A stretch of DNA of 64,000 nt from Candidatus Latescibacterota bacterium (GTDB lineage Bacteria; Latescibacterota; UBA2968; UBA8231). Below the pieces are notes generated by a model. That model ran no database searches and was not told where the DNA came from. It saw nothing but the letters and a program-made list of their open reading frames with translations. How positions within the stretch are numbered: position 1 is the stretch's first letter; each line of letters begins with the position of its first letter. Positions 1 through 64,000 of this stretch are shown here, piece by piece. Position numbers and translations under genes: made by a program. The stretch spans positions 3,200,001 through 3,264,000 of the forward strand of contig OZ242318.1 in NCBI GenBank assembly GCA_965208105.1. The letters are read 5' to 3'.

Positions 1-229
1 GATCCTTGCCCGCGGCTGCGTCGGAGAATCCGCGCAGTACCAGCTCGATTTCCTTCTCGGTCAACTGTCCCTTGAGCGATCCGATATTTTCGCCGACGGC
101 AAGGCCGAGAGCGTAGAGGGTTTTTTCCTTTTCCGCGTCCTGGTCTGCCGTACTCTCGCCGTGTCCGGCCCCAGCCAGCCCAAGGACGATCCACCCTATG
201 AGCAGCGGCCATGCGGTTGTGGTTTTCAT
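1..229 (-). CDS. FKBP-type peptidyl-prolyl isomerase (FkpA/Mip-like), 5' part only; runs off the window start
   Basis: Manual translation MKTTTAWPLLIGWIVLGLAGAGHG...EKEKTLYALGLAVGENIGSLKGQLTEKEIELVLRGFSDAAAGKD: signal peptide plus FKBP N-terminal domain-like YALG motif; GGAGGA RBS upstream. Confidence 0.7.
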   Translation of the reverse strand, partial: MKTTTAWPLLIGWIVLGLAGAGHGESTADQDAEKEKTLYALGLAVGENIGSLKGQLTEKEIELVLRGFSDAAAGKD

Positions 230-347
230 CCAGGTCCTCCTTGTATGTTCGCTAGTATTCCAGGTAATTTCTCAAGGATCCGGGTCGGAATTGATCGGAA
301 TTGAAAGGTATCTACAAGTCGATTCGCCAGCAAGGCGGCCGGGTCCC

Positions 348-1328
348 CTAGTGGTTTTGCCGGTAATGGCGCCGCAGCAGGTCCTCGCCGAAATCGTTTC
401 TTAGATCGCGCCAGACGGCGTGAATGTGGTTGGCGTCGTTCTGGGTGTTGTCGTATTCTGCCAGGAAGGTCGGGCCCTGGATGCGGTAGTAGTGAGCACC
501 TCCTCGCTCTTCTGTTCCCGCCCAGGCGAAACAGCTCTCGCCAAGGTCGGTGCTCTCCAGTTTTCCCATCTCCACGGCGGCCACTTCCTCCGGCAACCGT
601 CCGATATAGACCTCCACCAGGGCCTTGAGCAGCTGGCGCTGAGCGGTGCTCATATGCGCTCCCGGGAGTCCCTTGTCTTCAAACTCGTCGCGCACGTGCG
701 GAAGGTTGCGGGTGATGACATCGGCAGGTGCATCGGCGCTGATGACGGCTACTCTCTTCTGCTCACCGTCGAGGGCATGCAGCAGTTCCCGTCCCAGGTC
801 CTCCTCCTCCTTGAGCGCCCGCATCCCTTCCTTCTCTCCGTGGAGGACCCGGGCGGGATTTGCTCCGAAGAAAATGGGCATGGGTCCTATCATGCGGCCC
901 TCCACCAGGGTGAAGTTCAGGGATATGTGGTGGCCCTCGAATCGCCAACCCCACAACTCGGCGCCGGGAGTGCCGAAAATGCTGAGGTAGTAGAGTTCCG
1001 GGTCGCGGGCGAAGCGGCGGTCCGGTCCTTCCATCTCCCCCAGGATTTCTTCCAGGGCAATAATGGATTCGACTTTGGCGCGGGCGGCCGGGCTCAATCC
1101 GGAGGCTACCAGGGCAAAGGCGTGTTCTCGATTACCCCGGTCCATGTCCCTGAGGGCAAGGCCGGCGCGCGGCCGGGGTATGTAGTGCCAGTTTTCCCGC
1201 TCCGCCGTATCCCCGAAGTCGAGTTGGGACCTGGCTCTCTGAGCGCTGTCGAGAGAGGCCAGGAATCCGGCTGCGGCCGCAGTCATGCGCTTTGCCGTCT
1301 CCTCCAGGTAGATTTCATTCAAGTCCAT
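348..1328 (-). CDS. DUF3500 domain protein
   Basis: Motifs WHYIPR, WGWRFEGHHISLN, YYRIQGPTFLAEYDNTQNDANHIHAVWRD, DFGEDLL. Confidence 0.85.
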   Translation of the reverse strand: MDLNEIYLEETAKRMTAAAAGFLASLDSAQRARSQLDFGDTAERENWHYIPRPRAGLALRDMDRGNREHAFALVASGLSPAARAKVESIIALEEILGEMEGPDRRFARDPELYYLSIFGTPGAELWGWRFEGHHISLNFTLVEGRMIGPMPIFFGANPARVLHGEKEGMRALKEEEDLGRELLHALDGEQKRVAVISADAPADVITRNLPHVRDEFEDKGLPGAHMSTAQRQLLKALVEVYIGRLPEEVAAVEMGKLESTDLGESCFAWAGTEERGGAHYYRIQGPTFLAEYDNTQNDANHIHAVWRDLRNDFGEDLLRRHYRQNH

Positions 1329-1331
1329 GCT

Positions 1332-2105
1332 TCACCTTTGCGGACTGCGGCCGCTCAAGTCGTCGTGCAGGTCGATGGTCGTGAACTCCCGGTCTTCCTG
1401 CGCCACGGCGAGGCGCAGGAACTCCAGATTTTCCTCGGCGGGGTTGTAGATGCCGTGGCCGGTTCCGATGCCCTGCCAGGTCACCGAGTTCGGCCCCACG
1501 GCGAAGGTTTCATCGTCGATGGTCATGAATCCCCTGCCCTTCATCACGAGAAAGCATTCTTCGAGTGCGTCGTGGTAGTGGTAGCCTACCGAACTCCGCG
1601 ATTCCAGGACGGCGTGGTCCACGAAAGCCCAGCTGCTGTGGAAATCTTCCGGGCCCCAGAGGTGCCTGGTCGCGATGCGGCCAGCCCCCTGGTGGATGGC
1701 ATCGCTCCACCGGAGGCTCTCCAGGTCCACGGGTTCAACACGGAACGGGAGGTGGGCATCGACGCATTCACCGGTGCCCACACTCATGTGAACCAGGCGG
1801 GCAGATTCCCCGCCGCGGTTGTTGATGGCGTGCTCTCCGCCGATTTTCGCCAACAGTACGGCCGGACCTTGTACTTCCCGGCCCATTCCACCGCAGACCC
1901 ACTCCACCACTCCTTCCACTACTATATAGCCGTGCTCGCACAACTCGTCAGCAGCTATCCTGGCTTCCTTCCCCGGAGCCAGGTCCAGGCGGTTGAGCAA
2001 GCGCCAGGATGTCTGGAATCGTCTCCCGGGAAAAATCTCTACTTCTCCGGAAGTTATTCCTTTCCCCGGATCGTCGAGTTGCATATGACCGTTTCCTGAT
2101 CGCAT
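1332..2105 (-). CDS. Two-domain cupin protein
   Basis: C-terminal cupin motifs GYHYHDALEE...GTGHGIYN; N-terminal degenerate cupin (EHGYIVVEG...GEHAIN). Confidence 0.75.
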   Translation of the reverse strand: MRSGNGHMQLDDPGKGITSGEVEIFPGRRFQTSWRLLNRLDLAPGKEARIAADELCEHGYIVVEGVVEWVCGGMGREVQGPAVLLAKIGGEHAINNRGGESARLVHMSVGTGECVDAHLPFRVEPVDLESLRWSDAIHQGAGRIATRHLWGPEDFHSSWAFVDHAVLESRSSVGYHYHDALEECFLVMKGRGFMTIDDETFAVGPNSVTWQGIGTGHGIYNPAEENLEFLRLAVAQEDREFTTIDLHDDLSGRSPQR

Positions 2106-2214
2106 TGCCAGATACCCTTATGCGGAGATCGAAGGGGTGTGAAAATCAGGCGGCGGGGGATGCGGCGACTCGCGCCGGGTCACCGATGAATACCCTGGAC
2201 CGGCAGAATGGCAC

Positions 2215-3270
2215 CTATGCCTCCACCTGCAATCGCTTCCACTTCTGCTGGAACCCAGGCCGCTCGAAGACCTCCTCGTTCACCACCCCCGGGGGCACTC
2301 GTCCCAAAGCCAGATCGACGACGCTGCCGCAAGCCATCCTGCCTATGTCGCGGAACAGTTCTTCCGTCCATCCGATGGAGTGAGGCGCCAGGACCACGTT
2401 GTCCAGAGCGCCGAAGCGGTGCGGCTCCACGATCGGTTCTCCCACGAAACAGTCGATTCCGGCTCCGGCAATCCGCCCCTGGTTCAAAAGCTCGAAGAGC
2501 GCGTCCTCGTCGACAATGCCTCCACGGGCGGTGTTTATCAGGTAGGCTTCGGGTTTCATCAGGTTCAGCTCTCTCTCCCCCACCAGTCCGAGAGTCTCGT
2601 CGGTCAGGGGACAGTGAATCGAGACGAAATCCGCCCGCTTCATCAACTCGTCGATGCCGACCAGGTCGACGCCCAGTTTCTCTGCCGCGGCGGCGTCGAC
2701 GTGCGGATCGAAGGCGATCGGTCTGTTCATACCGAAGGTGCTCAGCAGGCGGATGGTCTCGCGCGCAATCCCGCCGAATCCCACGGCCCCGAAGGTGCGG
2801 CCGCGCAGCTCGACCCCATGGTAGATGGTGCGGTCGTCCCAGGCCCCCGTGCGAACCAGCCGGTCTTTGGGGATAATTCGGTGGGTCAAGGCGATCATGA
2901 GGCCGATGGTAGCCTCCCCCATGGACCTGTTGACTCCGCCCGCGGCTATGAGGACCGCGACGTCGGCCTCGGTGCAAGCCGGCACGTCCACCGCGTCATA
3001 GCCCACCCCGACGCGGCTGAATACCAGCAGGTCCTCGGAAGCGGCAACTGTCTCGGTGCTCACCCTTTCGCCTCCCAGGATCACTCCCTGGATTCCGGCG
3101 AGCTGGTCGGAACCTAGTTCCGGGCGGTTTTCTCCGAGGACGCAGGATTCGACGCGGGGACAGTCGGCGAAGACTTCCAATCCCAGGTCCTTGAACTTCA
3201 GGTTGCCGTCGCTGTCGAAGAAATCGGCGGTCAGGGCCACGCGGAATAGGTTCCGTTGCTGGTTTGACAT
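2215..3270 (-). CDS. D-isomer-specific 2-hydroxyacid dehydrogenase (SerA-like family)
   Basis: GVGYDAVD, GFGGIA Rossmann motif, INTARGG, DCFVGEP, LAPHSIG; start taken at ATG 3270. Confidence 0.9.
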   Translation of the reverse strand: MSNQQRNLFRVALTADFFDSDGNLKFKDLGLEVFADCPRVESCVLGENRPELGSDQLAGIQGVILGGERVSTETVAASEDLLVFSRVGVGYDAVDVPACTEADVAVLIAAGGVNRSMGEATIGLMIALTHRIIPKDRLVRTGAWDDRTIYHGVELRGRTFGAVGFGGIARETIRLLSTFGMNRPIAFDPHVDAAAAEKLGVDLVGIDELMKRADFVSIHCPLTDETLGLVGERELNLMKPEAYLINTARGGIVDEDALFELLNQGRIAGAGIDCFVGEPIVEPHRFGALDNVVLAPHSIGWTEELFRDIGRMACGSVVDLALGRVPPGVVNEEVFERPGFQQKWKRLQVEA

Positions 3271-3281
3271 GGCAGCCTCTG

Positions 3282-4940
3282 TCATTTCCAGGGATTGCCT
3301 TCGACCGTGGCGCACGCCTCGTCGACCACCAGGCGCTCGGGTACCGGGCCGGCGTAGACCCAGACCATGGCCATGGGCTCGTGGGTCTCGTTGATGAAAT
3401 AGTGAACGCGGCCGCGCGGCTGCAGTGCCGTGGCGTTGTCACCCAGGGTGTAACGGCGGCCCTCCACGATGCAGGTGGCCGTGCCCTCGACGATGGAGAT
3501 CGACTCGTCGAAGTCGTGGATGTGGGCCGGCAGACGCCCCTGGTGCTGGAAGAGGCCGTAGCCTCCACTCATTTCGATCCCTGGCATCAGATCGCTGTTG
3601 AAGAAATCGATGAAGGATGTGTTGGGCCCGGCCTCGTAGCGCGGCGCGCTGCGGTGCCGCGTGACCCGCTCCCGTCCTGCCTGGCCGCCGGCGTCGGCCG
3701 CCATCCTGCGGCGCGGGAAGAAGGATTCCACCGTGGTGCGAGCCGGCTGGGTTGCAGGCACGGCCACGTGAAAGACGGCGGGCTCGCGCGCGCCTGGATT
3801 CATGGCGGAGTGCGGCAGGTTCGGGGGAATGGTCACGTTGTCGAACGGCTCGAGGGAGTACATCCGTCCTTCCACTTCCACGATGGCTTCGCCGCTCAGG
3901 AGAGTGACGGACTCGGTATAGGGGTGGGTGTGGTATGGCAGACGGACTCCGGGAGCAAAGGAGGAAAGGCCGGTGGTCAGGTTGCGCGCCTGGTTGTGGG
4001 ACCCCACCAGGGCTTCGAAGGTCAGGCCGGGGGCGATCTCGATCACCTCCCCCTCCCCTGCGGCGTTCATCACCTCGGGCCGGTCGGGGCGCATGGCCTC
4101 GGGTGGACGCTCCAATGGGCGGACGGCGTCGAGGGGAGTACTCTCGAGGGTGAAGCCCGGCGCTATCCTGCGGTCGCGGCCGATATGCGTCATGGCGCCG
4201 CGCAGACTGCGCAGCATCAGCCCGCCGTCGATGCCGATTGCCAGCATTCGGAAGCCCTGTTCGAGCCGCTCGTCGAGGTTGTCGTTGTCCGTGGCCACTA
4301 CGCCACAGTGCTTGCCTGCTTTGCGGATGGCTTCCTTGGTCTCGAGGATCATCTCGGCTACGCCGGGCCCTTCCCACTGGCCCGGAGACCCTGCGGTGGA
4401 AGAGTAGTCGGCCGGGCCGAAGAAGAAGATCTCCACTCCGTCCACCTCGAGCAGTTGGTGAATGTTGCGGCCCCCCTTCACCGACTCTATGATGGGCACC
4501 ACGAGCACGTTCTCCTCGGCTTCCTCGACGTGCTCCGCAAAGCACTGACCCCAGCAAGTGGCGCGCTCGGCGCCGATGCCGCGCAGCCCCTGGGGCGGAT
4601 AGTGGGCGAAGGAGACGGCCTCGCGCAACTGCTCGACCTCCTCCATCCAGGGCACCACCACCCCGTCCGCCCCGATGTCCAGGGCGCGTTTGACCAGCCC
4701 TATGCTGAGTTCGGCGATGCGAACCAGAACCACCGTGTCGCTGCGCACGGTGGCGCGGATGTGCTCGAGGATGTCGCGCCAGTCGAGGTGGCCGTGCTCG
4801 GCGTCGACCACGATCCAGTCAAGGCCCAGGGCCACCCCCATCTCGGAAATGCTGCCCGACTCGAGGGTGACCCAGAGCCCGTAGACCGGTTCGTCGCGGG
4901 CAAGTTTCTGGCGCATTTTGCCAATGGCGGGGCTTTTCAT
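3282..4940 (-). CDS. HpcH/HpaI class II pyruvate aldolase fused to two C-terminal cupin domains
   Basis: DAEHG, VRI, YPPQGLRGIG, IES, GPADYS aldolase motifs; cupins LPYHTHPYTE...PNLPHS and LPAHIHDFDE...GRVHYF. Confidence 0.85.
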   Translation of the reverse strand: MKSPAIGKMRQKLARDEPVYGLWVTLESGSISEMGVALGLDWIVVDAEHGHLDWRDILEHIRATVRSDTVVLVRIAELSIGLVKRALDIGADGVVVPWMEEVEQLREAVSFAHYPPQGLRGIGAERATCWGQCFAEHVEEAEENVLVVPIIESVKGGRNIHQLLEVDGVEIFFFGPADYSSTAGSPGQWEGPGVAEMILETKEAIRKAGKHCGVVATDNDNLDERLEQGFRMLAIGIDGGLMLRSLRGAMTHIGRDRRIAPGFTLESTPLDAVRPLERPPEAMRPDRPEVMNAAGEGEVIEIAPGLTFEALVGSHNQARNLTTGLSSFAPGVRLPYHTHPYTESVTLLSGEAIVEVEGRMYSLEPFDNVTIPPNLPHSAMNPGAREPAVFHVAVPATQPARTTVESFFPRRRMAADAGGQAGRERVTRHRSAPRYEAGPNTSFIDFFNSDLMPGIEMSGGYGLFQHQGRLPAHIHDFDESISIVEGTATCIVEGRRYTLGDNATALQPRGRVHYFINETHEPMAMVWVYAGPVPERLVVDEACATVEGNPWK

Positions 4941-5141
4941 TTCACCTCGAACAGGTTGCGGAGGTATCGGCGGACAGAAAAAAGTAGGGCAAACCAGGTC
5001 TTGTGTCCATTTCTCCCGGGGACAATGAAGCTGCGTTGGAGAAGCTGTTGAGCAGCCTTGGGTTCTCGAGCCAGGAGGGTTTGGGACAGCCGGGGGACCG
5101 GGGGATCTGGATGGCGACCGGGACGGTCGACTCGAAAGACC

Positions 5142-6050
5142 TCATCCCTCCGGGGCCCAGTCCCGGGGCTGCAAAAACACCTCGTAAAGCCGCGCCTCCT
5201 CCGATCCCGGCTCGGGGTGCCAGTCGTACTTCCAGCGCACCAGGGGCGGCAGGGACACCAGGAAGGACTCCGTGCGTCCACCGGACTGCAGCCCGAACAA
5301 GGTGCCGCGGTCGTAGACCAGGTTGAACTCCACGTAGCGCCCGCGCCGGTAGAGCTGGAAGTTGCGCTGGCGTTCGCCGTAGGGAGTGTTCTTGCGCCGC
5401 GAAAGGATGGGAAGGTAGGCCGGCAGGAAGTGATCTCCCACGCTGCGCGCGAGGCCGAAGCTGTGGTCGAACCCTCCTTCGTCGAAATCGTCGAAGAAAA
5501 GCCCCCCGATGCCGCGCGGCTCGTTGCGGTGCCTGATGAAGAAGTAGTCGTCGCACCACTTCTTGAAGCGCTGGTACAGATGCGGGCCGAAAGGATCGCA
5601 TGCCGCCCTGGCCGTTTTGTGCCAGTGCACCGCGTCTTCCTCGAATCCGTAGAATGGAGTCAGGTCGATCCCCCCGCCGAACCACCAGACCGGCTCGGCA
5701 TCCTTCCCCGCGGCCGCGAAGAAGCGCAGGTTGGCGTGAGCGGAGGGCACATGGGGATTGCGCGGATGCACGATCAAGGACATGCCCATGGCCTCGAAAC
5801 CGCGGCCGGTCAGCTCCGGCCTGCGCGCGGTCGCCGCGGCCGGCAGCTGTTTCCCCTTCACCCGGGAGAAATTGACCCCTGCCTTTTCGATGGCGCCCCC
5901 ATCCTCGATGACTCGCGACAGCCCGCCTCCTCCCTGCGCCCTCTCCCAGGAATCTTCGATGAAGCGCTTCTCCCCGTCTTCCCCTTCCAGCGCCGCGCAA
6001 ATCCGCGCCTGGAGACCGCGCAGGTACTTTTCAACAGCATCCGGATCCAC
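5142..6050 (-). CDS. hemF: Oxygen-dependent coproporphyrinogen III oxidase
   Basis: [63 protein letters not shown]. Confidence 0.96.
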
Positions 6051-6219
6051 AGAATAAATGGGGCCTCCGAAACCCCGGCCGCTCGCGGGACCTGCCGCCA
6101 GGTGAAGCGCCCGCGCGCCTTGACGCAGACCGCCTGATCGAACACATTACCCGTTCGCCAAAAAAGCAGGCCTTCCAACCGCCTGTCAAGCACATGTGCG
6201 CACCAACCAGGAGAAGCAA

Positions 6220-7197
6220 ATGTCTCTAACCATGCGCGTAGGCCTGGGCCAGTTCAAACAGTTGACCGACGAAAAACTCGCCTTCATCAAGCAGATGGGG
6301 GCCGATGATTTCCTCATGAACACTCCGGAGCTTCCAGGAGACAGGCAGTGGGAATACGAAGACCTGGTCGCCCTCAGGGAACGGGCGGACGCCGCCGAGT
6401 TGCGCCTCATGGCCCTCGAGAACGTTCCCATTTCCTTCTATGACAAAGTCATGCTCGGTCTGCCCGGCCGCGACGAGCAGATCGAGCACATGCGCACCAC
6501 CATCCGCAACATGGGCAGGGCGGGGATTCCCATCTTCGGCTACCACTGGGTGCCCAACTTCGTATGGCGCACGCCCGAAATGGCTACCCTCAGGGGAGGG
6601 GCGCAGTCCACCCGTTTCAACCTGGAAGAGCACACATCGGCTCAACTTACCCACGGCCGCGTCTTCACCGACGAGGAAATGTGGGCGAACTACGAATACT
6701 TCCTCGAGCGCATCCTTCCCGTGGCCGAAGAAGCCCGGGTCAGACTCGCCCTGCATCCGGACGATCCGCCGGTTGAGTCCCTGGGCGGCGTCGCCCGCAT
6801 CTTCCGCAACTTTTCGGCCTTCAAGCGCGCCATGGACACCTTCGACAGCCCAATGCACGGCCTCGATTTCTGCATGGGCTGCTGGTCCGAGATGGGAGGG
6901 CACGACAACGTCATAAAGGGGATCCGCCACTTCGGCGGCCAGGGCAAAATCGTCTACGTCCACTTCCGCGATGTCGAGGGCCGGGCTTCCTGCTTCCACG
7001 AGTGCTTCATCGACGCCGGCCAGGTCGACACCTTCGAGGTCGTCAGAACCCTGAAGGAGGTCGGTTTCGACGGCTTCATGATTCCCGACCACGTGCCGGA
7101 GGTGGTGGACGATACCTCCTGGGGCCACCGCGGCCGCGCCCACGCCGTCGGCTATATGCAGGCCCTCATCCAGGTCGTCGGCAAGTTGGATTCCTGA
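6220..7197 (+). CDS. uxuA: Mannonate dehydratase family protein
   Basis: LALHPDDPP, YVHFRDV, MIPDHVP, GRAHAVGYM motifs. Confidence 0.85.
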   Translation: MSLTMRVGLGQFKQLTDEKLAFIKQMGADDFLMNTPELPGDRQWEYEDLVALRERADAAELRLMALENVPISFYDKVMLGLPGRDEQIEHMRTTIRNMGRAGIPIFGYHWVPNFVWRTPEMATLRGGAQSTRFNLEEHTSAQLTHGRVFTDEEMWANYEYFLERILPVAEEARVRLALHPDDPPVESLGGVARIFRNFSAFKRAMDTFDSPMHGLDFCMGCWSEMGGHDNVIKGIRHFGGQGKIVYVHFRDVEGRASCFHECFIDAGQVDTFEVVRTLKEVGFDGFMIPDHVPEVVDDTSWGHRGRAHAVGYMQALIQVVGKLDS

Positions 7198-7208
7198 AAA
7201 TTCCCGGG

Positions 7209-7237
7209 TTGACAGGATGTGGAATTGAATTTAGCTT
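7209..7237 (+). promoter_or_regulatory. Sigma70-type promoter of the trp leader/operon
   Basis: TTGACA (7209-7214), 17-bp spacer, TAGCTT (7232-7237). Confidence 0.6.
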
Positions 7238-7273
7238 CTATCCCGTTTGAAATTTCGGGGAATGGGAATTTTG

Positions 7274-7360
7274 ATGAACTGCAGTCTACTCACTGTTTTC
7301 GATCGGCGCTGGTGGCGCTGCTGGTATCCCTGCGCTGGAGAAAGAGGTGCGTCCACCTGA
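7274..7360 (+). CDS. trpL: Trp operon leader peptide MNCSLLTVFDRRWWRCWYPCAGERGAST
   Basis: 28-aa ORF with TGG TGG CGC TGC TGG at 7310-7324, between the promoter and a terminator upstream of trpE(G); alternative in-frame ATG at 7262. Confidence 0.75.
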   Translation: MNCSLLTVFDRRWWRCWYPCAGERGAST

Positions 7361-7390
7361 TTGACTGAAGACCGAAATCTGATCTGAACC

Positions 7391-7428
7391 AATACCGCGG
7401 GCGCAACCAATGCGCTCGCGGTATTTTT
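7391..7428 (+). terminator. Attenuator (intrinsic terminator) hairpin
   Basis: AATACCGCGGGCGCA-ACCAA-TGCGCTCGCGGTATT (15-bp stem with one G-U) running into a T tract, 17 nt before the trpE(G) ATG. Confidence 0.8.
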
Positions 7429-7445
7429 GTGAATGGAGAGCGAAG

Positions 7446-9605
7446 ATGAGTGCAACACCGGTTACCGGTTCAACGACCGAAACTTTCCGGAGCAGGGGCG
7501 GGGTCGATATCCGCCGCACGATAGAAGGGGTGCCGATGGAGGGAGCTCTGGAAGGCGTGCTGGAGAAAATCGATACGCATCGCGGGGCGGTCTTTGCAAG
7601 TGGGTACGAGTATCCCGGACGCTACAGCCGCTGGGACGTTGCCTTCGTCGATCCTCCCCTGGAGATTGCCGCACGCCAGCGCTCCTTTGCGCTTCGCGCA
7701 TTGAACGAGCGCGGCGAGCGGCTCCTGCAGATTTTTGCCGGAGCTCTGAAAGGCCACGATCACCTGGCCGAGCTCGACGCGGCCAAAGACGAAATCCGCG
7801 GCCAGGTGAAACCCATGCTGGAGTACTTCGCCGAGGAGGAGCGCAGCAAGCAGCCGACGATCTTCAGCGTTCTGCGCGCCCTGGTCCGCCTGATGTACGC
7901 CGAGGCGGACAACAACCTGGGATTCTACGGAGCCATGGGCTATGACCTGGTTTTTCAGTTCGAACCCATTGAACTGCGCCACTCGCGCCCGGCTGAACAC
8001 CTGGATCTGCACCTCTTCGTGCCCGACGAACTGATCGTCGTCGATCACCGCAAGGAGAGGGCCAGGCGAATTCGCTACGATTTCACTTCGGGAGACCACT
8101 CTACCCGTGGCCTGGAGCGCGGCGGTGACGTGCTGCCGTTGCTGCGGGGCGCGACGACGGAGGTGAACAGCGACCACGGTGCGGGCGAGTACGCCGGCAA
8201 GGTGGGCGAAATCATCGCGGGCACGGAACGGGGCGACTTCTTCGAGGTGGTGCTGGGCCAGGTGCTGTGCGCGGGCTATTCAGGAACCCCTCGCGACCTG
8301 TTCGAGAGTATTCGCAGGAGGAATCCGAGTCCCTACGAGTTTTTGATAAACCTCGGCGGGGAGCAACTGGTGGGCGCCTCCCCCGAGATGTTCGTGCGGA
8401 TGGAGGACCGCCTGGTGGAGACCTGCCCCATTGCCGGGACGATCCAGCGCGGGGAAACTCCCATGGAAGACGCCGATCGGATTCTGGAGCTGCTGAACTC
8501 CGAAAAGGACAATGCCGAGCTCACCATGTGCACGGACGTGGACCGCAACGACAAGTCGAGAGTCTGCAAGCCCGGTACGGTTCAGGTGCTCGGGCGACGG
8601 CTCGTGGAGATATACTCGAAGCTGATCCACACGGTGGACTACGTCGCCGGAGAGCTGCGCGACGACTGCGATGGTTTCGACGCTCTGCTCTCGCACATGT
8701 GGGCGTGCACCGTGACCGGCGCCCCCAAGCCGGCCGCTATGCAGAAGATCGAGGACCTTGAGAACTCGGCTCGTCGCTGGTACGGCGGCTGCGTTGGAAT
8801 GGTGTTGTTCAGCGGCGAAGTAAATACGGGCATTACCATACGAACGGTGCACCTGGAGAATGGCAAGGCCAGCGTTCGCGCCGGCGCCACCCTGCTATGC
8901 GACTCGGACCCGGTGGAAGAAGAGCTCGAGACGCGGACCAAGGCGGAAGCCTTCATCCAGGCCATTCTCGACCAGGCACCCCCATCGAAGGGTCCACATG
9001 GAGCGGTTGCCGACACCGGCAGGGGCAAGAGGGTTCTCTTTGTGGACAATCGCGATTCGTTCGTTCACACTCTGGCCAACTACGTGCGCCAGACCGGAGC
9101 CGAGGTGACGACGGTGCGCGCGGGTTTCCCCGACCAGGTCTTTGACCAGGTCCGCCCCGACCTGGTTTTCATTTCTCCAGGACCTGGCACGCCGGAGGAG
9201 TTCGGCGTGGGGGAGCTGGTGCACCGCTGTGTCGAGCGCAGGCTTCCAATCTTTGGAGTCTGCCTCGGCCTGCAGGGGATGGTCGAGGCCTTCGGCGGCA
9301 GATTGGGAGTATTGTCGTACCCCATGCATGGCAAAAGTTCGATGATAAAGTGCATTCCCCGAGGAATTCTCGAAGGGTTTCCGGAGGAATTTGTCGCCGG
9401 ACGCTATCACTCGCTCTTCGCCGAGCCCGAGGATCTGCCCGACTGCTTTACCGTGTCCGCCCGCAGCGAAGACGGCGTGATCATGGCCGTGCAGCACCGG
9501 GAGTATCCAGCCGCCGCCGTGCAGTTTCACCCCGAGTCGATTCTGACCTTGAAGGACGATCTGGGGCTGCGCCTCATCGCCCAGGTCATGGCCCAATTGA
9601 CCTAG
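7446..9605 (+). CDS. trpE: Anthranilate synthase, fused component I + II (TrpE(G))
   Basis: SGYEYPGRYSRWD N-terminus, NPSPY, PIAGT, ELTMCTDVDRND, GAPK, then GATase domain (DNRDSF, SPGPG, GVCLG, QFHPES). Confidence 0.93.
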   Translation: MSATPVTGSTTETFRSRGGVDIRRTIEGVPMEGALEGVLEKIDTHRGAVFASGYEYPGRYSRWDVAFVDPPLEIAARQRSFALRALNERGERLLQIFAGALKGHDHLAELDAAKDEIRGQVKPMLEYFAEEERSKQPTIFSVLRALVRLMYAEADNNLGFYGAMGYDLVFQFEPIELRHSRPAEHLDLHLFVPDELIVVDHRKERARRIRYDFTSGDHSTRGLERGGDVLPLLRGATTEVNSDHGAGEYAGKVGEIIAGTERGDFFEVVLGQVLCAGYSGTPRDLFESIRRRNPSPYEFLINLGGEQLVGASPEMFVRMEDRLVETCPIAGTIQRGETPMEDADRILELLNSEKDNAELTMCTDVDRNDKSRVCKPGTVQVLGRRLVEIYSKLIHTVDYVAGELRDDCDGFDALLSHMWACTVTGAPKPAAMQKIEDLENSARRWYGGCVGMVLFSGEVNTGITIRTVHLENGKASVRAGATLLCDSDPVEEELETRTKAEAFIQAILDQAPPSKGPHGAVADTGRGKRVLFVDNRDSFVHTLANYVRQTGAEVTTVRAGFPDQVFDQVRPDLVFISPGPGTPEEFGVGELVHRCVERRLPIFGVCLGLQGMVEAFGGRLGVLSYPMHGKSSMIKCIPRGILEGFPEEFVAGRYHSLFAEPEDLPDCFTVSARSEDGVIMAVQHREYPAAAVQFHPESILTLKDDLGLRLIAQVMAQLT

Positions 9606-9718
9606 ACCTTATGTATTGACGGAGATATGAAAGACCTCCTCCGACTCGGTTGTCGGGGGTTATCTTTGGGAAAACGGAGTTCACCCAAAGACCTATCCCC
9701 AGCGAGAAGGAGGAGGCC

Positions 9719-10858
9719 ATGCGTAAATCTACGAAATTCGTCGCCTTGGACATACATAAAGATTCGATCACCGTCGCCCTGGCCGGTGAAGGCCGAAAAG
9801 GGCCAGACCTGTATGGAACGATACCGTCTACGGGCGCCGCGTTGTCCAAGCTGGCGGGCCAACTGGCCCGTGGTGGGACCTCGTTGCGGTTTTGCTACGA
9901 GGCCGGACCCTGCGGCTACGGCGTCTACCGTCAGCTCACAGCCCTGGGGCACGCCTGCACGGTGGTGGCGCCCTCGCTGATCCCGCGTCGGCCGGGCGAC
10001 CGCATCAAGACCGACCGCCGCGATGCTGTGTCTCTGGTGCGGCTTTTCCAACACGGCGAGTTGACCCCCGTGTGGGTGCCCGACGAAGCGCAGGAGGCGA
10101 TGCGCGATCTGGAGCGCTGCCGGGAAGACTTCAAGCACGCCGAGCGCCGCGTGCGCCAGCGGCTGAACAGCTTCTTGCAGCGCCACGGCCGGATCTACTC
10201 CGGGCGCAGTCGCTGGACCCAAGCCCACTTTCGCTGGCTGCAGACCCAGCGCTTCGATCATCCGGCCCAGCAGATCGTCTTTCAGGAATACGTGGACGCG
10301 GTACAGGAAGCCCAAGGTCGGATCCAGGGGTTGGACCAGGCCCTGCAGCAGGCGCTGGAGGGATGGTCTTTGGAAGGGGAGACGCGGGCTATGAGGGCGC
10401 TGCGCGGGGTAGACACGCTCACCGCGGTTACGACCCTGGCCGAGTTGGGGGACCTCACCCGCTTTGACTCGCCGCGCCAACTGATGGCCTTCGTCGGTCT
10501 GGTCCCCAGCGAGCATTCCAGCGGCTCCCGCCAAAAGCGAGGGGCGATCACCAAGGCGGGCAACGCCCACGTGCGGCGCGTGCTGGTGGAAGCCGCCTGG
10601 TGCTATCGCTTTCCCGCCCGCAAGACGGCCGCCTTGCAACGACGCGCCGAACAGACCGCACCCCCCATACAGGCCATCGCCTGGAAGGCACAGAAACGCC
10701 TGTGTGGGCGCTATCGACGGCTGAGTGGGCGAGGGATGCCGAAAAACAAAGTCTGCACCGCGATCGCGCGGGAGCTTTTGGGTTTCATCTGGGCCATCGC
10801 CTGGGAGCAGAAACGCCCCGGCCGCCTCGTGGCCAGGAGGCCTCGGATCGCCGCCTGA
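9719..10858 (+). CDS. IS110-family DEDD recombinase/transposase
   Basis: ALDIHKD, YEAGPCG, KTDRRDA (DEDD RuvC-like domain) and GLVPSEHSSG...GAITKAGN (Tnp domain with serine); AGGAGG RBS. Confidence 0.95.
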   Translation: MRKSTKFVALDIHKDSITVALAGEGRKGPDLYGTIPSTGAALSKLAGQLARGGTSLRFCYEAGPCGYGVYRQLTALGHACTVVAPSLIPRRPGDRIKTDRRDAVSLVRLFQHGELTPVWVPDEAQEAMRDLERCREDFKHAERRVRQRLNSFLQRHGRIYSGRSRWTQAHFRWLQTQRFDHPAQQIVFQEYVDAVQEAQGRIQGLDQALQQALEGWSLEGETRAMRALRGVDTLTAVTTLAELGDLTRFDSPRQLMAFVGLVPSEHSSGSRQKRGAITKAGNAHVRRVLVEAAWCYRFPARKTAALQRRAEQTAPPIQAIAWKAQKRLCGRYRRLSGRGMPKNKVCTAIARELLGFIWAIAWEQKRPGRLVARRPRIAA

Positions 10859-10890
10859 TAAGCTCATCGTCTCAGAAGCCGGCATAGGAC

Positions 10891-11098
10891 CTTTGCTCAT
10901 GTAAATCGAAACGGGACAGAAGGGACCGGTCAGGAGAATCCTCGAAGACACTATGAGGCGCCTATCAGGCTGACCCTCGACTCTAGATTGAGGCCGCTCC
11001 GCGACGCACCCAGGACAGGCGGTAACCAACCCGCGAATATCAGTCGGATCAACCGTCGCTACAGCGTCCCTTCTGTTCCCGAACAAACTCATGCAAAG
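10891..11098 (+). ncRNA. Putative bridge RNA / seekRNA in the IS right end
   Basis: Basal stem 10913-10926 / 11066-11080 encloses two stem-loops with internal loops; loop sequences GACACTA and CTAG match the target, ATATCAG matches the IS end. Confidence 0.72.
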
Positions 11099-11153
11099 AT
11101 AACACCCGAAACGACCACCCCGGAGGGGGTTGACAACCGTCAATACATATCAG

Positions 11154-11317
11154 TGTCCCGTAGCAGAGATATGTCGCCATTATTCCGCCGATCCATCCCG
11201 GCTCACGGCGTTGCCTTCACTCGCCGTACACCACTGGTACGACTCGCTCAGGCGCCTTGTGAGCCGGGCGCCTCGGCGGCCCAATTTCGTCAACCTATCT
11301 CTGCGACGGGACACTAG
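11154..11317. mobile_element. MITE-like repeat, copy 1 (160 bp + CTAG)
   Basis: Terminal IRs TGTCCCGTAGCAGAGATA / TATCTCTGCGACGGGACA (17/18 match); flanking CTAG (left one displaced to 9602-9605 by the IS); nested internal palindromes; second copy at 25946-26113. Confidence 0.85.
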
Positions 11318-11384
11318 CGGAACCATGGTGGGACCTGGGCGAGGCACATCAGGATCGGATCCTTCGTTCACCAGGGGCAGACAA

Positions 11385-11948
11385 GTGATCTTGGTACTTG
11401 ATAATTACGATTCGTTTACCTACAATTTGACCCAATATCTCCAAATCCTTGGCGCCCAGGTCCTCGTGTATCAGAACGATGAGCTTTCCATCGAGGAGAT
11501 CGAGGCCCTGGCCCCGGAGAAAATCGTCATATCTCCGGGGCCTTCCACGCCCGACCAGGCGGGCATCTCCCTGGAGGTTGTCCGCCGTTTCGCCCCGGGG
11601 ATTCCCCTGCTCGGGGTTTGCCTGGGCCACCAGGCAATCGGACAAGCTTTCGGCGGAGTGGTGGCGCGGGCTCCTCGTGTCGTGCACGGAAAGACCGCGG
11701 AGATCTACCACGATGGCCGCACCATCTATGAGGGACTGGACAATCCACTGGTCGCCACCTGCTATCACTCACTGATGGTGGAGCGCGAAACGGTTCCGGA
11801 TTGTCTCGAGATTTCCGCCGAGACCGAAGACGGAATCGTAATGGGGTTGCGCCACAGGAAGTACGCCGTCGAAGGGGTGCAATTTCACCCGGAATCGATT
11901 CTCACGACCCAGGGCAAAGACCTTTTGAGCAATTTCCTGCGGGAATAA
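11385..11948 (+). CDS. trpG: Glutamine amidotransferase, anthranilate synthase component II / PabA
   Basis: GTG start; ILVLDNYDSFTYNL, ISPGP, GVCLGHQ, GVQFHPES. Confidence 0.92.
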   Translation: MILVLDNYDSFTYNLTQYLQILGAQVLVYQNDELSIEEIEALAPEKIVISPGPSTPDQAGISLEVVRRFAPGIPLLGVCLGHQAIGQAFGGVVARAPRVVHGKTAEIYHDGRTIYEGLDNPLVATCYHSLMVERETVPDCLEISAETEDGIVMGLRHRKYAVEGVQFHPESILTTQGKDLLSNFLRE

Positions 11949-11976
11949 GGACACCTTCCAGAGCAAAGGGCAGAGG

Positions 11977-12987
11977 ATGATACAGGAAGCCATACAAAAA
12001 CTCGTCGGTGGACGCGGTCTGACCCGCGAAGAAGCTCGCGGGGTGATGGACCAGATCATGAGCGGCGGAGCTACCGATGCCCAGATCGGGGCCTTTCTGG
12101 TCGCCTTGCGCTGCAAGGGAGAGAGCGTGGACGAAATCGCCGGCTGCGCCCAGGCGATGCGGGAGAAGGCTACCCGCGTCCAGACAAGCAGGGACCCGGT
12201 GATCGACACTTGCGGCACGGGAGGTGACGGTTCCGGTACCTTCAACATTTCGACGACCGTCGCTTTCGTTGCAGCCGGAGCCGGGTTGTGCGTGGCCAAG
12301 CACGGCAACCGCGCCATGTCGAGCCAGTGCGGTTCGGCGGACGTGCTTCAGGCCCTGGGGGTCAATATAGAAATCAGCCCCGACAAGGTGGGGAAATGCC
12401 TCGACGAGGCGGGCATCGGCTTTCTGTTTGCACCGCTGCTCCATGGCGCAATGAAGCACGCAATCGGTCCCCGCCGCGAGATCGGTGCGCGCACGGTTTT
12501 CAATGCCCTCGGGCCGCTGACCAATCCCGCCGGTGCCAGGAGGCAGTTGATCGGTGTTTACGACGGCGATCTGACCGGGAAGCTGGCCGGGGTGCTGCAT
12601 GAACTGGGCTCGGAACGCGCCTTCGTAGTCCATGGCAGCGACGGTTTGGACGAGATTACCCTGACCGGCATGACCCGGGTCGCCGAGCTGAACGCTGGAA
12701 GCATCGAAACCTACGAGATCAGGCCCGGGGATTTGGGTTTCGATGAAGCCGGAGTGGAGGAGCTGAAGGGAGGCAATGCGGAGGAGAACGCGGGGATCCT
12801 GCTGGAGGTGCTCGATGGAGGGAAAGGACCCCGCAGTGATGTGGTGTTGATGAACGCAGCCGCAGCCATCGCGGCCGGTGGCCTGGCGTCCAGCCTGGAG
12901 GAAGGGGTCGACCGGGCGCGATCCGCGATTTCCTCGGGCAGGGCGCGGGAAGCCCTCGAGAAGCTGAAAGGGGTAAGCAATAGTTGA
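11977..12987 (+). CDS. trpD: Anthranilate phosphoribosyltransferase
   Basis: DTCGTGGDG, NISTT, KHGNRAMSS, GLDEIT. Confidence 0.96.
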   Translation: MIQEAIQKLVGGRGLTREEARGVMDQIMSGGATDAQIGAFLVALRCKGESVDEIAGCAQAMREKATRVQTSRDPVIDTCGTGGDGSGTFNISTTVAFVAAGAGLCVAKHGNRAMSSQCGSADVLQALGVNIEISPDKVGKCLDEAGIGFLFAPLLHGAMKHAIGPRREIGARTVFNALGPLTNPAGARRQLIGVYDGDLTGKLAGVLHELGSERAFVVHGSDGLDEITLTGMTRVAELNAGSIETYEIRPGDLGFDEAGVEELKGGNAEENAGILLEVLDGGKGPRSDVVLMNAAAAIAAGGLASSLEEGVDRARSAISSGRAREALEKLKGVSNS

Positions 12988-13769
12988 ACGCCGCCAATAT
13001 CCTCGAGGAGATTTCCGCCTGCAAGCTGGAGTTCCTGGAACATGCAAAGCGCCTGCGGACATTGGAAGAGGTGCGCAGCGCCGCCCGCGACACCCCCGAA
13101 CCGGCAGATTTTGCAGGAGCTCTCCAGGGTGATGGAATAGCCCTGATTGCCGAGCTCAAGAAGGCTTCTCCTTCCAGGGGGGTAATCCGTCCCGATTTCG
13201 AACCGGAGCGAATCGCCGGCATCTACGCCGAGAACGGGGCACGGGCGCTTTCGGTGTTGACCGACGAGGTGTATTTTCAGGGAAACATCGCCCACCTTCA
13301 AGCCGCTCGCCGGGTTTCCGGTCTTCCTGTCCTGCGCAAGGATTTCACCGTCGATCCCTACCAGATCTACGAGTCGCGGCTCATCGGCGCCGACGCCGTT
13401 CTGCTTATCGCCGCATTGATGGACGGGGGGCAGTTGGAGGATTTCGCCGGACTGGGAGGGGACCTGGGTTTGGCGGTGCTGGTGGAGGTGCACACGGCAG
13501 GAGAATTGAGATGTGCCCTTCAGGCGCAGTCCCGCCTGGTGGGGATCAACAACCGGGACTTGAGGACCTTCGAGACCAACCTGGAGACTACCTTCGAACT
13601 GCTTCCACGAATCCCCGGAGACATTACCACCGTAAGCGAGAGCGGAATCGGTCGGCGCGAGGACGTCGAGAGCCTGCAGGATGCAGGAGTCAACGCGATG
13701 CTGGTCGGCGAATCGTTGATGGCTGAGGAAGATATCGGGGCAAAGGTGAGGGAACTGCTGGCAAGTTAG
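12984..13769 (+). CDS. trpC: Indole-3-glycerol phosphate synthase
   Basis: IAELKKASPSRG, SVLTD, LRKDF, GINNRDL, SESGI. Confidence 0.96.
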   Translation: MNAANILEEISACKLEFLEHAKRLRTLEEVRSAARDTPEPADFAGALQGDGIALIAELKKASPSRGVIRPDFEPERIAGIYAENGARALSVLTDEVYFQGNIAHLQAARRVSGLPVLRKDFTVDPYQIYESRLIGADAVLLIAALMDGGQLEDFAGLGGDLGLAVLVEVHTAGELRCALQAQSRLVGINNRDLRTFETNLETTFELLPRIPGDITTVSESGIGRREDVESLQDAGVNAMLVGESLMAEEDIGAKVRELLAS

Positions 13770-13834
13770 ATACGCTGCCGGCAGTGCTCTGCCCCTCGTC
13801 ACTTGCCGCACTGGCCGCCAAAGAAGAAGAGGAG

Positions 13835-14821
13835 ATGGGAAAAAAGCGCGTATTCTCCGGAATTCAACCTTCCGGTTCTCTGCACCTGGGCAACTACCTC
13901 GGAGCCATCCGCAACTGGGTGCATGATCAGGACAAGTTCGAGAACATCTTCTGCGTGGTGGACCAGCATGCAATCACGGTTCCTTACGACCCGGGCGATT
14001 TGAAGAGAGGTGTTCGCGAAGCCGTGGGCATATATCTGGCGGCAGGGCTCGATCCGCAGCGCTGCTTCATCTTTGTGCAGTCTCATGTCCACGAGCACAC
14101 CGAGTTGGCATGGCTGCTGACCTGCCTGACTCCCATGGGCTGGTTACAGCGCATGACCCAGTTCAAGGAAAGGTCGGAAGGTCGGCGAGGAAATGTCGGC
14201 GCCGGGCTCTTCACCTATCCGACCCTGATGGCGGCGGACATACTTCTCTATCAGGCCCATGGCGTGCCCGTGGGAGACGACCAGAAGCAGCACGTGGAGC
14301 TGGCGCGCGATATCGCACAGCGTTTCAACCATCTCTTCGGGGATGTCTTCACCATTCCGGAGCCCGTGATTCCGCCGGTTGGAGCACGGGTCATGGGACT
14401 GGACGATCCGACCAGAAAAATGTCCAAATCGGAAGGCAACCAGTACCACCGGATAGGGCTTCTGGACGGACCGGACCTCATCCGCAAGAAGCTTTCGCGG
14501 GCGGTGACGGACTCGCAGCGGGACATCGAATTCGACCCCGGTCGGCCTGGCGTCTTCAACCTTCTGACCATCTACCGGGTACTCGCAGAAAAAAGCGCGG
14601 AGGAAATCGAAGCGCACTTCGAGGGCAAGGGCTACGGTGACTTGAAGGGCGAACTTGCGGATCTGGTCATTGCGGACCTCGAACCTCTGCAGGCGCGCTA
14701 CAGGGAGGTGACGGAAGACCCCTCGTACATCGATGGCTTGCTGCAGCAGAACGTGGAAAAGTTGCGGCCGATCGTGGATCAGACCATGGACCGGGTGCGT
14801 CGAGCCATGGGCCTTAGGTAG
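13835..14821 (+). CDS. trpS: Tryptophan--tRNA ligase
   Basis: SGIQPSG, HLGN, YPTLMAADIL, PVGDDQKQH, KMSKS. Confidence 0.96.
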   Translation: MGKKRVFSGIQPSGSLHLGNYLGAIRNWVHDQDKFENIFCVVDQHAITVPYDPGDLKRGVREAVGIYLAAGLDPQRCFIFVQSHVHEHTELAWLLTCLTPMGWLQRMTQFKERSEGRRGNVGAGLFTYPTLMAADILLYQAHGVPVGDDQKQHVELARDIAQRFNHLFGDVFTIPEPVIPPVGARVMGLDDPTRKMSKSEGNQYHRIGLLDGPDLIRKKLSRAVTDSQRDIEFDPGRPGVFNLLTIYRVLAEKSAEEIEAHFEGKGYGDLKGELADLVIADLEPLQARYREVTEDPSYIDGLLQQNVEKLRPIVDQTMDRVRRAMGLR

Positions 14822-14832
14822 AGGAGCGAAAG

Positions 14833-15111
14833 ATGGATCTGAGCGACTGGCGGGCGCGCATTGACATGGTGGATCAAATTGTTGTGGACCTCCTCAACAA
14901 GCGCCTGAGCTATGCCGAGGAAATTGGCAAAATCAAACGCGGCCGCGGTCAGCAGATACTCGATCCCGATCGGGAAAAGGCTGTGCTGCACGGGGTAGTC
15001 GATTACAACCAGGGGCCAATCAGAAGCCAAACTCTGATTGCAATTTTCAAGCACATCATCCAGGAGGCCCGAGAGCTGGAGGAAAAGCAGGAGGAGGCAA
15101 ACCTTCTTTAA
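14833..15111 (+). CDS. Chorismate mutase (AroQ type)
   Basis: LSDWRARIDMVD...LLNKR...IGKIK...DPDRE AroQ pattern, 92 aa. Confidence 0.88.
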   Translation: MDLSDWRARIDMVDQIVVDLLNKRLSYAEEIGKIKRGRGQQILDPDREKAVLHGVVDYNQGPIRSQTLIAIFKHIIQEARELEEKQEEANLL

Positions 15112-16198
15112 GCGCATCGCGATCATAGGCGTGGGGCTGATTGGCGGCTCCATGGGGCTCGGCCTGAAGCGCGCGGGATACTCCGGGGACGTGGTGGGCG
15201 TCAGCCGACCGGAGACCATAGAGCAGGCCCTCGAACTCGGCGTCATCGACGCGGGATGGAGCTATGATGAAATGGAGCTCGCTCTTTCGGGCGCCGACCT
15301 GATCTTCATCTGCACGCCGATTCAGCGCATTCTCCGACTGTTCGAGGAGGTAGGGCGCTGCGCAGATCCGGGGACCCTGGTCACGGATGTGGGCAGCACG
15401 AAGCGCAGCATAATGGCCAAGGCCGCGTCCAGCCTGCGGAGAGATCTCTACTTCATTGGCGGACATCCGATGGCCGGATCTGAAAAGGCCGGAGTGAGCG
15501 CCGCAGACCCCTTCTTGTTCCAGAACGCCATCTACATCCTCACCGCCGCCTCGAACGTGCCCCGCGGGCACTTCACTGCCTTTGTCGAGCTGCTGGAGCA
15601 GGTGGGAGCCCGGGTGCTCGAACTGTCTGCAGATACCCACGATCAGGTAGTGGCCGCCATCAGTCACCTTCCCCAGATAATGGCTACCTCCCTTGTTGAG
15701 ATGGTGGGCGAAATGAACGAGGAGGATGGGTTTTTCCTGCCCCTGGCCGCAGGGGGATTCCGCGATCTGACGCGCATTGCTTCGAGTTCCTACGCGCCCA
15801 TGTGGAGGGACATCTGCCGCACCAACGCGGACCAGATCCGGGCGATGATCGACCGCTACATAGCAGTGCTCGAGGACGTCCGCGACCGCATCGAAGAGGA
15901 GAGCCTGCAGCGGGACTTTTCCTATGCCAGGGAAATCCGGGCGAAAATCCCGAGGGACGCCAAGGGGTTTATTCACACCCTGTTCGAAATTCTCGTAGTT
16001 GCCGAGGACAAGCAGGGAGTCATCGCCGAAATAGCCGCGGCCCTGGCTGGAGAGCGGATCAATATCAACGACATCGAGGTCATGAAGGTGCGCGAGGGCG
16101 AGGGCGGGACGATACGTCTGGGATTCGATTCGGAAGATGCCTGCGAGCGGGCAATGGAGATTCTGTCGGGCCTGGGGTATCAGGCGCGAAGGCCTTGA
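15038..16198 (+). CDS. tyrA: Prephenate/arogenate dehydrogenase with C-terminal ACT domain; start uncertain (see findings)
   Basis: IAIIGVGLIGGS, TDVGSTK, GGHPMAGSE, HDQVVAAISHLP, GGFRDLTRIA; ACT-like DKQGVIAEI...ININDIEV. Confidence 0.88.
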   Translation: MQFSSTSSRRPESWRKSRRRQTFFKRIAIIGVGLIGGSMGLGLKRAGYSGDVVGVSRPETIEQALELGVIDAGWSYDEMELALSGADLIFICTPIQRILRLFEEVGRCADPGTLVTDVGSTKRSIMAKAASSLRRDLYFIGGHPMAGSEKAGVSAADPFLFQNAIYILTAASNVPRGHFTAFVELLEQVGARVLELSADTHDQVVAAISHLPQIMATSLVEMVGEMNEEDGFFLPLAAGGFRDLTRIASSSYAPMWRDICRTNADQIRAMIDRYIAVLEDVRDRIEEESLQRDFSYAREIRAKIPRDAKGFIHTLFEILVVAEDKQGVIAEIAAALAGERININDIEVMKVREGEGGTIRLGFDSEDACERAMEILSGLGYQARRP

Positions 16199-16233
16199 GT
16201 GAAGGAGTGATTCTTTCGGACGAGGGGTAGAAT

Positions 16234-17514
16234 ATGGCGCGGACTATACGGCCAGCGCGCAGAATCGCCGGCGAGGTGGTGGTGCCGGGGGAGGTGGAGC
16301 CGGCGGCGCAGGCGCTGGTGCTGGCGGCGGCAGCCGAGGGCAAGAGCCAGGTCCGCAATGCTCCGCCGGGCGTCGCTCCAGTCGTGAGAGTTCTGCGCCA
16401 GCTTGGCGTCGGGATAGAACAGCGCGGGGACGTGCTGGAAATTCATGGAGAAGGGCTGCAGGGATTCGGCTTCTCCGATCAGTTGCTGGAGCTGGATGAT
16501 TGGGGAGATGCGGCCCTGTTGCTCGTGGCTCTGCTGGCAGTTCAGGGTTCTTCATCCCGGGTCAGGCTGAAGCACAGGTGGGAGAGCTGCCGCGAGTTGC
16601 TCGAACTGCTGCGCCCCATGGGTGCAATGGGCGCCTCTGAAGGTGGGGGAGTCTTTGTCGTGGGCGGCGCCGGGGAACTGGTGGGGATCAGGTGCGGGGC
16701 TGTGGATCCGGATCCTGCCCTCAAGCTTGGGGTCCTGGTCGCCGGTCTTCGCGCCCGGGGGGTTACGACTCTGCCGGAGTCCCGGAAGAATCGCGATCCG
16801 GCCCTTCCCCTGCTGAGCGCACGCAAGGTCGCAGTAGGCCGGCAAAGGGAGAGCGGGACGGGGATGTACCTGCTGTCCGTCGAGGGGGACCAGGCTATCC
16901 AGCCCCTTTCGGTGCAGTTTGGCGGCGATCTGGATCTGACATATCCACTGCTTGCTGCAGCCCTGGTGCTGAAAGATTCGCAGTTGAAGGTCCGGCGGGT
17001 GGCTCTGCGTGCCCACAAGCGGGCCTTTCTGGACCTTCTGCGCCAGCTCGGGGGGCAACTGGAGCTGCAGGAGAATGGAGACGGCACGGCGAACCTGCTC
17101 GCACGCTACGGGGAATTGAAATCGACCCGGGTGGCTGCCGGGCGCATGGAAAAAGTTTCGGATCAGGTGGCGCTTCTGGCCGTTCTGGCGACCCAGTCCA
17201 GGGGAGAATTCGTCATCCGGGATATCGAAGCCCTACGCAAGGGAGACTACGACCAAGTGGCTTACCTGGCGGACCTGTTGCGGCAGATCAATGCCAGGGT
17301 CGGAGAGTTCTCCGAAGGTCTCGTAATCAAGGGAGGGGCTCCGCTGCGGGGGGTCAAGGTCGACTGCCGGGAAGACCCGGGGTTGGCACAGGCTTTCACA
17401 GTGGCGGGTTTACTCGCCGAAAACGAGATGGTCCTCGAAGGAACGAATTGCATGGAAGAAATCCATCCCGGGTTCTTCGACGTGATCGACTCGCTGAAGG
17501 AGGAGCGACGGTGA
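16234..17514 (+). CDS. EPSP synthase (AroA)-fold protein with degenerate active site
   Basis: Length, N-terminus (IAGEVVVPG) and C-terminus (HPGFF) are AroA-like and the position is typical, but KS..NR, GNAGT, SSQ, KETDR and DHR motifs are missing. Confidence 0.72.
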   Translation: MARTIRPARRIAGEVVVPGEVEPAAQALVLAAAAEGKSQVRNAPPGVAPVVRVLRQLGVGIEQRGDVLEIHGEGLQGFGFSDQLLELDDWGDAALLLVALLAVQGSSSRVRLKHRWESCRELLELLRPMGAMGASEGGGVFVVGGAGELVGIRCGAVDPDPALKLGVLVAGLRARGVTTLPESRKNRDPALPLLSARKVAVGRQRESGTGMYLLSVEGDQAIQPLSVQFGGDLDLTYPLLAAALVLKDSQLKVRRVALRAHKRAFLDLLRQLGGQLELQENGDGTANLLARYGELKSTRVAAGRMEKVSDQVALLAVLATQSRGEFVIRDIEALRKGDYDQVAYLADLLRQINARVGEFSEGLVIKGGAPLRGVKVDCREDPGLAQAFTVAGLLAENEMVLEGTNCMEEIHPGFFDVIDSLKEERR

Positions 17515-17651
17515 GAGGGTTTTTCAGACTGCTGCTCATCCTCGTCGGGCTGTTCTGCGCGGTCCTGGTGCTGGTCCGCCAACTCTACGACCTTTCCTGG
17601 CGCGAGAGCCTGGAGGTTGTCGACCAGTTCATCGAGGATTTGCTCAGTTGA
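17511..17651 (+). CDS. Small single-pass membrane protein (46 aa)
   Basis: GTG start with AAGGAGG RBS; GTGA overlap with the aroA-like stop and TTGA overlap with aroE; hydrophobic LLLILVGLFCAVLVLV. Confidence 0.65.
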   Translation: MRGFFRLLLILVGLFCAVLVLVRQLYDLSWRESLEVVDQFIEDLLS

Positions 17652-18514
17652 TTTCAGGCAGGACCCAGGTTCTCGGTGTCATTGGACACCCGGTGGAGCA
17701 TACTTTCTCCCCTGCCATGCACAATGCGGCGCTCAAGGCCCTGGCAGTGGATTCCGTGTATCTGGCTTTCCACGTGCTTCCCGAATTCCTCGGGGAAGCC
17801 ATGGCCGGGATGCGCGCCCTGCAAGTCAGGGGCCTGAATGTGACCGTGCCGCACAAGCAGGGCGCGATGGAGTGGCTCGACGAAATCTCGCCGGAGGCGC
17901 GCGCCATCGGCGCGGTAAACACGATCGACAACCGCGATGGCCGCCTCAAGGGCTACAATACCGACGCCTTCGGGGTCATGGAAAGTCTGAGGCGGCAGGC
18001 GGGCCTGGAAGAGCTGCCTCCGCTGGTCGTGCTGCTGGGAGCGGGGGGAGCGGCGCGGGCAATTTTATACGGCCTGCTGCGGCAGAAGGAGGTGGAGGAG
18101 GTCCTGGTGCTCAACCGCACGGTTGAAAAGGCGGAAGGATTGGCCTGCGATCTGGACCCGGGAGGCCGGAGAGTCCGGATAGGGTCGCTGGAGCGAGGCC
18201 GGCAGGCGCGCGTTCGGGATGCGGGACTGCTGATCAACTCGACATCGGTGGGAATGCATCCGCACGAAGGTGTCCCGCCTCTGGTGGGTCGTGGATCTAT
18301 GCACCCCGGGATGGTGGTGCTGGATATCGTCTACAATCCATTGCGCACCCGGTTGATGGAAGAGGCGGAGGCAGCGCGGGGGAGGGCGCTGAACGGCCTG
18401 GGGATGCTGGTGTATCAAGGGGCTCGCTCATTCGAGATCTGGACGGGAAAGAAGCCGCCCGTCGAGGTGATGATGGAGGTGGCTCAACAGGTCTTTGGAC
18501 GGCCGCCAGTGTAG
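17648..18514 (+). CDS. aroE: Shikimate dehydrogenase
   Basis: GHPVEHTFSPAMHN, NVTVPHK, GAVNT, GYNTD, GAGGAAR, GMLVYQG. Confidence 0.95.
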   Translation: MISGRTQVLGVIGHPVEHTFSPAMHNAALKALAVDSVYLAFHVLPEFLGEAMAGMRALQVRGLNVTVPHKQGAMEWLDEISPEARAIGAVNTIDNRDGRLKGYNTDAFGVMESLRRQAGLEELPPLVVLLGAGGAARAILYGLLRQKEVEEVLVLNRTVEKAEGLACDLDPGGRRVRIGSLERGRQARVRDAGLLINSTSVGMHPHEGVPPLVGRGSMHPGMVVLDIVYNPLRTRLMEEAEAARGRALNGLGMLVYQGARSFEIWTGKKPPVEVMMEVAQQVFGRPPV

Positions 18515-18591
18515 AAATTGAAGAAGGAATTGGATGAGGGCCCGGCCACTCTGCCGATCGCGCGGCAGGCTGCGTCGGGTTTCCGGATGAG

Positions 18592-20292
18592 ATGAATCTG
18601 TTTGTGGATGAAATCGTAGGCAGAATCGTTAAAGCCTCTGGACTGGGCGATGAGCAGGTGCGCAGCTCCCTGAGCGTTCCTCCGAGGGAGGATATGGGAG
18701 ACTATGCCCTGGTTTGTTTTGCGCTGGCCAAGCAGTTGCGGGCGAATCCGGCGAAAATTGCCTCGGACCTGGCAGCCAAGGTTGAGCCCGGGGATGGAAT
18801 TGAGAGGGTCGAGGCGGTCGGCCCCTATCTGAACTTCATCCTGGAACGGGGCCCTTTCATTTCCCATACCTTGAGGAAGGTCCTCGAACATGGGGAAGCT
18901 TATGGGAGCAGCGGGCAGGGGAGGGGAAAAACCCTGGTCATTGACTTTTCCTCCCCCAATCTGGCCAAGCAGTTCAGCATCGCCCATCTGCGTTCCACGG
19001 CCATTGGCCATTCCATTTACAAGCTACATGCTTTTCTGGGTTGGAATTGCGTGGGGATCAATCACCTGGGTGACTGGGGAGGAAACTTCGGCCAGTTGTT
19101 GGCCGCTTACCGGAGATGGGCGGATCCGGAGGAGGTGAAGGCCAATCCGCTTGCCCAGTTTCTGGCCCTCTACACCCGCTTCAACGAGGAGTTGGAGAAG
19201 AAACCGGGACTGCAGGAAGAGGCCAGGCAGTGCGTGCGCGAGCTCGAAGCGGGCAACGCGGAGGTGCAGGCCACTTGGCGCTTCTTCGTGGAGGAAAGCC
19301 TCAGAGAAGCGGAGCGCATCTATGAAATTCTCGGAGTGCGCTTCGATGCAACCCTGGGAGAAAGCTTCTTTGCCGAGAGGATCGACGATGTCATCGGCCA
19401 GTTCGAGGCTGCGGGACTGGCCAGGGAGAGCGAGGGGGCGCTTATCGTCGACCTGCAGGAATGGGACATGCCGCCGTGCATCTTGCGCACCAGCAGAGGG
19501 ACGAGTACCTACCACAGCCGCGACCTGGCTGCCTTGTTCTACAGGCAGGAAAGGTACAGCTTCGACAAGATGGTCTACGTGACCGATGTCAGGCAGAATC
19601 TTCATTTCCGCCAGCTGTTCAAGGCAGTCGAGTTGCTGGGCAAGGATTGGATCGACCGCTGCGAGCACGCCCCTTTCGGGATGATGAGTTTCAAGGGGGA
19701 GAAAATGTCCACCCGCAAGGGCAACATGGTTTTTCTGGAGGATGTCCTCAACGAGGCGGTTGAGCTTGTGGGAAGGACGATCGAGGAGAAAAACCCGGGT
19801 CTGAGCGAAAGGGCCGGAGTAGCTCAACAGGTGGGCGTCGGCGCGTTGGTTTTCGCTGATTTGGATTCGCGCAGGACCCGGGACGTGGTCTTCGACTGGA
19901 ATGACGTGCTCAATTTCGATGGAGAGACCGGCCCCTATCTCCAGTACACCCATGCGCGCTTCTGCAGTATTCTGCGCAAATTCGGCAGAGACCCGGACCC
20001 GGCGGCCGACCTCGGGGTTTTGGGAGAGGAAGCAGAGATGCGGGTGGCGCGGAAGCTGGCGCAGTTTCCCGGCTGCCTGGAATTGGCATGCGGGGGAAAC
20101 GAGCCTTCGCTGCTATCGACCTATCTGCTCGAATTGGCAGCGATCGCCAACAAGTTCTACAATGAGTTGCCCGTTTTGAGCGGGGAAGACTCCGCCCTGG
20201 TCGAGGCGCGCGTCTTGCTGGTCGGATGCGTGAGCCAGGTGTTGCGAACCGGGCTTTCCCTGCTGGGCATGCAGGCGCCGGTTGAAATGTAA
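18592..20292 (+). CDS. argS: Arginine--tRNA ligase
   Basis: GDYA, GPYLNF, DFSSPNLAK, HLRST, NHLGDWG, KMSTRKG, GPYLQYTHAR. Confidence 0.95.
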   Translation: MNLFVDEIVGRIVKASGLGDEQVRSSLSVPPREDMGDYALVCFALAKQLRANPAKIASDLAAKVEPGDGIERVEAVGPYLNFILERGPFISHTLRKVLEHGEAYGSSGQGRGKTLVIDFSSPNLAKQFSIAHLRSTAIGHSIYKLHAFLGWNCVGINHLGDWGGNFGQLLAAYRRWADPEEVKANPLAQFLALYTRFNEELEKKPGLQEEARQCVRELEAGNAEVQATWRFFVEESLREAERIYEILGVRFDATLGESFFAERIDDVIGQFEAAGLARESEGALIVDLQEWDMPPCILRTSRGTSTYHSRDLAALFYRQERYSFDKMVYVTDVRQNLHFRQLFKAVELLGKDWIDRCEHAPFGMMSFKGEKMSTRKGNMVFLEDVLNEAVELVGRTIEEKNPGLSERAGVAQQVGVGALVFADLDSRRTRDVVFDWNDVLNFDGETGPYLQYTHARFCSILRKFGRDPDPAADLGVLGEEAEMRVARKLAQFPGCLELACGGNEPSLLSTYLLELAAIANKFYNELPVLSGEDSALVEARVLLVGCVSQVLRTGLSLLGMQAPVEM

Positions 20293-20311
20293 CATGGGGG
20301 TGAAGGGCGGC

Positions 20312-20863
20312 ATGGTGGTAAAAGGGCCCATCTTTTTGACTGGATTCATGGGGACGGGGAAGAGCCGCGTCGGGAGGACGCTGGCGGCACATCTGGGGTG
20401 GGATTTCATAGACACTGATCGAATGATAGAAGCGCGCACGGGCAGAACCATAGCGGAAATCTTCGACGCCTCGGGAGAGGCGGAGTTCCGCCAGGTGGAA
20501 CACGAGTGCGTGGCATTGGCGGCAGGGCGCAGCGACGCCGTGATCGCCCTGGGTGGAGGAGCCTTGACCGAGGAACGCAACTGGCATCTCATCCGCAAGG
20601 CGGGAGTGGTGGTGGCCTTGAAGGCGGATGTCGAGACCATTCTCGAACGGGTCGGCCGGCGCGATGACCGGCCTCTCCTCGCCGGATTGAATCAGGAGGA
20701 GAAGCGCGCCAGGGTCCGGGACATGCTGGCGGACCGGGCGCGGTTCTATGACCGCGCCGACCTCGAGGTCTGGACCGACAACGAGCAGGCCCCCGAGGCG
20801 ACTGCGGAGGAAATTATCGAACTGGCGGAGCAGTGGTGTGCATTGCATAGACGTAGGACTTGA
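20312..20863 (+). CDS. aroK: Shikimate kinase
   Basis: GFMGTGKS P-loop, DTD, GEAEFR, GGG, RPLL. Confidence 0.94.
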   Translation: MVVKGPIFLTGFMGTGKSRVGRTLAAHLGWDFIDTDRMIEARTGRTIAEIFDASGEAEFRQVEHECVALAAGRSDAVIALGGGALTEERNWHLIRKAGVVVALKADVETILERVGRRDDRPLLAGLNQEEKRARVRDMLADRARFYDRADLEVWTDNEQAPEATAEEIIELAEQWCALHRRRT

Positions 20864-21941
20864 GGAACGAGGGTATTCCGTCCGCGTCGGGTCCGGGATC
20901 CTGCCACGGCTGGGCAGGCATTGCAGGGAGCTCGACCTGGGATCTCGCGTGGCCGTGATCAGCGACGAAGCGGTAGCCGAATGCTATTTGCGACCGGTCG
21001 TCTCAAGCCTCGAGGAGACCGGCTACAAGGTGCTGGATGTGGTGTTTTCGGGAGGGGAGACGGCAAAGAGCCTGGAGGCCGCCGATTCACAGGTATTCGC
21101 TCCAATGATTGACGCCGAACTCGACCGCGGTGCATGGGTATTGGCTCTGGGCGGCGGAGTGGTGGGGGACCTGGCGGGGTTCGTGGCGGCGACCTTTCTG
21201 CGCGGCATTGAATATGTCCAGGTCCCGACATCGATCGTGGCACAGGTGGATGCCAGCATCGGGGGCAAGACCGCGGTGAATCATCGCCTGGGAAAGAACC
21301 TCATCGGCGCTTTTCACCAGCCGCGATTGGTTTACATTGACACCCAGGTACTTAAAACCCTGCCGCAGCGCGAAGTGGTTGCCGGCCTGGCAGAGGTTGT
21401 CAAGCACGGAATGATTCGCGACGAGGAACTCTTTGCATTCATGGAGGAGCATCTGGACGAAGCCCTGGCCATGGAGCTCCGGCCGGAAATGCTGGACTGG
21501 TTGATTGCCCGGAATGTGGAGATCAAGGTGGGAGTCGTCGAGGCGGATGAGAAGGAGGGCGGATTGCGGGCGATTCTCAACTATGGCCACACAATCGGCC
21601 AGGCCATCGAAGCAGCCACGGAATATAAGCGCTACCGGCACGGGGAAGCGGTGATCCTCGGCATGATCGGGGCAGGCGAGATCGCGCTGAGGAAGGGGTT
21701 GTGGCCGGGGGCTGAGCGGCGTCGGCAGGATGCTTTGCTGGAACGCATGGGAGTGCCAGGGGGATTGGCCGGTGTGTCCACCGACCGAATTCTGGCGCGT
21801 ACGAGGGCGGATAAAAAGCGCCTGGATGGCAGGTCGAGGTTTGTGCTTGCCCGTCGGATAGGCGAGGTGGAGATCGTGGATGGGGTGGAAGAGGAGGTGG
21901 TGAGAGCAGGGGTAGAGTACGTAAAGCGCAACTACGGGTAA
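20838..21941 (+). CDS. aroB: 3-dehydroquinate synthase
   Basis: GTG start; GGGVVGDLAGF, VDASIGGKT, KNLIGAFHQP, LNYGHT. Confidence 0.95.
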   Translation: MHCIDVGLEERGYSVRVGSGILPRLGRHCRELDLGSRVAVISDEAVAECYLRPVVSSLEETGYKVLDVVFSGGETAKSLEAADSQVFAPMIDAELDRGAWVLALGGGVVGDLAGFVAATFLRGIEYVQVPTSIVAQVDASIGGKTAVNHRLGKNLIGAFHQPRLVYIDTQVLKTLPQREVVAGLAEVVKHGMIRDEELFAFMEEHLDEALAMELRPEMLDWLIARNVEIKVGVVEADEKEGGLRAILNYGHTIGQAIEAATEYKRYRHGEAVILGMIGAGEIALRKGLWPGAERRRQDALLERMGVPGGLAGVSTDRILARTRADKKRLDGRSRFVLARRIGEVEIVDGVEEEVVRAGVEYVKRNYG

Positions 21942-22025
21942 GCAGCTGGAGACTGGAAGGGAATCTTCGGCCGAGCAGAAGGGGACTGGCCGGCCTTTCG
22001 GCGCTTGGGCGCAGGAACTTGGAAG

Positions 22026-23351
22026 ATGTCAAGAATGGATTCCAAAAAGGTACATTTGATCAGCCTCGGTTGTCCGAAAAACATGGTGGATTCCGAGAGG
22101 ATGCTGGGGCTTTTGCGGGGCAATGCGTACGAGATCGTTGCCGATCCAGGAGAGGCGGAGGTGGTGGTGGTGAATACCTGTGGCTTCATCGGACCGGCCA
22201 AGGAGGAGTCGATCGAGGCGGTCATGGCGGCGCATCAGCTCAAGGAAGAAGGACGGTGCGAAGGCGTAATCGTGACCGGCTGCCTGGCCGAGCGCTACGA
22301 AAAGGAACTGAAGAGCGAACTGGTTGAAGCCGACCAGATTCTCACTATCGAGGAGGAAAGCGGAATTGTCGGCCATGTGGACCGCCTTCTGGGCAATTCC
22401 CGCCAGCGCTATATCGAGAGTGCTCCAAGGGTCCCACTGACTCCGCGCCACTGGGCCTATTTGCGCATTTCCGACGGCTGCGATCACCAGTGCGCCTTTT
22501 GCGCAATCCCCTTGATCAAAGGTCCACACCGCAGCGAGCCCGTGGAAAAGCTCGTAGAAGAGGCGCGAAACCTGGCAGGGTCCGGCGTGCGCGAGCTGGT
22601 GCTGGTGTCGCAGGATTCGGTGCGCTATGGGGCGGACCTCTATGGCCGTTCCAGGCTGGTAGCGCTGATGCAGGAACTTTCCGAAATCGATGGAATCGAG
22701 TGGATCCGCCTGATGTATACCTATCCCGCTTTCTGGACCGAGGAGATGATCGACATCTATGCCTCGAACGAAAAGATATGCGCCTACGTGGACATGCCTC
22801 TACAGCACATCTCCGACCCGGTGCTGCGGCGAATGAAGCGGGCGACCACAAAGAGGAAGACCCTGCATCTCCTCGAACGCCTGCGTTCGCGCCTCCCCGC
22901 GGTCGGGCTGCGTTCATCCTTCATCATGGGGTTCCCGGGCGAGACCGAGGAGCAGTTCGAGGAGTTGCTGGAGTTTGTCGAGGCAACCCGCTTTGATTAC
23001 GTCACCGGCTTCCTCTACTCACCCGAGGAAGGAACCTCCGCTTCGGAGTTGGATGGGGAAGTCCCCGAGGAGGTCAAAGAGGAGCGCTACCGCCGGCTCA
23101 CACAACTGCACGAGGAGATTTCAGCACAGATTAACGCCGAGTTGATCGGTACGAGGCAGGTTGTCCTGGTGGACGAGAACGACGAAGACGAGGGAGTCAG
23201 CTACGGCCGGATGGAACGGGACGCTCCCGAAATCGACGGACAGGTCGTGATTGCAGGTGGAAAGGCCGAGGCTGGAAAGTTCGTGGAAGTTGAGATTACC
23301 GAGGCCCATCCCTACGAGGTCAGCGCCCGCGCCGTGGGCATGCCCCATTGA
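22026..23351 (+). CDS. rimO: Ribosomal protein S12 methylthiotransferase
   Basis: SLGCPKNMVDSE, NTCGFI, CDHQCAFC radical-SAM motif, DAPEIDG TRAM domain. Confidence 0.93.
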   Translation: MSRMDSKKVHLISLGCPKNMVDSERMLGLLRGNAYEIVADPGEAEVVVVNTCGFIGPAKEESIEAVMAAHQLKEEGRCEGVIVTGCLAERYEKELKSELVEADQILTIEEESGIVGHVDRLLGNSRQRYIESAPRVPLTPRHWAYLRISDGCDHQCAFCAIPLIKGPHRSEPVEKLVEEARNLAGSGVRELVLVSQDSVRYGADLYGRSRLVALMQELSEIDGIEWIRLMYTYPAFWTEEMIDIYASNEKICAYVDMPLQHISDPVLRRMKRATTKRKTLHLLERLRSRLPAVGLRSSFIMGFPGETEEQFEELLEFVEATRFDYVTGFLYSPEEGTSASELDGEVPEEVKEERYRRLTQLHEEISAQINAELIGTRQVVLVDENDEDEGVSYGRMERDAPEIDGQVVIAGGKAEAGKFVEVEITEAHPYEVSARAVGMPH

Positions 23352-23360
23352 GATTCCGGC

Positions 23361-23720
23361 ATGGAGCGGAAAAGGAAACGAGTCGCCAGTGTTGAGTTGA
23401 GGGAGAAAGAAGGACGGCTGGTCATCCATTGGCAGGACGGCCACGAGAGCCGGTTTGCCCTCGAGCAACTGCGCAGGGACTGTCCTTGCGCCGTGTGCAG
23501 GGAGGCGCGATCGGAAATCGGGTTGCAGCAATCCCGGGATGAGGGCCTGAACCTGATCGACGGAGTCGCCTCTACAGCTACCGCCACGGCGCGGAAGTAC
23601 GACTATGTGGGGCGCTATGGCCTGCGCATCACCTGGGCGGATGGCCACGATACGGGGATCTACACTTTCGAAGCACTGCGGAAGCTGGACGAGCTTCAGG
23701 GGTCATGCCAGGACGAGTGA
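23361..23720 (+). CDS. DUF971 / GBBH N-terminal-like protein
   Basis: W.DGH, LRRDCPCAVC, VGRYG, WADGHDTGIY. Confidence 0.85.
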   Translation: MERKRKRVASVELREKEGRLVIHWQDGHESRFALEQLRRDCPCAVCREARSEIGLQQSRDEGLNLIDGVASTATATARKYDYVGRYGLRITWADGHDTGIYTFEALRKLDELQGSCQDE

Positions 23721-23803
23721 GCAACCAGGTGGACCGACCTGTCATCCGGCGCCGGAGGCGAGCCGGCCGCTTCTACGGCCTCGTTCGTAGGCTTGAATAC
23801 GCA

Positions 23804-25900
23804 CTAGGAAGTTGCGGCATCCTCCGCCGCAGAAATGTCGCGAGGGGCGCGGGCAATCCACAGTTCCATCAGGAGCACGGCCAGTGCAAGTGCGAGGAAC
23901 TCGCGCCAGAGCTCTCGGCCGTAACGGTTGCCGAGGACCTTGGCGGCCAGCTCTTCCCGGGTATGGATGAACCGGGTTCGGTGCGGTCCGAAGATCTCGT
24001 CCAGACGCGGTTGGCCGACCGGCGCAAGCGCTGATTCCCGGATATCGACGTTTACCGGGAAGCTGTCGACCTGCTTTCCCCCCGCCCAAAGGCGCCACAA
24101 GCCCGACTCACCAACCTGCGGAATCTTCCAGTGGTAGCGTCCTTTGACTAGTTCAGGCTCGATAAATACGCGCCTGCCCGAGGGGGTTTCTGCCTGCACG
24201 GCAGATTCGAACGCGATGCCCTCCAGCTGGCGGTAAACGGATTGGCCCACTGTATAGGAATTGCGGTGATCCGGAGAGAGGCTGAGGTAGCGGACGAGGC
24301 GGTGGAGGAGGGGGACGAAGATTCCCTTCAATGGAAGATCGTTCCATTGAAGGGAGAGTGGTGCGGCGAACAGGATCGTGCGCCCGAGTTCCTTCCAGCC
24401 CTGGGCAAGTGCCAGGTGGCCATCCTCGAAGTATGCAAAGGGCTGCAGACTGCTGGTCGGGGCCAAATCGAAGGATTCGTAGAAGCGCGGTTGATCCTGG
24501 GCCACGTCCGTCAACAGGTCATGAAAGACGGAGTGATGCGGTCTGTCCCTGTCGATAAGCTGGAAGCTCGTCTCGTCTTCACTGTCGCCTGTGATCCCCT
24601 TGAAATAGGCCGGCAGCAGACCGGGCAACAGGTCCCTGTTGAAGAAATTCAGATCGGCCTGGGTGGAGGGGAACACTACAAGGCCGCCTCCCGCGGCCAC
24701 AAAGTTGTGGAGGGACCGGGTCTGGTCGGCGTTGAGTCGCTCCAGATTGCACAGCAGGAGGACGTGGACGCCTTCCAGCGATTTTTCGTTCAGATCAGCG
24801 AAGAGAGCGCTTTCTATCTCGAGAACGGGATCCACGAGGGCAACCGAATTGAGGGCCTGGCGTGGATAGTAGGTGTCGGCAGGTTTGCCGCCGAGTAGGA
24901 GAACCCGGATCACGGACGGTATTTCCAGGGCGAAGAAGCGCCTGTTGTCCAGCCTGAGCTCGTCATCCTCGGCTTCGACGTGGGCGGTCAGGCGGCCTTC
25001 TCGCGGAGGCGTAATGATGAACTCGACCTCCGCCTCTTCTCCGGAGTCCAAATTCACTTCACCGTGGCGCACCCGCTCGTCGGCAAGGTAGAGGTCGAGA
25101 GCAACGCCGGCGGCCGGCCGCTTTGCCCCGTTGGTCAGGCCGACCTGAACGGCGAGCTTTTTACCCGGTGCCGGCATCCAGCTGAGGACGCGGACGGCGT
25201 CGACGTGGATGTTGTCTCGTGCTTCCTCCTCCGGGGCAATGAAGTAAATGGGAACCTCGGGAAGCCATTGCCCCCGATCTTCCACTTCTGACCAGGCGTA
25301 CGCTGCCAGGTCGGTGAAGAGAAAGACTTCGCGGTTCATGGCCTCCCTGCCTGCGAGCTGTTGCTCGGCGGCGTGAAGGGCAGCGGCTATATTGGTGGAT
25401 CCCTCCCCCGGGACCAATCCACGCACCCGCTCCTTGAGGTGCTGAAGATCGACGATATCCTCAAGGGGAGTTGCCTCGATGGCAAAAGGGATGAACACAA
25501 TTTCGTCTCGAGGATCGAACAGGTCCAACAAGGCAAGCGCCTGGTGTTGCAGTTGGTCGAATATGCGTCCCCCGGGCAGGTTGTAGCGGGTGCTGTAGGA
25601 ATGGTCCAGGAGCACCACGGCCGCAGTGGGCGGCGAACTGCCCAACCAGCCGTCGTTTCCGCTTTGGTAGACGGGTCGCGCAAAGGCACACACGATCAGA
25701 AGGATGGCGAGTGTGCGCAGAAAGAGGACCAGCCATTGACGCATGCGCATGCGGCGCATGCGGCTCTGATGCAGCCGCCTGAGAAAAGCGAGGTTGCTGA
25801 ATGGCCGAGGAGGAGTGCGGCCGCGATTGAGGAGGTGAATGGCGAGGGGAATGGCCGCGGCTACCAAGCCCACAAGGAGGGCGGGATTGAGAAATTGCAA
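23804..25900 (-). CDS. BatA N-terminal / vWA domain membrane protein
   Basis: FLNP...IPLAIHL...LRTL...FARP BatA N-terminus; DHSYS MIDAS-like motif, FTD; C-terminal ELW..LME transmembrane segment. Confidence 0.8.
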   Translation of the reverse strand: MQFLNPALLVGLVAAAIPLAIHLLNRGRTPPRPFSNLAFLRRLHQSRMRRMRMRQWLVLFLRTLAILLIVCAFARPVYQSGNDGWLGSSPPTAAVVLLDHSYSTRYNLPGGRIFDQLQHQALALLDLFDPRDEIVFIPFAIEATPLEDIVDLQHLKERVRGLVPGEGSTNIAAALHAAEQQLAGREAMNREVFLFTDLAAYAWSEVEDRGQWLPEVPIYFIAPEEEARDNIHVDAVRVLSWMPAPGKKLAVQVGLTNGAKRPAAGVALDLYLADERVRHGEVNLDSGEEAEVEFIITPPREGRLTAHVEAEDDELRLDNRRFFALEIPSVIRVLLLGGKPADTYYPRQALNSVALVDPVLEIESALFADLNEKSLEGVHVLLLCNLERLNADQTRSLHNFVAAGGGLVVFPSTQADLNFFNRDLLPGLLPAYFKGITGDSEDETSFQLIDRDRPHHSVFHDLLTDVAQDQPRFYESFDLAPTSSLQPFAYFEDGHLALAQGWKELGRTILFAAPLSLQWNDLPLKGIFVPLLHRLVRYLSLSPDHRNSYTVGQSVYRQLEGIAFESAVQAETPSGRRVFIEPELVKGRYHWKIPQVGESGLWRLWAGGKQVDSFPVNVDIRESALAPVGQPRLDEIFGPHRTRFIHTREELAAKVLGNRYGRELWREFLALALAVLLMELWIARAPRDISAAEDAATS

Positions 25901-25945
25901 GGTCCAGACGAGGCTTTTTGGGGTTCGTACGAGGATCCCGGGGCA

Positions 25946-26113
25946 CTAGTTTACCCCCGCAGAAATATGTCGCCATTTTTCCGCCGATCCATCCCGGCTC
26001 ACGGCGTTGCCTTCACTCGCCGTACACCACTGGTACGACTCGCTCAGGCGCCTTGTGAGCCGGGCGCCTCGGCGGCCCAATTGCGTCAACCTATCTCTGC
26101 GACGGGGCACTAG
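25946..26113. mobile_element. MITE-like repeat, copy 2 (CTAG + 160 bp + CTAG)
   Basis: About 151/160 identical by eye to 11154-11313; CTAG on both sides; left IR degenerate. Confidence 0.85.
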
Positions 26114-26580
26114 GAAGAAGGGTGTTTCTTTTCTTCCATTTCGATGGCACTGATCACCTCTTCGGCAGTGGAAGAAGCGATCAGTCTCTTTTTGAAATCG
26201 TCGTTTTTAAGTAGACGCGAGATCCGTGCGAGGGCTTTGATGTGAGGTCCCGAAATATTGGCAGGGGAAACGAGAAGGAAGAAGACGTAGGCGGCCTCCC
26301 CGTCCAGGGCTTCGAATTCAACCCCTCTCCTCTGGGTTCCCAGAGCAGCGGCTAAACGGATCACTGCATCGGACTTGCCGTGAGGTATTGCGATGCCGTC
26401 GCCGATGCCTGTGCTCATGACCTTTTCGCGCTCGAGAACCGCTTTCAGCACCTTGCCTTTGTCGGTGATGACTTTGCCGACTTCCAGGGCGTCGACCAGT
26501 TCCTCGATAATGGCTTCCTTGGTCTCGCCTTTCAGGTCGACGATGGTGGAATTGGGCGAAAGGATTTCCATTAACTTCAT
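26110..26580 (-). CDS. PTS IIA component (Ntr/fructose-type)
   Basis: ERE..MSTGIGDGIAIPHG, HIKALARISR. Confidence 0.92.
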   Translation of the reverse strand: MKLMEILSPNSTIVDLKGETKEAIIEELVDALEVGKVITDKGKVLKAVLEREKVMSTGIGDGIAIPHGKSDAVIRLAAALGTQRRGVEFEALDGEAAYVFFLLVSPANISGPHIKALARISRLLKNDDFKKRLIASSTAEEVISAIEMEEKKHPSS

Positions 26581-26809
26581 TGACGATTCTCCGATATGCC
26601 GCGTTTCTCAGAATAATCAGAATAATATGGATATGGCAAGTATTAGTCAACCGTTTCCCCGGGGAGAAAATAAATCGAGACATGAGTGGGTACCTGGCGA
26701 GGAAAGAAAAGGAAAGGCTGGAGGCGGATCAGCCCCAATCGCCATCCTCGGTGCCTTGATTTTGCCGGGGCCAGGCACAGAATATCCGGAGTGCATCTGT
26801 TTGATGAAA

Positions 26810-26839
26810 TTGACGCCCCTCGCCACCAGGGGATATAAT
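26810..26839 (+). promoter_or_regulatory. Sigma70-type promoter of the glycosyltransferase operon
   Basis: TTGACG, 18-bp spacer, TATAAT. Confidence 0.6.
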
Positions 26840-26867
26840 TAAAGTGACTCCGGATTCTGGATTCACA

Positions 26868-28175
26868 ATGAGGACGCAACCAACAGTCTTGTTCATTGCC
26901 TATCACTATCCGCCGGTCCGTTCGGCGGGGATTGAACGCACTGCCAAATTTCTGCACTACCTGCCCCGGTTTGGCTACAGGACCCGGGTTTTGACGACCT
27001 CTGCCTTTGGAGGAGCGCAGGACGACCAGGTGCTGCGCGCGTGGGAGCCCTTGAAGCTGTACCGCCGACTCTTCAACAATTTTGAAAAGTCGGGAGAGGT
27101 TCCATCTTATGTGCGCACCGACCCGGGTGTATTCAGAGGACTGATCAATGGTCTGCGGCACTGGGTGCTGATTCCCGATGTACAGGCCACATGGCTGCCA
27201 TTTGCCCTGACGCGCGCCTTGCATGCCTTGCGGAGCCGCCCACACCACCTCCTGTACTCTACCTTTCCACCGGCAAGTGCCCACCTTTTGGGTTTGCTGC
27301 TCAAAAGGCTCACCGGTCTTCCCTGGGTAGCGGATTTTCGGGATTCCTGGATCTACGATCCGCTTGATCCAGGGTTGTATGCCATGCCCTTCCGCCGGGC
27401 ATTGGAGCAGCGTTTGGAAGGGGCCGTGGTGCGGGGAGCGAATGCCGTGGTGGCGGCTACGGAGGTGAGTGCGGCTTATTTGCGCCAGACCTATCCCGAA
27501 GCCGCCGGCGCCATGGAAGTCATACCCAATGGCTTTGAGCCCGAGATAGTTGGTCCGGCCAGCTCCGTATCCGGGCAGGACCCGCTGTACATCGTTCATA
27601 CAGGTTCCTTTTCATCCAGCCATCCACGGCGCACGCCGCAGCCGATGCTGACAGCCCTGCAGGGCCTGCTCGACGAAGACCCGGCCTGGGCTCGACGCCT
27701 GCGGCTGGTACTGGTGGGCAACCTCAGCCGCGCCGAGCGCCGGGCTGCAACTCCCCTGGAACAGGCCGGGATCGTGCAGGTCGAAGGACCACAAGGGCCC
27801 GTTGTCGTTTCTGCCTGGCAGAAGCGGGCACATGTTCTGCTGCTGGTGGATCACGTCCGGGACTGGCCCTCTTCCAACGTGCCGACCAAGTTCTACGAGT
27901 ACCTCGGAGCTCGACGTCCAATTCTGGCCCTGTGCGGCCCTGGAATGGTCGAGAGGATGGTCAGGGAATTGAAGGCTGGATTCCACGTGGCAGGAGACGA
28001 TTCCCGGGCCATCCGTCGGGTACTGGTAAAGATCTATGAACTCTTTCGGAGGGATGCACTGAAGGTGGACGTGGACGGGAGAAGGCTGCGCCGGTTTCAC
28101 CGGCGCGATTTGACCCGGGCCCTGGCCCTGTGCTTCGACCGCGTTCTCGAATCTTCGGGTGCGGAGAAGGTATGA
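26868..28175 (+). CDS. Glycosyltransferase family 4
   Basis: AYHYPP, WVADFRDSW, IPNGF, PTKFYEYL. Confidence 0.88.
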   Translation: MRTQPTVLFIAYHYPPVRSAGIERTAKFLHYLPRFGYRTRVLTTSAFGGAQDDQVLRAWEPLKLYRRLFNNFEKSGEVPSYVRTDPGVFRGLINGLRHWVLIPDVQATWLPFALTRALHALRSRPHHLLYSTFPPASAHLLGLLLKRLTGLPWVADFRDSWIYDPLDPGLYAMPFRRALEQRLEGAVVRGANAVVAATEVSAAYLRQTYPEAAGAMEVIPNGFEPEIVGPASSVSGQDPLYIVHTGSFSSSHPRRTPQPMLTALQGLLDEDPAWARRLRLVLVGNLSRAERRAATPLEQAGIVQVEGPQGPVVVSAWQKRAHVLLLVDHVRDWPSSNVPTKFYEYLGARRPILALCGPGMVERMVRELKAGFHVAGDDSRAIRRVLVKIYELFRRDALKVDVDGRRLRRFHRRDLTRALALCFDRVLESSGAEKV

Positions 28176-29470
28176 TTTCCAGGGCGATGATCCTGGCGAG
28201 GGCAAGGTGGCCGCAGGGATGTCCATGGCCCTGGATTCTTTTTTTCACGGCGCTCAGCGCACGCCTCATATATATCCTCCAGGGGCATGAAGTCCCTCCT
28301 CAGGACACTCCCGACTACGACGAGATTGCATTGAACCTGCTTCGAGGAGAGGGTTTTGTGGCGCGCCAGAACTGGTTCGGATACGAGATGCGTTCATGGC
28401 GCCCGCCTTTCTATCCCTTTTTTCTGGCTTCAATTTACCAGCTGGCAGGCTATAGCCACTTGGCCGTGAAGGTTGCTCAGGCCCTGGTGGGCGCGGGCTC
28501 GGTGGTGCTTGTTTACGAGCTGGCTGGAAAGTTGCGGCCGCAAATCGCACCGACAGCCGGACTTTGCGCCGCCTTCTACGGTCCGCTGGTAGCCAGCGCA
28601 AACGAGGTCATGAGCGAGGTCTGGTTCACCTTCTGGATATTGCTTGCAGCCTGGCGGCTGGTGGGAGCCATGGAAGGCGGCAGGGGAACCAGAGTCAATT
28701 ATCTGGCCGGTGGAGCGGCCATTGGAATGGCAGCCCTGACCCGACCGGTGGGCTTGATTTTTTTCCCGGCGTTTGTCATGACAGCCGTCCTGCGGTTCCG
28801 CCATAGGGCACTGTGCCGAAGTTTCTGGGTGGCGCTTGCGCTCGTGATCGTGGTAATTCCCTGGACATGGCGCAACTATCAGGTTCACGGGGAGTGGGTT
28901 CCCATTTCCACTCACGGGGGATTCATCGTTGGCGGAAGCAACGCGTCGGACCCCGACTGGCGGCAGGACCGGGGCTGGGGCATCGAAAGGACATTTTTTG
29001 AAGAAATCCCCGGAGAAGTGGAGCGCGACCGCCACTGGTACCGACAGGGGGTGGATTTCGCAACCTCCAATCCCGGGGCTTATCTGCGCCTGGCAGGTGA
29101 GCGCTTTTTGCGCTTCTGGTACTTTCTGACCCCGGATTACAATTTCTGGTTCATGTCGGTATTGCCCTTCTTCCTTGCCGGTGTCTACCGCTATTGGAGC
29201 AAGGGGGGGTTCCTGCTGCTGAGCAGTTTTTCAGCTCTGTCTATCTTCGTTTTCACCTTCGTCCTCTACGGGTCGACCCGGTTCCGGCTTCCGCTGGAGC
29301 CCCTGTTTATAATTTTTGCCGCCGCATTTTTGCATCGATACCTGGCCGGCGGTTCCCGGGCAAGGATTGTCGCCTCTTTCATCGTTTGCGCCAACGTTTT
29401 GCTTTTTTCCTTCGATGAAACCTTGCGCACAGTCGTTCTGCATTTTCTACGCGGGTGGGACCTGAAATGA
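28172..29470 (+). CDS. GT-C (ArnT/PMT-like) membrane glycosyltransferase
   Basis: DTPDY, RPPFYP, MSE, LTRP, PWTWRNY, RFRLP; multiple transmembrane helices. Confidence 0.8.
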   Translation: MISRAMILARARWPQGCPWPWILFFTALSARLIYILQGHEVPPQDTPDYDEIALNLLRGEGFVARQNWFGYEMRSWRPPFYPFFLASIYQLAGYSHLAVKVAQALVGAGSVVLVYELAGKLRPQIAPTAGLCAAFYGPLVASANEVMSEVWFTFWILLAAWRLVGAMEGGRGTRVNYLAGGAAIGMAALTRPVGLIFFPAFVMTAVLRFRHRALCRSFWVALALVIVVIPWTWRNYQVHGEWVPISTHGGFIVGGSNASDPDWRQDRGWGIERTFFEEIPGEVERDRHWYRQGVDFATSNPGAYLRLAGERFLRFWYFLTPDYNFWFMSVLPFFLAGVYRYWSKGGFLLLSSFSALSIFVFTFVLYGSTRFRLPLEPLFIIFAAAFLHRYLAGGSRARIVASFIVCANVLLFSFDETLRTVVLHFLRGWDLK

Positions 29471-30435
29471 GCTCCTTCGAGTCCGAATGCCCCTTGCTGT
29501 CGATCTGCATCCTCAACTGGAATACGGAAGAACTTTTAAAGGACTGTTTAAATTCGGTTTACAACGATTATAGCAAAGGAGAATGGGAGGTTCTGGTCGT
29601 CGACAATGCCTCTGAAGACCACAGTGTCGCAATGGTCGAGGCAGAGTTCCCGCTGGTCCGCCTCATTGTCACCAGGGAGAATGTGGGCTTTGCCAGAGGC
29701 AACAATCTCGCCCTGGAAAAAGCCAGGGGCAAGTATCTGCTGCTGCTCAATCCGGACACCCGGTTGGAGACAGGTTCTGTGGCGAAACTGGTCGCCTTTC
29801 TGGAAAGTCATCCGGAGGTCGGGGTTGCAGGTCCCAAACTCCTGAACGAGGACGGATCGCTGCAGTTATCATGCGGCGTAGCTCCAAGTTTGAGGACCGA
29901 AATCGTCAATAAATTATTGTTGCACAACTTATTCCCCTTCTTTAAATTGGGCCGTTGGAACCACAGCGAAATCCGGGCTGTAGGATGGGTGGCGGGGGCC
30001 TGTTTCATGGTGCGCAGGAGGGTGGTCGAAGAGGTCGGGCCTCTGGATCCGAAAATCTTCATGTGCTACGAGGACCTCGAGTGGTGCATGCGGATCGGCC
30101 AGGCGGGCTGGAAGATTTTCTACTATCCCCGCAGCCGGATTCTCCACTTGGAAGGCCGGAGTATTCAGAAGGATTTCAGGCGAATACTCGTCGTCAGCCA
30201 GCAGAGCCTTTTCTATCTATTTCAGAAGCATTTCAGCCTCTCTCACTTGTACATATTGCGCCTGCTGACGGTGGTGGAAATGGTGTTGCGCATTATGATA
30301 TGGGCTCACTTTTTTCTCCTGTTGCCAGGACGCCGGGAAGAAGGAAGGAAGCGTCTCCATGCCTATGGGGAGATTTTGTTCAGAAGTATTGCGGAAAAAG
30401 CGTATTGGGCGCCTCTAGGAGGTCCCAGGAACTGA
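29467..30435 (+). CDS. Glycosyltransferase family 2
   Basis: VVDNASED, NVGFARGNN, LLNPD, FMCYED. Confidence 0.9.
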   Translation: MSSFESECPLLSICILNWNTEELLKDCLNSVYNDYSKGEWEVLVVDNASEDHSVAMVEAEFPLVRLIVTRENVGFARGNNLALEKARGKYLLLLNPDTRLETGSVAKLVAFLESHPEVGVAGPKLLNEDGSLQLSCGVAPSLRTEIVNKLLLHNLFPFFKLGRWNHSEIRAVGWVAGACFMVRRRVVEEVGPLDPKIFMCYEDLEWCMRIGQAGWKIFYYPRSRILHLEGRSIQKDFRRILVVSQQSLFYLFQKHFSLSHLYILRLLTVVEMVLRIMIWAHFFLLLPGRREEGRKRLHAYGEILFRSIAEKAYWAPLGGPRN

Positions 30436-30450
30436 ACTTGGAGATATTCC

Positions 30451-31602
30451 TTGGAAGAGCGCATTCAGATATTTAAACCCTGGTTTGAGCAGGATGAATA
30501 CGAGGCTTTGCGCGAGCCGCTTCGAACGGGCTGGTTGGGAACGGGCCCCAAGGTGCATGAATTTGAAATACGCTTTGCTGAATATGTCGGCGTGAAACAC
30601 GCCGTCGCCCTCAATTCGGCTACTGCAGCTCTGCATTTGGCGATGCTGGTTACCGGTGTAGAAGGCAGGGAAGTACTGACTACCTCCATGACCTTTGTGT
30701 CCAGCAATCATGCCATCCGTTACGCCGACGGTTATCCTGTTTTTTGCGATATCGAGGAAGACACCTTGAATTTGGACGCCGGCAAAATAGAGGCGAAGAT
30801 CTCAGAACAGGCGAGGGCGATTCTGGTGGTTCACTACGGAGGCCATGCCTGTGACATGGATCCCATCATCGAAATCGCCCGCAAATTCGACCTGGCTGTA
30901 ATCGAAGACGTCGCCCAGGCTTGTGGAGGCAGCTATCGTGGCCGCAAATTGGGCGGTATAGGGGATATAGGCTGCTTCAGCTTCGAGTCCAAGAAGAATT
31001 TGTCCACAGGCGATGGCGGCATGTTGACGACCAACGACGACATAGTGGCCGAAAGGGTGAGACGCCTGAAGTGGATGGGCATATCACGCGGTACCTGGGA
31101 GCGATTCCACGGCCTGAAGCCCGGTCGGTCCTGGGAATACGACGTGACCGAATTCGGATTCAAATACCAGATGAACGACATCGCCGGTTCACTGGGATTG
31201 GTGCAATTGGGAAAGTTGGACCAGGGCAACGCCATGCGCCGAAAGTTGCTGGACCGCTACCGCGAGGCGTTCGCTCAGTTGGACGGCGTAGAGCTGCTGG
31301 CGCAGAGAGATTACGCAGGAAACGCCTGCTACTCCGCCGTGATTCAGCTGAACGAACGCGATGCTCTGTGTGATTTTCTTGCCGCACGGGGCATCGAATC
31401 CGGAGTGCACTTCTACCCAAGTCACCTGTATTCAATTTACCAACCTTACAATTCGGCTCCACTGCCAGTCACAGAGGCGGTGTGGGAGCGCATCCTGACA
31501 TTGCCACTCTATCCCCAACTGACAGAAGAACAGCAGAATAGAGTCATCGCCGCCGTGAAGAGTTTCTCTGCCGACCGCCGAGAAGTAGCGCAACGGGCGT
31601 AA
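30451..31602 (+). CDS. DegT/DnrJ/EryC1/StrS sugar aminotransferase
   Basis: NSATAALHL, VHYGG, IEDVAQ, FSFESKKNLSTGDGG (PLP lysine), LTLPLYP. Confidence 0.92.
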   Translation: MEERIQIFKPWFEQDEYEALREPLRTGWLGTGPKVHEFEIRFAEYVGVKHAVALNSATAALHLAMLVTGVEGREVLTTSMTFVSSNHAIRYADGYPVFCDIEEDTLNLDAGKIEAKISEQARAILVVHYGGHACDMDPIIEIARKFDLAVIEDVAQACGGSYRGRKLGGIGDIGCFSFESKKNLSTGDGGMLTTNDDIVAERVRRLKWMGISRGTWERFHGLKPGRSWEYDVTEFGFKYQMNDIAGSLGLVQLGKLDQGNAMRRKLLDRYREAFAQLDGVELLAQRDYAGNACYSAVIQLNERDALCDFLAARGIESGVHFYPSHLYSIYQPYNSAPLPVTEAVWERILTLPLYPQLTEEQQNRVIAAVKSFSADRREVAQRA

Positions 31603-31640
31603 CCGCTGGATTCCTCCCTGGTCAATCAACTGATTGAAGC

Positions 31641-32753
31641 ATGAAAGTGCTCTTCGTGACGCAATACGGCATGTTGGCGGCGAGCAGTCGAACCCGGGTG
31701 TTTCAGTACCTTCCCTACCTGCAGCGCAAAGGCATTCACACCCGGCAGATTACCGTTTTGCCCGACAGCGGGATCGCCGGGTCGCAGATCCTGGTCACCA
31801 GCAACCGCTGGAGCAAGCTGGCCTATTACCTCTGGGCATCGTACCGCACCTTGATCTGCGGGTTGCAGGCCTGGTGGAATGCCAGATCCTCCGATCTGAT
31901 CTTCGTCCAGAAGGTCATCTTTCCCCTGCCGGTTCGGTGGCTGTTGTGGTGGCGCAGGCCTCCCATGGCCTTTGATTTTGACGACGCGATCTTTTCTTCC
32001 GAAGTAAGGCGGCCGAACTGGCTTTCATCCTGGAAGCAGCGACGCAACGCGGTTGGACTGCCAGCCATGTTGCGGCTGGCCGACCGGGTGATCGTTGAAA
32101 ATGACTATACTGCCCGCTACGCCCTGCGGTACTGTGGCGGGGTATCGATAATCACGGGTCCAGTGGATACGGATCGTTTCTGTGAGGCTGCAAACGGCAG
32201 GGCTGCGGCGGGGGAGGTGGTGCTTGGATGGATTGGCAGTGCCAGCACCCAGTCGTACCTGAACCTGATTCGCGAACCGCTTGCCCGCGTCGGCAGGCGA
32301 TTCGACAATGTGAGGCTGAGGTTGGTGGGAGCAGAACCTACGGCATTGGAGGGGATCCCGGTCGAATTCATGGCCTGGAGCCTTGAGGAGGAAGTGGGGC
32401 ATTTGCGGGGTTTTGACGTGGGGCTCATGCCCGTACCCGACGATCCCTGGACGCGCGGAAAAGGCGGCTACAAGCTCCTCCAGTACATGGCTACCGGATT
32501 ACCGGTGGTTGCCAGCCCGGTGGGAATCAATCGGCAGATTGTGAGCGACGGGAAGAATGGATTCTGGGCTTGCAGTCCAAATGAATGGGAGAGGTGCCTT
32601 TCACGCCTCATCGAGGACCCCCGGCTGCGCCGTGAAATGGGGAGTCAGGGACGCGCGACGATAGAAGAGAGGTATGCGCTGAAATCAAGTTGCCATCGCC
32701 TGTTGATGATACTGAGAGAAATGGCACGTGGGGGAAGAGGTGAGCAAAGCTGA
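31641..32753 (+). CDS. Glycosyltransferase family 4
   Basis: ASSRTR, FDFDDAI, GWIGS, GKGGYKLLQYMA..PVVASPVG. Confidence 0.9.
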   Translation: MKVLFVTQYGMLAASSRTRVFQYLPYLQRKGIHTRQITVLPDSGIAGSQILVTSNRWSKLAYYLWASYRTLICGLQAWWNARSSDLIFVQKVIFPLPVRWLLWWRRPPMAFDFDDAIFSSEVRRPNWLSSWKQRRNAVGLPAMLRLADRVIVENDYTARYALRYCGGVSIITGPVDTDRFCEAANGRAAAGEVVLGWIGSASTQSYLNLIREPLARVGRRFDNVRLRLVGAEPTALEGIPVEFMAWSLEEEVGHLRGFDVGLMPVPDDPWTRGKGGYKLLQYMATGLPVVASPVGINRQIVSDGKNGFWACSPNEWERCLSRLIEDPRLRREMGSQGRATIEERYALKSSCHRLLMILREMARGGRGEQS

Positions 32754-33588
32754 AACAGTTGAAAATGCATTTACCGTCGATTTGGAGGACTGGTACCAGG
32801 GCCTGGAAATCGATATGTCAGGGTGGAATGGCTTCGAGGACCGCTTGTGGGTTGGTGTCCGGAAACTATTGGACCTCCTGGATGAGTTCGGCGTGAGCGC
32901 TACTTTCTTCGCGCTGGGATATGCAGCTGAACGCGCCCCCGAACTGGTTCGAGAAATCCATGCACGTGGCCACGAGATCGGCACTCACGGCTATGGGCAT
33001 CAGTTTGTCTACAAGATGGGCAAAGAGGCTTTTCGCCGGGATCTATGCCGTTCTCTGGAGGTACTGGACGGGATACTGAAGGTTCCCATCAAGGGATATC
33101 GCGCGCCTTTTTTCTCGATCACCCGTACCGCTGAATGGGCTTTCGACGTAATGAGGGACGCAGGCATCGCATACGATTCGAGCGTTTTTCCGGTCTATAA
33201 CTATCGCTACGGAATGGCGGGCGCTCCGCGCTGGATTTACCAGGCGCGGAATGGCCTGACCGAATTTCCCCTTTCCACCTATCGGTTCGGGAGCCATAAT
33301 TTCCCCTTGGGCGGAGGTGCCTACTTCCGTATATTTCCGTATAATATTACCAAATACGCCATGCGCCAAATAAATGCCGGTAAAAGGGCTGTGGTTTTTT
33401 ATATTCATCCCTGGGAACTCGATCCAGAACATCCCCGTCTGGATTTACCGCGGCGCATAAGCCTGCCCCATTACTGGAACCTTGATGGAACCGAGAAGCG
33501 CATCCGGAAGATGATGAGCGAGTTCAGCTTTACCTCCATGAGCAAGGTCTTGGAAATGCACTCCCATGCCCTTGAAAACCCGGGATAA
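32740..33588 (+). CDS. Polysaccharide deacetylase (DUF3473 / exosortase-locus type)
   Basis: FTVDLEDWY, GHEIGTHG, GYRAPFFS, GGGAYFR, YIHPWELD. Confidence 0.88.
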   Translation: MSKAETVENAFTVDLEDWYQGLEIDMSGWNGFEDRLWVGVRKLLDLLDEFGVSATFFALGYAAERAPELVREIHARGHEIGTHGYGHQFVYKMGKEAFRRDLCRSLEVLDGILKVPIKGYRAPFFSITRTAEWAFDVMRDAGIAYDSSVFPVYNYRYGMAGAPRWIYQARNGLTEFPLSTYRFGSHNFPLGGGAYFRIFPYNITKYAMRQINAGKRAVVFYIHPWELDPEHPRLDLPRRISLPHYWNLDGTEKRIRKMMSEFSFTSMSKVLEMHSHALENPG

Positions 33589-34255
33589 AAATTCAGAAGG
33601 TCGCGGCGAGGAGGTCCGGCGTTACTTTGATGGAACGGCCGCCGCGCGTTTTGATGTAATTTATCAGGACGAAAAAAGGCTTCTCCAAAAGCTGGTCGAC
33701 CGGCTTTTCCGCGATGTGGTGCATCGCCGGTTCCAATTGACCTTTGAGTTATGCCGGGAAATTGAAGGCAGCAGGGTACTGGATATCGGCTGTGGTTCCG
33801 GGCGCTATGCTGTGGAATTTGCCCGTCGAGGGGCCGAGGTGGTGGGTCTCGATTTTTCCTCCACAATGGTCGAAATGGCCAGGCGGGCGGCCGAGGCAGC
33901 TGGAGTAGAGGATCGATGCAGATTTGAGGTTGGAAATTTCCGAAACTGGTGCGATCCTCACCACTTCGATATCTGTCTGGCAATCGGGTTTTTTGACTAT
34001 GTCGAAGATCCAGGAATCTTCCTGAGGAAGATCCACGAAATTGTGCATGGACAGGTCGTTTTTTCCTTTCCCATACGCTGGACATTGCGATCATTGACGC
34101 GGTGGATGCGCCTTAGCCTGAATGGCTGTCCGGTATTCTTCTATGACCAGAGGCAAGTTGTTCAACTGGTTGAGGATGCAGGTTGGGAATCCCCTCAGGT
34201 CAACCGCCTTAGCCGGGACTATCTGGTTCACGGACGAACGGACCGGCTCTGTTAA
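33566..34255 (+). CDS. Class I SAM-dependent methyltransferase
   Basis: VLDIGCGSG motif I. Confidence 0.85.
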   Translation: MPLKTRDKNSEGRGEEVRRYFDGTAAARFDVIYQDEKRLLQKLVDRLFRDVVHRRFQLTFELCREIEGSRVLDIGCGSGRYAVEFARRGAEVVGLDFSSTMVEMARRAAEAAGVEDRCRFEVGNFRNWCDPHHFDICLAIGFFDYVEDPGIFLRKIHEIVHGQVVFSFPIRWTLRSLTRWMRLSLNGCPVFFYDQRQVVQLVEDAGWESPQVNRLSRDYLVHGRTDRLC

Positions 34256-34288
34256 CCGAATCAGGAAATAGATGATGGGACTAAACTT

Positions 34289-35254
34289 ATGAGGATTCTG
34301 GTTACCGGGGGTGCCGGTTTTATCGGATCGCATTTGGCGGAGCGCCATCTGAACATGGGGGACGAGGTTGCAGTCATCGACAATCTCTCCACTGGCAGCA
34401 TCACCAATATTCAGCATCTGGAGAAATTCGGGCGATTCAAGTGCGTCATTGACGATGTTCTGAATGTGGAGGTGATGCGCGAACTGGTTGATGGATGCGA
34501 ATTGATCTACCACCTGGCTGCCGCGGTGGGGGTTGATTTCATTATCGACAACCCTCTTCTCTCCTTGACTACTAATATCCGGGGCACTGAAATAGTTCTC
34601 GAGTTGGCCAACACCAAGAAAAAAAAGGTCGTCCTTGCCTCCACTTCCGAGATTTACGGAAAGAAGAACGGGCACGTGCCTTTCAGAGAGGACAGCGATC
34701 GGATCCTGGGGCCGACAACGGTGATCCGGTGGCATTATTCCACCTCCAAGGCCGTTGATGAATTGTACGCCCTGGCTTACTGGCGCGAGAAACGGCTTCC
34801 CTGTGTCATCGTCCGACCTTTCAACATCATCGGACCGCGGCAAACCGGAGACTACGGCATGGTGGTCCCTCGATTCATCAAACAGGCTTTGTTGGGGCAC
34901 CCCATCACAGTAAATGGAGACGGGGAACAGCGTCGTTGCTGGACCTATATTGACGATGCCCTGGATGGACTGATTGCTCTCGCCATGAGCGACAGGGCCG
35001 TGGGAGAAATATTCAATTTGGGATCCCACTTCGAGTTGAGCATCAAGGACCTGGCTTACAAGGTCAAAGAGTTGACTGGCAGTGAGTCGGAGGTTGAATT
35101 CATCCCTTATGAGCAGGCGTGGCCCAAGGGGACTTATGAAGATCTGTTGTACCGCACGCCAAATCTGGAGAAGATTCGCAGGTGCGTGGGTTACGATCCA
35201 AAAATCGATCTGGACGAAGCGTTTTCCAGACTCATCGAACACTACGAGCGGTGA
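34289..35254 (+). CDS. NAD-dependent nucleotide-sugar epimerase/dehydratase
   Basis: TGGAGFIG, HLAAAVG, STSEIYG, YSTSK. Confidence 0.92.
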   Translation: MRILVTGGAGFIGSHLAERHLNMGDEVAVIDNLSTGSITNIQHLEKFGRFKCVIDDVLNVEVMRELVDGCELIYHLAAAVGVDFIIDNPLLSLTTNIRGTEIVLELANTKKKKVVLASTSEIYGKKNGHVPFREDSDRILGPTTVIRWHYSTSKAVDELYALAYWREKRLPCVIVRPFNIIGPRQTGDYGMVVPRFIKQALLGHPITVNGDGEQRRCWTYIDDALDGLIALAMSDRAVGEIFNLGSHFELSIKDLAYKVKELTGSESEVEFIPYEQAWPKGTYEDLLYRTPNLEKIRRCVGYDPKIDLDEAFSRLIEHYER

Positions 35255-35420
35255 GAAGTGAAACTCTGGCAGGATTCAAGGGTTATGGCAGGAATTTCCA
35301 TTTTTGTTTCCTGGGAAGGCCCCTGAGGATAGTGGCTGTTCTTCCGGGGCGGTTGTGCCTGCCAGAATAAGCGAAGATTCGGTTTTGGATCAGGGTGACC
35401 GGAGACCTGATCTTGCGCTT

Positions 35421-35921
35421 TCACCTCAGGTGTCTCAGCAGGCGCGGAATGGCAAACCACCGCAATTGGCCTTGTGCCTCGTGGACCTGTTCCCAACCGG
35501 TAATGTCCAGGCTGAGCGCCGCCAAACCGGCCGTGGGAAGGCGGAGGTCGGCTCCACAAAGCAGGCTGATCCATTCTTCCAGCCCCGGATTGTGGCCGAC
35601 GATCAAGGCAGAATTGGCCCGGTCGGGCAGATTTGCCGCCGCTGCGGACAAGCCTGCAGGGGAGGCCAGATACAGGCGGTCTTCGCAGCAAAATTTCCCT
35701 GCCTCGATTTTCAGGGCCCTGGCCATTGCCGCGGCCGTTCGTTCAGCCCGTACGGCAGAGGAGCTGAGGATCAGGTCCGGAGGATTCTCCGCCGATGCCA
35801 GCAAGTTCGCCATGCAGGTCAGGTCTTTGCGGCCGCGTTTGCTCAATGGCCGATCGAAATCGTCGGCAATGGACGGCGGATAGTCCGACTTTGCGTGGCG
35901 CATGACCAGCAAGCTTTTCAT
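35421..35921 (-). CDS. SixA-like histidine phosphatase
   Basis: MRHAKS, DFDRPL, SSAVRA, VGHNPG. Confidence 0.88.
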   Translation of the reverse strand: MKSLLVMRHAKSDYPPSIADDFDRPLSKRGRKDLTCMANLLASAENPPDLILSSSAVRAERTAAAMARALKIEAGKFCCEDRLYLASPAGLSAAAANLPDRANSALIVGHNPGLEEWISLLCGADLRLPTAGLAALSLDITGWEQVHEAQGQLRWFAIPRLLRHLR

Positions 35922-36076
35922 GTTGGACAGGCTCCCGAGGTTGGCACAGGAGTGTTGCAGGGCGGTTAAGGATGTAGTTGCGTTGGTGGGGCCGGGGTGG
36001 TAATTTTTACAGAAGTTTCCAACAAAATTGTTTATTTTTCCTTCCGGGTGCAACATTGAAGTAGAGGGAAATAGGA

Positions 36077-37147
36077 ATGGGCAGTCAGCCTGTTGAAGTC
36101 AACCTGGACATAAATCCCAAAACCCGGTTTGAGATAATCGATGTGGCGCGCAAGATCAGAGACGCTACTGACGGTGCTTGGGAGAGTTTCCCCAAGGTTC
36201 AATACTGTTCTTTTCACACCACGGCAGGCTATTTGGAACAAGGCGTCTGCGCTCGCCTTGGCCATAGCAGGAAGCAACTGGACCCCCTTTTCCGCTTCAT
36301 TCAGAAGATCTTCCCGCAAAATGCGGGGTACTTCCACGACCGCATACAGTTGCGAAATGAGCTCAGCGAAAGCGAGAAGGAGACCGAGCCGCCCAACGCC
36401 GATTCACACCTGACCTTCATCAGTGCAGGATTGAAGAACTGCGTCACCTACATCAACAAGCCTGAGCAACCGGTCTATTTCATCGAACTTGACGGGGTTT
36501 ACAAGAAGAACCGCAGGAAGCGGCACACTACCGCACTGGCATATAATGAGGCCGAGATTGTCCATCGCGAAAGAGTGGCCATTCCCGTAGACTCCGATCA
36601 TGTGATCAATTCGTTCAACCTCAAGGATTCGCGCTACGGACTCTTCGAACAGTTGGGGGAATGGCTGCAGGCGCACGGAGTCGAAAAGGGCCGCATCGAT
36701 ATCCGCCTGGCCGCCGAGGAACGCCATGCCGGCCTGATGGTAAACGAGTATGAGACCTTGCTGATGCGCAATGATCTGCCAAAGGTAGTGCAAGATCCCC
36801 TGAGTTATATGGTTCGGCGGGGAAAGAAGTTGCTGCGCCGGCCAGGAACAATTCCAGTCAAGACTCGCAACTATGCGGTTTACGACTTGATTCACCTCTA
36901 CAATGAGTTTATGGATACTGTCCCCGTCGGGCGTTCGCTGGTAGATAAAATTGTTTCGGTGCTGTCTACGCCTGCTTCCCGTTTCCTGCGGTTGAAACGT
37001 CACGCCAGCCTGTTGGTTTCCAACAGCGAAGAGACGGGCCCCGATCACATCGTTCTTGGCAGGTACCAAAGTCCCATTCTCGTGCAGCATCATCCGGCGG
37101 ACAGAGGATTTCGCTATCTGGATATTACCCTGCGGCGCTTCAAGTAG
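36077..37147 (+). CDS. Hypothetical protein with YjbQ/UPF0047-like N-terminal half
   Basis: FEIIDV, HTTAG, YFHD, NADSHL, FIELDG..R.R resemble YjbQ; second half looks like a degenerate repeat (HAGLMVNEYE, LGRYQS). Confidence 0.6.
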   Translation: MGSQPVEVNLDINPKTRFEIIDVARKIRDATDGAWESFPKVQYCSFHTTAGYLEQGVCARLGHSRKQLDPLFRFIQKIFPQNAGYFHDRIQLRNELSESEKETEPPNADSHLTFISAGLKNCVTYINKPEQPVYFIELDGVYKKNRRKRHTTALAYNEAEIVHRERVAIPVDSDHVINSFNLKDSRYGLFEQLGEWLQAHGVEKGRIDIRLAAEERHAGLMVNEYETLLMRNDLPKVVQDPLSYMVRRGKKLLRRPGTIPVKTRNYAVYDLIHLYNEFMDTVPVGRSLVDKIVSVLSTPASRFLRLKRHASLLVSNSEETGPDHIVLGRYQSPILVQHHPADRGFRYLDITLRRFK

Positions 37148-37168
37148 AAAGCCTAGGACGGCGGGCAG

Positions 37169-38509
37169 GTGCAGATAGATCCCTCCATTTTCAAAGCCTA
37201 CGATATCCGTGGTATATATCCTGAACAACTCGACGAAGAAGCGGCCTGCGCCATAGGCCGCGCCTTTGTTGCCTTTCTGCAGGCGGATTCCGCCGTCGTG
37301 GGTCGCGACATGCGGGTTTCCAGCCCGCAGATCTTTGCTGCCCTGGCGCAAGGGCTGGCTGAGCAGGGAGCTGATGTCATCGACATTGGCATGGTCAGCA
37401 CCGACCAGTACTACTACGCATGTGCCAGGTTGGAAAAAGCAGGCCTCATGGTGACCGCTTCACACAACCCCCCAGAGTACAATGGATTCAAAATGGTCCG
37501 ACGCATGCCGTATTTACTCAGCGGTGACGATGGCATCCATGATTTGCGCCGGATCGTTGAAGAAGAGAGTTTTCCCGTGCCCTCGAGGACGGGGGAAAGA
37601 ACCCGGAAAGACCTGAGCTCGGAATTCGTCCAGTGTATTTTGGGCCTCATCGACGCGACCGAACTCAAGCCGCTCAAGGTGGTAGTCGATACAGGCAACG
37701 GCATGGTGGGGCCAATTCTCCAGCGAGTGTACGAGCATTTGCCCGTCGAACTGACGGGTATGTACCTCGAACCGGATGGCCGCGTCCCCAACCACGGACT
37801 CGACCCGTTGCAGCCTCAGAATCGCGAGGAATTGCAGCAGAGAGTAAAATCCACGGGAGCGGATGTGGGCTTCGCCTTCGATGGTGACGGCGACCGGTTT
37901 TTCGTCATCGACGACCGCGGTGAATTCGTTCCAGGCGACTTTCTCACGGCCCTGATGGGATGCTATTTGTTGGAGAAATACCCGGGAGCCAGGATTATCC
38001 ACGATGTGCGCGCGTCCTGGGCGGTGGCCGACTTGATAGGGGAGAATGGCGGAGTAGCGCTCATGGAGCGCGTCGGACATGCCTTCATGAAATCGCGAAT
38101 GGTCCAGGAAAAGGCGGCATTTGGAGGAGAGGTCACCGGTCACTATTATTTCCGTTCCTTTTTCAATGCTGATTCGGGCCTAGTGCCCTCTCTCGTTCTT
38201 CTCGAGATGCTTTCTCGCAGAGGACGGAGATTGTCCGAGTTGCTCGCTCCCCTTGAGAGCAGATATTTCATTTCGGGAGAAATCAATTCTTCGGTGGAAG
38301 ATCCCCAGGCCAAGATAGGCGCCCTGGCTGCCTTGTACGGCGATGGTGGGATCGAGTGGGTGGATGGGCTCTCGGTGAGCTATGACGACTGGCATTTCAA
38401 CGTGCGGCCATCCAATACCGAGCCTTTGCTCCGTCTCAATCTCGAAGCCATGAACAAAGGTCTGATGGAAGAGAAGCGGGAGGAAGTCCTGGCAATTATC
38501 CGCTCCTGA
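37169..38509 (+). CDS. Phosphomannomutase/phosphoglucomutase
   Basis: FKAYDIRG, TASHNP, FDGDGDR, NVRPSNTEP. Confidence 0.94.
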   Translation: MQIDPSIFKAYDIRGIYPEQLDEEAACAIGRAFVAFLQADSAVVGRDMRVSSPQIFAALAQGLAEQGADVIDIGMVSTDQYYYACARLEKAGLMVTASHNPPEYNGFKMVRRMPYLLSGDDGIHDLRRIVEEESFPVPSRTGERTRKDLSSEFVQCILGLIDATELKPLKVVVDTGNGMVGPILQRVYEHLPVELTGMYLEPDGRVPNHGLDPLQPQNREELQQRVKSTGADVGFAFDGDGDRFFVIDDRGEFVPGDFLTALMGCYLLEKYPGARIIHDVRASWAVADLIGENGGVALMERVGHAFMKSRMVQEKAAFGGEVTGHYYFRSFFNADSGLVPSLVLLEMLSRRGRRLSELLAPLESRYFISGEINSSVEDPQAKIGALAALYGDGGIEWVDGLSVSYDDWHFNVRPSNTEPLLRLNLEAMNKGLMEEKREEVLAIIRS

Positions 38510-38544
38510 GCACGGACTGGTTTTGGATGTTGAATTCTACCGGG

Positions 38545-38578
38545 AGGAAGAAGGGAGCGGGAATGCTCCCTTCTTCCT
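38545..38578. terminator. Hairpin / probable terminator after PMM/PGM
   Basis: Perfect 14-bp stem AGGAAGAAGGGAGC-GGGAAT-GCTCCCTTCTTCCT. Confidence 0.6.
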
Positions 38579-38676
38579 GTACGATACTAAAATGACTTAA
38601 GATTGGCTTGCTCTTGTTTTACGGAGGGAAGAGAAAGAGTTTTTCTGTTATGGACAAGGGATCGGGTTCTTAGCAG

Positions 38677-39927
38677 GTGAAATTTTCGCGCGGATTTTCG
38701 TGGAATCTGGCCTGTACGGGGCTGGTCACCGTTTTGGGTGTGGCCAACCAGTCACTGCTTGCTCGTGGGCTGGGGCCTGAAGGGCGGGGAAAGCTGGGGA
38801 TGCTGACTACCATAGTCATGCTGGGAGCATTGCTGTTTGGCGAGTGGTTGAGCCGGGGCAATACGTATGTGGTGGGGCGGAGAGAAGTGGGGGAGAAGGC
38901 GTTGCACAACACAGTGATTTATGGCCTCGTCCTGGGGATTTTTCTGGGTCTTGTGGCTTTGGCAGGTTCCCGGGTTTTTCCCCATTTGAGCGAGCTCCAA
39001 TTCTATCTGGTGGCCGCCCTCACGGTAGCGACTATAGTGCAAAAGGCGGGCCAGGCCATCCTCCTGGGAGAGGACCGGCTCAAACTTTATTCTCTGCTAC
39101 CGACGATTTTGATCTTTTCATACTTGGCGGGCAATCTACTGGTTCTGAAAGTGTGGAGATTGGGACTGGAGGGCGTCCTGGGAGCGTGGCTACTTGCATC
39201 TGTCCTGGTCCTGTTTGTAACGCTGGGTGTTTTACAGAAGCACGGTTCGAGTTCAGGAGGTTTCGACACCAGGATCTTTCGCCACACCGCCAGCGTCGGC
39301 AGTCGTGGGGCCACATCGGCAGTATTGATTTTTTTACTATTCCGGAGTGATATTTTTTTGGTGAACCATTTTCTAGGTCCGGAGATTCTGGGGGTGTACA
39401 TGATCGCTGTCGTCTTTGCCGAGATGATGCAGCGTCTGCCTAATATCGCGGGTGTCGTCCTCCTGCCAAAGATTATCCGGGGGCAGGACGAAGAGGACCG
39501 GCTCAGCTTGCAAGTGGCTCGGAATGTATTGTTTTTCTCTCTGGGAACTGCCGGGGGGATTCTCGTCTTTGGCCGCCCCATTATCGAGTTTTTCGCTGGT
39601 GCCGTCTATACAGGAGCATATGTGCCTCTACTATGGATGCTGCCTGGCTTGGTCTTCTCCGGCTTTGGCTCGGTTCTGAATACCAAGTTGGCCGGGCAGG
39701 GATATCCTCCAGTGACCATGTGGGCCCCCGCCCTTGCTCTTGGAATAAACGTGGTGCTGAACCTGGCGCTGATCCCGGCAATGGGATTGCGAGGAGCGGC
39801 TTTGTCGACATCGGTTGCCTACGGGATCTGGTCCTTGGTGGCGACGATCTGCTACTTTCGCCATACTAATCTCAGCTGGGCGGACTTCCTCCATTTGTAT
39901 CCATTTGGAAAAGCTGTCAAAAAGTAA
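38677..39927 (+). CDS. Wzx-type oligosaccharide flippase
   Basis: LARGLGPEGRG, RSD..LV..LG...GVY, NVVLNLALIP.MG..GAA; about 12 transmembrane segments. Confidence 0.85.
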   Translation: MKFSRGFSWNLACTGLVTVLGVANQSLLARGLGPEGRGKLGMLTTIVMLGALLFGEWLSRGNTYVVGRREVGEKALHNTVIYGLVLGIFLGLVALAGSRVFPHLSELQFYLVAALTVATIVQKAGQAILLGEDRLKLYSLLPTILIFSYLAGNLLVLKVWRLGLEGVLGAWLLASVLVLFVTLGVLQKHGSSSGGFDTRIFRHTASVGSRGATSAVLIFLLFRSDIFLVNHFLGPEILGVYMIAVVFAEMMQRLPNIAGVVLLPKIIRGQDEEDRLSLQVARNVLFFSLGTAGGILVFGRPIIEFFAGAVYTGAYVPLLWMLPGLVFSGFGSVLNTKLAGQGYPPVTMWAPALALGINVVLNLALIPAMGLRGAALSTSVAYGIWSLVATICYFRHTNLSWADFLHLYPFGKAVKK

Positions 39928-39938
39928 TCGATAGGCAT

Positions 39939-41378
39939 ATGGCCGGGTTAACTCAATTAGCGAGAGGTATTCCAAAGCTGGACCCAAGGTGGTTCGCCGC
40001 CTTTTTGGTCTTCCAGGCGGTAGTACTGGCCTCCGTCGTCCTGGTTCCTAACAAGATTCTAATAATGGTCGCCGCAGGCATCGGCGGCGGGGTCCTTGTG
40101 ACCTTGCTCGTGCTATACCCTTGGATATTGGTGCCGGCCATTGTGACGACCACGGCTCTGGATATCACCGGGCGGTTGCTGAAAACTACAATTATCGGCG
40201 TCCCCTTGACTGGTTTCCACCTGATTTTGGCGTTGATGGTGATTGTCCTTCCCATCAATATTTTTCTGCGTCGGCGCATGGAATTCCCGGGTTTCGAGTT
40301 GAAGGCTCCTCTGTTGATGCTCCTTGGGGTGATGGCCATTTCTCTGACTTACTCGCCGAATCAGCCCGAAGCTACAATTCACTTCGTCCGCATGGTGGTG
40401 CTGGTTTTCTTTATGTACCTCACCCAGGTAATGATCGACTCTCGCCGATCCGTCAACATGGTGATCTGTTCCTTGGTATTAGCCGTACCCGTTGGAGCCA
40501 TAATGGGAGCTTGGCAGGTAGCGACGGGCCAATTTCACTTGCCGGCCGCCATGGTGCATGCCCTAGGCGCCAACGTTCCCAGGGCTACGGGCACCTTTGA
40601 CAATCCCAATATCTTCGGCATTTTCATGGTAAGCTGTATAATTCCACTGCTGAGCATTATACTGAACTATCGAATGAAGTGGTGGATGCGGATCCTCTTT
40701 GGCTTGGTCTGCCTACTAGGCCTTGTAGGGATATTGGCTACGTTCAGCCGCTCCAGCTGGGTATCCGCGATGGTGGGAATTTTGACGGTGTTGTGGCTGA
40801 GCAAAAAGCTGCGCTACCTCTTTATCCTTGCTTTTTCGTTTATCTTAATCGGGCTGGCTCTCAAAGAATTTGTTCCCATTGCCGCGTATGTTTTTGACCG
40901 TTTTACAACCATTTTTACCATTTTTGAAGAATTCGGGTCCATTGCCCGAACATCAAGTACAGCCCGTGTCTACTTGGTAATGAGCTCCTATGAGATGTTC
41001 CTGGACCATCCGATCCTCGGCATTGGATGGCGGGGTTTCCCTGTGCTGCTTTCCGAGTACGCGCCCCCGGGATACCCCTGGTGGAGTTTGGTCAACGAAT
41101 CCCATACGGTGCTCGCCGCCATAATGGCAGAATTGGGTATCGTCGGGCTGTTGGCGGCACTCTGGTTCATCTGCCGCACATTGCGGTTGGGGATGAAAGG
41201 AATCGGGGGGACGCAGGATCCATACCTTCGCGCCGTGGTGATCGGACTAGTGGCCGTGTTTGTCTCCTTCCAGGTCAACCAGTCGCTTAACGGCGATTTT
41301 GCCAACAATCTCTTCTGGTTCTTTACTGGCATGCTCTTCGCGGTTATTCGCCTGGATAAAGAGACCGAAGCCAAGTGA
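39939..41378 (+). CDS. O-antigen ligase / Wzy-like polymerase
   Basis: RATGTFDNPN, TFSRSSW, HPILGIG, SH...AELGIVG. Confidence 0.82.
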   Translation: MAGLTQLARGIPKLDPRWFAAFLVFQAVVLASVVLVPNKILIMVAAGIGGGVLVTLLVLYPWILVPAIVTTTALDITGRLLKTTIIGVPLTGFHLILALMVIVLPINIFLRRRMEFPGFELKAPLLMLLGVMAISLTYSPNQPEATIHFVRMVVLVFFMYLTQVMIDSRRSVNMVICSLVLAVPVGAIMGAWQVATGQFHLPAAMVHALGANVPRATGTFDNPNIFGIFMVSCIIPLLSIILNYRMKWWMRILFGLVCLLGLVGILATFSRSSWVSAMVGILTVLWLSKKLRYLFILAFSFILIGLALKEFVPIAAYVFDRFTTIFTIFEEFGSIARTSSTARVYLVMSSYEMFLDHPILGIGWRGFPVLLSEYAPPGYPWWSLVNESHTVLAAIMAELGIVGLLAALWFICRTLRLGMKGIGGTQDPYLRAVVIGLVAVFVSFQVNQSLNGDFANNLFWFFTGMLFAVIRLDKETEAK

Positions 41379-42550
41379 GAGTTCTGGTCGCTTCGCACCT
41401 CTACCCCAGTTCCCTATCTCTGACGTCCGGTAGTTTCGTCCACAATCAGGTGCGTTTCCTCCGGGCCCATTGCAATATCAGGGTGATTTCGCCCACGCCG
41501 TGGTTTCCCCCATTGCCGGGATTTGGCCGTTGGAGCAGCTATGGCAGAATCAGGCGCCAAGAAGTCCTGGACAGGGTGGAAGTAAACCGGCCACCTTATC
41601 TGGCTCTACCGCGCCGGATGCTGTTTGCCCACAACTGGCGTTCATATTTGGCGGCTTTGCACCGGGACAATTCTGGACCTCCCGATCTCATTCACGCTCA
41701 CTGCGCTTATCCAGACGGACTGGCAGCTGTGGAGTACGGCCGCCGTCTGGGCCTGCCCGCTGTCATTACGGTGCATGGACACGACATCAAGGAGCTTCCC
41801 GGCATTAGATCGCACTGGCGCAGCCTGGTGGTTCGGGCTTTGGAGCAGGCCGCAGTTGTAATAGCGAACGGCAGAGATTTGCGTGAGCGGGTACTTGATC
41901 TGGGAATACCCTCGCACAAGGTGGAAACCATACCTAACGGGGTGGATTGTCAGGTGTTCTGCAACGATTTCGCCCGTCAGCCCGGAGCGGGGGGCTGGCG
42001 ATTGCTATACGTGGGACGCATTGATCCCCGAAAAGGGATTGGCGAACTGCTCGAAGCAATGGCGGTTTTGCGGAGCAAACGCGATGATGTGCGCCTCAAG
42101 CTCATAGGTGGCAACCCGGCTGGTGGATTGCCGGATAGGTTTCGGCGGCAGATGGAAAAACTTGGATTGCAGGGTTGTGCCGAGTTCCTCGAGGAGGTGC
42201 CCTGGGACCAGGTCCCGCAACACATGGCCGCTGCCGACGTATTCGTGCTGCCCAGCCTGTACGAGAGCTTCGGGGTGGTCCTGGTCGAAGCCATGGCTTG
42301 TGGTCTGCCTCTCGTGGCCACGCGTTGCGGTGGTCCGTCAGAAATCGTCGAAGAGGGGACCGGACGGTTGGTAGAGGTGGCGGACGTCAAAGGATTGGCA
42401 GAGGCTCTGGATGAGGTGATACGAGACCACAGGAGCTTTGATCGAATGGCCATCCGCCGTAGCGCCGAAGAAAAATACGACTACCGTCAAGTAGCTGCGC
42501 GTATCCACCAGGTTTACGAAGAAGCCCTGGCCGGTTATTCGGGAGGTTGA
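41375..42550 (+). CDS. Glycosyltransferase family 4
   Basis: IHAH, TVHGHD, IPNGVD, ESFGVVLVEAMACG. Confidence 0.92.
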   Translation: MRVLVASHLYPSSLSLTSGSFVHNQVRFLRAHCNIRVISPTPWFPPLPGFGRWSSYGRIRRQEVLDRVEVNRPPYLALPRRMLFAHNWRSYLAALHRDNSGPPDLIHAHCAYPDGLAAVEYGRRLGLPAVITVHGHDIKELPGIRSHWRSLVVRALEQAAVVIANGRDLRERVLDLGIPSHKVETIPNGVDCQVFCNDFARQPGAGGWRLLYVGRIDPRKGIGELLEAMAVLRSKRDDVRLKLIGGNPAGGLPDRFRRQMEKLGLQGCAEFLEEVPWDQVPQHMAAADVFVLPSLYESFGVVLVEAMACGLPLVATRCGGPSEIVEEGTGRLVEVADVKGLAEALDEVIRDHRSFDRMAIRRSAEEKYDYRQVAARIHQVYEEALAGYSGG

Positions 42551-43689
42551 TTCTCTTTCAGCAATTCTCGGTAAAATTTCACCAATTTCCTCCCCTGGGA
42601 ATCCCAGTTGTATTTGCGGATTACGGCCGCCCGGCCCCGGTCTCCCATTTCCTGCCGCAAAGTACCGTTCTCCAGCAACTGCACCACTGCCTGCACGACC
42701 GCTTCCTGATTCAGAGGGTCAACGAGGAAACCACACTCCGCATCCTGGACAATTTCCCGCCAGAGGGGAAAATCGGAGACTACCACCGGTTTGCCCATAA
42801 TCATATACTCGAACAATTTTGTAGGCAGTGAGTAGAGGTAGTTCGGATCGGGGTGCAGTAGAACCAGCCCGATGTCGGCGTTCAGAATCTGATTGTGCAC
42901 TTCAAGATGGGAAACCGGGCCGAGGATCTCTACATTTTCATCAATGCCGTATTGGGCAATCAGTTCCCGCGCATGTTCCTTTTCGACGATTGAGCCGAAT
43001 GGTCCCACCAGGCGCAATAGAAGGTCGGGTTGGGCACCCTTGAGCCGGTGGATCAATCCAAGCATTTCGTAAAGCCCCCTGAGGGAGGTGATGCTACCGC
43101 AGTATATCAGAACAGGTCCGCGCCGGCTCTCGGGTCGAGCAGCATGGTAGAGGTGGGAATAGTTTGTGAGAGGATAGTTCAGTACGGTGAGCGTGTTTTT
43201 CCCTGGATAGTACTTTTCGTAGGCGCAATCCGCCAGAGTAAGGCCGTCGATAAAGCGCAGAGAAATGAACTCGAGCAGGGAATAAAGGCGGGCAACCAAG
43301 GGGCGGAGTGGTGCAGGCAGCCATTCTTTGTTGTGGATTGAAATTGGTACGTCTTCGTGGACGTCGTAGATTACCTTGCATTCGGCAAGCAGCTTGAGCA
43401 GGACCCCGGCGGGGAGTAGTTCGGGGTCGTGAAAGGCGTAGATTCTTGCCTTCTGGCGCAGTGCCAGGTTCAATGTGGACAGTATCCGCACCAATCTGTG
43501 GAGTCGATTCCTCGGTCTTGGTACGGATATGATGTGAATGCCTTTTGCCCCGGCCTGGCCGGGCTCGTCAAGCGCAATGACCGTCACGCGAAAGCCGGCC
43601 TGAGCCAAGGTAAGGGCCTGCTTCCTGACCACGCGTACATCGGAAATGGAATGGACCGTGCTGAGAATGCAGATCCGGTCGGACGCCAT
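42535..43689 (-). CDS. Glycosyltransferase family 4
   Basis: STVH..DVR, FHDPELL, YDVHED, PTKLFEYM. Confidence 0.9.
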   Translation of the reverse strand: MASDRICILSTVHSISDVRVVRKQALTLAQAGFRVTVIALDEPGQAGAKGIHIISVPRPRNRLHRLVRILSTLNLALRQKARIYAFHDPELLPAGVLLKLLAECKVIYDVHEDVPISIHNKEWLPAPLRPLVARLYSLLEFISLRFIDGLTLADCAYEKYYPGKNTLTVLNYPLTNYSHLYHAARPESRRGPVLIYCGSITSLRGLYEMLGLIHRLKGAQPDLLLRLVGPFGSIVEKEHARELIAQYGIDENVEILGPVSHLEVHNQILNADIGLVLLHPDPNYLYSLPTKLFEYMIMGKPVVVSDFPLWREIVQDAECGFLVDPLNQEAVVQAVVQLLENGTLRQEMGDRGRAAVIRKYNWDSQGRKLVKFYRELLKENQPPE

Positions 43690-43808
43690 CAGGACTCCCG
43701 GGAGTTGGCGGCGGAGTAGACCGGGTGGAGGAGTGGCATCTTGACCTTCCGAGCTTCCGGGGGATTTCCGGGGATTAATCCATTGGTCGGACATGCTCCC
43801 CCATAATC

Positions 43809-43837
43809 TTGACATATTTCAGGGGCTCGGTTATTGT
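43809..43837 (+). promoter_or_regulatory. Sigma70-type promoter upstream of the carbamoyltransferase
   Basis: TTGACA, 17-bp spacer, TATTGT. Confidence 0.55.
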
Positions 43838-43905
43838 GTAAACTTTGAAACCTGCTGTCAATAAAACACTTGAAATACAATCCTTCAGAATCGGGGAAGA
43901 TAGTT

Positions 43906-45621
43906 GTGGCAGCGTACCTGGGTCTTTTTGACGGCCACAATGCGGCCGCGTCCCTATTCTTCAACGGCCGCATCCAGAAAGCCGTTCAGGAAGAACGGCT
44001 CACGGGAATAAAGGATTTCTATGGTCCTCCTGAAAAGTCAGTACGGGAGGTCATGTCGTTGACGGGTTTACACCCGTCCGATGTAGACCGGGTTTGTGTC
44101 GCCTCTAAATACGTTTCACTTCCACGTCCGCCAAAATCTGCAAAGGCCGCATTTGACAACCGCTACCATCGCAATCTTCGCCAGCAGGCCTTGCGCACGC
44201 TTGCCTCGACAGGAACCTACAGAAATTTCAGGGCAAGGCAGCGGATGCAACAAAGAGCGGCCCTGGTAGAGGATTGGGGATTCAGCCGGGACAGGGTGGA
44301 ATTTTTCGATCATCATCAAACCCACGCCGCCAGCGCTTATTTCGGATTGAGAAAAGACGACAGCCCCTACCTGGTTTTGACCCTTGATGGGGGTGGAGAC
44401 CGCCTATCGGGATCAGTGTGGGTCGGGGCCAGCGGTGAGTTGAAAAAGATCGCGATGATTCCCCAGGAGGACAGCCTTGGCGAAATCTATGCCGTTACCA
44501 CCCACCTGCTGGGATTCATGCCTCTGGAACACGAATATAAGTTGATGGGCATGGCGCCCTATGCGTCGGAAGAGCATGCAAAGAGTGTAGCGGGAATCTT
44601 CCGCACATACCTCGACCTGGATGAGAAGAATCCCTTGCGATTCAAGAGAAAGGTCCCCGAGCCGCTCGCATGGATAGGGCCGCGCCTGCAGAGAGATCTC
44701 AAGCGCATGCGCTTTGACAGCATTTGTGCCGGCCTCCAACTGTTTACGGAAAATGCGATTGTAAGGTGGGTCCGCGCTTGTATCGATAAGACGGAAATAA
44801 GGCGGATTTTAGCTGCAGGTGGAGTGTTCATGAACGTGAAGGCCAACAAGGCTATTTCCGAATTGGACGGGGTCGAGTATTTCGAGGCCTTCCCTTCCAG
44901 CGGGGACGAGTCTTTGGTTTTCGGTACGTGCTATTTGGCGGCGCGATCCAATGGAGAAGAGGTGTTGCCGCTGGAGCACTGCTACCTGGGCAACGATCTG
45001 ACAGAGGATGAATGCAGGAAGGCCCTGAGTAACTTCAATGAGTTCGAGATAGAAGAACCTGGGGACATGGGATTGAGGATCGCGGAGATGTTGGCATCCG
45101 GAGAAATTGTTGCAAGAGCTTCGGGCCCTATGGAATTCGGCGCAAGGGCTCTCGGCAACCGTTCCATACTGGCCGACCCCATCAATCAGGACGTTGTGAG
45201 AATCATTAACAGGATGATAAAAAACAGGGATTTCTGGATGCCATTTGCTCCCGTTGTCATGCGCCGGGAGTCTTCGCAATATTTTGCAAATCCCAAGAGC
45301 CTGCCTTCGCCGTATATGATGAATACATTCAGTTCCACTGACAAAAGAGATGAATTTATGGCTGCCGTCCACAACGCAGACCTGACGGCCCGACCGCAGC
45401 TTTTGGAGCAGGGGCAGAACGGTGCATACGAAGAAATACTGCATCATTTTGGCAGGATGACCGGCCGACACGTCTTGTTGAATACCTCCTTCAATCTGCA
45501 TGGTTATCCGGTCGTGTGCAGGGCGGCCGATGCCCTCCACGTGATGCTCAACTCGGGGCTCAACAATCTTGCCCTGGGCCCTTACCTTGTTACGAAAAGA
45601 AAAAAAGAAGGAATCAAGTAG
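43906..45621 (+). CDS. NodU/CmcH-family O-carbamoyltransferase (start uncertain, ORF open from 43870)
   Basis: GHNAAA, EERL, HHQTHA, DGGGD, EYKLMG, GGVFMNVK, EFGARALGNRS, NTSFNLHG. Confidence 0.92.
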   Translation: MAAYLGLFDGHNAAASLFFNGRIQKAVQEERLTGIKDFYGPPEKSVREVMSLTGLHPSDVDRVCVASKYVSLPRPPKSAKAAFDNRYHRNLRQQALRTLASTGTYRNFRARQRMQQRAALVEDWGFSRDRVEFFDHHQTHAASAYFGLRKDDSPYLVLTLDGGGDRLSGSVWVGASGELKKIAMIPQEDSLGEIYAVTTHLLGFMPLEHEYKLMGMAPYASEEHAKSVAGIFRTYLDLDEKNPLRFKRKVPEPLAWIGPRLQRDLKRMRFDSICAGLQLFTENAIVRWVRACIDKTEIRRILAAGGVFMNVKANKAISELDGVEYFEAFPSSGDESLVFGTCYLAARSNGEEVLPLEHCYLGNDLTEDECRKALSNFNEFEIEEPGDMGLRIAEMLASGEIVARASGPMEFGARALGNRSILADPINQDVVRIINRMIKNRDFWMPFAPVVMRRESSQYFANPKSLPSPYMMNTFSSTDKRDEFMAAVHNADLTARPQLLEQGQNGAYEEILHHFGRMTGRHVLLNTSFNLHGYPVVCRAADALHVMLNSGLNNLALGPYLVTKRKKEGIK

Positions 45622-45860
45622 AGAGATACCGGGTTTTCCTGTACGGCTTCTCCTGCCCTTTGCAGGTTCGCAAATTTGCCCCCTCCATACAGGCGGGCCT
45701 TCTTTCTCTGGCGTCCCGTTCGGAGAATTCGCGGGTTCTTTTCCGGCCCGGGTTTTGGGGATATCGAATCCGGTCAGGGCCTCCCTCCCAGTGATCCTCT
45801 GGCAAATCTTCAGGTACGAGACCTATGCACTATGATCCTTCAGAATGTGGGCAAGGTTGC

Positions 45861-47006
45861 TTGCTGAGCCTTTTGCTCTGGGCCTCGGTCCTGGTGATTG
45901 GCTATTCTTACCTGATTTATCCCGGGCTTCTTTGGATCATGACCCTTCGCAAGCGTCCTCCGACCTACGCCGAGTTTGTCGAGTGGCCAACGGTCTCCTT
46001 GATTCTCGCGGCCCGCAACGAAGCAGCTGTTATCAAGGAGAAAATTGAGAATTCGTTAGCTCTTGATTACCCCAGGGACAAACTGCAGGTAATCGTGGTG
46101 TCGGATTGTTCAACGGATGGCACGGACGAAATCGTCAGTGGTTTCGAGGAAAGGGGAATTGAGCTGTGCCGCATGGATGCCCAATCGGGCAAGACTACTG
46201 CCCAGAATGCGGGGGTAAGGATGGCATCCGGTGAAATTTTGGTTTTCTCAGATGCCAACAGTATGTACGCGGTCGATGCATTGCGGGAATTGCTGCGTCC
46301 ATTAAGCGACCCGGAGGTGGGTTGTGTTTGCGGAGAATTGCGCTACCTGAATCCGGAGGACCAGGGGGCTGGGAAGGGGGAGGGGATGTACTGGCGCTAT
46401 GAGCAATTTCTGAAATGCCGAGAGAGTCTGTTGTGTTCCACCTTGGGCGCCAATGGTTCGATTTACGCCCTTCGCCGCGGGTTGTTCGAAGAACTGGGAT
46501 CGGACATAATAAGTGACTTCATCATGCCGGTCCGCGTTTGGCGCCGGGGATATAAAGTAGTTTACGCACCTGGGGCCATAGCCACCGAGAAAACCGGAAC
46601 CAGTTTCCAGGACGAGTTCAGGCGGCGAAAACGCATCGTCTCGCGTAGCGCACACAGCCTGTGGACGGAGGCGGAGATTCTCAATCCATTGAGCAATGGA
46701 ATCTTTGCAGTTCAAATGATTTCTCACAAGGTTCTGCGTTGGCTGGTTCCAGTTTTTCTGATAGCAATTCTTGTCTGCAATGTTTTTTTGGCAGGCAGCA
46801 GGCCGTACAACCTTCTCCTGATTTTCCAATTGGCCTTCTATGGATTGGCTGTACTGGGAAATTTGGAACAGAGATTTCTGGGGCGGCGCATGTTGGTGTA
46901 TTTGCCAGCCTACTTCTGCGCCACGAATTTTGGCGCTCTACTTGGTCTGTGGAGTTTCCTGACCAGGCGCAAGCACACTGTGTGGCAGCCAAAGAGGCGC
47001 GGTTGA
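45861..47006 (+). CDS. Glycosyltransferase family 2 (start uncertain, ORF open from 45825)
   Basis: AARNEA, SDCSTD, GK, FSDAN, GANG, SDF, RRKRI. Confidence 0.88.
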   Translation: MLSLLLWASVLVIGYSYLIYPGLLWIMTLRKRPPTYAEFVEWPTVSLILAARNEAAVIKEKIENSLALDYPRDKLQVIVVSDCSTDGTDEIVSGFEERGIELCRMDAQSGKTTAQNAGVRMASGEILVFSDANSMYAVDALRELLRPLSDPEVGCVCGELRYLNPEDQGAGKGEGMYWRYEQFLKCRESLLCSTLGANGSIYALRRGLFEELGSDIISDFIMPVRVWRRGYKVVYAPGAIATEKTGTSFQDEFRRRKRIVSRSAHSLWTEAEILNPLSNGIFAVQMISHKVLRWLVPVFLIAILVCNVFLAGSRPYNLLLIFQLAFYGLAVLGNLEQRFLGRRMLVYLPAYFCATNFGALLGLWSFLTRRKHTVWQPKRRG

Positions 47007-47009
47007 GCC

Positions 47010-48476
47010 ATGTCTAAATTTCAAAGACGGGTTTTTCTCCTCCTCAGTGACTTTCTCGCCATCAATGCAGCATCGGTATCCTTCCTGTGGATGAAATTCG
47101 CCGGAAATCAGCTCGAAAATGTCGAGCTTGGGTGGCGGCGGCTCCAACCTTCCGCAGATGGCGGCACTCCCCCCTTTTGGTTCGTCCTGAATCACTATCT
47201 CTACGACGCAATTCCCGCAATTTGCGTCTGCTGGCTGCTGTTCTTCGCGTTCAACGGCATGTATCGGGCCCAGCCTACCCTTTCTCGATTTGACGAGGTA
47301 GTATCCGTCTTCAAGGTAGTCACGGTTGGGACGCTGCTTTGGTTTATCGCTACCTTCAACCCGGAACAACCATTTCCCCTTACCCGGGCGTTAATTTTTT
47401 CTTACTGGCTTACTTTGATCGGGCTGCTCTCCGGTGGCCGCGTGGTCATTCACAGCATTCAGCGCCAGCTGCTGGTTCGGGGAATCGGTTGGCGCAACAC
47501 GGTGATCGTAGGGACGGACGAAAGGGGAGAACGGCTCTCTCACCACTTGAAGCTCTCGCCGGCACAGGGATTCAACGTCATTGGATTCGTGCGCACTCAC
47601 CGTGGTGAAGAAGTGGCTGCGGTAGGAGAGGTTCCTGTACTGGGTCGTGTATCGGACCTTGGCGAGATCATCTCCAGATTCCAGGTAGAAGTGATTCTGA
47701 TTGCTTTGAAATCTAACTCACACGAGGAGATTCTGGAGATCGTCGACGCAACGGGTGGAGAGCAGGTCTCCTTCGGCATCACTCCCGACCTGTACGATAT
47801 CGTCACCGGGCATGTGCGAACCAACCAGATTTACGGTGTGCCATTGATGGAATTGAAGCCCGAGCTCATGCCGACTTGGGAACAGGCAATAAAGCGCCTG
47901 ATCGATACTGCCGTGGCGGTATTGGTCGGGGTGGGCCTGGCGCCATTGTGGATTTTGGTTGCGCTGGCCATTAAAATTGATTCGAAAGGACCGGTGTTCT
48001 TTGGACAGGAACGGGTGGGAAAGGAGGGCAGGATATTTAAAATGTACAAATTCCGTTCCATGGTCCCTGATGCGGAAGAGTCCACTGGACCCGTATGGGT
48101 GAAAGGGGAGGATCCGCGGATAACGCGGATCGGCCGTATCCTGCGGGCCCTGCACCTGGATGAGATTCCCCAGTGCATAAACTTTTTTAAAGGCGATATG
48201 AGTTTGGTAGGACCGCGGCCTGAACGCCCCTACTTCGTCGAAAAGTTCAGAAAAAACATCCCTCTCTACATGCGGCGGTTCAATATAAAACCTGGTCTAC
48301 TTGGTTGGGCTCAATCCAAGCACGAGTTCGACATTAACTCGAGCAATGTCGAGGATATTGCCCGAGAGCGACTGGAGCACGATCTTTACTATATTGAGAA
48401 TATTTCGCTTAAGCTGGATCTCAAGATCATGCTGCGGACTGTCTGGTTCGTGATGGCCGGCAAGAGCACGCGCTAG
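47010..48476 (+). CDS. Undecaprenyl-phosphate sugar phosphotransferase (WcaJ/WbaP-like)
   Basis: KRLID, KFRSM, DPRITRIG, LDEIPQ, GDMSLVGPRPERP, DLYYIEN. Confidence 0.93.
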   Translation: MSKFQRRVFLLLSDFLAINAASVSFLWMKFAGNQLENVELGWRRLQPSADGGTPPFWFVLNHYLYDAIPAICVCWLLFFAFNGMYRAQPTLSRFDEVVSVFKVVTVGTLLWFIATFNPEQPFPLTRALIFSYWLTLIGLLSGGRVVIHSIQRQLLVRGIGWRNTVIVGTDERGERLSHHLKLSPAQGFNVIGFVRTHRGEEVAAVGEVPVLGRVSDLGEIISRFQVEVILIALKSNSHEEILEIVDATGGEQVSFGITPDLYDIVTGHVRTNQIYGVPLMELKPELMPTWEQAIKRLIDTAVAVLVGVGLAPLWILVALAIKIDSKGPVFFGQERVGKEGRIFKMYKFRSMVPDAEESTGPVWVKGEDPRITRIGRILRALHLDEIPQCINFFKGDMSLVGPRPERPYFVEKFRKNIPLYMRRFNIKPGLLGWAQSKHEFDINSSNVEDIARERLEHDLYYIENISLKLDLKIMLRTVWFVMAGKSTR

Positions 48477-48600
48477 TGAGCTGTCATCAGCAATGGTCGC
48501 CCCTCGCCCCCCGTCCATCTGGACTAATCGACCCGGAGGGAATCCTGCCCACCTTGCACCGCGCCGGCGCCATTCTGGCGCGTCCATGGAAGCCAGGACC

Positions 48601-49293
48601 TTATGACGACGGTCCTTTGTCCAGTTGTTTCCTCCATTCTTTCCACGTGGCCATAGAAAAATCCGGTGAATTGAAGAACGCGAAAATTCTAGACTCTCTT
48701 GCTCTGATTTCACCGGACATGCGCAGAACGTCCTCGGCATGCTCGGGGGGGATGCGGACGCACCCGTCGAGGTCGGCAAAAATAAGGTCTCCAGGTTGAA
48801 TGCGGACCTGTCCCACGGTAACGGGGACATTGAGCCGGGTCAGGTTGAAGACACCGTGGCCTGGAACGGTCCCCCAGGCGAACATTGGAAGTCCTACCTT
48901 TCGAATGCCTTCCAGGTCGCGTATGGTGCCGTCGACGACGGCTCCGACTACCCCGAGGCGCTTGTGCATGGTGGCCATGCCATCCCCGAAACTGGCGCCG
49001 CGTCCTGGGCGGGAGTCCGCGTCTTTCATTACTGCGACCAGAGGAGCTGACGATTCGTCCAGGTAGTCGTAGTAGTCGTCCCAGGGCAAGGCAGGAGAAT
49101 CCGGGTCGTTGGTGGTAACCTCGGTCGTAACTGCATAGCCAACCACCGGGCCGAATTCGGGAAGAAGGTAGCGGATCTCGTGGCTGGTGTAGTCTTCATT
49201 GGGGAGGCCGAGTTTTTTCACCATGGCGTTGAACACTGTGGGCGAGTCGAACTCTTTGAGACCTTCCAGGACTTCCGGTTTTACGCGCTGCAT
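48601..49293 (-). CDS. RraA / HMG aldolase family protein
   Basis: DSPTVFNA, GYAVT, FGDGM, DGTIRD, PGDLIFADLDG. Confidence 0.85.
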   Translation of the reverse strand: MQRVKPEVLEGLKEFDSPTVFNAMVKKLGLPNEDYTSHEIRYLLPEFGPVVGYAVTTEVTTNDPDSPALPWDDYYDYLDESSAPLVAVMKDADSRPGRGASFGDGMATMHKRLGVVGAVVDGTIRDLEGIRKVGLPMFAWGTVPGHGVFNLTRLNVPVTVGQVRIQPGDLIFADLDGCVRIPPEHAEDVLRMSGEIRARESRIFAFFNSPDFSMATWKEWRKQLDKGPSS

Positions 49294-49401
49294 GAACGTG
49301 CTCCTTTCGAGGGCGGAAGACAGGGTGGAATAATTTCCATCTGAAGGAAAAATTACGCTATACAAGGCCCGGTCTCAACGGGCGGTCTGCGAGAACATCT
49401 C

Positions 49402-51081
49402 ATGAGGCATTTCAGCCTGGTGGTATTGTACATGACAATGGCGGGTTGTGCCGTGTTTTCGGGCAGGGAAATAGCACCTGTCCGGGATATGACACTCCTT
49501 CCTCCACCGGTGTTGATGGATGGGATAGGCAACAGCCGATTTCCAGTTACCACCCGTTCAAGGGAAGCCCAGGCATATTTCAACCAGGGAGTGTCCCTGG
49601 TACATGGGTACTGGTACTTCGAAGCGTGGCGTGCCTTCAGGGAGGCGGCGCGGTTGGACAGTTCCTGCGCCATGGCCTACTGGGGGATCTACCAGTCGAG
49701 AACGGGGAACAATAAAAACAGAAAGGAAAAAAGTTCGGCGTTGAAGAGAGCCAAAGCACTGGCCTCAAACGCCGGAGAGCGCGAGCGGTACTACATAGGT
49801 GCAATAGCGCTTCTCGACTCATTGGGGGGCCGGGAGGGCCGCCTGGCCTTCATAGATAAAATGGGAACATTGATTGAAAGATATCCGGAGGATGTGGAGG
49901 CCAAACTATTTCTGGTGCGCTTCTTGATGAAAAACCGCAAACTGGACGCGGACTCGGGCGGCGAGGCACCCAGCCGGAAGGAGATCCTGCGCAACTTGCT
50001 GGTTTCCCATCCCGACCATCCGGCCGTCCATCACTACTGGATACACACAGTCGAGTCCAAGAATCCACAGGCCGGGCTGGAGAGTGCGGAAAAATTGCCT
50101 GAGCTATGCCCCAATGCCGGGCACTTGATGCACATGCCTGGTCATATTTACTACCGCATGGGAAACTACGACAAAGCGCGCCGTTCCTTCGTTGCTTCAT
50201 TCAAGGTCGACTCCACATATATGGCCCAACAGAATATCCCGCCAGCGAGAACCTGGAATTACCTTCACAACCTCAACTATCTGGTCGCAAACTGCGCCGA
50301 AAATGGCCGCTACAGGGAGGGATTGCAGTGGGCCCGGGTTTTGCAACAGGTTCCGTTGAATCTCCAAAGGCCCATAACCTTCTTCCAGGGCCGATTGCCC
50401 CTGGTCAGGCTGCAGATTCGATATGGATTTTGGAAATCGGCCTTTGAGAGTCTCTCCGAATTAGTTGAGAACGACACTCTGGCTACAACTTTTGCCAGCG
50501 ATTACTGCTTGGGTCTTCGGGCTTATGTGAGCGGAATGGCGGCGGTGGAAAAAGGGCGGCTGGACGAGGCAATCAGTAGAAGCGAGAAGCTCGAGGAGTT
50601 GAACAGGGAGATCGCGGCGCGGAAGAAGGCCGCCAGGGGCAAGTTCTATAGTAAAAGGAGGAAGAATTTTTTGGCTGCCATTTCTCTCGATCTGCAGGGG
50701 AATATCCACAGTATCGCGGGAGAGCACGAGCAGGGTTTCGAGGTCCTGGAAGAGGCGATAGAGAAGAAGAAGACATTGGGATACTCAGAGCCTCCGTTGT
50801 ATTCTCGTCCAGTTTTGGAAAGTCTGGGAAGTGCTCATCTGCGAGCCGGGGACTTTGAAAAGGCCCGGGCGGCGTATGCGCGAGTGATGCAGGAAAGACC
50901 CGGAAGTGGACACGCTCTCCTGGGCATTGCCCGATCGCATGCACTTGGTGGTCAGGAAGTCGAAGCAGGCGCCGCATACAAGGACTTTCTGGAGAGTTGG
51001 GCCAATGCCGACGATTATTTGCCTCAGGTGCATGAGGCGCGGGAATGGTTGAGAACGCATGGAGCAGACAGCGCGCCGTGA
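49402..51081 (+). CDS. TPR-repeat lipoprotein with His-rich motifs
   Basis: Lipobox-like MAGC; AQAYFNQG, CAMAYWG, HPAVHHYWIH, HLMHMPGHIY; C-terminal TPRs. Confidence 0.75.
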   Translation: MRHFSLVVLYMTMAGCAVFSGREIAPVRDMTLLPPPVLMDGIGNSRFPVTTRSREAQAYFNQGVSLVHGYWYFEAWRAFREAARLDSSCAMAYWGIYQSRTGNNKNRKEKSSALKRAKALASNAGERERYYIGAIALLDSLGGREGRLAFIDKMGTLIERYPEDVEAKLFLVRFLMKNRKLDADSGGEAPSRKEILRNLLVSHPDHPAVHHYWIHTVESKNPQAGLESAEKLPELCPNAGHLMHMPGHIYYRMGNYDKARRSFVASFKVDSTYMAQQNIPPARTWNYLHNLNYLVANCAENGRYREGLQWARVLQQVPLNLQRPITFFQGRLPLVRLQIRYGFWKSAFESLSELVENDTLATTFASDYCLGLRAYVSGMAAVEKGRLDEAISRSEKLEELNREIAARKKAARGKFYSKRRKNFLAAISLDLQGNIHSIAGEHEQGFEVLEEAIEKKKTLGYSEPPLYSRPVLESLGSAHLRAGDFEKARAAYARVMQERPGSGHALLGIARSHALGGQEVEAGAAYKDFLESWANADDYLPQVHEAREWLRTHGADSAP

Positions 51082-51196
51082 ACCTCAGATTAGAAGAATC
51101 CGGGCAGGGCGCTATGCGAGCAAATGCACCTCAATGGGTCGCTGTCAAGTGAATTTTCGCGTCAGGGAGCCTGGAGCAAGCGGGCGGTAGGAAAAG

Positions 51197-51234
51197 GAAA
51201 GGTCCCGGCAGAACTGCTACTGCCGGGACCTTTC
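51197..51234. terminator. Probable bidirectional intrinsic terminator between convergent genes
   Basis: Perfect 15-bp stem GAAAGGTCCCGGCAG-AACTGCTA-CTGCCGGGACCTTTC. Confidence 0.75.
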
Positions 51235-51281
51235 TTGGATATAGGCGCGGCCTCCATGGAAAAAGGCCGCATTGTTCCAGG

Positions 51282-51845
51282 CTAATTGCCGCAGCCGTCA
51301 CCGCAACCGCCGCAGCCGCAACCGTCGCCATCACCGCAACCGTCGCCATCACCGCAACCGTCGCCATCACCGCAACCGTCGCCATCACCGCAACCGTCGC
51401 CATCACCGCAACCGTCGCCGCAGCCGCAACCGTCGCCATCGCCGCAACCGTCGCCATCGCCGCAACCGTCGCCATCGCCGCAGCCATCACCGTCGCCGCA
51501 ACCGTCGCAGCCGTCGCCGCAGCCGCAACCGTCACCGTCGCCGCAACCGTCGCCATCGCCGCAACCGTCGCCATCGCCGCAACCGTCGCCATCGCCGCAA
51601 CCGTCGCCATCGCCGCAGCCGTCGCCATCGCCATCGCCACAGCCGTCACCGCCGCCACAACCAGCACCCTCGCCATCACCGTCACCGCAGCCGCCACCGC
51701 CCTCTTCCGCTGTCGCGGACAGGATGAGTGTGGAGTTGGCAGCAGTTGAGGTCTGTTCCGTCACGTCAAATCCATCAGCCCATGCGGCGCTGCTGATGAA
51801 AACCATCAACACCAACGCACAGAAAGAGTTAAGTAATTTTGCCAT
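51282..51845 (-). CDS. Secreted Cys/Gly/Asp-repeat protein (CGDGDG)n, 187 aa
   Basis: GAGGAG RBS, signal peptide ending AWA, 135-aa repeat region with 26 Cys, downstream terminator. Confidence 0.75.
   Translation of the reverse strand: MAKLLNSFCALVLMVFISSAAWADGFDVTEQTSTAANSTLILSATAEEGGGGCGDGDGEGAGCGGGDGCGDGDGDGCGDGDGCGDGDGCGDGDGCGDGDGCGDGDGCGCGDGCDGCGDGDGCGDGDGCGDGDGCGDGDGCGCGDGCGDGDGCGDGDGCGDGDGCGDGDGCGDGDGCGCGGCGDGCGN
51285..51690. repeat. 18-bp coding tandem repeat CCGCAACCGTCGCCATC(A/G)
   Basis: Head-to-tail units without spacers; variation mostly at third codon positions. Confidence 0.9.
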
Positions 51846-51962
51846 AAGTATTCTCCTCAGGGGTAAGGGTGGTGGGATTTCGATTCTCTGTTGAGGTACG
51901 ATGGACTCTATGGCTTGCAATAAAGCAGAGGCAAGACCAATCTTCCGTGAAATATTCACATT

Positions 51963-52739
51963 TCAGCCAATTCCCCTTGGATCCTGGCGCAGGGTCTCGA
52001 GGTTGTCTTGCAGAATCCGGGTTCCATACCCCACGATATTCCCCACATTAAGAAATCGGTAGCCCCAGCGGATCTTCTCCTGGATTTCGCCTACATCCAT
52101 CAGGGTAGTTCCGGCGACAATACCGGTACCCTCAAGCTTCCTGGGTACATCTTCCATTATTTCCTGGACTTCCCTGGAGCTGGTTTCGGTAATTTTGCCG
52201 ACAGAAGCCGACAAGTCCAGGGGTCCAACGAGGAGCACGTCTATGCCTGGGATCTTTTTGGTTTCGTCGATGTTTTCGTACGCTTCCCGGCTCTCGACCT
52301 GAAGGACGAGGACGGTCTCTTCATTGGCGGTTTTGATGACGTGATCCCAGTCTTCTCCGGCAACGCGGACCCAACCGGGGGACAGACCGCGTTCTCCCTC
52401 AGGGGGATATTTGGCATAGCGCACGGCACGGGCTGCTTCTTCCGGGGTGTTCACTTGAGGCACCATTACAGCTACGGCACCGACATCGTAGGCTTTCTTG
52501 ATGAGAGCAGGGTCGTTCCAGGCCACCCGGATCATGGGTGCCACTCCCTTGGTCCGGGCGAGGACGGGGATGGCATCCAGGGCCTCGGTTCCGAAAGGTG
52601 CGTGTTCCGTATCGATCCACAGGAAGTCCGGCCGGGTGGAGAGAACGGTTCCGGCGAGGATCGGGGTGGGGGCGGGAAGGGAACTTCCCAGGACTATTTC
52701 ACCCTTTTTCAATTTTCGCTTTAGAGGATTTGGATACAT
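51963..52739 (-). CDS. HpcH/HpaI aldolase family protein
   Basis: WIDTEH, IRV, YPPEGERG, QVES, VGPLDLS. Confidence 0.9.
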   Translation of the reverse strand: MYPNPLKRKLKKGEIVLGSSLPAPTPILAGTVLSTRPDFLWIDTEHAPFGTEALDAIPVLARTKGVAPMIRVAWNDPALIKKAYDVGAVAVMVPQVNTPEEAARAVRYAKYPPEGERGLSPGWVRVAGEDWDHVIKTANEETVLVLQVESREAYENIDETKKIPGIDVLLVGPLDLSASVGKITETSSREVQEIMEDVPRKLEGTGIVAGTTLMDVGEIQEKIRWGYRFLNVGNIVGYGTRILQDNLETLRQDPRGIG

Positions 52740-52879
52740 TGGTTCTCCTTTACTCAATTCCAAGGGACTTAAAGTAATATGCAGATTGAGTAGTATGTAG
52801 ATTGAGGATTTCTGTCAAGTAAGAGGACGGGGATTATCTGATGAAACACCAGGAGGCTGCCGTCCATTCGGTTTTTGTT

Positions 52880-53689
52880 TTATCCCAGGGAGAAAAGGAT
52901 CAGCGCTCCCAGGGCGATCCGGTAGAAGGAGAACAGGTAGGTGCCGTGCCTCGTCAGGAAGTGCAGGAGGAAACCGATGGCAAGGTATCCGCTCACCGCT
53001 GCAGCAGTGATTCCCGCTCCAAGGTAGAAGAGACTTTGACCTCCCAGGCCGTATTCCAGCAAGTTGACGAGTTGCATCAAACCGCTTGCCCCGATGGCAG
53101 GCAAGCCCAGGAAAAAGGAGAACCGCGCTGCATCCGCGCGCCTGAGGCCGATGAGGAGCCCGCCCATAATGGTGGAACCTGAGCGCGAGCAGCCCGGGAT
53201 CAAGGCCAGGGCCTGGCACAGGCCGATGAGTTGGATGTGCCAGAATCCCAGGTCCTGTATGGAGCGGGTTCGGGTCCCCACCAGTTCGGCAAGGATGAGG
53301 AGAAGGGCAAGAACAATCAGGCTCGCGGCGATAATACCGAGTCCTCGCGCCTCGGTCTCGATGAAATTCTGGAAGGTCAACCCCAGGGTTGCGATAGGAA
53401 GAGTGCCGGGAAGAATTGACCAGGCAAGGCGCGAATCTGGAGTGTGGTTGAGGTTGCGATGCTTGAGGCCTACGAGGGCTGCAGTAAAAAGCCGCCTGAT
53501 ATCGGATGCAAAGTAAGCAAACACCGCGGCGAGTGTACCTAGCTGGACAACGGCGGAGAAGGCGGCGCCCGGGTCGGGCCAGCCCAGAAAATGGGGAACT
53601 ACGCGGAGGTGAGCCGTACTGCTTATGGGCAGAAATTCGGTCAGGCCCTGGATGAGGCCCAGAAGGAGATGCTGAAGGAAGGTCATCAA
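52880..53689 (-). CDS. uppP: Undecaprenyl-diphosphatase
   Basis: QGLTEFLPISSTAHL, QLGT, PGCSRSGST, ARFSF. Confidence 0.95.
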   Translation of the reverse strand: MMTFLQHLLLGLIQGLTEFLPISSTAHLRVVPHFLGWPDPGAAFSAVVQLGTLAAVFAYFASDIRRLFTAALVGLKHRNLNHTPDSRLAWSILPGTLPIATLGLTFQNFIETEARGLGIIAASLIVLALLLILAELVGTRTRSIQDLGFWHIQLIGLCQALALIPGCSRSGSTIMGGLLIGLRRADAARFSFFLGLPAIGASGLMQLVNLLEYGLGGQSLFYLGAGITAAAVSGYLAIGFLLHFLTRHGTYLFSFYRIALGALILFSLG

Positions 53690-53732
53690 GCCTGATCTTG
53701 GTTGTTCCCTAACCTACGTTGCCCGCTCTGTC

Positions 53733-53761
53733 TTGACAAGCTGAAGGCATCGGATTACCCT
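53733..53761 (+). promoter_or_regulatory. Possible sigma70 promoter for the acetate kinase gene
   Basis: TTGACA, 17-bp spacer, TACCCT. Confidence 0.45.
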
Positions 53762-53824
53762 ACGAAATCCCCTCCCTCCAGAGCAGCCGGGCCGCCGCCT
53801 CAGCGCGGACGTAAAGAGGAATGA

Positions 53825-55015
53825 ATGAAGATTCTGGTTGCCAATCTGGGCAGTACTTCCTTCAAATACAAGCTCTTCGATATGCCCGCGGGCGAAGTCC
53901 TGGCCGTCGGGAGCATGGATCGCATAGGGGACACAGTTTCCGTTCACAAATACCGCTTGGGGGCGGCCGGGGAGGTGGAGCAGGCCTGCCACCTGCCCGA
54001 TCACGAGAGTGCCATCGACGAGGCACTGAGAAGGCTGGGGGGACGTGGCGGGATTCTGGCGGCCCCGAATGAGCTGAAGGCGGTCGGCTTCAAGGCAGTA
54101 CACGCACGCAGCATTTCGGGTACAGTAGCCCTGGATGAGGATGCAATCGATCGCATGGTCAGTTACTATCCCCTGGCACCGGCTCACAATCCCGCCTATG
54201 TCGCCGCAATCCGCCAGTTCAACCGGGTGGCACCGAACGTGGAGCTGGTCGGCTGCTTCGAGAGCGCATTCCACGGCCGCATGCCCCTGCGCCGGCAGCT
54301 CTATGCGGTGCCCTACTCCTGGTACGAAGACTACGGTGTGAGGCGCTACGGTTTTCACGGAGCCAGCCACCGTTTCGCCTCAGAGAAAGCCATGGAGCTG
54401 GAAGGTGTCTGCGAGCTCAGGCAGGTCAACTGCCACCTGGGCGGATCCTCTTCCATCTGTGCCGTAAAGGATGGGGTGTCGGTGGGAGCCTCGCATGGCC
54501 TGAGTCCTCAAAGTGGGGTGCCTCAGAACAATCGTATCGGAGACCTGGATCCCTATGCTCTTCAGCTGGTCATGCAAGAGGAGGGTATCTCCTTTTCAAA
54601 AGCGCTGGAACAGTGTGGCACCAAGTCGGGACTGCTGGGTCTGTGTGGATACAACGACATGCGGGACATCGAAGCACAGGCGGCAATGGGAAACCAAAGC
54701 TGCGCTCTGGCCATGGAGGTGTTCGCAGGGGCGATTCGCGACTATCTGGGCGCCTACCTCGTCGAGTTGGGTGGCATAGATGTCATAAGTTTTACGGGCG
54801 GCATCGGCGAGCATTCGAGCGCCGTGAGGGAAATGGTCCTGCGCGACCTGGAATTTCTGGGAGTCGTACTGGACCGGGAGGCGAATGGGCAAATCCGCGG
54901 TGAGGGATGCCTCCACGCCGCTGCAAGCCGGGTACACATCTACGTAATGCGCACGGACGAGGAGCTTGTCGTCGCTCGGCAGACACATGAATTCCTGACC
55001 GAAAGGGAGGGCTAG
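53825..55015 (+). CDS. ackA: Acetate/propionate kinase family protein
   Basis: NLGSTSFK, LAPAHN, RRYGFHGASH, CHLGG, FTGGIGE, TDEE. Confidence 0.85.
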   Translation: MKILVANLGSTSFKYKLFDMPAGEVLAVGSMDRIGDTVSVHKYRLGAAGEVEQACHLPDHESAIDEALRRLGGRGGILAAPNELKAVGFKAVHARSISGTVALDEDAIDRMVSYYPLAPAHNPAYVAAIRQFNRVAPNVELVGCFESAFHGRMPLRRQLYAVPYSWYEDYGVRRYGFHGASHRFASEKAMELEGVCELRQVNCHLGGSSSICAVKDGVSVGASHGLSPQSGVPQNNRIGDLDPYALQLVMQEEGISFSKALEQCGTKSGLLGLCGYNDMRDIEAQAAMGNQSCALAMEVFAGAIRDYLGAYLVELGGIDVISFTGGIGEHSSAVREMVLRDLEFLGVVLDREANGQIRGEGCLHAAASRVHIYVMRTDEELVVARQTHEFLTEREG

Positions 55016-55194
55016 AGTCAGCTTCCGACACCAGTAAATGGTCGGGAATTGCCGCTTCCATGCGTCCTTGCCAACCTCTTTTTGATTTATTTCCATGCGG
55101 ATTCCCCCACCGCGCTTCTTTATTGCCAATTTAGTCAGCATCACTACCTTTTTATTGGATCTGCCAACGGCATCCAGCCAAATGAACTGGTTCA

Positions 55195-58092
55195 ATGGAC
55201 GTGCGCGACGACAAGAAGAGTTCCCCTAGCCGATTGGGTAAAGCCCAAAAGCGGTTGCTGCTGCTGGTCCTTGGGCTGGGTGTATTCATGCTGGCGGACA
55301 CGCTCTACCTGCTGGCCAATCGCTTGGCCGAGGTCCTGGGAATAAATTACTTTGCCATTACGGAGGTTTCTCTCCCCAGGTTTTATCAGGGGATGGTTTT
55401 GTCCCACACCGGGGTCGGCCTGGCCCTGGCTGCGCTCGCCCTTGGATTTGTGGTCTGGCACTTGCCCAGGGTGTGGCGGGCAAACCGCCGCCGGGCAATC
55501 ACCACGGGAGCCGCAACGGTTACCCTGGGTGGGGTCCTGACCGTTACCGGGCTTTTTATCCTCAGCGAAGCCAACAGCCGCGAGAACGCCTGGGCTTTCT
55601 GGATTCACGTCGCCGCCGCGGGGTTGTTGCCGGCTTTCTATCTGGCGCACAGGCGAATCTCCCTGTGGAAGCCCTCGGCCCGCAGCTACCGGGTTGTGCC
55701 CGGGGCGATAGTCGGACTTTTCGTGCTGGCGGTGGTACTCCACGGCCTCAGCTATGACCGGGACCCCTACACTCCCGCGGCCGAGAAAGCTTTTGCGGCA
55801 GGCTCCTACCTGGGACCAGGTTCCAAGCTGCAGAAAGTGGAAGATTATGCGGAGTCCGCGTTTGTTCCGGCCAATTTCGTACCGACCCAAAGCCCCTTTT
55901 TTCCAGCGGCCACGACCACCACGACCGGGAATTACCTTCCTTCGCGCATTATAACCCGTGGTGATCTATCCAATCCTGAGAAGCTGAAAAAGGAGATAGG
56001 TCGATACGGATTTGTAGCAGAGGAGCCGATTGGAGCCGAGACCTGTATCCGTTGCCATGCCGATATCGTCGAGCAGTGGTCCAGGTCGGCGCACCGCTTT
56101 GCCTCATTCAACAATCCCTTCTACGAAGCAACCATCAACGATTTGCGCGAGACCTCGGTTCACGGCAATGCTGAGGTCCGTGGCCATATCGACCACTTTG
56201 CCGGCCTGAAAGGCAAGGAAGGCCCGATCAAGTCCAAGTGGTGTTCGGGATGCCATGATCCGGCCCTGATGCTGGCCGGCAAGATGACCCAGCAGATCGA
56301 CCGTGAATCGCCCCAGGCCCAGGCAGGCCTCACCTGCCTGTCCTGCCATGCCATAGACCTCATCCACAACCAGACCGGAAACGGCAACTACAATATCGCC
56401 GACGAACAGGAGGACCCTTACCTCTTTGCAGAATCCGCCTCGGGCATGGGACGCATGATCCACGACGCGTCCTTGAAGGCGCGGCCTGCAGTTCACAAGC
56501 GCCAGATGCTCAAGGGATTCTTTCACACCTCGGAATTCTGCGCTACCTGTCACAAGGTCAGCCTGGATTCGCGCCTGAACGGATATCGCTGGCTCCGCGG
56601 CCAGGACGAGTACGACAACTGGCACGACAGCGGGGTGGCGCGCAACGCCGCCCGCACATTCTACCTGCCCGAGAAAGCCCGGGTCTGCCAGGACTGCCAC
56701 ATGCCACCCGAAAGGGCCTATCTGGGCGACGTTGCGGCAAAGGATGGATACGTGCGCTCGCACCGCTTTCTGGCGGTCAATACGGCACTGCCGTTCCTGC
56801 GCGGAGACGTGGAAACCATCGGGCGCATCGAGGCATTCTTGCAGGATGAAAAGCTCGGTGTCGATATTTTCGCTCTGCGCCGCGGCGAAGGAGAGATAAT
56901 CTACTCCCTGGACAGAACGCAGCCGTCACTGCGTCCCGGTGAGTCCTTTCAGTTCGATGTAGTGGTGCGCAACAAAGGTGTGGGGCACACTTTTCCAGGG
57001 GGAACCAACGACTCCAACGAGGGCTGGCTGGAGGTCTCGGTGCTGGATGGAGATGGAATCCTTCTGGCGCAAAGCGGCCAGGTACGCGATGACGGCCACG
57101 TCGACCCCGCAGCCCATTTCTACAAGGCTCTGCTGGTTGACCACCGCGGCGAGGGCATTCACAAGCGCAACGCCCAGGATATCGTCACCAGTGTCTATAC
57201 CCGCGTCATTGGTCCGGGTACGGCAGACGTTGCCCATTACAGCTTTCGCATACCGCGGGATTACGATGGTGCCCAGCTGACTCTCAAAGCCCGCCTGCTG
57301 TGGCGCAAGTTCGACCGCAAGTACACCGAATTTGCCTACCGCAACAACCCGGAGGGATTCACAGCCTTCGACAGGGTACCGGATCTTCCCGTCAGTCAAA
57401 TCGCCGCGGACGAGTTGATATTATCCGTAGGTGGAAGTGGAGGTGCTCTGGGCTCGCCGCTGGAGGAGGAATGGGTACGGTTCAATGACTACGGCATCGG
57501 CTTGCTCCTGCAGGAAGATACACAGGGGGCGGCCAGGGCTTTCGAGCAGGTGGTCGAATGGGCTCCGGAGCGCCTTGACGGATACCGCAATCTGGCGCGC
57601 GTGGCTTTGCGGGACGGCAACCTGGAGGCCGCATATGAATTCTTGCAGCGCTGCGAAGAAAGGGTGGAAGGAGATCCCCAGACCGCCTGGGTCTGGGGGA
57701 GGGTGCTGCAGGAGGATGGGCGTTACGAGGCGGCGGCGGCCGCCTATCGCCGCGTCCTTCACGATTTTCCCGACGACCGGGCGTCGTGGCGCAACCTGGG
57801 GCGCGTCCTCTACCTGGACAGCCGCTTCGAGGAGGCCCTGGCGGCCCTGAACCAGACCTTGCGAATCGATCCGGAGGACAGGATTGCCCATTACCACCGA
57901 ATGCTCTCCCTGCGGGCCCTGGGGCGCGAAGAAGAGGCGGGGATTGCGGCAGAGGCCTACAAGTATTACCAGATCGACGAATCTGCACAGGAGTTGACCC
58001 GGGCCTACCGATTGAAGCATCCTCACGACAACCGCGAAGCGCAGAGGATACACGTACACCCCTTGACCAAAACTACAAAGGCTGGTGTATGA
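55195..58092 (+). CDS. Membrane-anchored pentaheme c-type cytochrome with C-terminal TPRs
   Basis: About five N-terminal transmembrane helices with His residues; CIRCH, CSGCH, CLSCH, CATCH, CQDCH; GHTFPGG; TPRs. Confidence 0.85.
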   Translation: MDVRDDKKSSPSRLGKAQKRLLLLVLGLGVFMLADTLYLLANRLAEVLGINYFAITEVSLPRFYQGMVLSHTGVGLALAALALGFVVWHLPRVWRANRRRAITTGAATVTLGGVLTVTGLFILSEANSRENAWAFWIHVAAAGLLPAFYLAHRRISLWKPSARSYRVVPGAIVGLFVLAVVLHGLSYDRDPYTPAAEKAFAAGSYLGPGSKLQKVEDYAESAFVPANFVPTQSPFFPAATTTTTGNYLPSRIITRGDLSNPEKLKKEIGRYGFVAEEPIGAETCIRCHADIVEQWSRSAHRFASFNNPFYEATINDLRETSVHGNAEVRGHIDHFAGLKGKEGPIKSKWCSGCHDPALMLAGKMTQQIDRESPQAQAGLTCLSCHAIDLIHNQTGNGNYNIADEQEDPYLFAESASGMGRMIHDASLKARPAVHKRQMLKGFFHTSEFCATCHKVSLDSRLNGYRWLRGQDEYDNWHDSGVARNAARTFYLPEKARVCQDCHMPPERAYLGDVAAKDGYVRSHRFLAVNTALPFLRGDVETIGRIEAFLQDEKLGVDIFALRRGEGEIIYSLDRTQPSLRPGESFQFDVVVRNKGVGHTFPGGTNDSNEGWLEVSVLDGDGILLAQSGQVRDDGHVDPAAHFYKALLVDHRGEGIHKRNAQDIVTSVYTRVIGPGTADVAHYSFRIPRDYDGAQLTLKARLLWRKFDRKYTEFAYRNNPEGFTAFDRVPDLPVSQIAADELILSVGGSGGALGSPLEEEWVRFNDYGIGLLLQEDTQGAARAFEQVVEWAPERLDGYRNLARVALRDGNLEAAYEFLQRCEERVEGDPQTAWVWGRVLQEDGRYEAAAAAYRRVLHDFPDDRASWRNLGRVLYLDSRFEEALAALNQTLRIDPEDRIAHYHRMLSLRALGREEEAGIAAEAYKYYQIDESAQELTRAYRLKHPHDNREAQRIHVHPLTKTTKAGV

Positions 58093-59891
58093 GATGGTTT
58101 CTCCAGGTGCCTCTTGCATGCCTGGCGGTCGCCGCGCTGCTGTCCTGCGACGGCAATGACCGGAAGAGCCCGGCCCCGCCAGCCGACTATGCCCGCGCTC
58201 CATCTCTGGACTATGCCAGTTCGGGGGATCAAGTCCCTGCTCCCCGAGTAAATTTCGTAGATATTACCCGGGAAGCAGGCATCGATTTTCACCACGAAAC
58301 CGGTGCCGTGGGGAGTAAGTGGATGCCCGAGACCATGGGCAGCGGCTGCGCCCTTTTCGACTACGACGGTGACGACGACCTGGATATTCTGCTGGTAAAC
58401 AGCAACTGGTGGAGGGGGGAAGAGAGGGGAAGCCCACCCACCAGCAGACTTTACCGCAACCGGGGGGATGGCCTCTTCGAGGATGTCACTCTCCAGGCCG
58501 CCCTGGATTTTTCGGTCTACGGCATGGGAGTGACCATTGCCGACTACGATGCCGACGGGGACCCCGACGTCTACATGACGACCCTGGGGAAAAATTTGTT
58601 GCTGCGCAATGACCAGGGAAGATTTGTGGATTGTGCCGGGGAGGCAGGAGTAGCCGGGTCAGAGTGGACGGATGACAGTGGACGCCGGCATTCCGAGTGG
58701 TCCACGGCTGCCGCCTGGGTGGATGTCGACGGCGACGGCTGGCTCGATTTATTCTCGACCAACTACGTCCAGTGGTCTGCCGAGACCGATATATTCACTA
58801 CCCTGGACGGCAAACAAAAGTCCTATGCCACTCCCCAGCAGTACACAGGCTCGACCTGCCGGCTGTATCGCAACCGGGGCAACGGCACTTTTGATGAAAT
58901 TACAAGGGAGGCCGGGGTCTATCTGCCGAATGCCAAATCCATGGGGCTATGCGTTGCGGACCTCGATGGAGATGATGCGCCTGACCTGGTGATTACCAAC
59001 GATACGCAGCCGAATTTTCTATTGCGCAACCTGGGAGATGGCCGCTTCGAGGAAATAGGCCTTGAGGCTGGAATAGGCTTCGACGAAACCGGACGTGCGC
59101 GAGCCGGAATGGGAGTGGATATCAGCTCGCTGGGGAATGACGGAGTGCAGTCCATTGCCATCGGCAACTTCAGCCGCGAGGCCCTGTCGCTCTACCGGCA
59201 GACGGGGGAGGCCTTTCTGGACGTCGCTGGCAAGAGCCGCCTGGTCCAGCCGACTCTGCCGACCCTGACATTCGGGCTGCGGTTCTTCGACTACGACCTG
59301 GATGGTTTCCAGGATCTGATTCTGGCCAATGGCCACATCGAGCCGGAGATCAACAGTGTCCAGCGGGACATAGAGTACATGCAAAAACCCCAGCTGTTCT
59401 GGAACGATGGAACTGGTCGGATGATTGACTGTTCGGAACAGATCGGTGGTCCGTTCAGTCAGCCCTTTGTGGGGCGCGGCTTGGCCGTGGGGGATATCGA
59501 CGCTGACGGGGACATCGATGTTTTGTTTACAACCAACGGTGGCCCTGCGCGGCTTTTGAGAAACGACGGACCGACGGGCGGGTCGGTGGCATTGCACCTG
59601 AGGGGAGCGGGGAACAATCCGGATGCCCTGGGGGCCGTGGTAACGGCAATTGTGGGCGGTGGGCGAAGGCGACAGATGGCGCGGACGGGCTCCTCTTATT
59701 TGAGCCACAGCGCACCGATTCTGACTTTCGGGTTGGGAAGACAGGAGGCAATTGATCGTCTGGAGATCCTCTGGCCGGACGGGGAGCAGGAAGTAATGGA
59801 GGGACTCGAGGCAGGTTTTCAATACTGGATCGAGCAGAGCAGGGGGGTGGTCAGGATGAAGGCCTATTCGACTGTCCCCAGTTCCAATTGA
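58089..59891 (+). CDS. CRTAC1 / ASPIC-UnbV family FG-GAP repeat lipoprotein
   Basis: Lipobox LLSC; repeated DYDGDDD/DVDGDG/DLDG motifs; C-terminal ASPIC-UnbV (GSSYLS..LTFGLG..WPDG). Confidence 0.88.
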   Translation: MRWFLQVPLACLAVAALLSCDGNDRKSPAPPADYARAPSLDYASSGDQVPAPRVNFVDITREAGIDFHHETGAVGSKWMPETMGSGCALFDYDGDDDLDILLVNSNWWRGEERGSPPTSRLYRNRGDGLFEDVTLQAALDFSVYGMGVTIADYDADGDPDVYMTTLGKNLLLRNDQGRFVDCAGEAGVAGSEWTDDSGRRHSEWSTAAAWVDVDGDGWLDLFSTNYVQWSAETDIFTTLDGKQKSYATPQQYTGSTCRLYRNRGNGTFDEITREAGVYLPNAKSMGLCVADLDGDDAPDLVITNDTQPNFLLRNLGDGRFEEIGLEAGIGFDETGRARAGMGVDISSLGNDGVQSIAIGNFSREALSLYRQTGEAFLDVAGKSRLVQPTLPTLTFGLRFFDYDLDGFQDLILANGHIEPEINSVQRDIEYMQKPQLFWNDGTGRMIDCSEQIGGPFSQPFVGRGLAVGDIDADGDIDVLFTTNGGPARLLRNDGPTGGSVALHLRGAGNNPDALGAVVTAIVGGGRRRQMARTGSSYLSHSAPILTFGLGRQEAIDRLEILWPDGEQEVMEGLEAGFQYWIEQSRGVVRMKAYSTVPSSN

Positions 59892-59911
59892 CTGATTACA
59901 AGGAGTAAGTT

Positions 59912-60403
59912 ATGTCGTTGACTTGGGCGAAATGGCTGCTGGCGTGCTGCTTGATGGCGGTTGTTTTTCTGAGCGGGTGTTCCGATGAAGGATCAACTCT
60001 TGGTCCGGAGGGCGCTCCCGACAGCGGAGCACCGGCCACGGGTGGAGAGGGGGAGGGCAGCGACAACGGCGATGGAGGCCCCCAAGGGCCTACCCTTGCT
60101 CAGCTGAGTGCCGAGATCTTTACTCCGCGGTGCGCCACATCCGGATGTCATTCGGGGACGGATCCTTCACGGGGCCTATCGTTGGAAGAGGATCGAATCG
60201 CCAGGGGAACGATCAACGTGGACAGCAAAGGGTCGGACCTCAAGCTCGTTGACCCGGGCAATCCAGAGGGGAGTTATATGCTGCTGAAGGTGCGTGGAGA
60301 CGAAGGTATTTCCGGCTCCAGGATGCCGCCTTCCAGGTTTTTGAGCGCCGAGGAGATTGAGAAAATCCGTTCCTGGATTGCCTCGGGTGCACCGGTGCAA
60401 TGA
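59912..60403 (+). CDS. Lipoprotein with cytochrome c-like domain (CX4CH)
   Basis: Lipobox LSGC, Gly-rich linker, IFTPRCATSGCH, PG.PEGSY, RMPP, WIASGA. Confidence 0.7.
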   Translation: MSLTWAKWLLACCLMAVVFLSGCSDEGSTLGPEGAPDSGAPATGGEGEGSDNGDGGPQGPTLAQLSAEIFTPRCATSGCHSGTDPSRGLSLEEDRIARGTINVDSKGSDLKLVDPGNPEGSYMLLKVRGDEGISGSRMPPSRFLSAEEIEKIRSWIASGAPVQ

Positions 60404-60435
60404 GGGGTCCGGCGGTTGGAGCACGGGGCTGCGGG

Positions 60436-62400
60436 CTATCGGTTGCGGAGCAGTTCCTCCACCACAGAGGGGTCGGCCAGGGTGGAGATGTCTCCAATGT
60501 CTTCGGTCTCGTCGGTGGCGATCTTGCGCAGGATCCGGCGCATGATCTTGCCCGAGCGAGTCTTGGGCAGATTCGGTGCCCAGTGGATAACGTCAGGTGT
60601 TGCGATGGGGCCGATGACCTTGCGCACGTGCTGCTTCAGTTCGTCCCTGAGTTCGCCGGTGTAGTCGACCCCGACGTTTAGGGTGACATAGGCGTAAATG
60701 CCCTGCCCCTTCACTTCGTGAGGGAAACCGACAACGGCTGCTTCGGCGACATGAGCGTGGGCCACGAGCGCGCTCTCGACCTCGGCTGTGCCCATGCGGT
60801 GTCCGGAGATATTGATGACGTCGTCGACCCGACCGGTGATCCAGTAATATCCGTCCTCGTCCCGGCGGCAGCCGTCGCCAGTGAAGTAGTACCCTTTGTA
60901 TTGCTGGAAATAAGTGTCCTCGAAGCGCTTGTGGTCCCCGTACACCGTTCGCATCTGCCCGGGCCAGGGCCTTTTAATGGCCAGCACGCCTGCTCCTGCT
61001 CCCTCTAGTTCCTTTCCCGATTCAGGCTCGAGGACGGCGGGCTCGATTCCAAAGAAAGGCAGGGTCGCCGACCCCGGTTTGGCGGGAATGGCGCCGGGCA
61101 GCGGAGTGATGAGGATACCACCGGTCTCGGTCTGCCACCACGTGTCGACGATGGGACAACGTTCCTTGCCGGCGTTGACGTGGTACCAGCGCCAGGCTTC
61201 GGGATTGATGGGCTCCCCCACCGTGCCAAGAAGCCGCAGAGAAGGCATTTCGTACTTGGAAGGCCATTCCTCGCCTTCCCTGGATATGGCGCGAATGGCC
61301 GTTGGGGCGGTGTAAAACTGGTTGACCTTCCACTTTTCGATTACCTGCCAGTACCTGCCCGGGTCCGGATAGTTGGGAAGGCTCTCGAACATGATGGTAG
61401 TGGCGCCGTTGCCCAAGGGACCGTAGATGATGTAGGAGTGGCCGGTGACCCAGCCGATGTCTGCGGCGCAGAAGTAAATATCGCCCTCGTGATAGTCGAA
61501 GACGTACTTGTGGGTGACGGCCGTGTAGACCATGTAGCCGCCGACGTTGTGCTGAACTCCCTTGGGCTTTCCGGTGGAGCCGGAGGTGTAGAGCAGAAAG
61601 AGGGGATCCTCGGCGTCCATCTCCTCGCAGGGGCACTCGGAGGAGATTCCCTCCATCAGATCGTGCCACCAGAAGTCGCGGCCTTCCCGCATTTCACAGT
61701 CAAAAGTGGGGTTGCCGGCGACGCGCTGCACCACGATACAGGTCTCCACTGGTTTGCCTGTCTTCTTCTCGACCTCGACCATGGCCTGGTCTGCGGTGGG
61801 TTTCATCAGCACTGGCTTGTCGCCGCGATGGGTGCCATTGCATGTGATTACCGTCGTGCAGGTGGAGTCGGCAATGCGGTCGGCCAGGGAGTCGGCGGAG
61901 AAGCCGCCGAAGACGATGGAGTGGACGGCGCCGATGCGGGCACAGGCAAGCATGGCCACGGCCAGCTCGGGAATCATGGGCATGTAGATGGAGACGCGGT
62001 CCCCCTTCCCCACTCCTTTGGACTTGAGAACGTTTGCGAATTTGCACACCTGTTCGTGCAGCTGACCATAGGTCAGGGTGGCCTCCTCGCCCGGCTCGTT
62101 CCCCTCCCAGATTATGGCGACCTGGTCTCCCCGATTTTCAAGGTGGCGGTCCAGACAGTTGTAGGCGATGCTGGTCCTGCCGCCCTCGAACCACCTGATG
62201 AAAATGGGACCGGCATTCAAATCGTAGTTGTAGGAGTTGACCGTTTCCCACCTTTTGTACCAATGGAATTCCCCCGCTTTTTGCGCCCAAAAGATTTCGG
62301 GATCCTCAATGGACCTCTGATATTCCTCATGGTATTGGTCCAGGCTCTTAAGGTAGGCCCGGCGCTGGAAGGTGGGAGAAGGAGGGTAGATTTCCGCCAT
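60436..62400 (-). CDS. acs: Acetyl-CoA synthetase (AMP-forming)
   Basis: [47 protein letters not shown]. Confidence 0.97.
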
Positions 62401-62482
62401 CGCGATGATCTCCTGGCTGAGTGATTCTTTTCCGATAGGGTGCGATAAGAAATCGGGTTTGCAAACCTTGCTTTTTCACCAA

Positions 62483-62511
62483 AGTATAATCCCTGCCTTG
62501 CTTCATCTCAA
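62483..62511 (-). promoter_or_regulatory. Sigma70-type promoter of acs
   Basis: TTGAGA, 17-bp spacer, TATACT on the minus strand. Confidence 0.55.
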
Positions 62512-62519
62512 GAGGAACA

Positions 62520-63104
62520 CTATCCGTCTGAAAGGGGCCCTCCGCTCCTCAGCCATTGCAGGGCGATGATCGTCTTGGCGTCGAGGATACGCCCCGCTTC
62601 GAGCATGTCCCATGCCTTTTCGAGGGGAATCTCGACCACTTCGATATCTTCCCCTTCTTCCTCGAGGCCCCCTCCACTTTTGCCGGAAGCCCGAATGCCC
62701 ACCTCGGCGTAGAAGAGGTGGATCCTTTCTGAAGAACCGCCCGGGCTCAGGTAGAAGGAGGAGATGGAATCGAGTTTTTCAGTTGTGTAGCCGGTCTCCT
62801 CCAAAATTTCCCTTCGCATGGCGGCTCGGGGATTTTCGACCGGGCCGAGGACGCCGGCGACGACTTCCAGGATCCAACCTGAGCCGTGCACGTTGGCCGA
62901 ATATCTGAACTGCCGCACCAGGACGACCTCCTCCGTGTCAGGCTTGAAGAGGAGGGCGGCGACCCCGTCCCCCCGGTCGAGGTGGAGTCGGCGCAGGGAC
63001 CTGGTCATCCGGCCGTCGGCTCGTTCGTGGCGGAGGACGACTTCATCTACTTTGAAAAAGTCGTCCAGTATCCGCTTCCGTGACTGAATTTCAACTTTTC
63101 TCAT
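62520..63104 (-). CDS. NUDIX hydrolase (ADP-ribose/GDP-mannose pyrophosphatase-like)
   Basis: RQFRY, AG...RREILEETG Nudix box, SPGGSSE, EGEDIE, DAKT. Confidence 0.9.
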   Translation of the reverse strand: MRKVEIQSRKRILDDFFKVDEVVLRHERADGRMTRSLRRLHLDRGDGVAALLFKPDTEEVVLVRQFRYSANVHGSGWILEVVAGVLGPVENPRAAMRREILEETGYTTEKLDSISSFYLSPGGSSERIHLFYAEVGIRASGKSGGGLEEEGEDIEVVEIPLEKAWDMLEAGRILDAKTIIALQWLRSGGPLSDG

Positions 63105-63223
63105 GGGTATGTGCACTCTGTGGAATGGTTCGACGGCCGTCGGGAGCGGGGCGCGGGAATGGGTGGCGCAATATTGCCGATCAATCTCTGCGGCGGGACG
63201 CCAGGGCGGAATCCCACTGCTTC

Positions 63224-64000
63224 TTACAGCAAGGCTGTTTCCTGGAACACGCTTCCCACGATCTGGACTTCGGCTTCATCCCCGGCGGGTACTTTCTCTC
63301 CGGGGTTCAGGATGACGATGCCGTTGGTACCCAGCATGGAGCTGAGCATGTGCGATCCCTGTTTCCCGTGAACGGTCGCCCACAGCCGGCCGCTCTCGTA
63401 GCGCAGGCGTGCGCGGAGGTACTCGCGCCGGTTCCCGTCGTTTTGGAGGTCGTGGTCAATTGCGGCCCGAGCGGTGGGTAGAAGCCACTTGTCCTCGGGA
63501 TAGGAAGAGGCCTTGCGGATGGCCGGACGCACGAACTGCAGGAAGGAAATTACGCCGGACACGGGATTGCCCGGCAGGCCGAAATAGGGTTTGTCCTGGA
63601 TGGTACAGAAGAACAGTGGCCTGCCCGGCTTCATGGATACGCGCCAGAGGCCGATTTCGGCCCCCAGATCGTCGAGGACCTTCTTGACATAATCGTGCTC
63701 TCCCACAGAGACGCCCCCGGATGACAGGATGAAGTCTGCGCCCGAGACCGCCTCGATGGCGAGGCGGATATCGGATTCGCTGTCGCGGACGATGGGCACC
63801 ATCCAGGGCAGTGCATGGTGGGTGCGGGCCAACGCCGCAAGAGCATAGGTGTTGCTGTCGACGATCTTGCCAGGCTCCAGGGGCTGACCCAGTTCCACGA
63901 GTTCGTCACCAGTCGAGAGGATGGCCAGGGTGGGCATGCGGAATACCGGCACGGAGGCATACTGCTGGGAAGCGAGGACAGCAAGTTCGCCAGGTCCGCA
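63224..64000 (-). CDS. moeA: Molybdopterin molybdotransferase, 3' part (5' end beyond the window)
   Basis: STGDEL, DSN, SSGGVSVG, MKPGRP, GLPGNPVS, QGSH; frame open to the window edge. Confidence 0.93.
   Translation of the reverse strand, partial: CGPGELAVLASQQYASVPVFRMPTLAILSTGDELVELGQPLEPGKIVDSNTYALAALARTHHALPWMVPIVRDSESDIRLAIEAVSGADFILSSGGVSVGEHDYVKKVLDDLGAEIGLWRVSMKPGRPLFFCTIQDKPYFGLPGNPVSGVISFLQFVRPAIRKASSYPEDKWLLPTARAAIDHDLQNDGNRREYLRARLRYESGRLWATVHGKQGSHMLSSMLGTNGIVILNPGEKVPAGDEAEVQIVGSVFQETALL

What the first reader, a model, noticed from the sequence alone, without database searches (positions are those of the whole stretch)
9602..11317. IS110 element whose bridge-RNA-like right end appears programmed to target the end of a MITE
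Seen: deleting 9606-11153 restores ...GACCTAG|TGTCCCGTAGCAGAGATA, the intact CTAG-flanked left IR of a 160-bp repeat, so the IS sits exactly at the MITE terminus with an AG core. The right non-coding end folds into a basal stem plus two loops. Loop 1 is an 11x11 internal loop (10944-10954 / 10979-10989) carrying GACACTA (10947-10953, reverse complement of target TAGTGTC) and CTAG (10983-10986). Loop 2 carries ATATCAG (11037-11043, identical to the IS right end 11147-11153) opposite AGGACAG (partial match to the left-end bottom strand AGGTCTG). Established: IS110/IS1111 recombinases use a non-coding bridge/seek RNA with target- and donor-binding loops, and some members target transposon IRs or REP-like repeats. 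Inference: this is an RNA-guided recombinase parasitising a non-autonomous repeat family, with a readable guide code. The other end of MITE copy 1 (GGGACACTAG) still matches the guide, whereas both ends of copy 2 (GGGGCACTAG, CTAGTTTA) mismatch and are unoccupied.
Basis: partly seen in the sequence, partly recalled or inferred. Interest (0 to 1): 0.85.

Follow-up and report, generated by a model that had tools for sequence, protein, structure and literature searches.

The report
RNA-guided insertion sequence aimed at MITE ends
This is a working-looking IS1111-type (IS110 family) insertion sequence whose own guide RNA spells out the 8-base junction at the tip of a small repeat (MITE), a real and readable case of a kind of element already described in 2024.

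Summary

- **Element.** Window 9606-11153 is a 1548-bp IS110-family element of the IS1111 type. It has a DEDD/Ser transposase, 13-bp subterminal inverted repeats and a 295-nt non-coding end downstream of the transposase gene.
- **Insertion sites.** The genome holds 12 copies. All 12 lie between CTAG and TG, and 10 of 12 lie exactly at the tip of a ~164-bp MITE (CTAG|TGTCCCGT).
- **Guide RNA.** The non-coding end folds into a basal stem and two arms. This fold is kept in 42 relatives: 24 of 41 pairs show compensatory change, and 0 of 500 shuffles reach the observed score.
  - Arm 1 carries GACACUA, the complement of TAGTGTC, opposite CUAG.
  - Arm 2 carries AUAUCAG, identical to the IS right end.
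- **Covariation.** Across 33 distinct relatives the two arm-1 strands covary with their own right and left flanks (0 of 10,000 permutations each).
- **Wider pattern.** Relatives also sit at the tips of CTAG-flanked IS630-type and IS5-type elements and their MITEs.
- **Precedent.** Bridge/seek RNAs of IS1111 elements, IS1111 inserting into a Coxiella MITE, and IS4321/IS5075 inserting into transposon ends are all published. This is a new member of a known kind.
- **Not shown.** RNA expression and recombinase activity remain untested.

The parts
9602..9605 (+). Left half of the target (CTAG). TAG at 9603-9605 is also the stop codon of the upstream trpE-G fusion gene. AG at 9604-9605 is the inferred core shared with the IS right end.
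   Evidence: 12 of 12 copies have CTAG here.
9606..11153 (+). IS1111-type (IS110 family) insertion sequence, 1548 bp.
   Evidence: 11 full-length copies plus 1 with a 120-bp internal deletion in the genome; identical ends in all 12.
9610..9622 (+). Left subterminal inverted repeat, TATGTATTGACGG. It is preceded by the terminal extension ACCTT (9606-9610, sharing T9610).
   Evidence: The motif is conserved in 57 of 80 related loci.
9719..10858 (+). Transposase/recombinase gene, 379 aa. A GGAGGAGG ribosome-binding site lies at 9709-9716.
   Evidence: DEDD residues and the Ser-Gly motif align with the ISCro4 and IS621 recombinases.
10913..11080 (+). Predicted bridge/seek RNA core: basal stem 10913-10926 / 11066-11080 enclosing two arms.
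   Evidence: Covariance model R1 finds it in all 12 copies at 152-163 bits.
10945..10953 (+). Target guide T, the 5' strand of the arm-1 internal loop (AAGACACUA). Its last 7 nt pair with the top strand TAGTGTC, that is core plus right flank.
10980..10987 (+). Target guide B, the 3' strand of the arm-1 loop (ACUCUAGA). UCUAG/CUAG equals the top strand of the left flank, so it pairs with the bottom strand.
   Evidence: positions -3 33/33, -4 29/33, -5 22/33..
11007..11018 (+). Arm-2 5' strand. It has a partial complement (5 of 8) to CAG plus the left end ACCTT. Two of its bases form a covarying intramolecular helix.
   Evidence: (helix 6).
11035..11045 (+). Arm-2 3' strand (donor guide). AUAUCAG at 11037-11043 is identical to the IS right end.
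   Evidence: 19 of 23 distinct guide/end combinations match 7/7. It covaries in L031 and the L040 group.
11137..11149 (+). Right subterminal inverted repeat, CCGTCAATACATA, followed by TCAG. The terminal AG at 11152-11153 is the core copy.
11154..11317 (+). MITE copy: 160 bp plus CTAG, with 18-nt terminal inverted repeats at 11154-11171 and 11296-11313. Its left tip is the right half of the IS target.
   Evidence: about 100 copies and 197 ends tabulated.

Best explanation
Window 9606-11153 is a recently active IS1111-type member of the IS110 family.

**Inferred mechanism.** Its DEDD/Ser recombinase is guided by a ~170-nt bridge (seek) RNA encoded in the 295-nt right non-coding end.
- Arm 1 of the RNA is the target-binding loop. 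[quoted passage not shown] - The two pairings overlap on TAG. The exchange happens in the AG core, which the target shares with the IS right end.
- Arm 2 is the donor-binding loop. [quoted passage not shown] A weaker, discontinuous match faces the left end.

**Target.** The specified word, (T)CTAG|TGTC, is the junction between the TA/CTAG flank and the terminal inverted repeat of a ~164-bp MITE. The MITE supplies most copies of that word in the genome, so the IS accumulates at MITE tips, at either end.

**Shown:** family membership, copy number, insertion sites, conserved RNA fold, and guide/flank covariation.

**Inferred:** that the RNA is made, is bound by the recombinase and directs recombination.
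For: **Protein**
- Pfam DEDD_Tnp_IS110 (5.6e-13) and Transposase_20 (1.7e-22).
- NCBIfam 'IS110 family RNA-guided transposase', 263 bits against a cut-off of 140.
- DEDD residues and the Ser-Gly motif align with the solved ISCro4 and IS621 recombinases.
- The motif GLVPSEHSSG fits GL-P----S(t)G, given for IS1111 transposases in PMC11187229 section 6.

**Layout**
- 13-bp subterminal inverted repeats.
- A 113-nt left end against a 295-nt right non-coding end.

**Insertion sites**
- 12 of 12 copies lie at CTAG|TG and 10 of 12 at CTAG|TGTCCCGT. Seven sit at one MITE end and three at the other.
- Seven copies are about 100% identical, while their MITEs are only 92.7-100% alike. The IS therefore entered pre-existing MITEs.
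- A same-genus genome has the orthologous trp locus with neither the IS nor the MITE.

**RNA fold**
- z -3.14.
- In 42 relatives, 94.2% of cells are paired against 38-46% when partners are slid. 24 of 41 pairs change on both sides. 0 of 500 shuffles reach the observed score.

**Guide code**
- 5'-strand guide against the right flank +1..+6: 4.33 of 6 match, against 1.86 when permuted (0 of 10,000).
- 3'-strand guide against the left flank -7..-3: 3.09 of 5 against 1.79 (0 of 10,000). Both use 33 distinct guide pairs.
- Full 9/9 matches occur in L026, L030, L031, L033, L040, L042, L070 and L079.
- A diverged copy in the same-genus genome carries AGCGCACUA and sits at CTAG|TGTGCC: 7 Watson-Crick pairs plus 1 G:T.
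- The donor guide equals the right end in 19 of 23 combinations, with two co-changes.

**Published layout**
- The strand order (top-strand match 5' of bottom-strand match, overlapping in the target) is the one published for IS1111 seekRNAs.
- The core is included in each pairing, as in IS621.
Against: - No direct evidence of the RNA. Metatranscriptome contigs of 3 runs from 2 studies cover 10862-11083 at 90-99% identity. Contigs cannot show ends or strand, and DNA can be present in such libraries.
- No sigma-70-like promoter was found in the element or across the computed circle junction.
- No Rfam family reached even E=1 inside the IS.
- The left-end donor match is poor: 5 of 8 here and 4-7 of 8 in relatives, always mismatched at the first core base.
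- Two copies (at G000 2701797 and 2923420) carry AUAG instead of CUAG in the 3'-strand guide, yet sit at CTAG.
- Occupancy does not distinguish MITE from non-MITE sites. Ten of 81 MITE-borne CTAGTGTC words are occupied, against 0 of 16 elsewhere. The difference is too small to show that anything beyond the 8-mer matters.
- One same-genus copy with the same guide sits at CTAG|GTGTTCC, which is a left-arm match only.
- Relatives share guide and target partly by descent, so permutation counts overstate independence.
- The transposase is 379 aa, outside the 330-350 aa given for IS1111 transposases.
Confidence: 0.9

Rival explanations
1. The recombinase protein alone recognises the MITE inverted repeat. 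The loop matches would then be coincidence, or passive remnants of the target.
For: - Only 7 plus 4-5 nt match in this element.
- No RNA has been demonstrated.
- The MITE repeat is a long conserved sequence that a protein could read.
Against: - Both 7-mers arise together in only 7 of 20,000 shuffles.
- In 33 relatives with about 30 different flanks, the loop strands change with the flanks.
- The two non-MITE insertions share only CTAG|TG(T/G) with the MITE tip, which is the guide-paired part.
Confidence: 0.03
2. The association has the opposite cause. Either the TA/CTAG-seeking MITE inserted next to the IS, or IS plus MITE travel as one composite unit.
For: - The MITE does hit xTAG sites.
- One MITE sits inside the xTAG of an old IS relic's guide loop.
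Against: - IS copies are about 100% identical, while the adjoining MITEs differ by up to 7% and occur in both orientations.
- The IS splits a junction that is intact at 71 other MITE ends.
- The sequence to the left of the IS is unique at each copy and ends in the MITE's own CTAG flank.
- Two copies have no MITE at all.
Confidence: 0.03
3. The guide code is real, but the copies are now inert relics of a past burst, with the RNA or recombinase no longer made.
For: - No promoter-like site was found.
- Several decayed relics exist.
- 71 perfect sites remain empty.
Against: - Seven copies are about 100% identical with intact 379-aa frames.
- Related sequences occur in RNA libraries.
- The promoter scan uses an E. 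coli-type consensus that may not apply to this organism.
Confidence: 0.1

Closest known systems
IS1111-type seekRNA elements ISEc11, ISPa11, ISKpn4 and ISPst6 (Siddiquee et al. 2024, PMC11187229; sections 6, 9 and 13 read)
   Same: - Subterminal inverted repeats.
- A long non-coding region downstream of tnp.
- The RNA segment complementary to the top strand lies 5' of the one complementary to the bottom strand, and the two overlap in the target.
- The GL-P----S(t)G motif.
   Different: - The transposase is 379 aa rather than 330-350 aa.
- The target here is a MITE tip.
- No RNA or activity data exist here.
IS621 bridge RNA (Durrant et al. 2024, PMC11208160, passages read; structures 8wt6 and others)
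   Same: - Two internal loops, one for the target and one for the donor.
- Each strand pairs with one DNA strand.
[quoted passage not shown]
- One donor arm pairs discontinuously.
   Different: - The RNA lies in the right end, not the left.
- Guide order is reversed.
- The core is AG rather than CT.
- The subterminal repeats are 13 bp rather than 2-3 bp.
- Only 27 bits of sequence similarity, confined to the C-terminal domain.
IS1111 in QMITE2 of Coxiella burnetii (Wachter et al. 2018, PMC5896051, passages read)
   Same: An IS1111-group element whose copies almost all (20 of 21) sit in one MITE family.
   Different: There the site is a GTAG palindrome 10-20 bp inside the MITE. Here it is the flank/inverted-repeat junction itself, at either end.
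[quoted passage not shown]
   Same: IS1111-group elements that specialise on the ends of another transposon.
   Different: The host element is a Tn3-family transposon rather than a TA-flanked MITE. The position within the repeat differs (recalled, not checked).
ISPpu9/ISPpu10 in REP sequences of Pseudomonas putida (PMC12288879 and bioRxiv 2026.03.19.712850; abstracts only)
   Same: IS110-family elements confined to a multicopy intergenic repeat.
   Different: REP elements are not transposon ends. ISPpu9 also has stand-alone RNA gene copies. None were found here beyond one relic.

Membership tests
IS110 family, IS1111 group | N-terminal DEDD (RuvC-like) domain with the four acidic residues | tested here: met
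   PF01548 at 5.6e-13. D, E, D and D align with ISCro4.
IS110 family, IS1111 group | C-terminal PF02371 domain with the conserved Ser-Gly (GL-P----S(t)G) | tested here: met
   PF02371 at 1.7e-22. GLVPSEHSSG is in the translation. The motif is as given in PMC11187229.
IS110 family, IS1111 group | Curated family model score above the cut-off | tested here: met
   NF033542, 263.4 bits against 140.
IS110 family, IS1111 group | Subterminal inverted repeats of 7-17 bp with short terminal extensions | tested here: met
   13 bp at 9610-9622 and 11137-11149. Conserved in relatives.
IS110 family, IS1111 group | Longer non-coding region downstream of tnp | tested here: met
   113 nt upstream against 295 nt downstream.
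IS110 family, IS1111 group | Site-specific insertion without a conventional target duplication, with a short core shared by target and donor | tested here: met
   12 of 12 copies at CTAG|TG. AG is present both in the left flank and at the IS right end.
IS110 family, IS1111 group | Transposase of 330-350 aa (a descriptive range in PMC11187229, not a definition) | tested here: not met
   379 aa.
Bridge RNA / seekRNA | Conserved two-arm structure with internal loops | tested here: met
   24 of 41 pairs show compensatory change.
Bridge RNA / seekRNA | Loop strands complementary to both strands of the target, overlapping at the core, and covarying with the target | tested here: met
Bridge RNA / seekRNA | Second loop complementary to both IS ends | tested here: inconclusive
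   The right-end match is 7/7 and covaries. The left-end match is only 4-7 of 8.
Bridge RNA / seekRNA | The RNA is transcribed, binds the recombinase and is required for transposition | not testable with these tools
   Only metatranscriptome contigs are available.
Bridge RNA / seekRNA | Match to a curated RNA family | tested here: not met
   No Rfam match inside the IS at E up to 1. Whether Rfam 15 holds an IS1111-type model at all was not established.
MITE (the target element) | Short, non-coding, multicopy, with terminal inverted repeats and flanking duplication | tested here: met
   - 164 bp, about 100 copies, 18-nt inverted repeats.
- Flanks pair as TTAG/CTAG, which fits a TA duplication (inference).
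- No autonomous partner was found in this genome.

The most novel reading that the evidence does not exclude
The element may belong to a cross-phylum clade of IS1111-type bridge-RNA elements that live as hyperparasites on the tips of TA/CTAG-flanked transposons (IS630-type, IS5-type and their MITEs).

- Both target guides keep a fixed UAG anchor.
- The next 4-6 nt are retuned to the inverted repeat of whichever transposon is resident.
- That includes retuning within one genus (GACACUA for TGTC tips, GCGCACUA for TGTGCC tips).
- Reciprocal hits occur too: a MITE has landed in the xTAG of a guide loop.
Probability: 0.45. Interest if true: 0.6.

Novelty: new member of a known kind. Interest (0 to 1): 0.4.

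Why it matters
- **A natural data set for the guide code.** It gives a clean example of a bridge/seek RNA code that can be read from sequence alone. Twelve insertions in one genome and about 30 differently targeted relatives show which positions count: TAG plus 4 nt to the right, and 4-5 nt to the left. They also show how much mismatch and G:T wobble is tolerated.
- **A safe-harbour strategy.** Aiming at the tips of other mobile elements avoids disrupting host genes.
- **An orthologue panel.** Relatives share one scaffold but carry many guides. That is the kind of panel used to study or engineer programmable recombinases.

It does not change the current picture of IS110/IS1111 biology.

Tried and rejected
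- **Rfam**. Only two sub-threshold hits, both outside the IS. Nothing is claimed from them.
- **Promoter scans.** The linear element and a circle junction computed inside a script gave no sigma-70-like site. This is uninformative for an organism whose promoters are unknown.
- **Autonomous parent of the MITE**. No inverted pair of the MITE repeat at IS-like spacing was found, so IS630-type parentage rests only on the TA-like flank pattern.
- **RNA evidence**.
  - Runs X1, X2, X3 and X6, from 3 studies, were laid as contigs. They cover tnp, the RNA region and the MITE at 90-99% identity.
  - Uncovered bins, depth and ends cannot be interpreted, so I do not claim expression.
- **Occupancy as a specificity test.** Ten of 81 MITE-borne sites against 0 of 16 non-MITE CTAGTGTC sites, and 0 occupied ends of the second MITE family in the 14 copies aligned, are too few to be significant.
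- **Left-end donor guide.** Read as a simple complement it fails at the first core base in every one of the 36 distinct combinations. I did not find a better register.
- **Rows dropped.**
  - Of 80 related loci, 23 lacked the repeat motif on one or both sides within the stored DNA.
  - 4 were shorter than 1400 bp between the repeats.
  - Of the 54 remaining rows (53 loci plus the window), 10 lacked a full guide or flank. The other 44 collapsed to 33 distinct guide pairs, taking the first locus of each.
  - For the structure alignment, L068, L082 and L085 (under 150 nt aligned) and L055 (5'-truncated) were left out, giving 42 of 43 distinct cores.
  - The register was fixed at TAG+6, so elements with AAG/GAG flanks (L064, L071, L084), which fit one base shifted, count as poor matches in the permutation test.
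- **Claims about what is in print.** Searches found no paper describing IS110-family targeting of IS630/IS5-type termini. Those searches cover open-access text only.

Full report
**What is there.** Window 9606-11153 is a 1548-bp element.
- It lies between the stop codon of a trpE-G fusion gene (TAG at 9603-9605, part of CTAG at 9602-9605) and a 164-bp inverted-repeat element at 11154-11317.
- Its single gene (9719-10858, 379 aa) matches Pfam DEDD_Tnp_IS110 and Transposase_20. It also matches the NCBIfam model 'IS110 family RNA-guided transposase' at 263 bits against a cut-off of 140.
- It aligns with the solved ISCro4 and IS621 recombinases through the four acidic residues and the Ser-Gly motif.
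- The element has 13-bp subterminal inverted repeats at 9610-9622 and 11137-11149. The left non-coding end is 113 nt and the right one 295 nt.
- That is the IS1111-type layout described in PMC11187229 and PMC11208160.

**Copies and sites.**
- The genome (one contig, 4.85 Mb) holds 11 full-length copies at 95-100% identity and one with a 120-bp internal deletion.
- All 12 have CTAG on the left and TG on the right. Ten of 12 are followed by TGCCCGT-type MITE sequence reading TGTCCCGT(C/A/G)GCAGA, the tip of the MITE.
- The MITE family has about 100 copies. I tabulated 197 ends. Ten are occupied, seven at one end and three at the other. Of the 187 free ends, 71 read CTAG|TGTC.
- Genome-wide there are 87 intact CTAGTGTC words, and 71 of them are MITE tips.
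- The two non-MITE insertions are at CTAG|TGGTCG and CTAG|TGTTGT.
- Seven IS copies are about 100% identical, while the adjoining MITEs are 92.7-100% alike and lie in both orientations. The IS therefore entered older MITEs.
- In a same-genus genome the orthologous trp intergenic region carries neither the IS nor the MITE.

**The RNA.**
- Positions 10891-11098 fold into a basal stem and two arms (-70.1 kcal/mol, z -3.14, 0 of 200 shuffles fold as well).
- Transposase relatives at 57-85% identity were found in 80 loci from many phyla. 57 of them keep the repeat motif and the ends AG|ACATC or ACCTT ... ATCAG|.
- An alignment of 42 distinct RNA cores gives the same structure.
  - 41 pairs, with 94.2% of cells paired against 38-46% when partners are slid.
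  - 24 pairs with changes on both sides.
  - 0 of 500 shuffles reach the observed values.
- A covariance model built from the alignment finds all 12 copies at 152-163 bits, plus one relic.

**The guide code.**
- In arm 1 the 5' loop strand AAGACACUA (10945-10953) is complementary over 7 nt to TAG|TGTC.
- The 3' loop strand ACUCUAGA (10980-10987) repeats (T)CTAG of the left flank.
- The decisive test is covariation across 33 distinct guide pairs with about 30 different flanks.
  - The 5' strand matches its own right flank at 4.33 of 6 variable positions, against 1.86 after permutation (0 of 10,000).
  - The 3' strand matches its own left flank at 3.09 of 5, against 1.79 (0 of 10,000).
  - Agreement per position is 30, 27, 28, 25, 18 and 15 of 33 for +1 to +6, and 33, 29, 22, 9 and 9 of 33 for -3 to -7.
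- The functional word is therefore about 4-5 nt on the left, including the AG core, and 4-6 nt on the right.
- This is the order reported for IS1111 seekRNAs: the top-strand match lies 5' of the bottom-strand match, and the two overlap.
- The two off-MITE insertions pair 5 and 6 Watson-Crick positions plus one G:T with the same guide.
- A diverged copy in the same-genus genome carries AGCGCACUA and sits at CTAG|TGTGCC. A third copy there, with the window's guide, sits at a site matching only the left arm. That fits the 'half-match' off-target behaviour reported for IS621 in a 2026 preprint (passages).

**The donor loop.**
- AUAUCAG (11037-11043) equals the right end. The match is 7/7 in 19 of 23 distinct combinations, and it changes together with the end in L031 and in the L040 group.
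- The opposite strand matches CAG plus the left end at only 5 of 8 here and 4-7 of 8 elsewhere. It always fails at the first core base.
- Two of its bases form a covarying intramolecular helix.
- Durrant et al. note discontinuous donor pairing in IS621 and multi-loop donor sites in IS1111 orthologues. This part is compatible with the model but not demonstrated.

**What is not shown.**
- Expression is not shown. Contigs from metatranscriptome runs of sponge, marine and coral samples hold close relatives of the tnp gene, the RNA region and the IS-MITE junction. Contigs cannot prove transcription.
- No promoter-like site was found.
- Two copies carry AUAG in the left guide yet sit at CTAG.

**Beyond the finding.**
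- I tested 49 loci whose right flank was long enough. In 10 of them the flank's first 14 nt recur as an inverted copy downstream, and in 9 of those 10 the inverted copy is followed by CTAG.
- These targets fall into three kinds.
  - A 1176-bp IS630-family element in L019 (HTH plus DDE_3).
  - A 1562-bp IS5-like element in L054 (DDE_Tnp_1 plus DUF772), and its ~160-bp MITE derivatives in L025, L033, L040, L042 and L045.
  - A 140-bp MITE in L046.
- The clade therefore repeatedly sits on the tips of other transposons.
- In this genome a second MITE family shares the core but has the repeat TGCCTGCTTGCG.
- One decayed IS relic abuts such a tip.
- An older reversed IS relic is split exactly at the xTAG of its own guide loop by a MITE that now carries IS copy 3.

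**Comparison and verdict.**
- Bridge/seek RNAs of IS110 and IS1111 elements were described in 2024 (PMC11208160, PMC11187229).
- IS1111 itself sits in the QMITE2 element of Coxiella in 20 of 21 copies (PMC5896051).
- IS4321/IS5075 target Tn21-family repeats (a title seen; details recalled).
- This element meets every tested defining feature of the IS1111 group except the descriptive size range.
- It is a new member of a known kind. Its particular points of interest are an unusually clear within-genome record of its guide code and a possible clade-wide habit of targeting TA/CTAG-flanked transposon tips.
- Confidence in the main reading is 0.9. Interest is 0.4.

Noticed in passing
G000:C1 948, 142711, 255489, 670516, 1097004 and 9 more (outside the window): A second MITE family shares the central ~100 bp of the target MITE (about 87% identity) but has different terminal repeats (TGCCTGCTTGCGCA). 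It is also flanked by CTAG. None of the 14 aligned copies carries the IS.
   Followed up: partly
G000:C1:3999566-4001432 (locus L003): An older, diverged IS relic in reverse orientation is split exactly at the xTAG of its own 3'-strand guide loop. The insert is a MITE that now carries IS copy 3 at its tip. The relic's 5'-strand guide reads ACTGCACTA, which would specify TAG|TGCAGT.
   Followed up: partly
G000:C1:3931299-3931644 (loci L014, L111): A decayed IS fragment (RNA region plus right end, no tnp) abuts TGCCTGCTTGCGCAATTCC, the repeat of the second MITE family. That MITE looks chimeric, because its far end resembles the first family.
   Followed up: partly
window 7410-12987: The IS plus MITE sit inside a trp gene cluster, between a trpE-G fusion and a second glutamine amidotransferase gene followed by a probable trpD gene. 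The fusion's stop codon is the TAG of the target. A same-genus genome has the uninterrupted spacer (L113 2090-2160).
   Followed up: partly
L019:4424-5599; L054:1561-3122: The right flanks of two relatives are complete CTAG-flanked insertion sequences. L019 has an IS630-family element (HTH plus DDE_3, apparently in two frames). L054 has an IS5-like element (DDE_Tnp_1 plus DUF772).
   Followed up: yes
window 11155 and 11315 (run X3, loose ends): Environmental contigs show the IS right end joined to the second MITE family's tip. They also show the reverse-complemented IS right end joined to the far end of the first MITE.
   Followed up: no
window 10982, 10983, 10988: The 3'-strand target guide is the most variable part of the RNA among genomic copies (ACUCUAGA, ACCCUAGA, ACCAUAGA). 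It is also variable in the metatranscriptome contigs.
   Followed up: partly
L071, L072, L074, L075: Four copies of a relative in one Longimicrobiales assembly share both flanks over at least 20 nt on each side. Their target is an internal site of another repeat, not an obvious transposon tip.
   Followed up: no
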